Notes under the pieces: model-generated
The model's input: the letters and a program-made list of their open reading frames with translations, nothing else
Databases searched by the model: none
What the model was told of the DNA's origin: nothing
DNA from: Archaeoglobus fulgidus DSM 4304
Lineage (GTDB): Archaea; Halobacteriota; Archaeoglobi; Archaeoglobales; Archaeoglobaceae
DNA length: 32,000 bases
Reading direction: 5' to 3'
NCBI RefSeq assembly: GCF_000008665.1
Contig: NC_000917.1
Coordinates: 2,130,001-2,162,000, forward strand
Translations under genes and position numbers: made by a program
Part shown: positions 1-32,000 of the stretch, piece after piece
How positions within the stretch are numbered: position 1 is the stretch's first letter
Layout: the number at the start of each line of letters is the position of its first letter

Positions 1-186
1 TTCGTTGGAGGAGTGCTATTGATGGGCCTCGCCATTCCGATAATGCTCATATTCGGCTACGAGGTAAAAAGACCGGGAGTAACGGCGGTGACAGTGATAT
101 CGGCAATATTCGTCCTGGTTGGCGGAGCTTTGCTGAGGTACGTCGTTCTTGAGGCGGGAATACTGCAGATTCCCTGCTGCATCTAA
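1..186 (+). CDS. C-terminal fragment of an integral membrane protein (NrfD/PsrC-like membrane anchor suspected); 5' end lies outside the window
   Basis: Frame 1 is open from base 1 to TAA at 184-186 (FVGGVLLMGLAIPIMLIFGYEVKRPGVTAVTVISAIFVLVGGALLRYVVLEAGILQIPCCI). It contains two hydrophobic helices. The family call is by resemblance only. Confidence 0.4.
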   Translation, partial: FVGGVLLMGLAIPIMLIFGYEVKRPGVTAVTVISAIFVLVGGALLRYVVLEAGILQIPCCI

Positions 187-228
187 TTTCAAAAATTTTT
201 AATTTTTTATGGCAGTTTTTACGAGGAT

Positions 229-663
229 ATGACGAAAGGACATGCAATTGGACATGCCATATTCGCAACCCTCTACGTGATACAGGTAGCGGTTTCTGTT
301 GTCTTTTTCAACTCTGCGGGTTTATGGTGGTTGGTTTATGCGGGTTGCATCACCTTTGCGTTTGGTCTAATCCTCCTTCTCTGGGCGAGCAGGGCACGAA
401 GGAGGGGAGGGTTCGTTACTTCCGGTCCCTACGCTTTGGTCCGCCATCCTGAGTTTCTTGGGCACATTCTCGTGATCGTCTCACTTATACTTTTAGCCCA
501 GCATGCAATGAGCCTGATAACAGGTGCAGTTCTGATTACTCTGCTGTACTTCGCGATGATTGAAGAGGAAAGAAGGAACGTGGAAAAGTTTGGAGACGCC
601 TATTTGGAATACATGAAAAGAGTTCCGAGGGTGAATTTGTTGAAAGGGCTTAGAAAGTTTTGA
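229..663 (+). CDS. Isoprenylcysteine carboxyl methyltransferase (ICMT/PEMT) family membrane methyltransferase
   Basis: 144-aa ORF with multiple TM helices. It carries the family signature GPYALVRHPEFLGHIL and a C-terminal EEE..L...FG..Y..Y motif. Confidence 0.75.
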   Translation: MTKGHAIGHAIFATLYVIQVAVSVVFFNSAGLWWLVYAGCITFAFGLILLLWASRARRRGGFVTSGPYALVRHPEFLGHILVIVSLILLAQHAMSLITGAVLITLLYFAMIEEERRNVEKFGDAYLEYMKRVPRVNLLKGLRKF

Positions 664-696
664 GGAAGTTTTTATGTAACCGAAACGAATTGGCTT

Positions 697-1851
697 ATGG
701 ATGAAGCTCTAAGAGCGGGAAAAATCTCAGCTTTTGCCAATGTCGTTTTAACCGCCCTCAAGGTAGCGGCGGGAATTTTCGCGAATTCAACGGCTCTCAT
801 TGCTGATGGTGTCCACTCCTTGGTCGACGTTCTCGGCTCGGTCCTCGTCTGGCTGGGGATAAAGGTTGCTGAAAGGCCTGCTGATGCAAGCCACCCATAC
901 GGGCACTTCAAGGCTGAAAGCCTTGCTGAGATGGCGGTTGGGCTGATAATAATCCTTTCATCCCTCCTCATTATGCATGAAGCCATTTCGAGCGTCATCA
1001 ACGCTTCCGTGCCCACCTTCGAGCTTTACGCCGTAGCAGTAGCCATGCTTTCAGCCGTTGCAAATGAGCTCCTCGCGAGGTACAAGATAAGGGTCGGTTT
1101 GAAAACACGCTCGACATCTCTCATTGCGGAGGGAAAGCACTCCAGAGTTGACGTGCTCTCCTCATTAGCTGTTGTTGTCGGCTTCTTTTTCGTCTACTTC
1201 GGCTACTGGTGGGCCGATAGCGTCGTGGCGATAGCAATATCCGTTGTGATTTTGCAGATTGGCGGTTCGGTGCTGAAGAACTCCATAGACGTTCTCATGG
1301 ACAGGGTTGATGAGGAATTGGCGCTGAAAGTTAGGTCTGTAATTGAAAAGATTGATGGAGTGAAGTCCGTGGACTTCATAGGGACAAGGGGAACGATGAA
1401 GAGCAGGGTGGTTGAGGTTCACCTCACCGTCGATGCCGGAATGGATGCCGAGACCATCGCTGCACTGCAGAGGGAAATTTCAGAGGAAATAAAAGAGAGA
1501 ATTCCGGGTGTTGTTAACGTAGTTACTGTCGTAAACGTAACAAAGCCGAAGGTTCTCGCAATTCCGGTTGACTTGTATGGACACTACACGGGCGAACTCG
1601 ACTCCCCGAGGTTCGTCGTGGTGAACCTTGAGAGCGGGGAGAGAATGGTTGTGGAAAATGAGCACTACAGGGCTGAGAAGAGGAAGGGGTACCTGATTTC
1701 CGAGCTACTTGAGAAGCACGGGGTGAGCATGGTTGCCGTGAGAAAGGATGGAGAGGGGGCGAAAGCTCACCTCAAGAGCAGAGGCATACTGGTGAAAGTC
1801 ATTGACTCTGGGTTGAGGGATGTTGAGGATGTTTTGATGGCAGTTTCGTAA
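697..1851 (+). CDS. Cation diffusion facilitator (CDF) metal efflux transporter with an extra C-terminal NifX/NifB-like (Nitro_FeMo-Co type) domain
   Basis: 384-aa ORF. The N-terminal ~285 aa are a typical CDF: six TM helices, [13 protein letters not shown], a HPYGH motif, and a cytoplasmic alpha/beta domain ([21 protein letters not shown]). The last ~100 aa ([31 protein letters not shown]...[12 protein letters not shown]...GILVKVI) follow the NifX-like domain pattern. Confidence 0.85.
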
Positions 1852-3637
1852 ACAACATTTCTCGTAGCAGTTTAGACTCCAATCTGAAAAGCCACGAAAG
1901 GTTTAACTGGAACAATGCTAAGAAAATGACCATGCCAGGACTTGAGTCCTTGCTGAGGGAGGAGCGAGTTTTCTACCCTCCCAAAGAGCTCGCCGAAAAC
2001 TCGAACATCAAGCAGTTTATGGACAAGCACGGCATAAAGGATGAGGATGAGCTGAGAAAAAGGGCTTTGGAGAACCCGGAGTGGTTCTGGAGTGAGATGG
2101 CGAAGGAAGTTGGAATCGAGTGGTTTTCCGAGCCCGAAAAAGTTCTTGAGTGGGACCCTCCCTACGCCAAGTGGTTTGTGGGGGCGATGTACAACATAGT
2201 CCACGATGCCCTTGACAAGCAGGCTGAGCTGAGGAAGAACAAGGTTGCTTACATATGGGAGGGAGAGAACGGGGATGTGAGGAAGATAACCTACGGCGAG
2301 CTTTACAGGGAGGTTAACAAGCTCGCAAACGCCCTCAAGGAGTTAGGAGTTAAGAAGGGCGACAGGGTTGCGATTTACCTCCCCATGATTCCTGAACTGC
2401 CAATAGCGATGCTTGCATGTGCGAAAATCGGGGCGATTCACACCGACGTTTTCTCCGGCTTCAGCCCTATGGCGCTGAGAGATAGAATCAACGATGCTGA
2501 AGCGAAGCTTCTGATTACAGCCGACGGTTTTTACCGCAGGGGAAGTGTTATTCACCTCAAGGAGGATGCGGACAAGGCTTTGGAGGATGCGCCCAGTGTG
2601 GAGAAGGTCATCGTTGCGAGGAGAATTGGCTTGGACGTGCCGATGAAGGAGGGCAGGGACTACTGGTGGGATGATGTAACAAGAAATCAGCCAAAGGAGT
2701 GCGAGACGGAGGTAATGGATGCGAACGACATTCTGTTCATCCTCTACACCTCTGGCACAACTGGCAAGCCCAAAGGTGTGATGCACGCCCACGGCGGCTA
2801 TGCTGTTGGAACGGCAGCAACCCTTAAGTTCGTTTTGGATTTGAAGGAAAACGACGTTTACTGGTGCACGGCGGATATAGGATGGATAACGGGGACAGCT
2901 ACATAGTCTACGCCCCCCTGATTCTCGGTGCGACATCGGTGATTTACTGCGGCGTCCCTGACTATCCGAAGCCGGACAGGTGGTGGGAAATCATCGAGAA
3001 GTACGGCGTCACGGTATTCTACACTGCACCAACAGCCATAAGGATGTTCATGCGCCTCGGCGAGGAGTGGGTGGAGAAGCACGATTTAAGCAGCCTGCGT
3101 ATCCTCGGAAGTGTGGGAGAGCCAATAAACCCTGAAGCTTGGTACTGGTACTACAAGCACATCGGCAAGGAGAGATGCCCGATAATGGACACGTGGTGGC
3201 AGACCGAGACGGGTCACTTCATTGTCACCCCACTCCCTGTTACTCCTCTGAAGCCCGGCTCAGCGACAAAGCCGTTTCCAGGAATAGAAGCGGACGTTTT
3301 CGATGATAGCGGAAACTCCCTCTACGGCAAGAACGTTGGAGGCTACCTTGTCATAAAGAAGCCGTGGCCGGGGATGCTGCGGGGTGTGTGGAGAAACCCG
3401 GAGAGGTACTTCAAGACTTACTGGGAGAAGTTCAAGGATGTTTACCTTACTGGCGATGCTGCAAGGGTTGATGAGGACGGCTACTTCTGGATTCAGGGAA
3501 GGCTGGATGATGTTTTGAATGTGGCAGGGCACAGAATAGGCAACAGCGAGGTTGAGTCTGCCTTAGTCAGTCATCCTGCCGTCAGCGAGGCTGCTGTTGT
3601 TGGAAAGCCGCATGAGGTTAAGGGAGAGGCTATAGTT

Positions 3638-4884
3638 TAGGGCCCTTACCAAATCACATCTCCGCCAACCTCTGCAACACCTTCTTCTCCCTAAATCCCA
3701 GAGCAACAACCACGCCAACCAAAAGGACATTCAGAGTTGCAAATTTAAACACAGATCTCCTCGTATAACGATGCAATCTCCTCAAACCAAATGATTTAGC
3801 GAGTTTAAACACATCCTCTATGACAGATCTAACCCCCTTAAAAGTCTCCCATCTTTGCAACAAATTCAACAGCTTAGCCTTTAAAGCCTTAAACCTCCTC
3901 TTCTCCTCATCCAAATTCTTTGAGCTGAAAATACTCAGAGGATAGCTGAGCATTCCACTCAATCTCTGAATATTGAAGTTGGAACGAGGGAAAATCAAGG
4001 GAACAACCCTGTACTCGTTTATCCCCGATAAATAATTCCTGTAGGCGTAAAATCCCTTATCCATAATCACAGTATCTCCCATCCTTGCAATTCTCCTTCT
4101 CCTGAGTTCATTCATAATTTGATCGAAGATCTTAGCCTCATGCCTGTTTGCAGGATGCAGCAAAAAGAGCAAAGGTTTGAGAGAGGGGGTATTCTAAAAC
4201 CAGAGTCAGCTTAAATCCGACAAACATTCCTTTCGCGGAGTATCCCCACCTGTAATCCTTTCCATGCAAATCTTTCTGCCTAACAGGTTTCCTGAACCAG
4301 TTTATGTCTACACTAATGTCGGTACAATCTACGATTAGCTTAGTGTTTCTCGCCCTCCTCTTGGTTATTGAGTTCAGAACTCTCAAAATCATCGCTATAA
4401 AATTGCTTAATCCGAATCTCGAAAGAAAGGAGTATATGTAGGAAGTTTCTGGTACCTCATCTTCCCTTATTCCAAGAAACTCCCTTAAATCCTGTCTTTG
4501 CCTTAATTCTTCAACAACGTGAGAGATTTTGGTAGAGAAGAACATTGAGGTGAGAACGATTTTCATACAACTGATTGCAGTTTTTATTGGCGAAGTGAAT
4601 TTTGCTATGATCTTCCTCGTCTTTCTCATTTCGAAAATCTTAAGTATTTTCCCAAGTAATTGCCATCTGTAGTCGTTTGGGTCGACTGCAAGCGGGATCT
4701 GCATTGTTTCACCCAGAGGAGGCTTACGCCTCCTCCTACATAACTTTTGCGGTTTTTGATTGGTTTATTTCGGCTGGAGAAGGATTACTGGATGTCTCTT
4801 TTGATGGGAGGGTTGGATTGTTTGTAGTTTGGTGATTAAGGGAGTTAGAGGGGAGATTAGGATTAAGCTTGAGTAAGCACCTTA
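3638..4884 (-). mobile_element. Insertion sequence (IS4/IS5-superfamily DDE type), 1247 bp, inserted in acs
   Basis: A 7-bp direct repeat TATAGTT flanks it at 3631-3637 and 4885-4891. The terminal inverted repeats are imperfect (left TAGGGCCCTTAC..., right end reverse complement TAAGGTGCTTAC..., 9/12 matching, then degenerate). A transposase gene fills the interior on the minus strand. Confidence 0.85.
3654..4704 (-). CDS. DDE transposase (IS4/IS5 superfamily), split into two overlapping frames
   Basis: ORFs 4138-4704 and 3654-4172 overlap. The upstream part carries DCTD. The downstream part carries MDKGFY and RSVIEDVFKLAK (a Y/R-E-K type C-terminal motif). Deleting one C from the C5 run (G5 at 4185-4189 on the + strand) gives a continuous ...LEYPSLKPLLFLLHPANRHE..., about 350 aa. 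Confidence 0.8.
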
Positions 4885-5156
4885 TATAGTTGCCTTCGTC
4901 ATCCTCAGGAAGGGATACCAGCCGTCGGACGAGCTGAAGGAGGAGCTGAGAGAGCATGTGGCGAAAATGCTCGGAAAAATTGCTCGTCCGGATGAGATAT
5001 ACTTCGTGCCGGATCTGCCAAAAACGAGGAGCGGTAAGATCATGAGGAGACTCGTTAAGGCCAAGCTCACGAAAGCAAAGATAGGCGACACTTCGACGCT
5101 TATGAATCCAGAGGCTCTGGTTTACGTTGAGCAGGCCATTGAGGGGAGCAAGTAAG

Positions 5157-5176
5157 TCTTTTAGTTCTTATTTTTT
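5157..5176 (+). terminator. Oligo-T tract after acs (archaeal-type terminator candidate)
   Basis: A TTTT run at 5159-5162 and a T6 run at 5171-5176 lie directly after the acs stop codon (5153-5155). Confidence 0.35.
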
Positions 5177-5188
5177 CGCTTAAAACTT

Positions 5189-5202
5189 TTAGGTTAACCG
5201 AA
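5189..5202. promoter_or_regulatory. DtxR/IdeR-like operator candidate upstream of the DUF5320-like genes
   Basis: TTAGGTTAACCGAA matches the feoA-proximal palindrome at 8384-8397 at 13 of 14 positions. It abuts a T/A-rich TATA-like stretch (5205-5213), about 45 nt upstream of ATG 5251. Confidence 0.45.
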
Positions 5203-5250
5203 AATTTTTTAAGTCAACTTTGTGGCTACTAATTTTTGGAGGTGAGAAAA

Positions 5251-5451
5251 ATGCCTGGCGGAGACAGAACCGGACCCTGGGGTCAGGGGCCGAGAACTGG
5301 CAGAAGAGCAGGATTCTGCTCCGGCTACAGAATGCCGGGATTCATGAACCGCTCCGTCTGGCCACCTTTCGGTGGAAGATGGTTCAGATGGTTCGGCAGG
5401 AGATTCTGGGGCAGGAGAGCCGGTAGAGCTGGTAGAGGGAGGTGGTGGTGA
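5251..5451 (+). CDS. DUF5320-like small protein, N-terminal part (Gly/Arg/Trp-rich)
   Basis: GGAGGTGA at 5238-5245 is followed by ATG 5251. The ORF reads [31 protein letters not shown]..., which fits the N-terminal motif remembered for DUF5320. It ends ...GRGRWW at TGA 5449-5451. Confidence 0.65.
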
Positions 5452-5711
5452 TGCCCTGGTGGATGCCCGGCTGGGGTGGCAGAGGCTGGAGGTGGTGGTA
5501 TAGAGCCACTGGACTACCGGGATGGATGAGATGCAGATGGTGGGGATACCGGGACCACCCTTGGGACTACCCACCATATCCACCCTATCCACCAGCTCTC
5601 CGTCCTGAGGATGAGCTTGAAATGCTCGAAGCTATGAAGGAGGACCTTGAGGCAGAGCTTGAGGACATCAAAAAGAGGATTGAAGAGTTGAAGAGGGAGC
5701 TTGGGAAGTAA
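5451..5711 (+). CDS. DUF5320-like small protein, C-terminal part (Trp-rich segment, PPY repeats, coiled coil)
   Basis: ATG 5451 overlaps the preceding stop (TGATG), and GGAGGTG lies at 5438-5444. The ORF reads [18 protein letters not shown]...PPYPPYPP followed by [34 protein letters not shown]. The ORF track starts this frame at GTG 5442. Confidence 0.6.
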
Positions 5712-5712
5712 T

Positions 5713-6015
5713 TTATTTTCTTGCTTTTTTAACCAAGTACGGAACTGTAACTAATCCGAAGATTCCGTAACTGAAGCTTCCTGAGGCCATATAAACAAGA
5801 ATCATCAGAACCGAGAAGGCTGCAGCAAGCAGAGAGGCAACGAAAAGATACGAGTCCCTTCTCACAACGACACCCTTTGCAAAGGTTGCAGTAATCGTTC
5901 CGAGCACAAAGGCGTTCATCAGCGTCCCTTCCCCTCCAAAGATATTCAGGGCTGAAAGAACCTCAAGGATTGTCAGGAGGGAGAAAAAGGCAGTAAAGGC
6001 AAAGGCTACAACCAA
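5713..6015 (-). CDS. Small polytopic membrane protein of unknown function, downstream of feoB
   Basis: ORF 5713-6090 overlaps feoB by 85 nt. A TTG at 6015-6013, just upstream of the feoB stop, gives a 100-aa protein with 3-4 hydrophobic helices and a KKARK tail. The start choice is uncertain. Confidence 0.45.
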   Translation of the reverse strand: MVVAFAFTAFFSLLTILEVLSALNIFGGEGTLMNAFVLGTITATFAKGVVVRRDSYLFVASLLAAAFSVLMILVYMASGSFSYGIFGLVTVPYLVKKARK

Positions 6016-7709
6016 AGTCCCACCCCCGTTGCGATTAAGGCAATGACGTAGGCAACCGAGAAGCTGAAGATGACCGCAAATGCAGCCCATTTTGCCCCGA
6101 TTTCAGCCCTTATTGCCGCTATTGTAGCAACGCACGGCATGTAGAGGAGGGTGAAGAGCATGTACGCAAACGCTTGGTGGGGTGTCATTATGCTCCGAAT
6201 GTCGATGTTCAGCACGCCAATTGTTGCCACAACAACCTCCTTTGCCACGAATCCAGATATAAGCGCCAGAACCAGCTCCCAGCTCCAGCCCATTGGAGAA
6301 AAGATGGGCTGAATCGCTTTGCCGAGCATCGCCGCATAGCTCTCCTCTATGCTCCCTCCCGGATAGGTGGTGATGTACCACACAACAACCGACATCGCCA
6401 GAATCACAGTCCCCGCCTTCTGAATGAAGTGCTTCGTCCTGCTCCACGTCATGATCCACAGCTCCTTAAGGTTAGGAAGCATGTAAGGGGGGAGCTCCAT
6501 TATGAACTCGCTCTCACCCTTCAGCAGAGTTTTTCTCAGAATTAAGGCCGATATCAGGGCTATCAGAACACCTATCAGGTACATCGACATTATCACAACA
6601 CTACCCATCTTCGGGAAGAATACCCCGGCGAAGAGCACGTAAATCGGAAGTCTTGCCGAGCAGGACATGAATGGATTTATTAGAGCTGTCGCAATTCTGA
6701 CCTTTCTGTCCTCTATGCTTCTCGTGGCAAGAATTGCCGGAACGTTGCAGCCGAAGCCCATTATCAGCGGTATTACAGCCCTACCATTCAGCCCGAATCT
6801 TGACATGAACCCGTCAACCAGAAAAACGGCTCTCGGCATGTATCCACTCAGCTCAAGCATGGACAGAAACAGAAAGAGAAAGGCGATGTTCGGAACGAAG
6901 GAAAGAACACTCCCAACTCCGGCAACAACGCCGTTACCGAGCATAGAGAAAAACCAGCCGTCGAAGCTGGCAATGTAAGACGCCATAGCATCGAATGTAA
7001 TGCTGAGAAGGTCGTTGAGCGGCTGAGCAACGGAGTAGGTGAAAACGAACATCATCCACATGAAGGAGAGGAATATGGGAATCCCGAGATGCTTATCCAT
7101 GAAGACTTCATCAAAGGCTTCCTCAATTTCCGATTTTTCTGGCTTTTCAGCTACCGTTACCTCCCTTGCAATTTTCTCCGTCGTCCTGATTATATCCTCA
7201 AGGTTTCCTCGAAAAGCCCTTGGAACTCTACCCCCTTTGAGGATTTCCCTTTTTAGCTCCTCTATTCCCACACCTCTTACAGCAGAGGTTTTTACCACCG
7301 GTACACCCAGAATTTCGCTTAGCCTTTCAGCATCAATTCTTATGCCTTCTTTCTCAGCCTCGTCAATCATGTTGAGAACGACAATCATTGGAATGCCGAA
7401 CTCCGTTAGCTGAAGAGTGAGGTAGAGGTTCCTCTCAAGGTTCAGGGCGTTTACAACATTGAGAATGAGGTCGGGCTTCTCGTTTTTCAGGTAATCCCTT
7501 GCAACCTTCTCGTCAAGGCTCTCCGTCTGAAAGCTGTAGATTCCGGGTAAATCCACGAAAGTTACCGTTTTCCCACCTATCACACCTTTCCCTTCCTTTT
7601 TTTCCACCGTCACTCCCGGAAAGTTCCCGACCGAGAAGTCCCCACCGGTCAGAGCATTCAGCAAGCTCGTTTTACCGACGTTGGGATTTCCCACCATTGC
7701 AATCTTCAA
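6006..7709 (-). CDS. feoB: Ferrous iron transporter FeoB
   Basis: 567 aa. It has an N-terminal G-domain (MVGNPNVGKTSLLNALTG, DLPG) followed by the FeoB polytopic membrane domain. Confidence 0.95.
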   Translation of the reverse strand: MKIAMVGNPNVGKTSLLNALTGGDFSVGNFPGVTVEKKEGKGVIGGKTVTFVDLPGIYSFQTESLDEKVARDYLKNEKPDLILNVVNALNLERNLYLTLQLTEFGIPMIVVLNMIDEAEKEGIRIDAERLSEILGVPVVKTSAVRGVGIEELKREILKGGRVPRAFRGNLEDIIRTTEKIAREVTVAEKPEKSEIEEAFDEVFMDKHLGIPIFLSFMWMMFVFTYSVAQPLNDLLSITFDAMASYIASFDGWFFSMLGNGVVAGVGSVLSFVPNIAFLFLFLSMLELSGYMPRAVFLVDGFMSRFGLNGRAVIPLIMGFGCNVPAILATRSIEDRKVRIATALINPFMSCSARLPIYVLFAGVFFPKMGSVVIMSMYLIGVLIALISALILRKTLLKGESEFIMELPPYMLPNLKELWIMTWSRTKHFIQKAGTVILAMSVVVWYITTYPGGSIEESYAAMLGKAIQPIFSPMGWSWELVLALISGFVAKEVVVATIGVLNIDIRSIMTPHQAFAYMLFTLLYMPCVATIAAIRAEIGAKWAAFAVIFSFSVAYVIALIATGVGLWL

Positions 7710-7713
7710 AAAA

Positions 7714-8160
7714 TCACCTCTGCTTGCACGGATGCCTTCCGGTCCTGCAGAACTCCCTAAAATGCTCCAACCATCTCGGATTTACAGCCGGGCTGGATTC
7801 AACAAATCTAACAAAGTTTCTGAGCTGCCTGAGAGTTTCGGGATGCAGGACGTGCTCAATGGTGCACGCATCCCTTTCGGCCACATCTTCTGGAACCCCT
7901 ATCGCCTTGAGGAACTTGATTACAACATTTCTTTTCTCCCTCAGCTTCATCGCTTCCCTGACACCTTTTTCCGTCAGCTTTACGTGAGACCTTTTTTTGT
8001 ATTCCACATATCCCATTCTGGAGAGCTTTTCGAGCATCTCGGAAACGGTTGCGGGCTTGACATTCAGCACTTCGGAGAGCTCCATCACCTTTGCATAACC
8101 CTTCTCTTTGCTCAGACTGTAGATAGCTTCGAGATAGTCCTCAGCCCTGCTCCCCAACAT
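7714..8160 (-). CDS. DtxR/MntR/IdeR-family metal-dependent transcriptional repressor
   Basis: 148 aa. The N-terminal wHTH reads EDYLEAIYSLSKEKGYAKVMELSEVLNVKPATVSEMLEKLSRMGYV. A dimerisation/metal-binding helix region follows (ACTIEHVLHPET). Confidence 0.9.
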   Translation of the reverse strand: MLGSRAEDYLEAIYSLSKEKGYAKVMELSEVLNVKPATVSEMLEKLSRMGYVEYKKRSHVKLTEKGVREAMKLREKRNVVIKFLKAIGVPEDVAERDACTIEHVLHPETLRQLRNFVRFVESSPAVNPRWLEHFREFCRTGRHPCKQR

Positions 8161-8377
8161 CCACCGCCACCTTCATCGCCAAACCTCTTCCGATGACAAA
8201 TTTGGTTCCGTTAACCGAAACAAGAACAGCCCCACCTCTCCGCCCGGCAATCCTGATTTTCTTGCCCGGAACTATTCCCATGGACATGAGCCTTGCTGTA
8301 CAGCCCCTGCCCCCGTTAATCGCAACAACTCTGCCTTCCTGGCCTTCTCTGAGCGCCGATAGCGGTACCACTGTCAT
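8141..8377 (-). CDS. feoA: FeoA-domain protein
   Basis: 78 aa with an SH3-like FeoA pattern (PLSALREGQEGRVVAI....RLMSMGIVPGKKIRI). It overlaps the dtxR-like gene by 20 nt. Confidence 0.85.
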   Translation of the reverse strand: MTVVPLSALREGQEGRVVAINGGRGCTARLMSMGIVPGKKIRIAGRRGGAVLVSVNGTKFVIGRGLAMKVAVDVGEQG

Positions 8378-8383
8378 CGTCTC

Positions 8384-8397
8384 TTAGGTTAACCTAA
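8384..8397. promoter_or_regulatory. Perfect 14-bp palindrome TTAGGTTAACCTAA; operator candidate of the feoA-dtxR-feoB operon
   Basis: It lies 7 nt upstream of the feoA ATG (8377) and just downstream of a minus-strand TATA-like TTTAATAA (8401-8408). Its two heptamers equal the outer heptamers of the DtxR/IdeR consensus. A degenerate copy, TTCGGTTGTCCTAA, lies at 8412-8425. Confidence 0.55.
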
Positions 8398-8457
8398 ATG
8401 TTATTAAAGCTTTCGGTTGTCCTAAATTAAAGCTCCGGAATGGCAAAAATTGTAATG

Positions 8458-8467
8458 CTATATAATT
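8458..8467 (+). promoter_or_regulatory. TATA-box candidate for cdhA
   Basis: CTATATAATT lies in the AT-rich divergent spacer, about 115 nt upstream of the cdhA ATG. This implies a leader of roughly 90 nt. Confidence 0.35.
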
Positions 8468-8581
8468 TACTTTTGGTAACAAAAAATTGCGAAAAAGTGT
8501 TATCCTCCGAGAAATTCGGAAATAAATCGAAAAGTTCTTAATTACAGGAAAAAAGAGTAGCCAGAAAAGAGGTGATTTGTA

Positions 8582-10978
8582 ATGGTGCTTGAATTCGGAA
8601 AGGGAGCTTTTGTTGTAGACGACCTAAGGAACGTCACCATAAAAATAGGAGAAATAGCAGAAGAGGAAGAAGAATGGGCTCCAATGGGTCCAACGCCAAT
8701 GCCGGGCATCGCAACCCTTCGCGATTGGGACTTCTTCCTGCTGAAGCGCTACAAGCCCTTCTACGCCCCCGCTTGCGACATGTGCTGCCTCTGTACGATG
8801 GGGAAGTGTGACCTGACGGGGAACAAGAGGGGAGCGTGCGGTATCGATTTGGCTGCTCAAACGGGTAGAATTGTGACCATTGCCTGCTCCATTGGTGTTT
8901 CCGCCCATACTGGCCACGCAAGGCACATGCTCCACGACATTGAGCACATGACGGGCAAGAAGCTTAGCGAGATTCCGGTTGACCTCGGCCCCGAAATTGA
9001 TGAAGTTGCACCGCTCACAGAGCTCATTACGGGAATAAAGCCAAAGACGCTTGAGGATTTGGAAAGGGCTCTGAGGTATGCTGAGGAGCAGATTGTGCAG
9101 GTTGTTGATGCAGTCCACACAGGTCAGGAGGGTAGCTACCTCGATTACGAGAGCAAGGCTCTCCACCTCGGTATGCTCGACTCTCTTGGAAAGGAGATTG
9201 CAGATATAGCCCAGATTTGCGCCTTTGGCTATCCGAAGGGTGAGGACAACCAGCCCCTCATCGAGGTCGGAATGGGTGTAATGGACAGAAGCAAGGCCAT
9301 GATTCTCGTCATCGGTCACCACGCGCCACCTGTGCTGAACATTGCAGACTACATTGAGGAAAATGGACTTGAGGATGAGGTTGACCTCGGCGGTATCTGC
9401 TGCACGGCAAACGACATGACCAGATACTACCAGAAGGCAAAGATTGTCTCGGCATTGGGTAGGCAGCTTAAGGTAATCAGGGCTGGACTGGCTGACGTAA
9501 TAGTTATCGATGAGCAGTGCATAAGGGCGGACATCCTCTACCACACTAAGAAGCTCGGCATCCCGGTAATCTGCACAAACGAGAAGGCGATGCACGCTCT
9601 GCCCGACATGACGAAGGAAGAGCCAAAGAACATCATCAAGTACCTGCTCGATGGCAATCCGGGATGTGTCATCCTCGACCCGCTGAAGGTTGGAGAAGTT
9701 GCGGTTGAGGTTGCGAGGGCGAGGAGGAAGCAGAGAGGAGACGATATTGGGCCGAGACTCACAGAGGAGCAGTTCATGGAGTATGCAAGGGCATGCACGC
9801 AGTGCGGAAACTGTACAATTGCCTGCCCGCAGGGAATCAGAATCGGCGAGGCGATGGAGGCTGCTGAAAACGGAGACAGGAGCAAGCTGGAGAAGGAGTG
9901 GGATGTTTGCATTGCATGCGGAAGGTGTGAACAGGTCTGTCCAAAGGGCATTCCGATCATCGACATGTACAACTACGCAGCATGGAATCTCATCGTGAAC
10001 GAGAAAGGTAAGTTGAGAAGGGGTAGAGGTCCTATAAGGGATTCAGAAATTAGGAATGTTGGTGCTCCGATCGTTCTGGGAACGATTCCGGGAATAATCG
10101 CTGTCATAGGATGTGGAAACTACCCGAACGGAACAAGGGATGCTTACACCATAATGGATGAGTTTGCATCAAGAAACTACATTGTGGTTACAACGGGCTG
10201 TATGGCCTTTGATGCTGCACTCTACAAGGATGAGGAAGGACAGACAGTCTATGAGAAATACCACGACAGGTTCGATGGCGGTGGAGTCGTGCAGATCGGT
10301 AGCTGTGTCGCTAACGCCCACATTCACGGAGCTGCAATCAAGGTTGCGAGAATCTTTGCCAAGAGAAACATCAGGGCCAACTACGAGGAGATTGCAGACT
10401 ACATCCTGAACAGAGTTGGTGCGTGCGGTGTTGCCTGGGGAGCTTACAGCCAGAAAGCTGCATCAATCGCTACAGGCTTCAACAGGCTCGGAATCCCTGC
10501 AGTTGTAGGCCCGCACGGCAGCAAGTACAGAAGAGCTTTCCTTGGCAGACCATATAACGATGAAGACTGGATGGTTTACGATGCAAGGACTGGAGAAAAG
10601 GTCAGAATTGAGCCAGCCCCGCAGGATTTGCTTGTTGCCGCTGAAACCATTGAGGAGGCAATCCCGCTGATGGCAAAGCTCTGCTTCAGGCCGAACGACA
10701 CAACTCAGGGAAGGTCCATCAAGCTGACGCACTACATCGACCTCAGTCTGAAGTACCTCAAGCGCATGCCAGATGACTGGCACCTCTTTGTCAGAACTGA
10801 GGCAGACTTACCACTAGCCAAGAAGGAAGAACTGCTGAAGGAGCTTGAGGACAAGCACGGCTGGAAGATTGACTGGCAGAAGAAGAAGATTGTCGAGGGG
10901 CCAATCAGGGGCTACCATGCTGGCTTCAACCCGACGAACCTTGAGAGATGCCTCAGAGATGGATTCATGACGGTGTGA
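8582..10978 (+). CDS. cdhA: Acetyl-CoA decarbonylase/synthase complex subunit alpha (CO dehydrogenase catalytic subunit)
   Basis: 798 aa. It has the N-terminal Cys cluster ([16 protein letters not shown]), internal 2x[4Fe-4S] ferredoxin motifs ([24 protein letters not shown]), and the C-cluster region. AGAGGTGA lies upstream of the ATG. Confidence 0.95.
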
Positions 10979-10988
10979 GGTGGTGAAA

Positions 10989-11516
10989 ATGGCCAAGGCT
11001 TTGGAACAGCCCTTTGATGTGGCCAACATTCCTGGGCCAAAGATGGCAACTCTGCTTGAGAAGGGGAAGCCGGTTGCAAACATGATAAAGAAGGCAAAGA
11101 GGCCACTGCTCATCGTTGGTCCAGATATGACCGATGAGATGTTTGAGAGAGTAAAGAAATTCGTTGAGAAAGATATCACAGTTGTGGCAACGGGAAGTGC
11201 CATCACGAGGTTCATTGATGCTGGTTTGGGCGAGAAGGTGAACTACGCGGTCCTTCACGAGCTGACGCAGTTCCTGCTCGACCCGGACTGGAAGGGATTT
11301 GACGGGCAGGGCAACTACGACCTCGTGCTCATGCTGGGCAGCATCTACTACCACGGCTCCCAGATGCTTGCAGCGATAAAGAACTTCGCCCCGCACATCA
11401 GAGCTCTCGCTATAGACCGCTACTACCACCCCAATGCTGACATGAGCTTTGGAAACCTCTGGAAGAAGGAAGAGGACTACCTGAAGCTGCTGGACGAAAT
11501 TCTGGCAGAGCTTTAA
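10989..11516 (+). CDS. cdhB: Acetyl-CoA decarbonylase/synthase complex subunit epsilon
   Basis: The ORF reads [46 protein letters not shown]... GAGGTGGTGA lies directly upstream of ATG 10989. The ORF track starts this frame at GTG 10980. Confidence 0.9.
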
Positions 11517-11536
11517 TTTTACTTTTTCTATTTTAT
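11517..11536 (+). terminator. Oligo-T tracts after cdhB
   Basis: TTTTACTTTTTCTATTTTAT lies immediately after the cdhB stop codon. Confidence 0.35.
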
Positions 11537-11585
11537 CGTCGGTTAAAAAAGTGCAACCTTCTATTTCTTGACATTTAAATAAAAA

Positions 11586-11721
11586 TGGGGCCGGTGGGAT
11601 TTGAACCCACGACTGGCGGGTCTCTTCGGGTCAGAGCTCCAACGGGTCATCACCGCTCAGCAGACCCGTCAATCATCACGCCGCTGGAGCCCGCCGCGCT
11701 TCCTGGCTACGCCACGACCCC
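11586..11721 (-). tRNA. tRNA-Trp (anticodon CCA) with a 62-nt intron at the canonical 37/38 position
   Basis: Folded by hand. Acceptor GGGGUCG/CGGCCCC; D arm GCGU-AGCCAGGAA-GCGC; anticodon stem GCGGG/CCCGC with loop CU-CCA-G|intron|A; T arm GUGGG-UUCAAAU-CCCAC; discriminator A. T5 follows the 3' end. A minus-strand TATA-like TTTAATAT at 11745-11752 lies about 27 nt upstream. Confidence 0.9.
11622..11683 (-). ncRNA. Intron-encoded box C/D guide RNA within pre-tRNA-Trp
   Basis: Minus-strand order: box C UGAUGA (11678-11673), a 12-nt guide, D' CUGA (11660-11657), C' UGAUGA (11652-11647), a 12-nt guide, D CUGA (11634-11631). Both guides are complementary to the anticodon arm of the host tRNA. 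Confidence 0.8.
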
Positions 11722-11794
11722 TCGTTAAATGCTTCGCAGATAGGATATTAAATTTTTTGGGATAAGTTCTTTCACCGCAGCCCCAACTACTGAT

Positions 11795-12469
11795 GTGAGG
11801 CTCACGGATGTGAACAGCATAAAGGAGGCTTTGCTCGAAGGGAAGGTTGTCAGAATCTATCATTCGGGAGAAAGAAACCCAAAGATATCCGAAATTCTTG
11901 AGATTGCTAGGAAAAAAGGAGTGCCCATTTACAGGAAGGACGGTGAGAGATTTTCCGCCGAAGTATCTCCAATAAAGTACGCGGACTTTGAATTCATCGT
12001 AAAAAAGGCCTTAACAGGCGGCTCCTTCATTCTCTTCCTCGACAATGTCGTTGATCAGAGGAACATAGGTGCGTGCATAAGGACTGCAGAGTTCTTCGGT
12101 GCTGCAGGAGTTGTTCTGCCGAAGAGAAGGGTTGGCAGCATTCAGGAGGGGGCTGTAAAGGCTTCAGCTGGGGCTGTTTTCCACATCCCCATTGCGAGAG
12201 TGGAGAATTTCGCCTCAGCAATAAAAAAGCTGAAGAAGCTCGGCTTCACGACCTTGGCTGCAGACCTCGATGGAGAGGATCTTGAAGCGGTCTCGCTCCT
12301 TCTTCCGGCAGCAGTGGTCATAGGAGGGGAGGATAGGGGCGTCTCAAGGCCTGTGAAGAAGCAGTGCGATTTCGTGGTGAAAATTCCGGGTGTTGGGAAG
12401 GTTAACAGCCTCAATCTGAGCGTGGCTGCGGGCATATTCCTTTACACCCTCAGCCGACAGAAATATTAA
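11795..12469 (+). CDS. SpoU/TrmH-family RNA 2'-O-methyltransferase (RlmB-like, with an N-terminal L30e-like substrate-binding domain)
   Basis: 224 aa with motifs NIGACIRTAEFFG, VIGGEDRGVS and VNSLNLSVAAGIFLY. It has a GTG start. Confidence 0.85.
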   Translation: MRLTDVNSIKEALLEGKVVRIYHSGERNPKISEILEIARKKGVPIYRKDGERFSAEVSPIKYADFEFIVKKALTGGSFILFLDNVVDQRNIGACIRTAEFFGAAGVVLPKRRVGSIQEGAVKASAGAVFHIPIARVENFASAIKKLKKLGFTTLAADLDGEDLEAVSLLLPAAVVIGGEDRGVSRPVKKQCDFVVKIPGVGKVNSLNLSVAAGIFLYTLSRQKY

Positions 12470-12491
12470 TACCCTTGCCAAATACTGTCCA

Positions 12492-15002
12492 ATGCTGAAA
12501 AAAATTGCAGGATTAGCCCTAATCATAATTTCAGTTTCACTGCTGTCGAGCTTCATCTCATCACTCGATTTCAGCAAAACCGGTTTTGAGGGGCTAATCG
12601 GCAAAGGGGATTTCGGAGGCGGGAATTCTGCGGGAGTGCAGTATCCTCAGTACTCAACCACCCAGGGGGAAGTTTTCGGAGGTGAAGGTAGCGGAGGGGG
12701 CTTTGCAAGTCTTAGCGACAGCTCAAGCACGTTCAACCCTCCCAACGTTCCGCTCTTCTTTGTGGAGGGGCTGAATCCCGAAACAAACTACCTCAGGCTG
12801 TACACCGCGACTAGGTACGAGAACGGGAAGTGGGTTGAAGATAAAGGAGATTGCAGCCAGGAATCGATACCAATAGCAAGGAAATTCAAGCTCACGCCCA
12901 TCGTCGAACTGAACCGCTACCTTCCCGTCTCAAAAGACACGAAAGGGATACTCCCGGTCGGTGAGAACATAGAAAGGTGCTACAACGCCGCAACCGGAAC
13001 CTTCAGGATTAACGCTACCAGGTCTCCTTATTACGGCTTCACGACTGCAAAGAGCTTTAAGCCAACAAGCTTTATGGGAACTGCAAGCTACCCCGATCCC
13101 GAAATACGCGCTCTGGCGGAGAAAATTACCGCCAACGCCACATCCGACCTCGAGAAGGTAAAGGCCATAGAGAGCTATCTCAAAAACAACTACATAAACA
13201 CGTACGTCGAGAGAACCGACGTTAAAGAGTTTCTTTTCAAAACGAAAAGGGGCACTGCAAGAGAATTTGCCACCGCCTTTGTGCTCCTCGCCCAGTCGAT
13301 AGGAATTCCCGCAAGGGCAGTATTCGGCTATCTTGCAGACCCTGTCGAGACCAATCAGACCATTTTCGCCAGCGATGCCTACGTCTGGGCGGAGGTGAGG
13401 TTCAAGGAAGGCTGGATGGAGTTCGACCCCGCTCCCGAGGGGAGGGGGATTAACACTACAACCGCCATAACATACATTGACTCGAAGCTCGTGGCGGGGG
13501 AGAACTTTACCGTCAGAGGTTACGTTGAGGACGAATTCGGCAATGATGTTTCGGGATACGTTGAGATTTTCCTCAAAAAGGACAAAAAGAGCAGAGAGGG
13601 AATCCTTGCCGGAGTTGTGCCCGTTAAAAACGGCAAGTTTGAGGCCGTGCTAAAGGTGCCGGAGGTAACGGGGAGGTACAGCGTTCAGGCTCACTTCACG
13701 GGCACGCTCTACCACATGGAATCGTGGAGCGACCCGGAGGTTGAAATTTACTACCGTCCGACCTTCAACGTAACTCTGCCCAGCAGAGTTCCAGAATGGT
13801 TCACTCTTTCGGGAAAACTTGAATCATCGCCTCCATTCAGCGGGCAGATACACCTCTGCGTTGATGGTAGCTGCAGAAAGATTGAAGTCGTTAACGGTAA
13901 TTTCAGAGAAGAGCTCTCATTGGCAAAGGGGAAGCACGAGATTGCGCTGATTTTCAAAGGAATGGGGTATCTTCTTCCTGCGGAGTTCAGGAAGGAAGTT
14001 GAAGCTGGAGAGGTGAGCGTTGCGATAAATGAGGCCGTTGGGGAAGGAGAGGATGTTACAGGGGTGGTTTACTTCAATGGCCAGCCGGTAAACGCAACGG
14101 TAAGGATAGGAAACGTTACGGTTAAAGCTGTAAACGGCAACTTCTCTGCTAAATTGCCCCTTAATCTCGGAAAGAACGAGCTGAAAGTAGAGATTCCGGA
14201 TTTGCTATACTCGGAAACGAAAATCGTTTACATGAAGGAACCTGTAGAAATAAAGGCTCAGAAGGTTGACGGAAAGCTGAGAGTCATCGTTCTCGATAAA
14301 GATGGAAATCCAGCCGATGGATTCGTCGAGGTTGACGGTGTGAAGAAGGAGCTCTTGAACGGCATGGCCGAGTTTGAGGTTGAGAATCCAAAGCTCATAG
14401 TTTACTCAGGCAGCGAGAGGTACTTCCCGGCCATAAAGGAATTCTCGTCTGTCACACCTTTTATTCTCATTCCCGTTGCGGTCGCTGCCATCAGCGTTGG
14501 TGCACTCCTCGCTTACCGCATGCTCTTCAGAGTTGAGAAAATAGATTTTTTCGTTGAGAAGGAGCATCCTGAGCTTCCTAACATCTGGGATGTTGGGGAA
14601 ACCGTGAAGATCAGGCTGAGCGAGCCGGCGTTTGTCAGATACGACGGCTTCGAGGAGTTCACGGACACCATAACGCTTACACCCGAAAAGTACGGGACGG
14701 TGAGGGTTCAGGCTTTCAGGGAGGACGGCAGGAAGAGGAAGAGGGGTGAGATTGAGATTAAAGTGGCTCCCTACTCGAATGGAATTGCTGAAATCGTCAG
14801 AAAGATTGATGAAATCGGCAGAAAAAGGCTGGGCAGGGTTGAGAGCATGACTGCGAGGGAGGTTATGGAGAAGCTCGGCGTAAGGGCTGAAGTCCTGCTG
14901 AACTACTTTGAGAGGGGCGTTTACGGTGGGGAAGAGTACACGAGAAGGGATTTTCTTGAGGCTTTTTACGACTACTTGAGGGTGGTTGGCGATGAGGCTT
15001 AA
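12492..15002 (+). CDS. Large membrane-anchored transglutaminase-like protein (Ig-like repeats, TM helix, DUF4129-like C-terminal domain)
   Basis: 836 aa with an N-terminal signal/anchor. The TGase-like core reads [28 protein letters not shown]...DAYVWAEV...GWMEFDPAP. Beta-rich repeats follow, then a TM helix ([19 protein letters not shown]) and a cytoplasmic tail. Confidence 0.8.
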
Positions 15003-16038
15003 CAAGCTTATTTCCGGTCTCGGTTTAGCATTTGCAATTTACTTCTTCCTGCTGAATCAGGAGAGGTTATTCGGAGAAGTTTTCGTGGTTGCAGACGAAA
15101 TGCAGAGAGCTGCTCTGCTGACTTTAATAGTTGCTTACTCAGCCCTCGCTTCAGTTGAGAGGCTAAATCCTTTCAGACTGGTTTTAGTCCCTTTCATCCT
15201 GATTGTTTCCTCAGACATTACCTTTAACTCCCTGCTTTCTCACGGATACCCGCAGTACTTCGTCGTTTACCAGAGCGTGAGAGGGTATATAGCAATCTTC
15301 TCCGGGTCGTTCGCCTTCTCTTACATCAGATTTACCGACAAGCCCCTCTACCAGTCTTTAATCTCCGCAACATCTCTTGGTATTGCTGGTTTGTCCTCCT
15401 ACTACCTTTTCTCGTACCTTTCCGAGGTTTTTGGGCTGCCGTCTCTCGCCCTCCCCTCTCTCGCCCTCTTCCTGATTCTTGCCGTTACGGCACTCTCAAC
15501 AGCCTTTGAAGGTGAGGTTTTCCAGTGGATAAGGTCGGAGAGGACTTTTCTCATGCTGGTTCTCTTCATCCTCACTTTTTACACCCTCGCAATCAAGCCT
15601 CAGCTCTCTGAAAGACCGGGGATTGCTGACTTCATCGAGTGGTCGATAGTTGCTCTGACCTTCATCAAGATTTCAAGGGACTTCAGAAGGAGTGTTGAGG
15701 TCGACGAAAGGGAGTTCATAGCCTCCCACGTTCCTAAGGAAAGGGTATTCAGGGACAGGCTTTACTCCGAGCTGGAATTCGGTGAGAAAGCTTTCGTGGA
15801 AGGGGGATCAAAAGTTCCTCTCACAATTGCCCTTGTTAGAGCGCTCTCGAACGTTGAGGCTCCAAAGCTTGCGGCCATACTCGCTCCTCTGATTAGCTAC
15901 GAGGATGAGAAGCTTCCCGCCCTCTCATTCCCCTGGGAGAGGAGGATAATCGAGAGCAGAAACAGAAGGAGAAGGGAGAAGGTTGTAGAGAGAATCAGAG
16001 CGGAGGTCATGAGGGAGGTAAAAGATTTTAACCGCTGA
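14992..16038 (+). CDS. Polytopic membrane protein of unknown function with a charged C-terminal domain
   Basis: ATG 14992 overlaps the upstream stop codon region and is preceded by GAGGGTGG. The protein has about 7 hydrophobic helices followed by ~130 aa of soluble sequence ending in an RRRREK-rich helix. Confidence 0.6.
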
Positions 16039-16052
16039 TTTCTACTTTTCAG

Positions 16053-17606
16053 GTGTTTGAGCTTGCCAAAGAGATTGCCGAGAATGCAAGAAGCAAGGAG
16101 GAAGTTCTCAGGATAAAGAGGTTATTCGCCAGAAGGCACGGCCTCTCCACCATACCGTCGGACGCCGAGATACTCAGGGCTGCGAAAGGGACGGAGCTCT
16201 ACGGAAAATTGAGGGAGATTCTGAGAGTTAAGCCCGTCAGAACCATCAGCGGTGTTGCTGTGGTGGCTGTAATGACGTCTCCAGCACCCTGTCCCCACGG
16301 CAAGTGCCTTCCGTGCCCCGGTGGTGTGGAGAAGAACACACCGCAGAGCTACGTCGGCCTTGAGCCTGCGGCGATGAGGGGGAGGCAGCACGGCTACGAT
16401 GCATTTAAGCAGGTCACTGCAAGACTTAGGGAGCTTGAGAGCATAGGCCACGACGTTAGCAAGGTTGAGATAATCGTGATGGGCGGAACCTTTCCCGCGA
16501 GAGACGCTGATTACAAGGAAAAATTCATGCTGGGTATTTTCAACGCTCTCAACAGCTTTAACAGCAACACCAAACCCGAAAATGACCTGGAAAGGGCGAA
16601 GAGGAAGAATGAGAGGGCCAAGGCGAGGTGCGTTGGGATAACATTCGAGACCCGGCCGGATTATGCGAGAGAGGAGCACATAAGGGAGATGCTGAGGTTC
16701 GGCGGTACAAAGGTTGAGCTGGGCGTTCAGAGCCTTTACGATGACGTGCTGGAGAGAATAAAGAGGGGACACGGGGTTAAGGAAGTTGCGGAGGCAACGA
16801 GACTGCTCAGGGACTCAGCCTTTAAGGTCGGCTACCACATCATGCCCGGACTTCCGGGGTCGAGCTTTGAAAGAGACCTGAGAATGTTCAGAGAGCTTTT
16901 CGAGAACGATAGCTTCAAGCCGGATTACCTCAAAATTTACCCTACTCTTGTCGTTGAGGGGACGGAGCTTTACGAGATGTGGAAGAGAGGGGAGTATGAG
17001 CCATACACAACTGAAGAGGTGGTGGAGCTAATCGTAATGGCAAAGCGTCGCTTTCCCGAGTGGGTGAGGGTTCAGAGGATTCAGCGCGACATTCCCGTTA
17101 AGGCGGCAATAGGCTTGGACAAGGGCAACATCAGGCAGCTTGTCCACAGAAGGCTGAAGGAGATGGGATACAGCTGCAGGTGCATTCGCTGCAGGGAGGT
17201 TGGACACAAAGGGGTGAGGCCCGAGGAGTACTCCAAAGCCGAGCTTGTTGTAAGAGAGTACGTTGCATCCGAAGGTAGGGAGTTCTTCATATCCTTCGAA
17301 ATACCCGAGTACGATGCGCTTGTCGGCTTTGTGAGGCTGAGGTTTCCCAAAGAGCCTTTTATCGAGGTGTTGAGAGATGCTGCTCTAATTAGGGAGCTTC
17401 ACGTTTACGGCAGGGCTGTGCCGATTGGGCAGAGCAGCGACGCCTTCCAGCACAGGGGGTTTGGTGAGAGGCTGCTGAAAGAGGCTGAGGAGATTGCGAA
17501 GGAAGAATACGACAGAATTGCGGTAATCAGCGGTGTGGGTGTGAGGGATTACTACAGAAAACTTGGCTACAGGCTCAGACAAGGATACATGGTCAAGAAA
17601 CTGTAG
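16053..17606 (+). CDS. elp3: Elp3-type radical SAM/GNAT enzyme (tRNA U34 carboxymethylation; archaeal Elp3)
   Basis: 517 aa. It has RTISGVAVVAVMTSPAPCPHGKCLPCPGG, a radical SAM core, and a C-terminal GNAT domain (HRGFGERLLKEAEEIA). Confidence 0.9.
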   Translation: MFELAKEIAENARSKEEVLRIKRLFARRHGLSTIPSDAEILRAAKGTELYGKLREILRVKPVRTISGVAVVAVMTSPAPCPHGKCLPCPGGVEKNTPQSYVGLEPAAMRGRQHGYDAFKQVTARLRELESIGHDVSKVEIIVMGGTFPARDADYKEKFMLGIFNALNSFNSNTKPENDLERAKRKNERAKARCVGITFETRPDYAREEHIREMLRFGGTKVELGVQSLYDDVLERIKRGHGVKEVAEATRLLRDSAFKVGYHIMPGLPGSSFERDLRMFRELFENDSFKPDYLKIYPTLVVEGTELYEMWKRGEYEPYTTEEVVELIVMAKRRFPEWVRVQRIQRDIPVKAAIGLDKGNIRQLVHRRLKEMGYSCRCIRCREVGHKGVRPEEYSKAELVVREYVASEGREFFISFEIPEYDALVGFVRLRFPKEPFIEVLRDAALIRELHVYGRAVPIGQSSDAFQHRGFGERLLKEAEEIAKEEYDRIAVISGVGVRDYYRKLGYRLRQGYMVKKL

Positions 17607-17625
17607 CTATTCGAGAAGTGTCACC

Positions 17626-17844
17626 TCACTTCGGCTCTCTCCTCCCCGAAACGAAGTCCTTCGCGGCGACAACAATTGGACAGTAAGGAGGGCAGTTCTT
17701 GGAAACATGAATCCTGCAGAAAAGCCTTCTTGAACAGTCAACTACTCTATAGCTGAGAGTTTCGGGATACACTATCATTAGAGCTCTTGTCCTTTTTCCG
17801 GTGACGGCGAGCTTTACGGTTTTCGGTTCCATCGGCTGAAGCAT
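17626..17844 (-). CDS. Hypothetical small protein (72 aa)
   Basis: An ORF with an ATG start. A minus-strand TATA-like CCTATATTT lies about 20-27 nt upstream, compatible with a leaderless mRNA. No family was recognised. Confidence 0.35.
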   Translation of the reverse strand: MLQPMEPKTVKLAVTGKRTRALMIVYPETLSYRVVDCSRRLFCRIHVSKNCPPYCPIVVAAKDFVSGRREPK

Positions 17845-18065
17845 TGCAAAAAGTAAGTGGAGGCAAATATAGGCTTTTTTTACAAATCAGTGATTTAATC
17901 ATTGTAATTACGTCGGCCGTATTTCGTTTTTGCAAGAAAATCACATGCCAGCTTAATTATTAATTAAAACGCTTTTGCGAACTTTTTTATTAAGTAAACT
18001 TTGTTAGGTATGGTTATTTCTATTTCGCAATTACAGGCTCTACCAAAACCTTTTTAATTAGGTAT

Positions 18066-18077
18066 TGGTAATTACCA
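18066..18077. promoter_or_regulatory. 12-bp perfect palindrome TGGTAATTACCA; operator candidate for the adjacent wHTH gene
   Basis: It sits between a TATA-like TTTTAATTA (18052-18060) and the SD GAGGTGG (18097-18103) / GTG 18108. Confidence 0.3.
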
Positions 18078-18107
18078 TTACAATAATAATGTACGCGAGG
18101 TGGTCTC

Positions 18108-18398
18108 GTGATAGACGTCGATACACTCTTTGGAAGAAAGCCGGATGGGGAAAGCCAGAAAATTTTGAAAGTTATTTCCCGCAGTGGGATGAGTAACATC
18201 CTTTTCAGCCTTGAAAAGGCTCCCCTCCGGTTTTCTCAGCTGATGTTTGAGACGAAGCTGAATCCGGGAATTTTGGACAGGCACTTAAAGGCTCTGATGC
18301 AGCTGAACATTGTTGAGAAGAACAGCGATTCGTACGAGCTTACACCGAGCGGAAAGCGGCTCGTGAAAATTCTTGAGCAACTCTTTTCAATTGTGTAG
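18108..18398 (+). CDS. Small winged-helix DNA-binding protein (ArsR/HxlR-like)
   Basis: 96 aa, reading ILFSLEKAPLRFSQLMFETKLNPGILDRHLKALMQLNIVEKNSDSYELTPSGKRL. This is an HTH plus wing pattern. Confidence 0.7.
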   Translation: MIDVDTLFGRKPDGESQKILKVISRSGMSNILFSLEKAPLRFSQLMFETKLNPGILDRHLKALMQLNIVEKNSDSYELTPSGKRLVKILEQLFSIV

Positions 18399-18496
18399 TT
18401 GTGAGATGATAAATTATTATACTTTTTTTTAAAATTTAAGGTTTCTCCAATCCTTCTGCATCGATAAGTTTAAGTAGTGTGGGGAGAACAGAATCT

Positions 18497-18775
18497 ATGT
18501 CTGGCCAGTTTGGCAAAGAAGAACTCGTCCATTTGCATTTGCTTCTTTTCCACGTGAAAAAAACTTTTGAGTGCTACGGTATCGAGAACGAATACTTCAA
18601 CGAATACGACAGATTGAACATCTCCCCTGTGCAGATTTTCAGACAGAAAAACGAACATCAGGAGGCCATTTTCAAGCTCTGCATGGGGATAATGAAGGCC
18701 ATGGGAAAGGAAAGGGAAGCCGAGGAGCTCTGCAAGAGCTTGAAGAGGCTGGCAATGGTGAGAGCGACGTATTAA
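18497..18775 (+). CDS. Small conserved archaeal protein (UPF0058-like)
   Basis: MSGQFGKEELVHLHLLLFHVKKTFE...YFNEYDRLNISPVQIFRQKNEHQEAIFKL resembles the UPF0058 family as recalled from memory. ATG 18497 is preferred over the ORF-track start at 18479. Confidence 0.55.
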   Translation: MSGQFGKEELVHLHLLLFHVKKTFECYGIENEYFNEYDRLNISPVQIFRQKNEHQEAIFKLCMGIMKAMGKEREAEELCKSLKRLAMVRATY

Positions 18776-21078
18776 GGGAAATACCTGATTTCGATAACAT
18801 CGGTGTATTTCCTCCAGTCCGTCTTTCTTTTTACACCTTTTATTACTTTTTCAGCGATGTTGAGCGCTCCAATCCTGTTGAGGGGCTGGTTGTTGTTTCC
18901 GCACTGGTAGCTGTAGGTGCACTTGGGGCAGCCGTCAACTCTTCCGCAATCGCAGCTTTCCAGGATCGTTTTGGAAATCTCAAACGCCCTTCTCAGTCTT
19001 TTGAAGAGGAGCTTTGACAAACCGCTTCCCCCAACGCTCGCGTCGTAAACGAAGATATCCCCTTCAGGTACGGATATACCCCCCATCTCCCTGCTCCCCC
19101 CTCCCGTTATGGCGTCGGTCGTTTCTATTATAACGTGCTCCAGGGCGTGGAAGCTTCCTGCGTAGTAGTCCTCGTAGTCTGCCGGATCCGGGAAGGGGGC
19201 GGAGAATAGGAACCCCTTTGTTTTGAAGGTGTAGCTCACGGGCTCGTCGAGGTAGTGAAAAGCCTTCCTCTCTCTGTCGAAGACGTCTCGCTCAATGTAT
19301 CCGTGAACGAGGTAGTTAATTTCGATTGAGCAGTAAACGGCATTCACAGGCTCCTCAATTTCATCTTCAACTTCAATTATTCTCGGGATGGTCATGTAGA
19401 GCGGGTCTGTTATTTCGTTTCCGTAATCCAGCTCAACGACCTCAGCTCTCAGTCTTTTCAGGTCTAACTCAACGGTTCTGTACCTCACACCGTTGTGCAC
19501 CAAAATGCTTCCCGGAAACAGCTCCTTTACGGCTATCGGTAAAGCCCTCTCCCCTATGTACTTTCCATCGTGGTATATTTTAACCGCATCACCTATTCCG
19601 CGAAAACTGAAAGCTCTGCTCAGCTCTATTGCTTTTGCCGTTGGATGAAAAGCTCCCTCCCTCTCAACGACAATTCCCTGAGCCTGGAGTTTCTGCATGA
19701 TTTCTGCAGACTGTCTATCCAGCTCTTCAAGCCGTACGGGCTTCTCGATGCACATAGAGATGAGCTGGAACTTCATAACCTCCTCGTTGTGCCTCTCAAC
19801 GTAGCCGTTTGCCTCCTCCTTAAAATAGTCCTCAGGCTTTGTCCTGTAGTAGGTGCTTATGGAGTCGTCCTCCCTCAGAATCACTACCCCTACGCTTTCC
19901 TGTCCCTTTCTCCCCGCCCTTCCCACTCTCTGAATCATCTGCCCATACGGAACGAGCTCGGAAACGACAACATCAACATCTCCGATGTCCACTCCGAGCT
20001 CAAGAGTTGGGGTTGAGACAACGATGTTAATCTCTCCCCTCTTGAACTTCGCCTCAACCTCCTCCCTGACCTCCTTCGGCAGCCCGCTCTTGTGTATTGC
20101 CGATTTCAGCCCGTGTCGCCTCAGTATCAGGTTTATAGTCTCAACGCTCTTGTAGCTGTTTCCGAAAACGATAATCTTCCTGTTTCTCAAGGCCGTGACT
20201 ATCTCTCTGACCGCCGAGTAAAGGCTGGGTGTGTAGCGGAAAATGAGGTGGAGTGTCCCCTTCCTGTGCTCTCCAGACACCAGTACGAAGTCTCTGTCAA
20301 ATAGCTCCTCGGCAAATTCGGCGGCGTTTGAAAGTGTGGCCGAAGCGCAGGCTATCTGAAACTCCGCAAACCTGGATAGCCTTTTCACGAGGTAGTGCAT
20401 GTTGCTGCCCAAAACTCCCGTGTAGGTGTGGAGCTCGTCAACCGCGATGAAGCTGAGTTCTCTGCAGATTCTTCTGAAGGCCGGCGTGTTCCTGAGGTGG
20501 TAGTCAACCATATCCGGATTGGTCAGGATGATGTCGCACTTCCCGCTCAGCACAGCCCTTCTTTCCTCTCTGCCGGAATCTCCATCGAATCTCACCGCCC
20601 TCAGGCCGAGAGATGAGGTGTAGAACTTGATTTTTTCCTCCTGGTCTCTTGCGAGAGCTTTGGTGGGGTAAAAGACCATGGCCTTACCGCCGTGCAAAGC
20701 CCTCCAAAGCATTGGAACTGCAAAGGCCTCTGTCTTGCCGAATCCTGTTGGGGCTGTGATGACGACGTCTCTCCCCTCCATAAGCCGAATCATGGCCTCC
20801 TTCTGAAACGGATAAAGCCTACCAATACCCCTTTTTCTAAGGCAGCTGGCAAGCTCTGATGGAAGAAAATCGAGCTCTTCTGTTGGTTTTTCCCTGAAGG
20901 GTCTGAGAACCTTGTAGAGGACTATTTCGTCATCCGTGTCGAAAAGCGGTAAAAGGAACTCTTTGTAGCCAACCTTTTTCAGGAGCTCGAGGTTTCTCTG
21001 CCTTATACTCCGCTTCCTGCACTTGCACCTCCTTTTCAGCATCCCGCACTGAGGGCAGAACAACTCGTCCACTTTCAA
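18772..21078 (-). CDS. DEAD/DEAH-box superfamily-2 helicase with a C-terminal DUF1998 (MrfA/YprA-like Zn-binding) domain and an N-terminal Cys4 knuckle
   Basis: 768 aa with motifs TAPTGFGKTEAF, VDELH, SATL, VSTPTLELGVDIG and QRVGRAGRKG. The C-terminus reads CDCGRVDGCPKCTYSYQCGNNNQPLNR and the N-terminus reads CPQCG-x7-CKC. It has a TTG start, so the start is less certain. Confidence 0.9.
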   Translation of the reverse strand: MKVDELFCPQCGMLKRRCKCRKRSIRQRNLELLKKVGYKEFLLPLFDTDDEIVLYKVLRPFREKPTEELDFLPSELASCLRKRGIGRLYPFQKEAMIRLMEGRDVVITAPTGFGKTEAFAVPMLWRALHGGKAMVFYPTKALARDQEEKIKFYTSSLGLRAVRFDGDSGREERRAVLSGKCDIILTNPDMVDYHLRNTPAFRRICRELSFIAVDELHTYTGVLGSNMHYLVKRLSRFAEFQIACASATLSNAAEFAEELFDRDFVLVSGEHRKGTLHLIFRYTPSLYSAVREIVTALRNRKIIVFGNSYKSVETINLILRRHGLKSAIHKSGLPKEVREEVEAKFKRGEINIVVSTPTLELGVDIGDVDVVVSELVPYGQMIQRVGRAGRKGQESVGVVILREDDSISTYYRTKPEDYFKEEANGYVERHNEEVMKFQLISMCIEKPVRLEELDRQSAEIMQKLQAQGIVVEREGAFHPTAKAIELSRAFSFRGIGDAVKIYHDGKYIGERALPIAVKELFPGSILVHNGVRYRTVELDLKRLRAEVVELDYGNEITDPLYMTIPRIIEVEDEIEEPVNAVYCSIEINYLVHGYIERDVFDRERKAFHYLDEPVSYTFKTKGFLFSAPFPDPADYEDYYAGSFHALEHVIIETTDAITGGGSREMGGISVPEGDIFVYDASVGGSGLSKLLFKRLRRAFEISKTILESCDCGRVDGCPKCTYSYQCGNNNQPLNRIGALNIAEKVIKGVKRKTDWRKYTDVIEIRYFP

Positions 21079-21108
21079 AGTTCGGGGAGAAGTTAAAATT
21101 GGTTTTCC

Positions 21109-21720
21109 TCAGATGTGCAGAAGCTCTGCCGTGGCCTCAAGCATCGCGTCAATGCCCTCTCTGCCCCTCATTATCCTTCCATGCCCCGGGAGGATGTACT
21201 CAGCATCCAGTGACCTCAGCTTCTCAATTGACCTTGCAAGCTCCTTTTTATCGCTGCCGTAGATGTCAAATCTCCCCGGAACTCCGTTCTCGAAAATGAG
21301 GTCTCCTGTTATCGCAGCAGAGTGCTCGGGTAGATAGAAGGTCAAGCTTCCGGGAGAGTGACCGGGAGTTCTCAGAATTTCTATGCCGGTGTTTCCGATG
21401 ATGAAATGCTTACCGAGCTTTATGTCAAGGTTGAAGCGGTACTGGGAAACGGCCATGTCTTTAGAATCAAAACCGAGCAATGCCCCTCTCTCTGCAAAGA
21501 GGACGTTGCTCTCGCAATGGTCTCTGTGGAGATGAGTGTTGAAGACGTAGTTGGCCTCTCCAATTCCATCGTTCCTCATCAAACCCCTCAGATTCGTGTA
21601 GCTCTTGAAGGTGCCCGGGTCGATGACTGCAACTTCCTCATCCGCAATAACGTAGCAGTTTGACGAGTCTCTGAAGGCCCTTCCCCACGTGTAGGCGTAA
21701 ACCCCCTCAAACAGCTTCAC
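21109..21720 (-). CDS. Metallo-beta-lactamase-fold hydrolase
   Basis: 203 aa with the motifs HLHRDHC (HxHxDH), TPGHSPG and LPGHG. It lies 30 nt upstream of the helicase on the same strand. Confidence 0.85.
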   Translation of the reverse strand: MKLFEGVYAYTWGRAFRDSSNCYVIADEEVAVIDPGTFKSYTNLRGLMRNDGIGEANYVFNTHLHRDHCESNVLFAERGALLGFDSKDMAVSQYRFNLDIKLGKHFIIGNTGIEILRTPGHSPGSLTFYLPEHSAAITGDLIFENGVPGRFDIYGSDKKELARSIEKLRSLDAEYILPGHGRIMRGREGIDAMLEATAELLHI

Positions 21721-21768
21721 GAATTCACTAAGCGGTAAATATTAAAAGCCTTGCTGCCACTTGATAGC

Positions 21769-21945
21769 ATGGAGAGGAGGCACCTGAAATGCCCGCTCTG
21801 CAGTGGAGAAAAATTCAGGGCTGAAGAGGGAAAGCTGGACAGCAAGTGGGGATTTACGGCCCACAAGGTCCGCATAGCTATCTGCGAGAATTGCGGCTAC
21901 GTCATGATGTTCTACAAAGGCAGGACTATCTGGGACTTCGATTAG
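21769..21945 (+). CDS. Small zinc-ribbon protein
   Basis: The ORF reads MERRHLKCPLCSGEKFRAEEGKL...RIAICENCGYVMMFYKG, with two CxxC pairs. ATG 21769 is preferred over the TTG at 21751. Confidence 0.55.
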   Translation: MERRHLKCPLCSGEKFRAEEGKLDSKWGFTAHKVRIAICENCGYVMMFYKGRTIWDFD

Positions 21946-22394
21946 CGGACGAGAAGGTTGTTGAAGGTGTTCAGGAACATGTAAAGGCTTGCAACGAGGG
22001 CTATTTCCAGCAACTCGTCGTAATCGAAGATTTCAAGGATTTTTTGAATTTCTTCATCCTCCAACTTTCCCTTAGTTATTGCAATTTTTGCAGCAAAGCT
22101 CAGGGCAGCCTTTTCTCTCTCATTCAAAGGTTCAATGCTTTCTCCCATCATTTCCAGCTTTCTGCTGTGGCTGATGAGGCAGGGGTTGCAGTAATTAACC
22201 TTCGAAACTGCGAGGGCAATCTTTTCCTTCAGGATGGGATTTAGCTTTCCTTCAGCCATAATGCTGTCTCTGAATTCAATGAACCGTAAAAGAGTTTCAG
22301 GCCTTCGTGAGAGGATTTTGTAAGCCTCTGGGACCTCTCTTCCCCTGAACCTCTCCTCCAGCATTCTTTCAATGTCCATGGTGTGGCTTGGCAT
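21942..22394 (-). CDS. Carboxymuconolactone decarboxylase / AhpD-like family protein
   Basis: 150 aa. LKEKIALAVSKVNYCNPCLISHSRKL fits the CxxC..H AhpD-core motif. Confidence 0.8.
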   Translation of the reverse strand: MPSHTMDIERMLEERFRGREVPEAYKILSRRPETLLRFIEFRDSIMAEGKLNPILKEKIALAVSKVNYCNPCLISHSRKLEMMGESIEPLNEREKAALSFAAKIAITKGKLEDEEIQKILEIFDYDELLEIALVASLYMFLNTFNNLLVR

Positions 22395-22436
22395 GGCAGT
22401 TGAAAAGGTTTATGTTGATGCTGCAAGAAAAACGTC

Positions 22437-23141
22437 ATGGAATTTCATGAAATTGATAGGATGGCGAAAAAGCTCGGTGCTGATATCTTTGGAGTGGCGG
22501 ATTTGGACCTTCTCAGAGAGTATGAAACTTTTCCGGAAAACCTTCTGGATAGCTTCGACTTCGGCATCTCCATAGGTGTTAAGCTCCCAGACCCTCTCTT
22601 CGATATGCTGCCGGACTCAAGAAACCTCTACTCCCGCTACTACGTTGTTGCCAACGACATGCTCGACAGAATCGCCTTCGAAATCAGCAGGGCTATTGAG
22701 AGTGAGGGTTACGAGGCTCTGCCGATTCCCGCCTCCAAAGTTCTCAGCGACCTTCACTGGAGGAGCTACGTCTCCCACAAAGCCATTGCCAGAGCTGCAG
22801 GAGTGGGGTGGGTTGGGAGAAATCTGCTCCTAATAACGCCTCAGTTCGGCCCGAGAGTGAGATTAGCAAGCGTTCTAACGGACATGCCCCTGAAAGCTGG
22901 AAAGCCCGCGAGAAACAGATGCGGAGTTTGCAGGGAGTGCATCGATAGCTGCATAACTCAGGCTCTGCGCTACTCTGAGTTTGACGATTATCCCGAAAGG
23001 GATGAGGTTTTTGAGGTGGACAAGTGCGCTGCAAAGCTAAAGGAGTTTGCCAGCAATCCCGACATAGGGACAATGGTGTGTGGTATATGTATCAAGGTTT
23101 GCCCGTGGGGAAAATTGGGAAACAAAACAAAAGGCAATTAA
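22437..23141 (+). CDS. 4Fe-4S dicluster protein, QueG/reductive-dehalogenase-like
   Basis: 234 aa. N-terminal LGADIFGVADLDLL, plus Cys motifs CGVCRECIDSC and CGICIKVCPWG. Confidence 0.6.
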   Translation: MEFHEIDRMAKKLGADIFGVADLDLLREYETFPENLLDSFDFGISIGVKLPDPLFDMLPDSRNLYSRYYVVANDMLDRIAFEISRAIESEGYEALPIPASKVLSDLHWRSYVSHKAIARAAGVGWVGRNLLLITPQFGPRVRLASVLTDMPLKAGKPARNRCGVCRECIDSCITQALRYSEFDDYPERDEVFEVDKCAAKLKEFASNPDIGTMVCGICIKVCPWGKLGNKTKGN

Positions 23142-23163
23142 GGAACGGAGCTTAGTGAATGTT

Positions 23164-23646
23164 ATGAAACAGGAGATTGCGAAAATGGTCAGGGACTGGC
23201 TGGTTGAGGAGGGAATTTACAAGGACAAGGTTGCAGACGAGAATGCAGACTACCACTTTCTGGCTGAGATTCCCCCGAACTCAAGGCAGTTCATCGACGT
23301 TGTTTTCCCGAAGAACAGGGATGACATGGTCGTTGTCGCATCGGGGATAAGGCTTAGTGATGAGCACTACCGCTCCCTGATGAGCTTGAATGCCGAAAAA
23401 AGAAACGAACTGCTGTGGAAAATGCGCTTTGACCTGCTTTTCCTGCCCACAGGCTTTCAGATTCTGCCGAATGTTGACGATCCTCAGCTCTTCCAGTTCA
23501 CGAGGGAGCTTTACTTCGACGGGCTGAACAAGAACCTCTTCATGGATGCTATTAAGCAGGTTCACCGCTGCAAGCTTTACGTTATCTGGACGATGCAGAG
23601 AATTTCCGGAAAGCGTGATGAGCCCGACATGTCCATGTATCGTTAA
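23164..23646 (+). CDS. Conserved archaeal hypothetical protein (DUF2299/YbjN-like suspected)
   Basis: 160 aa from ATG 23164. The ORF-track start at 23080 would overlap the upstream gene by 62 nt. The family call is from memory of similar archaeal proteins only. Confidence 0.5.
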   Translation: MKQEIAKMVRDWLVEEGIYKDKVADENADYHFLAEIPPNSRQFIDVVFPKNRDDMVVVASGIRLSDEHYRSLMSLNAEKRNELLWKMRFDLLFLPTGFQILPNVDDPQLFQFTRELYFDGLNKNLFMDAIKQVHRCKLYVIWTMQRISGKRDEPDMSMYR

Positions 23647-23687
23647 TTTTTAAAAAAGTTCATATAGTATGAAATCCTCTCGCCAGT

Positions 23688-24779
23688 ATGGAGTTCGGGA
23701 CTGTTGCGCCAACCTTTCCGCCAATTGAGGAGGTGCCGAAAACAGCAAAGAGGATGGAGGAGAAGGGCTACGATGCTATATGGGTTGCTGACCACCTGAT
23801 GGGCTGGTATCCTCACGATTTGTGGAAGGAAACTATCTTTGCGATGCGCTATCCGTCATGCCACATGTTCTACGATGCTTTCTGCGAAATCTGCTACGCC
23901 GCTCCCGCAACAGAGAAGATAAAGTTCGGGACATCTGTCACTGAGGTTTTCAGGAGACATCCAGCGGTGCTGCTTCAGCAGGCCGTAACGGCCAACCACG
24001 CCACCAAGGGCAGGTTCATTCTCGGCCTTGGTGCGGGAGAGGCTGAGAACATCGTCCCCTACGGAATAGACTTCAGCAAGCCCGTTGCGAGGCTTGAGGA
24101 GGCCGTTGAGGTGATGAAGCTCATGCTGAACAGCGATTACGGGGAGCCTATAAACTACGAGGGCAAGTTCTACCGCCTTGAGGATGCGGTCTTCGACATC
24201 AAGCCAATCAGCGAAATACCCTTCTGGTTTGGGGCTCATGGCAACAGAATGCTGAAGCTAACAGCCAAGCACGGCGACGGATGGCTGCCAACCACGCTGC
24301 CCCCTGAGGTTTACAGGGAGAGGGCTGAGAAGCTCGACAGCTTTGCCAAAGAGTTTGGCAGGGAGCCGGAGGAGATAACAAAGGCCATCTTTGTTAGTCT
24401 GATTGTTGATGAAAAGCCGGAGGAGGTTGAAAAGCTTTTAAAATCCCCCATCCTGAAGGTTCACGCTTTGCTAATGCCCTCCGAGTTTTACGAGATGCTC
24501 GGCTACAAGCATCCCTTCGGCAAGTTTTACGGGCTGCTCGACTACATTCCCACCAAGTACACCAAGGAGCAGATAATGGAGGCCATAAAGCAGGTTCCGG
24601 ATGAGATAATGAGAATAGCCTACATCGCTGGAACGCCAGAGGAAATAGTCCAGCAGTTCGAGCAGTACGAGAAGCTGGGAGTTAGCCACATCGTGATATG
24701 GAATCTGACATACTTTGGCGATGTAAGCAAGATAAAGACATCCTACGCTCTGATAGACGAAATCATGAGTCACTTTTAG
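23688..24779 (+). CDS. Luciferase-like (LLM class) F420-dependent oxidoreductase, Mer-like
   Basis: 363 aa, containing AKRMEEKGYDAIWVADHLMGW and ...GRFILGLGAGE. This is the TIM-barrel LLM pattern. Confidence 0.8.
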   Translation: MEFGTVAPTFPPIEEVPKTAKRMEEKGYDAIWVADHLMGWYPHDLWKETIFAMRYPSCHMFYDAFCEICYAAPATEKIKFGTSVTEVFRRHPAVLLQQAVTANHATKGRFILGLGAGEAENIVPYGIDFSKPVARLEEAVEVMKLMLNSDYGEPINYEGKFYRLEDAVFDIKPISEIPFWFGAHGNRMLKLTAKHGDGWLPTTLPPEVYRERAEKLDSFAKEFGREPEEITKAIFVSLIVDEKPEEVEKLLKSPILKVHALLMPSEFYEMLGYKHPFGKFYGLLDYIPTKYTKEQIMEAIKQVPDEIMRIAYIAGTPEEIVQQFEQYEKLGVSHIVIWNLTYFGDVSKIKTSYALIDEIMSHF

Positions 24780-24818
24780 CGGGCAAAGTTTTTTTGCCTT
24801 TGCGCCTTTTTTTAAACT

Positions 24819-26096
24819 ATGACTTTAATCGAAGATGCAAGGAAGGGAGTTGTGACGGATTTCGTTAAAAAGGCAGCAGAATATGAAGGAATTGAAGCTG
24901 AAAAGCTGATCAGGCTCATCTCTCACGGTTACGTAGTCCTGCCAAAAAATGTGAGGAGGGAAGAAGTCCAGCCGAGGGCAATAGGGATGCTCACCTCCAC
25001 AAAGGTTAACGCCAATGTCGGAACCTCTGCCGACTACATAAACGTTGAGGAGGAAGTTGAGAAGGCCATCATCGCGCAGAAAGCGGGGGCAGACGCTGTT
25101 ATGGACTTATCGTCAGGCGGGGATCTGGATGCGATTAGGAAGAGGATAATGGAGGTCGTTGAGGTTCCCTTCGGCACTGTGCCCATTTATCAGGCAGCAA
25201 GAGACTGCCACAGAGTTGTGGACATGGACGAGGACGACTTTTTCAGGGTTGTGGAGAAGCATGCCAAGGATGGTGTTGATTTTATGACAATTCATGCTGG
25301 CGTGAACTGGGTGAGCGTTGAGAGGCTGAGAAGGTCAAAAAGGCTTCTGGGAGTTGTCAGCAGGGGAGGGGCGATAACCATCGGCTGGATGCTGCACAAC
25401 GAGAAGGAAAATCCCTACTACAAGGATTTCGACTACCTTCTTGAAATTCTCAAGGAGTACGATGTGACAATCAGCCTTGGTGATGCTTACCGCCCCGGAT
25501 GCATCCACGATGCTGGTGATAGAGCAAAATACACGGAGTTCATAATGCTCGGAGAGCTGGTGGAGAAGTGCAGAGAAAAAGGGGTGCAGTGCATGGTTGA
25601 GGGCCCCGGCCACGTCCCGCTTGACCAGATTGAAACATCAGTAAGAGCTATGAAGAGCGTCACGGACAACGCTCCTCTGTATTTGCTCGGTCCACTCGTC
25701 ACCGACATCGCCGCAGGCTACGACCACATTGCAGCAGCAATAGGTGCGGCAATTGCAGGCATGGCAGGGGCGGACTTCATCTGCTATGTAACTCCCTCAG
25801 AGCACCTCGCTTTGCCTACAGTTGAGGATGTCAGAGAGGGAGTTATCGCGGCAAAGATTGCTGCTCACGCCATTGATTTAATAAAAGAGGGACAGAGGGA
25901 GAGGGCAAGGCAGAGGGACTACGAGATGTCCCTCGCCAGAAAGAATCTGGACTGGGAGAGGCAGTTTGAGCTCTCCATTGATCCAGAGAAAGCGAGGGAG
26001 ATTTACAGCAGAAGGAAGTCGGAGAGCGAGGCCTGCAGCATGTGCGGTGACCTGTGTGCGATAAAGCTTGTGAAGGAGGCCTTCGAAAGGGACTAA
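24819..26096 (+). CDS. thiC: Phosphomethylpyrimidine synthase ThiC
   Basis: 425 aa, containing [25 protein letters not shown], and the C-terminal [11 protein letters not shown] cluster motif. Confidence 0.95.
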
Positions 26097-26097
26097 T

Positions 26098-27225
26098 ATG
26101 GACACACCTTTTATCGTTTTCTGGGAGCTCACAAGGGCCTGCATGCTCGCATGCAAGCACTGCAGGGCCAAGGCCATTCGCAAAAGGCATCCTGATGAGC
26201 TTACAACCGAAGAATGCTTTAATGTCATCGACCAGCTATCAGAGTTCAATCCAAAGCCCCTTCTCATCATCACTGGTGGAGACCCGCTGATGAGGGATGA
26301 TGTTACCGAGATTATCTCCCACGCTGCTGAAAAGGGATTCAGGGTTGCCATAGCCTTCAGTGGCACGGAAAAGGCAACGGAGGAAAAGCTGAGGGAGCTT
26401 AAAGAGGCTGGTGTGGCAAGAGTGGCAGTGAGCATTGACGGCAGTGATGAGGAAAAGCACGACTCCTTCAGAGGTGTGAGGGGGACGTTCAGGATGAGCA
26501 TGATGGCTATAGAGAACGCAAAGAAAGCTGGACTTCCATTCCAGATTAACACGACAGTGACAAGGGAAAACATCGAGGATTTGCCGAACATCGCAAGGCT
26601 CTGCCTTGAGCTTGGAGCGGTGATGTGGGACGTCTTCTTTGTCGTGCCAACAGGAAGGGCTAAGGCCGAGATGATGCCAACTCCGCAGCAGTTCGAGGAC
26701 GTGCTCTGCTGGCTATACGATTTGAGCAAAAAAACAGGCCTGAACGTTAAGAGCTCTGCCGCAACGCATCTCAGAAGAATCGAGCTCATGAGAGACAGGG
26801 GAGAGATGCCTGCTGTGGGTGAGCTTTACTACAGGCTGCTTGAGCGAATTGAGGATTTTCCTGAAGGGGAGGGCATCGTTGTTGCAGGAGGGCATGGAAA
26901 AAGCCTCAGCACCGACGGAATAAGGAGGGCGATAGGCATAACCGACGGCAGGGGGATGTTCTTCATAAGCCACATCGGCGAGGTTTATCCCAGCGGCTTT
27001 CTGCCAATCGTTGCTGGAAATGTAAGAAACACGTCGCTTAAAGAAATCTACTACAGCTCGGAGATATTTGTGAACCTCAGAGACCCCGACAGGCTCAAGG
27101 GGAAGTGTGGCAGATGCGAGTACCGAAAAATCTGCGGGGGGAGCAGAGCGAGAGCCTATGCGGTGCATGGAGACTACCTCGCCGAGGAGCCGTGCTGCAT
27201 CTACATCCCGCAATCCTCAAGATAA
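26098..27225 (+). CDS. Radical SAM enzyme with a C-terminal SPASM domain (AhbD/NirJ/PqqE-like; function unknown)
   Basis: 375 aa. The N-terminus reads FIVFWELTRACMLACKHCRA (Cx3Cx2C). The C-terminus reads GKCGRCEYRKICGGSRARAYAVHGDYLAEEPCC. Its ATG lies 1 nt after the thiC stop codon. Confidence 0.85.
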   Translation: MDTPFIVFWELTRACMLACKHCRAKAIRKRHPDELTTEECFNVIDQLSEFNPKPLLIITGGDPLMRDDVTEIISHAAEKGFRVAIAFSGTEKATEEKLRELKEAGVARVAVSIDGSDEEKHDSFRGVRGTFRMSMMAIENAKKAGLPFQINTTVTRENIEDLPNIARLCLELGAVMWDVFFVVPTGRAKAEMMPTPQQFEDVLCWLYDLSKKTGLNVKSSAATHLRRIELMRDRGEMPAVGELYYRLLERIEDFPEGEGIVVAGGHGKSLSTDGIRRAIGITDGRGMFFISHIGEVYPSGFLPIVAGNVRNTSLKEIYYSSEIFVNLRDPDRLKGKCGRCEYRKICGGSRARAYAVHGDYLAEEPCCIYIPQSSR

Positions 27226-27264
27226 TTCAACAATTGCCGAATTTGTATTCGACTATCCGTTAAC

Positions 27265-27272
27265 TTTATAAA
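27265..27272 (+). promoter_or_regulatory. TATA box (TTTATAAA) for the XRE regulator / mevalonate-entry operon
   Basis: It lies about 25 nt upstream of GTG 27293, which suggests a leaderless transcript. GTTAAC hexamers flank it at 27259-27264 and 27279-27284. Confidence 0.5.
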
Positions 27273-27292
27273 TGGTTGGTTAACTTATTATT

Positions 27293-27982
27293 GTGGAGTT
27301 CAGGAGTGTGGCAGAGAGAATATGCGGAGACATTGTCCTTTCCGAGAACTCAGGGGAGGCTTTGAGAAAGTGGAGGAGCATATTCAACGCTTCGCAGAGC
27401 GACCTAGCGAGAAAGCTTGGAATCTCTCCTTCGGTGATTAGCGACTACGAGTCGGGCAGAAGGAAACCTGGCACGGCGTTTCTCAAAAAGTTCGTGTGCG
27501 CGCTTATTGAGCTTGACGGCGAGAGGGGGTATCAGGTTCTTTCCAAGTACCGTTACTTCCTTGAGAGCGACCACAAGGCCGTTCTAGACATTGCGGAGTA
27601 TCAGAAAACAGCCGAACCGTCGGAATTCTGCGAGGTTATCGAGGGAAAAATGCTCACACACTTCGATAAAGCCATACACGGTCATACAGTAATAGACAGC
27701 ATAAACGCCATACTGTCTCTGAACGCTTTCGACTTCTACCGCCTCTACGGGCTTACGAGCGAGAGGGCTCTGATATTCACTAGGGTCTCTACAGGCAGGT
27801 CGCCCATGGTGGCTGTTAGGGTGTCCAATCTCAAGCCATCTGCGGTTGTGCTTCACGGGTTAGAGGCTGAGAGGGTTGATGAGATGGCGAAGAAGATAGC
27901 CGAGATTGAGAGAATCCCTCTCGTCGTTACCGAGATTGCGATAGGAGAGATCGTTAAAAGGTTGAGGAGGAAGTTTGCATGA
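27293..27982 (+). CDS. XRE-family HTH transcriptional regulator with a C-terminal domain of unknown function
   Basis: 229 aa. The HTH reads [26 protein letters not shown]. Its stop codon overlaps the ATG of the HMG-CoA synthase gene (ATGA at 27979-27982). Confidence 0.75.
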
Positions 27983-29009
27983 TAGGTATCGTTTCGTACG
28001 GCAGCTACGTTCCGAAGTTCAGGATAAGGGTTGAGGAGATTGCGAGAGTTTGGGGAGAGGATGCCAAAAAGATAAAGGACGGATTGGGTGTTCACGAGAA
28101 ATCGGTTCCGGGAATGGATGAAGATGCTGCCACAATTGCTGTGGAGGCGGCGAGAGAAGCCATCAGAAGGGCAGGGATCAACCCCGAGGAAATTGGTGCG
28201 GTCTTCGTCGGTTCCGAGAGTCACCCCTATGCAGTCAAGCCAACGGCAACGATTGTGGGAGAGGCGCTTGGTGTAGGGAATGATTACTTTGCTGCGGATT
28301 TGGAGTTTGCATGCAAGGCTGGTACAGCAGGAATGCAAATCTGCTACTCGATGGTTAAGGCGGGGATGATTAAGTATGGCCTTGCCATTGGTGCTGACAC
28401 CAGCCAGGCAAGGCCGGGAGACGCTCTTGAGTACGCAGCCGCTGCAGGTGGTGCAGCCTTCATCATCGGAGAAAATCCAATTGCAGAGGTTGAGGCCACT
28501 TACTCCTTCACCTCCGATACTCCCGACTTCTGGAGGAGAGACCTGCAGCCCTATCCGAGTCATGGAGGGAGGTTCACAGGCCTGCCTGCCTATTTCAGGC
28601 ACGTCATCTCGGCGGCGAAGGGATTGATGGAGAAGTATGGTTACAAAGTGGAGGACTTCGACTACGCAGTTTTCCACATGCCCAACGCAAAGTTTCCCGT
28701 GAGGGCTGCCAAAATGCTCGGCTTCAGCATGGAGCACATCAGCCAGGGTTTGGTGGTGAAGGCCATTGGAAACACCTACTCCGGCTCCTCTCTGCTCGGC
28801 CTCGCGGCAACGCTTGACGTTGCAGAGCCTGATGAGAGGATACTGCTGGTTTCTTCGGCTCAGGAGCTGGAAGTGATGCCTTTGCCATAAGGGTCACCGA
28901 TGCGATTGAAAATTATCCGAGGGAGCCGAAGGTTTGGGAGAAGATTGAGAGGAAGGCGTATGTGGATTATGCAATATATCTGAAGCACAGGAGGAAGATA
29001 AAGGCATGA
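27979..29009 (+). CDS. Hydroxymethylglutaryl-CoA synthase (archaeal type), with an apparent 1-nt frameshift near codon 293
   Basis: ORF 27979-28890 reads [16 protein letters not shown]...[12 protein letters not shown]...FHMPNAKF. The conserved C-terminus (F)[50 protein letters not shown] continues in the next frame to TGA 29007-29009. The break lies at TCTTC (28852-28856), where TCTTTC would be expected. Confidence 0.85.
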
Positions 29010-30160
29010 GGCGAGTTGCAGTTGTTGGTGTCGGCCAGAGCAAGTTCGGAGAGCTCTGGGAGAAGGGATTCAGGGATATAGTCCTTGAGGCCGGAAGAGA
29101 GGCTCTGGAGGATGCCGACCTTGAGGGAAGAGAGATAGAGGCAATGTTCGTGGGCAACATGAGCGGCGGGAGGTACCTCGGCCAGGAGCACGTTGCAGCA
29201 CTCATCGCAGACTATGCTGGCTTGGCCGAGTTCGGCATTCCCGCAACGAGAGTTGAGGCCGCAGATGCGAGCGGTGGCTTGGCGGTGAGGCAGGCTTACA
29301 TGGCCGTTGCCTCGGGCTTGCACGATATTGTGATTGCCGCCGGGGCGGAGAAGGTCACCGATGTTGACGACCCCATGCAGATTCTGTCATCCTCTGTGGA
29401 TGTTGAGTGGGAGAACTTCGTTGGTGGGAGCCTTCCGGCTCTCTACGCTATAATTGCGAGGCTGCACATGGATAGCTTCGGCACGACAGAGGAGGACCTT
29501 GCACTGGTCAGCGTCAAAAACCACAGGAACGGTGCTAAGAACCCGAAGGCGCAGTTCAGGAAGGAGATAAGAGTTGAGGACGTCCTCAACTCCCCCTACG
29601 TTGCCGAGCCCCTCAAGCTTCTTGACTGCGCATCGGTGAGTGATGGTGCTGCTGCTGTAATTCTCGCCAGCGAGGACGTTGCGAGAGAAATCACCGACAC
29701 TCCGGTTTTCATCGAGGCATGCACGCAGGCGAGCGATTATCTCGCTCTGCAGAGCAGAAAGGACATTCTGTCAATGAGAGCTGTGGTTAAAGCTTCGAGA
29801 GATGCTTACGAGCTTGCGGGTGTTGGACCAAAGGACATTCAGGTTGCGGAGGTGCATGATTCCTTCACAATTGCGGAAATCCTTGCTTACGAGGACTTGG
29901 GGTTTGCGGAAAAGGGGAAGGGAGCGGAGCTCGTGAGGGAGGGCGTGACGGAGATTGGGGGAAAGATACCTGTAAACCCGTCCGGAGGGCTCAAGGCTTG
30001 CGGTCATGCAGTAGGGGCGACGGGAGTGAGGCAGATTGTTGAACTGACTCTGCAGCTTCGCGGCGAGGCGGGAGAGAGGCAAGTTGATGCCGAAACTGGA
30101 TTAGCGTTGAATATTGGAGGCACTGGAGCCACAGCAGTTGTGTCAATTCTCAGGAGGTGA
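29006..30160 (+). CDS. Acetoacetyl-CoA thiolase (archaeal thiolase, SCP-x-like)
   Basis: 384 aa, containing [16 protein letters not shown], the catalytic Cys region ...AADASGG..., and C-terminal NPSGGLKACGHAVGATG. Its ATG overlaps the HMGCS stop codon (ATGA). Confidence 0.9.
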   Translation: MRRVAVVGVGQSKFGELWEKGFRDIVLEAGREALEDADLEGREIEAMFVGNMSGGRYLGQEHVAALIADYAGLAEFGIPATRVEAADASGGLAVRQAYMAVASGLHDIVIAAGAEKVTDVDDPMQILSSSVDVEWENFVGGSLPALYAIIARLHMDSFGTTEEDLALVSVKNHRNGAKNPKAQFRKEIRVEDVLNSPYVAEPLKLLDCASVSDGAAAVILASEDVAREITDTPVFIEACTQASDYLALQSRKDILSMRAVVKASRDAYELAGVGPKDIQVAEVHDSFTIAEILAYEDLGFAEKGKGAELVREGVTEIGGKIPVNPSGGLKACGHAVGATGVRQIVELTLQLRGEAGERQVDAETGLALNIGGTGATAVVSILRR

Positions 30161-30164
30161 GAGA

Positions 30165-30533
30165 ATGGTTCCGAGGTCGTGGAGGAAGATACGCTATCGC
30201 TACGATGTTAGGGGGAGCTACTGCGAGAACTGTGGAAGCTACCACTACCCGCCGAGAAACTTCTGTCCGACGTGCAGGAGGAGGGGAAAGCTCGTTGAAG
30301 TGCTTTTCCCCGATGAAGGGAAAGTTGTCAGCTACACCGTTGTGAGGGAGAAAGAGCCCTACGTGGTGGCGCTCATTGAGCTGGAAAACGGTGCGAGGAT
30401 ACTTTCGCAGCTTTCCTGCGAGCCGGATGAAGTTGAAATTGGCATGAGGGTTAGAAGGGCTTTCAGGAGATATGGCGAGGACGGCGAGGAGGGGATAATC
30501 CACTACGGAACCAAGTTCGTTCCGGCAGACTAG
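30165..30533 (+). CDS. DUF35 OB-fold/zinc-ribbon protein (scaffold of the archaeal thiolase/HMG-CoA synthase complex)
   Basis: GGAGGTGA lies upstream of ATG 30165. The Zn ribbon reads CENCGSYHYPPRNFCPTCRRRG and is followed by an OB-fold-like segment. Confidence 0.85.
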   Translation: MVPRSWRKIRYRYDVRGSYCENCGSYHYPPRNFCPTCRRRGKLVEVLFPDEGKVVSYTVVREKEPYVVALIELENGARILSQLSCEPDEVEIGMRVRRAFRRYGEDGEEGIIHYGTKFVPAD

Positions 30534-31156
30534 CGGAAGAACCTGTAGATTTCCCTCGCTTTTTTCTCCCCAATTCCATCAACTCTTTTAAGCTCCGCTA
30601 TGCTGGCGTTTGCTATTCTCTGGATGCTTCCGAAGTAGTCGAGAAGCTTTTCCGCCTTCTTCTCTCCAATTCCGGGAATGGCTGTGAGCATCGCTATCTT
30701 TGGATTTTCATGGCTCTTCAGCCTCGGCAGTATTTTCAGGTCGCCTTGGGAGACTCTGGAGTCAATAGACTTCAAAGCCAGGCAGAAGTCGTCCTCGTTT
30801 TTGAATACCAGCGGCACAACCTGTCCCTGAGCGTTTTTGATTGCCATGCTCACCATCGCACCTATTACTGCACTCCTGCTGATTCCCCTCTCCTCAACTG
30901 CCTCGTCGATGTCTCCTATAACCGCCAAAATCGAAAGGGGATACCTTGAAGAAAGGAGGTGGCACTGACGAAAAAGCCTGCCGTCGATTATTGAGCTGAT
31001 GAAGTCGTTAACGTCCTTTCTTTCAACGGGAACCTCATATATCGAGTGCTTTATTAGGTAATCTCCAACCTCCAAACGTTTAACATAAACATCAAGCCCA
31101 AGAGATTTCAGCTTCTCAACAATTCTTTCCGGCTCTCTGGAGTCAACAAAAATCAT
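30530..31156 (-). CDS. Short ERCC4/XPF-family nuclease with a C-terminal (HhH)2 domain
   Basis: 208 aa, containing VDSREP, GDYLI and VERKDVNDFISSIIDGRLFRQ. Tandem HhH motifs are present (IPGIGEKKAEKLL, VDGIGEKKAREIY). Confidence 0.85.
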   Translation of the reverse strand: MIFVDSREPERIVEKLKSLGLDVYVKRLEVGDYLIKHSIYEVPVERKDVNDFISSIIDGRLFRQCHLLSSRYPLSILAVIGDIDEAVEERGISRSAVIGAMVSMAIKNAQGQVVPLVFKNEDDFCLALKSIDSRVSQGDLKILPRLKSHENPKIAMLTAIPGIGEKKAEKLLDYFGSIQRIANASIAELKRVDGIGEKKAREIYRFFR

Positions 31157-31497
31157 AGGTACTTCTTGATAGTTTCGAGTAGCTCATGCATTCTGAAGGG
31201 CTTTTTAAGCACCTCCACAGCTCCTGCCTCGAGCATCTCTTTCCCTCTCCTGCTTGCAAAGGCCGTGATGGCAATGACCTTTGCAGCGGGATTGTACTCA
31301 AGAATTCTTCTCGTAGCCTCCACACCGTCTATACCGGGCAGCTCAACGTCCATGAGCACGATATCCGGTTTGTGCTCTTTGAAAAGCTCAATAGCCTCAT
31401 TCCCGTCGCTCGCCTTGATCACCTCGTAATCTGAGAGCATATGTCCAAAAATCTCCAGCAAGTCCGGCTCATCTTCAACCAGCAGTATCTTCTTCAT
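31153..31497 (-). CDS. Single-domain response regulator (CheY-like receiver)
   Basis: 114 aa with LLVEDE, the phospho-acceptor context IVLMDVELPGIDG, AITAF and LKKPF. Its stop codon overlaps the nuclease ATG (ATGA). Confidence 0.9.
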   Translation of the reverse strand: MKKILLVEDEPDLLEIFGHMLSDYEVIKASDGNEAIELFKEHKPDIVLMDVELPGIDGVEATRRILEYNPAAKVIAITAFASRRGKEMLEAGAVEVLKKPFRMHELLETIKKYL

Positions 31498-32000
31498 CTC
31501 TAAACCCCCTTAAAAGCCTTCTAACATCCTCTGATTCCAACCATCCAGCTTCAAGCTGCTCAATTATCTCTTCAATTTTCCTGACCTGTTCAAGGATTTT
31601 ATCCTTTTCCATGTTGCCGAAAAGGTCGGCAAATCCTGTTATAACGGCCAGTGGATTCCTTATTTTATCGACAAGTATGGCAAATTGCTCGATGTTCTTT
31701 TCTATCTGCCTTAGAGACTCCTGCCTCGCCCTTTCGAGCCTTATCGCGTCGATGGCAAAGGCCACATCATCTGCCAGTGTCTGCAGGAGTCTTATCTCCT
31801 CCTCTGAAATCCTGAAATCCGAGTATATAGCCAGAATCCCAAGAACTCTGTTGCGGTGCGTCAGGGGAAAGATGTAGGCGTTTAGCTTTTCGTGTTCAGC
31901 CCAGTTAACGCAGTTTTTGGGGTGCTCTCCTGCCAGCTTTATGACCGTCCTCTGGTTCTTCAGCGCTTCGGCAACACACACTCCATTCAAAAGCTTCTCA
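31475..32000 (-). CDS. GAF-domain sensor protein with a HisKA-like helix lacking the phospho-accepting His; N-terminus lies outside the window
   Basis: The frame is open to the window edge. The end of a GAF domain is visible (NAYIFPLTHRNRVLGILAIYSD...LLQTLADDVAFAI). It is followed by FAILVDKIRNPLAVITGFADLF, where Asp replaces the His of the H-box. No HATPase domain precedes the stop at 31475. Confidence 0.7.
   Translation of the reverse strand, partial: EKLLNGVCVAEALKNQRTVIKLAGEHPKNCVNWAEHEKLNAYIFPLTHRNRVLGILAIYSDFRISEEEIRLLQTLADDVAFAIDAIRLERARQESLRQIEKNIEQFAILVDKIRNPLAVITGFADLFGNMEKDKILEQVRKIEEIIEQLEAGWLESEDVRRLLRGFRDEEDTAG

Follow-up and report, generated by a model that had tools for sequence, protein, structure and literature searches.

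A DtxR-type operator is predicted at positions 5189–5202 of a 32,000-nt stretch of the Archaeoglobus fulgidus DSM 4304 genome (hereafter the window), in the promoter of two genes encoding proteins of the DUF5320 family. Judging from its conservation and its geometry, the site probably serves in vivo as an operator of the DtxR-family regulator whose gene lies at 7714–8160, through which the DUF5320 pair would be repressed, and co-derepressed with Feo at low Fe(II). A second operator of the feo-linked DtxR repressor ahead of these genes had been proposed in a sequence-only reading of this DNA, a proposal which the comparative evidence below supports. An operator in this position would provide the first regulatory handle on a large protein family without an assigned function.

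The Predicted Operator and Its Rarity in the Window

The site at 5189–5202 (TTAGGTTAACCGAA) agrees with the perfect palindrome at 8384–8397 (TTAGGTTAACCTAA) in 13 of 14 positions, a match which the sequence-only reading had reported and which direct comparison of the two sequences confirmed. When at most one mismatch was allowed, a search of both strands of the 32 kb window returned these two places only, and none of 100 dinucleotide-preserving shuffles of the window contained any such match. Allowing three mismatches added a site at 8412–8425, located 28 bp from the palindrome in the feoA intergenic region. The earlier account of the feoA operator was right about the palindrome, which is real, but had overlooked this second predicted feoA operator.

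Using a weight matrix trained solely on feoA-promoter sites from other genomes (training-site scores of 15.8–22.4), we recovered the same three sites in the window (scores in Table 1), the next-ranked match scoring 13.9 and lying within cdhA. In 200 shuffled versions of the window, scores peaked at 20.6. The 8412 site comes close to this value, and the palindrome and the 5189 site exceed every shuffle, the latter in keeping with the earlier view that the match was unlikely to have arisen by chance. The matrix scan of the window returned no further operator, including none before the gene encoding a CDF–NifX fusion, which does lie 3.3 kb away as previously stated.

The DNA upstream of the 5189 site is what remains of the 3′ end of an acetyl-CoA synthetase gene, disrupted by a frameshift and an IS element, so that there is no divergent promoter for the site to serve. 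A hairpin, terminator or other RNA element at 5189 was ruled out, as the 8-bp core has no loop and there is no Rfam match at this location.

Table 1. Coordinates of the promoter elements, predicted operators and genes discussed in the text (window positions).
Feature	Position	Strand	Remarks
CDF transporter–NifX-like fusion	697–1851	+	Pfam Cation_efflux, ZT_dimer, Nitro_FeMo-Co
Predicted DtxR-type operator TTAGGTTAACCGAA	5189–5202	+	BRE-overlapping 'O2' type; DUF5320 pair promoter; matrix score 21.5
Putative BRE CGAAAA	5199–5204	+	Archaeal promoter consensus; overlaps right half-site of operator
Putative TATA box TTTTTTAAG	5205–5213	+	Archaeal promoter consensus
Shine-Dalgarno GGAGGTGA for ORF1	5238–5245	+	Window sequence; ORF1 start codon at 5251
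ORF1, DUF5320 N-terminal half	5251–5451	+	PF17253, 50.3 bits (cut-off 27); profile positions 1–56 of 99
ORF2, DUF5320 C-terminal half	5451–5711	+	PF17253, 38.5 bits (cut-off 27); profile positions 36–99
feoB	6006–7709	-	Pfam FeoB_N, Gate, FeoB_C
DtxR/MntR-family metalloregulator	7714–8160	-	148 aa; two domains, without SH3; presumed binder of the three sites
feoA	8141–8377	-	Pfam FeoA, 65.9 bits
feoA operator O1 (predicted), perfect palindrome TTAGGTTAACCTAA	8384–8397	-	Between TATA box and (near-)leaderless ATG at 8377; matrix score 22.4
feoA TATA box (putative) TTTAATAA	8401–8408	-	Consensus and conservation; O2 and O1 on either side
feoA operator O2 (predicted) TTAGGACAACCGAA	8412–8425	-	Overlaps BRE; same form as 5189 site; matrix score 19.1
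cdhA and cdhB	8582–11516	+	Divergent from feoA

Promoters of feoA and of the DUF5320 Pair

We retrieved 80 loci around relatives of the 7714–8160 regulator, of which 15 come from Archaeoglobi. The feoA promoter has one layout in all 15 of these, comprising TTAGG-N4-CCGAA (O2), the TATA box, TTAGG-N4-CCTAA (O1) and the ATG, in which the CGAAA of O2 doubles as the BRE, the centers of O2 and O1 are 27–28 bp apart, and the start codon follows 5–7 nt past O1. O1 was found in each of the 15 related promoters, and O2 is exact in 14, with a single mismatch in the remaining locus (L011). Because this O2–TATA–O1 layout is shared throughout, the DUF5320 site can be likened in form and placement to the feoA O2, a site in a promoter that must answer to the feo-encoded regulator; structurally, the 5189 site resembles O2 more closely than O1. 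We also considered orf125 (5713–6090) as a detached C terminus of FeoB, which was ruled out as the two show no similarity.

The TATA-like stretch at 5205–5213 and the Shine-Dalgarno sequence from 5238 that the sequence-only reading had pointed to in front of the DUF5320 pair are both present. The position of the TATA box is constant across the nine distinct Archaeoglobi-type DUF5320 loci described below; it reads AATTTTTTAAG in the window, AAATTTAAGT in five of the eight other loci, and AACTTTAAAG, AGATTGATAT or AAATTAATAT in the remainder. The Shine-Dalgarno of ORF1 is kept as GGAGGTGA or GAGGGTGA in the three loci L001, L002 and L171. The DUF5320 promoter carries the upstream-type site only and lacks a counterpart of O1 downstream of the TATA box; as such, repression may be weaker here than at feoA, or the sign of regulation may differ.

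Conservation of the Site across Archaeoglobi

Nine distinct DUF5320 loci of the Archaeoglobi type were compared (the window, L001, L002, L171 and L081–L085), with three near-identical strains of the window (L168–L170) counted together with it as one locus. The DUF5320 pairs of L001, L002 and L171 adjoin feoB, and those of the five loci L081–L085 lie away from feo in four gene contexts. All nine carry TT(A/C)GG-N4-CCGAA directly before the TATA box, 33–48 nt upstream of the ORF1 ATG (distances, like the gene junctions described below, were read by eye). Eight of the nine sites match the pattern exactly, and the ninth (L084) has a single mismatch, its left half-site being TTCGG. The remaining upstream sequence and the neighboring genes are mostly unlike among these loci, which span at least five gene contexts. 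By chance, the exact pattern would occur at ~1.9 × 10^-6 per position, corresponding to ~0.007 matches expected in the DUF5320 upstream regions. A motif as short as 14 nt could be matched fortuitously in an AT-rich spacer, but no shuffle reaches the score of the 5189 site and nine of nine loci keep the site at a fixed position; a chance match without function is effectively refuted by this conservation, and we give it a negligible probability.

A scan of 242 kb of Archaeoglobi DNA with the exact pattern (TTAGGNNNNCCKAA) gave intergenic matches confined to three kinds of promoter, namely those of feoA, of DUF5320, and of a single operon in L002. This L002 operon carries the site at its promoter, encodes a NifX-like protein, an 83-aa protein, two MinD-Fer4 proteins and Mrp, and ends just upstream of the DUF5320 pair. 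The only other match in the 242 kb falls within the feoB coding sequence, against ~0.9 matches expected by chance.

These distributions also bear on a rival view, in which the conserved element would be nothing more than a strong core promoter, with an extended BRE/TATA and T-rich DNA upstream of it, would resemble the feoA operator by coincidence, and would play no part in metal regulation. The CCGAAA(A) does fit the BRE consensus, and the AAATTTAAGT that follows it fits a TATA box; given that the CCGAA right half-site is always also the BRE, its conservation could stem in part from core-promoter function rather than from repressor binding. The TTAGG half-site, however, lies 9–14 nt upstream of the BRE, beyond the contacts of TFB, and yet is kept in eight of nine loci, and the full pattern occurs in the 242 kb at no promoters besides those of feoA, DUF5320 and the one NifX-like operon. 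We therefore regard a pure core-promoter element as highly unlikely.

The Regulator and Its Probable Metal

The sequence-only reading had placed the single DtxR-family gene of the window within the feo operon, and this is the case, the gene at 7714–8160 lying in the order feoA-dtxR-feoB. Its product contains the winged helix-turn-helix domain Fe_dep_repress (PF01325, 93.6 bits against a cut-off of 26) and the metal-binding and dimerization domain Fe_dep_repr_C (PF02742, 60.7 bits against a cut-off of 27), along with a PxTVSE recognition helix and a conserved His/Cys-rich C-terminal tail. It is a member of the DtxR/MntR family, but neither of the named equivalogs, MntR and DtxR, scoring below the cut-off with both the NCBIfam model for MntR (NF003025, 106.6 versus 138) and that for actinobacterial DtxR (NF053665, 32.4 versus 290).

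In each of the 15 Archaeoglobi loci, the regulator gene lies inside feoAB. Across the 80 loci, motif density reaches 1.42 per kb in the 400 bp preceding the gene of this DtxR clade, compared with 0.024 per kb elsewhere, an approximately 60-fold difference. Within that distance, the motif is found in 29 of the 80 loci, which come from Archaeoglobi, Altiarchaeota, Hadarchaeota, Bipolaricaulota, Thermococci and others. On this comparative footing, the feo-encoded regulator most likely binds the three predicted sites in the window.

The metal ligand positions D8, E11, C99, E102 and H103 do not vary within the clade and make up a mixed set, in which MntR-like D8 and E11 are combined with a DtxR-like Cys. 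An Asp occupies the position of Met10 in DtxR, and MntR provides both the closest sequences and the closest solved structures. The association with feo and the presence of a Cys ligand make iron the most likely signal, although Mn(II) sensing may be conceivable in view of the Asp at the Met10 position and the closeness to MntR.

Further DtxR paralogues able to bind similar sites, such as MDR1, are presumably present in Archaeoglobus genomes. The element could be real but serve another reader or another metal, being bound by some other DtxR paralogue or by the feo-encoded protein in the role of a Mn(II) sensor, and the DUF5320 pair would then not be iron-regulated. A manganese role would suit the MntR-like Asp8/Glu11, the replacement of the His77/His79 ligand by Arg/Lys in the Archaeoglobi regulators, and the closest curated families being MntR (albeit well below cut-offs), yet the Cys99/Glu102/His103 triad corresponds to Cys102/Glu105/His106 of DtxR. 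As for a different paralogue, archaeal genomes hold one to five DtxR paralogues each (PMC10783522), but the half-sites match the Fe-type DtxR/IdeR box, and the consistent placement of the regulator gene inside feoAB argues for the local protein. An MDR1-type operator at 5189 was ruled out, given that the MDR1 consensus, GTT-N8,9-AAC, is different (PMC3074139). Overall, we consider another reader or another metal improbable, and retain the feo-encoded regulator responding to iron as the preferred reading.

Comparison with Known DtxR Systems

The iron boxes of DtxR and IdeR in Corynebacterium and Mycobacterium are palindromic, with half-sites identical to those of the window (TTAGG...CCTAA), and lie in iron-uptake promoters. 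The dimeric repressor that binds them is activated by metal and belongs to the same Pfam families as the 7714–8160 product. The palindrome TTAGGTTAACCTAA is itself the same as an engineered single-dimer DtxR site. The classical DtxR box is a 19-bp element to which two dimers are bound, whereas the sites in the window are 14-bp units, two of which occur at feoA with the spacing given above and one at DUF5320. The two also differ in their promoters, with the window sites set on an archaeal BRE/TATA promoter and the classical boxes on a sigma-70 promoter, and in their regulators, with that of the window lacking the SH3-like third domain of classical DtxR and carrying Asp instead of Met10.

Archaeal DtxR regulons controlling feoAB, with the regulator named FetR, were reportedly described by Leyn and Rodionov in 2015 (J Bacteriol 197:451). 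Regulons of the FetR type have a DtxR-family gene in or next to feoAB and palindromic autoregulatory sites, a description which the feoA-dtxR-feoB arrangement of the window fits. As an operator, the 5189 site is unexceptional within a class that is well known, and it may already have been recorded in that 2015 survey. What appears to be new is the dual-site promoter grammar, the DUF5320 pair and the L002 NifX/MinD/Mrp operon as targets, and the connection to IssA-type proteins discussed below. The grammar, in which one site lies over the BRE and another over the transcription start with the TATA box in between, could be used for scans of archaeal genomes for DtxR promoters.

MDR1, on which Bell et al. 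are said to have reported in 1999, is reportedly a different paralogue, linked to an ABC transporter. Its operators are said to overlap the transcription start, with RNA polymerase, and not TBP/TFB, being blocked. This DtxR homologue of A. fulgidus confers metal-dependent repression of transcription (PMC3074139).

Proposed Mechanism of Regulation

The arrangement of the DUF5320 promoter suggests a mode of repression in which one metal-loaded dimer would bind the inverted TTAGG/CCGAA half-sites at 5189–5202 and exclude TFB/TBP, keeping the two-gene operon (5251–5711) off while Fe(II) is sufficient. Exclusion of TFB/TBP, and with it repression, is to be expected because the BRE shares sequence with the right half-site and the TATA box begins right next to it. 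Under Fe(II) scarcity, both promoters would be vacated by the apo-repressor, and the Feo importer and the DUF5320 proteins would be made together; the DUF5320 pair is thus predicted to be co-induced with Feo under Fe(II) limitation. We infer the sign of regulation from the geometry of the site and from the identical arrangement in the feoA promoters.

The opposite sign, in which the same metal-loaded DtxR protein activates the DUF5320 promoter and expression is high in iron sufficiency, would make the pair a storage or buffering factor. The archaeal regulators SurR and TrmBL1 change sign with the position of their sites, activating from upstream of BRE/TATA and repressing from downstream, and in the DUF5320 promoter the single site lies upstream of the TATA box, with no downstream O1-type site. 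Competition with TFB is nevertheless favored by the overlap of the right half-site with the BRE itself, and the same arrangement is found in feoA promoters, where activation by iron would be physiologically senseless. Homologues of the storage protein IssA in M. voltae, moreover, rise with Feo rather than opposite to it (PMC8516115). Taken with these points, activation, though the chief alternative, is an unlikely reading of the site, and we continue with repression.

In M. voltae grown on FeS2, FeoAB, DtxR and two NifX-like IssA homologues rise together, which the authors read as the sensing of Fe(II) limitation (PMC8516115). By analogy, this joint rise fits direct control of such genes by DtxR.

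The DUF5320 Proteins

Given that ORF1 and ORF2 each match half of PF17253 (Table 1), they are two halves of one DUF5320 domain, a point which the sequence-only reading had overlooked. ORF1 (66 aa, pI 12) contains 16 Gly, 15 Arg, 7 Trp, 6 Phe and 6 Pro, with 14 aromatic residues and one Cys; in DUF5320 alignments, this Cys is single and invariant, and forms part of the N-terminal motif MPxGDxTGPxGxGPxTGRxxGxCxG. ORF2 (86 aa) consists of a Trp/Pro-rich basic region followed by an acidic, C-terminal coiled-coil helix.

The start codon of ORF2 overlaps the stop codon of ORF1 (TGATG) in the window, L082, L084, L085 and L171. The junction reads TAATG in L001, a TAG precedes a GTG start in L002 and L081, and L083 has TGA-CCT-AAA-ATG, with ORF2 in the same frame. 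A GGAGGTG Shine-Dalgarno lies within the 3′ end of ORF1. From these sequences, ORF1 and ORF2 are taken to be two translationally coupled polypeptides. Programmed -1 frameshifting between the two was ruled out, as a stop codon is always there but varies (TGA, TAA or TAG) and ORF2 has its internal Shine-Dalgarno; the same conserved, varied stops and internal Shine-Dalgarno rule out a split caused by sequencing error.

An AlphaFold2 model of a full-length DUF5320 relative, built from a 39-sequence alignment, has pLDDT values below 57 over residues 1–90, and a confident helix solely at the C terminus (residues 94–127). A search of solved structures with DUF5320 returned no related structure, only weak coiled-coil matches. 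Annotation of the small ORFs for defense systems found none, and a full-text literature search for DUF5320 returned only two papers, both unrelated.

The DUF5320 search yielded 1269 clusters, with members from anaerobic bacteria and archaea. Among the neighbors of DUF5320 in 46 loci measuring 4 kb or more are genes for NifX-like proteins (33/46), MinD-Fer4 (21/46) and Mrp (13/46), along with feoB (4/46) and dtxR (3/46). L164 encodes a fusion protein with a NifX-like domain followed by DUF5320 at its C-terminal end, and both Pfam domains occur together in more than 100 of its 120 best relatives. Within the window, the CDF–NifX fusion is a possible partner of the DUF5320 proteins.

A Possible Connection to Iron-Sulfur Storage

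The NifX-like–DUF5320 fusions have the architecture of IssA of P. furiosus (PF2025), a thioferrate iron-sulfur storage protein made up of a NifX-like domain and a disordered tail (PMC5524996). This tail is 70 aa in length, unstructured and basic (pI 10.7), with 15 Gly, 14 aromatic residues, 11 Pro and the only Cys of the protein; the Trp/Gly/Arg content of such tails is conserved, and the tail has been proposed to wrap the anionic thioferrate (PMC5524996). ORF1 is similarly cationic, rich in Gly and aromatic residues, predicted to be disordered and endowed with a single Cys, a likeness in architecture and composition only. ORF1 and ORF2 differ from IssA in having no NifX-like domain (IPR003731/PF02579) and, instead, a C-terminal coiled coil. 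The NifX-like domain of IssA does have counterparts in the fusion relatives of DUF5320 and in the CDF fusion (697–1851).

By analogy, then, the disordered, cationic, Trp/Gly/Arg-rich and single-Cys DUF5320 proteins may act with NifX-like proteins in Fe or Fe-S handling. A more specific and tentative suggestion, which we hold possible though doubtful, is that DUF5320 constitutes a free-standing IssA-type cationic tail that would sequester or traffic Fe-S together with NifX-like proteins, among them the nearby CDF–NifX fusion, and the MinD-Fer4/Mrp ATPases, and that in Archaeoglobi it would be a direct target of DtxR, as Fe(II) sensor, and switched on with Feo. If so, imported iron would be captured at once by the DUF5320 system, and the joint rise of IssA homologues and FeoAB/DtxR in M. 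voltae would be explained. The predicted operator would, in this way, tie DUF5320 to iron-sulfur storage by the IssA/thioferrate route, of which little is understood.

DUF5320 Loci outside Archaeoglobi

In 78 DUF5320 loci from other lineages, no site was present within 200 bp upstream of DUF5320, and in the 72 non-Archaeoglobi loci for which the full 200 bp upstream was available, matrix scores were not above those of control segments. This lack of sites and of enrichment rules out a family-wide link between DUF5320 and DtxR, and given that the DUF5320 loci of other lineages are without the site, the predicted regulatory link is specific to Archaeoglobi. Two exact matches were noted among the non-Archaeoglobi DUF5320 loci (L089 and L092), both at an operon comprising a dtxR-feoA fusion and feoB. 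These represent a neighborhood link rather than a site before DUF5320, with the dtxR-feoA fusion/feoB operon sitting 0.8 kb from a DUF5320-Mrp-NifX cluster.

Putative Operator and Regulator

The putative DtxR-type operator ahead of the split DUF5320 gene pair is enclosed by a 28-nt near-palindrome, AAAACTTTTAGGTTAACCGAAAATTTTT, which has two mismatched pairs (feature coordinates are collected in the table below). Given that the TTTT/AAAA flanks of the operator are kept in most DUF5320 promoters, the element recognised there may be longer than 14 bp.

We also noted that the DtxR clade to which the window's regulator belongs carries a conserved, His/Cys-rich C-terminal extension (WLEHFxEFCxTGxHPC), positioned past the dimerisation domain and present in relatives from Archaeoglobi, Altiarchaeota, and Hadarchaeota. 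This tail may provide an additional metal or redox site in place of an SH3 domain.

Features of the window (positions in nt)
Feature	Position	Strand	Remark
CDF and NifX-like fusion	697-1851		
Acetyl-CoA synthetase pseudogene	1926-5155		AMP-forming
Pseudogene ORFs	1926-2906, 2864-3640		separated by a frameshift
IS element	about 3636-4887		target duplication TATAGT; within the pseudogene
DDE/DUF772 transposase ORFs	3654-4172, 4138-4704	-	mutually frameshifted; of the IS element
Near-palindrome	5182-5209		
Small membrane-like ORF	5713-6090	-	listed as 125 aa
Regulator C-terminal extension	7714-7790	-	~25 residues
Intron-containing tRNA	11586-11721	-	
C/D-box sRNA	11629-11683		Rfam sR3; within the tRNA intron

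DUF5320 Loci in Other Genomes

In Archaeoglobus sp. UBA230 (L002, region 13010-16485, minus strand), a DtxR-type site (16129-16116) and a TATA box lie ahead of an operon that ends shortly upstream of the DUF5320 pair. Its products comprise a NifX-like protein that has an Arg/Gly tail, a protein of 83 aa, and Mrp, along with two ATPases of the MinD-like type, both of which contain ferredoxin inserts. Upstream of the DtxR-type site there is another NifX-like gene.

Outside Archaeoglobi, the DUF5320 loci L089 (506-6568; a low-GC archaeal metagenome contig) and L092 encode a DtxR-FeoA fusion protein (234 aa) together with feoB, and a DUF5320-Mrp-NifX cluster lies 0.8 kb away. The fusion/feoB operon has a TATA box and an O2-type site, i.e., the TTAGG-N4-CCGAA form that overlaps the BRE directly before the TATA box, as in feoA promoters. 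The cluster also includes two small Cys-rich proteins that start with the DUF5320 N-terminal motif, and an Lrp-like regulator, Cys-rich at its C terminus, is encoded between operon and cluster.

Neighboring Genes

The small ORF downstream of feoB, for which gene callers choose a 100-aa form rather than the longer one listed, overlaps the feoB 3′ end by up to 85 nt and has homologues (35–69% identity) 3′ of feoB in the comparison loci L001, L002, L003, L005, L008, and L009. Searches of Pfam, NCBIfam, and PADLOC returned no match, and its assignment as the FeoB C terminus was ruled out, as no similarity was found. It may represent an unrecognised Feo-associated protein.

The transporter part of the CDF and NifX-like fusion was closest to MamM and MamB, which are magnetosome iron transporters in NCBIfam, at scores below the cut-off. 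The IS insertion point in the acetyl-CoA synthetase pseudogene is uninterrupted in L001, although the gene there appears to be split into the same pieces. In the near-identical strain L168, the transposase is intact (349 aa).

Follow-up and report, generated by a model that had tools for sequence, protein, structure and literature searches.

Introduction

Overlapping gene pairs in which the stop codon of one gene and the start codon of the next form ATGA or TGATG can be translated by termination and reinitiation, and strict coupling was observed in 13 of the 14 tested cases (Huber et al. 2019, PMC6728339). IssA, the iron-sulfur storage protein of Pyrococcus furiosus (PF2025), has a tail in which a Pro-rich part precedes a cationic, aromatic and Gly-rich one. 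The tail has conserved W, G and R residues and contains the single Cys of the protein; it is predicted to be disordered and has been proposed to wrap anionic thioferrate (PMC5524996). The ORP complex of Desulfovibrio has a small protein, Orp5 (DVU2105), whose gene follows two MinD-like genes (PMC6345978). In M. voltae, homologues of DtxR, FeoB and IssA are up-expressed together (PMC8516115).

The protein family DUF5320 (PF17253) is widespread in anaerobic bacteria and archaea and has no known function; a single search yielded over 1,200 database clusters. In its single-polypeptide form (approximately 115-140 aa), an N-terminal motif is followed by a GRGWRxWYxATGLPGW block and a C-terminal coiled coil. 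Our literature search found DUF5320 named in two papers, neither of them a functional study, and PF17253 unmentioned, and the search on AF_2391 and AF_2392 returned only unrelated accession numbers. Here we describe a DUF5320 locus in a 32-kb stretch of the Archaeoglobus fulgidus DSM 4304 genome (hereafter, the window) in which these three modules are divided between two genes without a change in their order. We propose that the locus is a clean natural gene fission held by termination-reinitiation, in which the Arg-Trp codons at the end of the first gene would double as the Shine-Dalgarno (SD) sequence of the second.

Results and discussion

The gene pair and its junction

Two ORFs in the window, already annotated as AF_2391 and AF_2392, adjoin on the same strand (Table 1). 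ORF1 begins with the DUF5320 N-terminal module, which extends through PGFMNR, and continues into an Arg/Trp/Phe/Gly tail that ends in RWW. Its residues include 16 G, 15 R, 7 W, 6 F and one Cys, and the peptide has a pI of 12.0 and a net charge of about +13.5. ORF2 is read in the −1 frame relative to ORF1 and consists of a Trp/Arg/Gly block that a Pro/Tyr linker joins to an acidic amphipathic helix; the first 40 residues contain 10 W, and residues 1-50 (pI 9.9) contain the same number of W together with one Cys. The 12-mer GGAGGTGGTGGT is present twice, at 5438-5449 and 5488-5499, and encodes R-W-W in ORF1 the first time and in ORF2 the second. An earlier note on this DNA had put forward the coordinates of the two ORFs, the counts of G, R and W in ORF1 and of W in the first 40 residues of ORF2, the repeated 12-mer with its reading in the two frames, and a TGATG overlap preceded by GGAGGTG 6 nt upstream of the ORF2 start, all of which held when they were rechecked in the sequence.

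Table 1. Positions, within the window, of the features of the AF_2391/AF_2392 locus and of the feoA-dtxR-feoB operon
Feature	Position	Strand	Remarks
Operator-like box TTAGGTTAACCGAA (TTAGG-N4-CCKAA)	5189..5202	+	Just 5' of, and overlapping, the BRE/TATA-like element
BRE/TATA-like element CCGAAAATTTTTTAAG	5198..5213	+	Some 38 nt before the ORF1 ATG; conserved block
ORF1 Shine-Dalgarno GGAGGTGA	5238..5245	+	Read from the sequence; 5 nt before ATG 5251
ORF1 = AF_2391	5251..5451	+	66 aa; start ATG 5251, stop TGA 5449-5451; exact match AAB91281.1 / WP_010879878.1
Internal Shine-Dalgarno GGAGGTG for ORF2	5438..5444	+	Within the G-R-W codons that close ORF1; 6 nt upstream of ATG 5451
Stop/start overlap TGATG	5449..5453	+	TGA closes ORF1, ATG opens ORF2
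ORF2 = AF_2392	5451..5711	+	86 aa; start ATG 5451, stop TAA 5709-5711; exact match AAB91280.1 / WP_010879879.1
Predicted 34-residue helix / coiled coil	5604..5705	+	ORF2 residues 52-85; AlphaFold2
DtxR-family iron-dependent repressor gene	7714..8160	−	In the feoA-dtxR-feoB operon; Pfam Fe_dep_repress E 8e-27, Fe_dep_repr_C E 1e-16
feoA promoter, two boxes	8384..8425	−	Palindrome TTAGGTTAACCTAA at 8384-8397 and TTAGGACAACCGAA at 8412-8425

The arrangement at the junction is conserved in the orthologues. GGAGGT is present there in 11 of the 14 tabulated loci as well as in A. neptunius and A. veneficus, and it is retained in locus L006 and in A. neptunius although ORF1 ends there in ...GRR and not in RWW. 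The position of the stop is conserved in the 14 loci and its identity is variable (TGA in eight, TAA and TAG in three each). Nine of the 14 have an overlap of the form N-A-ATG (TGATG or TAATG), and the rest have a spacer of 0-5 nt or an in-frame TAG-ATG; stop-to-restart spacers of 1-5 nt are found in L001, L004, L006, L014, L016 and L050. It should be noted that GGAGGTG is a near-automatic outcome of Arg-Trp codons, and that no start codon follows a third copy, at 5488. The SD sequence of ORF1 is likewise conserved in L001, L005 and L014, and takes the form GAGGTGA in L012 and L050.

The pair thus resembles the coupled overlapping pairs described previously (PMC6728339) in that the genes are co-directional, share TGATG and have an SD sequence within the upstream gene, but differs from them in that the coupled genes are the two halves of what elsewhere is one protein. 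By analogy, the ribosome would end ORF1 at the UGA and restart at the overlapping AUG, aided by GGAGGUG. A single short transcript would then give both halves as separate peptides, and the termination-restart at the overlap would keep the two products in step.

Relationship to DUF5320

The earlier note had recognized in the pair a DUF5320 gene split in two, and a search with the Pfam profile (99 positions, gathering cut-off 27 bits) bore this out. ORF1 scored 50.3 bits over profile positions 1-56 and ORF2 scored 38.5 bits over positions 36-99, so that each ORF passes the cut-off with a complementary range, and the conceptual fusion of the two scored 82.5 bits over positions 1-99. ORF1 carries all of the residues of the N-terminal module that are invariant in an alignment of 87 sequences (M1, P2, G4, D5, T7, G8, P9, G11 and G13, followed by T16, G17, R18, G21, C23, G25 and G30). 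The invariants of ORF2 in the same alignment, in fusion numbering, are G76, R77, G78, R80, A85, T86, G87 and G90, which make up GRGWR and ATG..G. A search of the pair against NCBIfam gave no family match.

The single-polypeptide form does not apply to the pair, which is parted by a conserved stop. The view that members of the family are normally one polypeptide stood in part: most of the members listed in our first family search are single ORFs of 115-140 aa, but this is not always the case. Many members consist of the Trp block with the coiled coil or of the N-terminal module only. The N-terminal module is absent from at least 44 of the best 150 ORF2-like cluster representatives, and genes with this module only are present in Bacteroidota. 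Locus L014 has three genes (N-terminal module, Trp block, and Trp block with coiled coil), and in L020, a Thermoplasmata locus, the order is reversed, with the Trp block and coiled coil preceding a gene for the N-terminal module and Trp block.

In an AlphaFold2 model of the fusion, the only structure predicted with confidence is the C-terminal helix (fusion residues 118-151), for which the means of 10-residue blocks are pLDDT 87-98 over residues 111-150; the remainder is below 60, and the cationic and aromatic region outside the helix appears disordered. This agrees with the coiled coil that the earlier note had placed at the C-terminus of ORF2, as do the heptad spacing of L, I and M residues, read from the sequence, and the LEAELEDI and RIEE motifs within the segment, which are invariant in a 7-sequence alignment. 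A PDB search found nothing relevant (best match galactocerebrosidase, E about 0.9), and a search of Rfam gave only a sub-threshold match to CRISPR-DR45 in the region coding for the coiled coil, which we take to be due to chance. According to the prediction, ORF1 would be a very basic, disordered peptide bearing the invariant N-terminal motif of the family and a single Cys, and the acidic helix of ORF2, of approximately 34 residues, would form a coiled coil through which the pair oligomerizes.

A promoter box in common with feoA

The BRE/TATA-like element upstream of ORF1, which would have this role according to the general archaeal promoter consensus, is part of a block, ACCGAAA(A/G)ATT.A, that stayed constant when the upstream regions were aligned. 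The operator-like box that overlaps it (TTAGG-N4-CCKAA) is found in only three places in the window, one at the pair and two at the feoA-dtxR-feoB promoter; with both strands counted, four matches are observed in the 32 kb and 0.09 are expected by chance. The presence of a common box in the promoter of the pair and in that of feoA is a new observation. At the latter, one of the two boxes is a perfect palindrome 7 nt from the feoA ATG, and the other is followed by the TATA-like sequence AGCTTTAATAA. All 16 aligned split loci have the box ahead of ORF1; A. neptunius has it too, and A. veneficus has it in the form TTCGG. The two-box arrangement before feoA recurs in L005, L006, L009 and L050, and in L006 and L050 a box precedes a NifX-like gene as well. 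Some of this conservation may reflect promoter function, as the CCGAAA half could simply be the BRE.

The DtxR-family protein encoded within the feo operon is a candidate for binding to these boxes. The outer bases of the DtxR/IdeR operator, TAGGTTAG(G/C)CTAACCTAA, are identical to the box arms TTAGGTT and AACCTAA, and the operon whose promoter carries the box serves Fe(II) uptake and includes a gene for a DtxR-family protein. In contrast, the box is a 14-bp palindrome, TTAGG-N4-CCTAA, and the DtxR/IdeR operator is 19 bp long; moreover, at the DUF5320 promoter one arm of the box is CCGAA, and this arm overlaps the BRE. We lean slightly towards the view, suggested by the common box, that the pair and feoA-dtxR-feoB are members of one iron-responsive regulon. 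The neighboring repressor would presumably bind the box of the pair when Fe(II) is plentiful.

Genomic neighbors and possible functions

In sister species, the pair directly follows a cluster of the ORP/IssA type with NifX-like, MinD-ferredoxin and Mrp genes. In L006, L050 and L014 it adjoins NifX-like genes, two genes encoding MinD/CbiA with Fer4 domains and an Mrp/ParA gene, which are the protein types of the Desulfovibrio ORP system. Full-length DUF5320 genes occur in the same kind of cluster and in the same company, and NifX-DUF5320 fusions are found in L037, L027 and L032. The neighbors are unrelated in L001, L004 and A. veneficus, and none are of the ORP type in L049. The window itself has no ORP-like cluster, and only a CDF-NifX fusion gene (697-1851) lies near the pair. 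A Pfam name, 'AF_2379', in the A. neptunius cluster suggests that the A. fulgidus cluster is located just upstream of the window. The Desulfovibrio ORP operons are controlled by sigma-54, whereas the promoters here are archaeal and carry the DtxR-like box.

From these neighbors and from the promoter we infer that the pair is an iron-regulated accessory of Fe-S handling. The peptides would act with the products of the NifX-like, MinD-ferredoxin and Mrp genes found beside the pair in sister species, and their likeliest role would be that of cationic, aromatic and flexible partners that hold or pass on anionic Fe-S species, much as is envisaged for the Trp/Gly/Arg tail of Pyrococcus IssA. The composition of that tail, though composition only, is that of ORF1 and of the first 50 residues of ORF2, each with one Cys, and NifX-like domains fused to DUF5320-type tails do exist. 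AF_2391 and AF_2392, on the other hand, are without the IPR003731/Nitro_FeMo-Co domain (no Pfam match to Nitro_FeMo-Co in ORF1, ORF2 or their fusion, the nearest being the CDF fusion protein encoded at 697-1851), so that they would have to act in trans, and they add the invariant N-terminal motif and the coiled coil, which have not been described for IssA. Binding of Fe-S species by the peptides, for which the analogy with IssA is the guide, is a tentative proposal with less than an even chance of being correct. The combination of a coupled operon, membership of an iron regulon and a role with Fe-S species is, as a whole, the best explanation of the locus and somewhat more probable than not.

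A more specific form of this proposal is that DUF5320 is the free-standing counterpart of the IssA tail, that is, that a widespread class of disordered Trp/Arg/Gly peptides, clustered by a coiled coil, binds or nucleates anionic iron-sulfur species for the NifX-like/MinD-ferredoxin (ORP-type) machinery of anaerobes. In Archaeoglobaceae, the N-terminal module with its Cys and the module of Trp block and coiled coil would be produced as two peptides in coupled stoichiometry, directly controlled by a DtxR-type repressor along with Fe(II) uptake. We consider it speculative and rather unlikely; if true, it would give a function to DUF5320 and to the small subunit of ORP-like complexes. The box in common with feoA and the neighbors in sister species lead to the testable hypothesis of an iron-regulated accessory of Fe-S storage or trafficking, and A. 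fulgidus DSM 4304, as a cultured type strain, is suitable for testing it.

One could envision, for the same gene structure, that the peptides serve the MinD/ParA-type Fe-S ATPases of an ORP-like complex as adaptors or activators. The invariant N-terminal peptide with its Arg would stimulate ATP hydrolysis and would be dimerized by the coiled coil, as in the small partners of ParA and MinD, and the pathway concerned would be cell division, in which the Desulfovibrio ORP complex has been proposed to have a role. The adjacency of the pair or its full-length relatives to two MinD/CbiA-Fer4 genes and an Mrp/ParA gene in six loci (L006, L014, L025, L033, L037 and L050) is consistent with this scenario, as is the location of the invariant R18 of the N-terminal module in a flexible, Gly-rich N-terminal position. 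Yet the pair is often without adjacent ATPase genes, as in this window and in L001, L004 and L049, and the link with the iron regulon indicates metal handling over division. The presence in the ORP complex of the small Orp5 (DVU2105), a protein of unknown function, also favors an adaptor (PMC6345978). When a homology search was seeded with a Desulfonatronovibrio DUF5320 protein, no Desulfovibrio vulgaris protein was found. On this evidence, an adaptor of the ATPases is rather unlikely.

Alternatively, again with the gene structure unchanged, the Arg/Gly/aromatic stretches might bind RNA or G-rich DNA in the manner of RGG boxes. The pI of ORF1 would suit such a role, and in L020 the pair is preceded by a DUF134 gene, which we take to encode a predicted DNA-binding protein. 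The recurrent neighbors are, however, Fe-S, NifX-like, MinD-type and Feo genes and not genes for nucleic-acid enzymes, the promoter box is the one found at feoA, and no match to a known nucleic-acid-binding domain was obtained with Pfam. Even with a survey of G-quadruplex-binding motifs in archaea that flagged one DUF5320 and one DUF134 protein of Methanosarcina mazei (PMC7565180), we judge nucleic-acid binding to be quite unlikely.

Age and reality of the split

The stop after ...RW(W) and the new start are kept in at least 16 Archaeoglobaceae loci (14 orthologous loci, A. neptunius and A. veneficus), and no uninterrupted ORF was found among the Archaeoglobaceae orthologues retrieved. In comparisons with eight orthologous loci (Nei-Gojobori), ORF1 had a dN/dS of 0.05-0.15 and ORF2 one of 0.03-0.10, while pS was 0.4-0.8; these values indicate that both ORFs are under strong purifying selection. 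Because the junction is conserved, the stop and the frame vary, and selection is purifying, the locus is best seen as an ancient fission kept as a coupled operon. The DUF5320 ORF was probably broken in the ancestor of Archaeoglobaceae and not recently, and AF_2391/AF_2392 is very probably a genuine, conserved two-gene operon that encodes separate, coupled peptides. Where the earlier note had left a choice among an indel, a functional two-subunit form and recoding, and had suggested an alignment of orthologous loci across the stop at 5449, the alignment shows the stop conserved in position; the two-subunit form is upheld, and simple indel error and recoding are not.

Recoding would require that a programmed −1 frameshift or read-through of the stop yields the full-length fusion beside the ORF1 product. 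ORF2 does lie in the −1 frame in most loci, and in L013 the two ORFs share one frame and are parted only by a TAG; the sequence by itself would also be compatible with a low level of fusion product. But the offset is not constant among the orthologues, being +1 in L004 and 0 in L013; six loci, as noted above, have stop-restart spacers of 1-5 nt; L014 has another Trp-block gene with its start about 180 nt downstream; and in L020 the modules are carried in reverse gene order. Furthermore, the junction has no X XXY YYZ slippery heptamer, re-pairing from UGG to GUG would be poor, and the RNA fold at the junction is no more stable than that of shuffled sequence (z = 0.45). What is conserved instead is a start codon preceded by an SD sequence. 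With offset, stop codon and spacing all variable and the RNA fold unremarkable, we rejected programmed frameshifting and read-through as very unlikely.

Still less probable is a recent inactivating frameshift that has left AF_2391/AF_2392 as a decaying pseudogene. Such decay might be expected from the prevalence of single ORFs among the family members listed in the first search, and in A. veneficus the reading frame of the second gene shifts once more after the Trp block and before the coiled coil, which could be lineage decay. It is contradicted by dN/dS of 0.03-0.15 in both halves with synonymous sites near saturation, by the conservation of the promoter box, of both SD motifs and of the restart codon, and by a coiled-coil core that is invariant across the clade. 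We observed no neutral pattern or scattered stops in the orthologues, and rejected the pseudogene on these grounds.

An indel introduced by sequencing or assembly into what is truly one DUF5320 ORF has next to no chance of being the cause of the split and was rejected. The junction does lie inside an error-prone G-rich repeat (GGTGGTGGTG), and there are genes close by that seem to be interrupted, such as the ACS gene with its shift of frame near 2864-2906. Nevertheless, proteins identical to ORF1 and ORF2 are encoded on 22-23 contigs that stem from different projects, six of six independent assemblies with different read sets have one and the same junction 40-mer, and sixteen diverged loci hold the stop at the same place.

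A coupled operon of this age indicates that the modules of DUF5320 can be expressed as separate coupled peptides across an archaeal family, and the split would mark functional boundaries within the protein. The family has two conserved blocks, and the break is located in the variable Gly/Arg linker that separates them, where the pair, unlike the single-chain members, has a conserved stop, SD sequence and restart, and the two halves of this linker in the A. fulgidus pair are unusually rich in Trp and Phe compared with the single polypeptides.

Two genes cover one DUF5320 profile

ORF1 and ORF2 are letter-for-letter AF_2391 (AAB91281.1 / WP_010879878.1) and AF_2392 (AAB91280.1 / WP_010879879.1), separate database entries that carry the same name, "DUF5320 domain-containing protein". 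This family had been named in the earlier note, and the Pfam profile (PF17253, length 99, cut-off 27 bits) indeed matches ORF1 (50.3 bits, profile positions 1-56), ORF2 (38.5 bits, positions 36-99) and their conceptual fusion (82.5 bits, positions 1-99). When the sequence was re-read, the Shine-Dalgarno motif, starts, stop, TGATG overlap, GGAGGTG and second frame were found exactly where that note had placed them, and a recount agreed with its composition and repeat figures: the 66 residues of ORF1 (pI 12.0) include 16 G, 15 R and 7 W, residues 1-40 of ORF2 include 10 W, and the 12-mer GGAGGTGGTGGT at 5438 and 5488 encodes R-W-W in each ORF. ORF2 lies in the −1 frame relative to ORF1.

A literature search found no paper on AF_2391/AF_2392 or on DUF5320 function. 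The genes were already annotated, the family is known though uncharacterised, and the division of a domain family into adjoining genes is a known type of event. What is added here is the demonstration that the split is old and maintained by selection, a module map of DUF5320 and, for this large DUF, a concrete hypothesis of iron-regulon membership and an Fe-S role.

Features of the gene pair, its promoter boxes and selected comparison loci
Feature	Position	Strand	Remark
ORF1 Shine-Dalgarno motif GGAGGTGA	5238-5245	+	upstream of ATG 5251; read from sequence
ORF1 start and stop	ATG 5251; TGA 5449-5451	+	stop after ...GRGRWW; read from sequence
GGAGGTG ahead of ORF2 ATG	5438-5444	+	read from sequence
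ORF2 start	ATG 5451	+	overlaps ORF1 stop as TGATG; read from sequence
ORF2 stop TAA	5709-5711	+	read from sequence
Box, promoter of the pair	5189-5202		pattern scan of window
Box, perfect 14-bp palindrome TTAGGTTAACCTAA	8384-8397		7 nt from feoA start
Box serving feoA	8412-8425		box-plus-TATA layout as at the pair's promoter; pattern scan
L014, three consecutive genes	5406-6034		N-module; Trp block only; Trp block + coiled coil; NifX-like genes next
L020 (Thermoplasmata), reversed module order	1290-2672		DUF134; Trp block + coiled coil; N-module + Trp block; NifX-like
L050 (A. neptunius), small gene of Pfam family "AF_2379"	4181-4432		in ORP-like cluster

The break is conserved and both halves are constrained

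The nearest homologues of the fusion in a homology search were not full-length proteins but C-terminal halves opening MPWW.PGWG. We assembled the contigs of these homologues, a one-genome-per-species scan, A. neptunius and A. veneficus into a set of at least 16 diverged Archaeoglobus/Archaeoglobaceae loci. The earlier note had proposed checking the stop in related Archaeoglobales, and at all of these loci an ORF of 59-70 residues carrying the N-terminal DUF5320 motif (N-module) terminates with ...RW(W) or ...GRR, and a second, distinct ORF opening with the Trp block comes after it; no uninterrupted DUF5320 gene was present among the Archaeoglobaceae loci retrieved. The details of the junction vary. 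The ORF1 stop is TGA in eight of the 14 tabulated loci, TAA in three and TAG in three; stop and restart share bases (TGATG/TAATG) in nine loci; the restart comes next in frame in L013 (TAG-ATG) and lies 1-5 nt past the stop in L001, L004, L006, L014, L016 and L050, with a GTG start in the +1 frame in L004. Only selection for two ORFs explains such differences in stop codon, overlap and spacing. In comparisons with eight of these loci, synonymous sites approach saturation (pS 0.4-0.8) and non-synonymous changes are few, giving dN/dS of 0.05-0.15 for ORF1 and 0.03-0.10 for ORF2; both halves are hence functional coding sequences. The split goes back to an ancestor of the group.

The best reading of the junction is that ORF1 and ORF2 would be made as two peptides by coupled translation. 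GGAGGT stands 5-8 nt before the ORF2 start in 11 of the 14 tabulated loci and in A. neptunius and A. veneficus, and is kept even where ORF1 ends in GRR rather than RWW. For TGATG-type overlapping pairs, experiments showed strict coupling via termination-reinitiation in 13 of 14 cases (PMC6728339). Programmed recoding, an option left open in the earlier note, would instead join the two halves, by frameshift or read-through. It is not supported: the frame offset between the halves varies among loci (−1, +1 or 0), a slippery heptamer is absent, the fold of the junction RNA is no more stable than those of shuffled sequences (z = 0.45), and what is conserved is a start codon with its GGAGGT. An Rfam search found nothing. 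A sequencing indel is excluded, because the exact ORF1 and ORF2 products occur on 22-23 contigs of varied source (among them an NCBI assembly, a JGI metagenome and several assemblies built from independent read sets) and the 40-nt junction is identical to that of the window in 6 of 6 assemblies examined. The split is real, and of the options listed in the earlier note the coupled two-subunit form is the one supported.

Module map of the family

When the fusion was aligned with 86 full-length relatives, the invariant columns fell into two blocks (fusion numbering): M1 P2 G4 D5 T7 G8 P9 G11 G13 T16 G17 R18 G21 C23 G25 G30, and G76 R77 G78 R80 A85 T86 G87 G90 together with the coiled coil. Between them lies the variable Gly/Arg linker, inside which the cut is placed (residue 66|67). 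With this alignment, AlphaFold2 predicted residues 1-110 to be disordered and a helix at 118-151 (ORF2 residues 52-85), with mean pLDDT per 10-residue block of 87-98 over 111-150; L/I/M residues are heptad-spaced in this C-terminal helix.

The earlier note had taken a single polypeptide as the family norm. This is the commonest architecture and not the sole one, given the modular genes of L014 and L020 and of L009, where Trp block plus coiled coil stands alone ahead of feoA-dtxR-feoB, and the members with one module only. The N-module is absent from at least 44 of the best 150 ORF2-matching 50%-identity cluster representatives, and N-only proteins of 60-79 residues occur in Bacteroidota (Thermophagus, Anaerophaga, Dysgonomonadaceae) and Desulfonatronovibrio, so free-standing N-modules are not confined to archaea. 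In A. veneficus (L049, 7001-7412), the N-module gene is followed by a Trp block (from ATG 7186) whose frame differs from that of the coiled coil (7230/7242-7412), reflecting either further division into three peptides or, in this species, decay of the second gene.

Genomic context

In the window, the pair is accompanied by a CDF-NifX fusion gene and a disrupted acetyl-CoA synthetase (ACS) gene, and on the other strand by a small membrane ORF, feoB, dtxR and feoA, followed by cdhAB. Archaeoglobus sp. UBA230 (L006) and A. neptunius (L050) retain the feo/cdh neighborhood, and there the pair directly follows two NifX-like, two MinD/CbiA+ferredoxin ATPase and one Mrp/ParA gene; in L014, these gene types lie downstream. 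Full-length DUF5320 genes of other archaea are within the same type of cluster; that of L037 includes a NifX-DUF5320 fusion, and related fusions are carried by L027 and L032. Judging by the "AF_2379" family gene in the A. neptunius cluster, the A. fulgidus counterpart would lie some twelve genes ahead of AF_2391 and narrowly beyond the window, with the CDF-NifX and ACS genes seemingly between it and the pair.

The Desulfovibrio ORP complex comprises MinD-like Orp3/4, NifX-like Orp8, the Mrp protein Orp9 and a small Orp5 of unassigned role (PMC6345978). Its gene set matches the clusters adjoining the pair in sister loci, as does that of IssA-type Fe-S storage systems. IssA consists of a NifX-like domain and a 70-residue tail, in which a Pro-rich part gives way to a cationic, aromatic, Gly-rich one; W, G and R are conserved in the tail, which also holds the single Cys of IssA and has been proposed to wrap around anionic thioferrate (PMC5524996). 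Two IssA homologues of M. voltae rise in concert with DtxR and FeoB (PMC8516115). AF_2391 and the first half of AF_2392 have the same composition as this tail, a resemblance and not demonstrated homology.

Three neighbors deserve mention. The CDF cation-efflux gene (697-1851, +), 3.4 kb upstream of the pair, encodes a C-terminal NifX-like (Nitro_FeMo-Co) domain, an unusual combination of metal exporter and cluster-binding domain that is kept in L005 and L007. The ACS gene (1926-5155, +) is broken twice, by a frame change near 2864-2906 and by an IS at about 3641-4957, whose minus-strand DDE transposase is itself in two ORFs (3654-4172, 4138-4704); other assemblies of the species have an intact 656-aa ACS (L039), and one has an intact 349-aa transposase (L040). 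The membrane ORF of about 100 aa (5713-6015, −) overlaps the feoB end by 10 nt (FeoB stop 6006-6008) and looks like a frameshifted FeoB tail, yet a separate ORF after feoB is kept in L001, L005, L006, L009 and L050; the ORF probably encodes a small membrane protein associated with FeoB.

A candidate operator shared with feoA

All 16 aligned split loci have TTTAGG-N4-CCGAAA(A/G)ATT.A upstream of ORF1, a box followed by a BRE/TATA-like element. The pattern TTAGG-N4-CCKAA has four matches over the two strands of the 32-kb window, in three places, against 0.09 expected by chance. The two boxes of the feoA promoter (8384-8425) are spaced 28 nt and form a candidate operator for the archaeal DtxR-family repressor (7714-8160) encoded, with FeoB, in the same operon. 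The box occurs before ORF1 and twice before feoA in L005, L006 and L050, also before the second NifX-like gene of the adjoining cluster in L006 and L050, and twice before feoA in L009. We infer from this arrangement that the DtxR-family protein would repress the pair jointly with Fe(II) uptake; the CCGAAA arm may double as BRE.

A second inverted repeat of the form TGAATACATATTCA, absent from the window, lies within the 25 nt that precede ORF1 in L008, L011, L013, L015, L016 and L049, with one arm base differing in L008 and L015. These 25 nt lack a Shine-Dalgarno motif, except for a weak GGTGAT in L049, and the repeat could mark another operator or a start region of the leaderless type.
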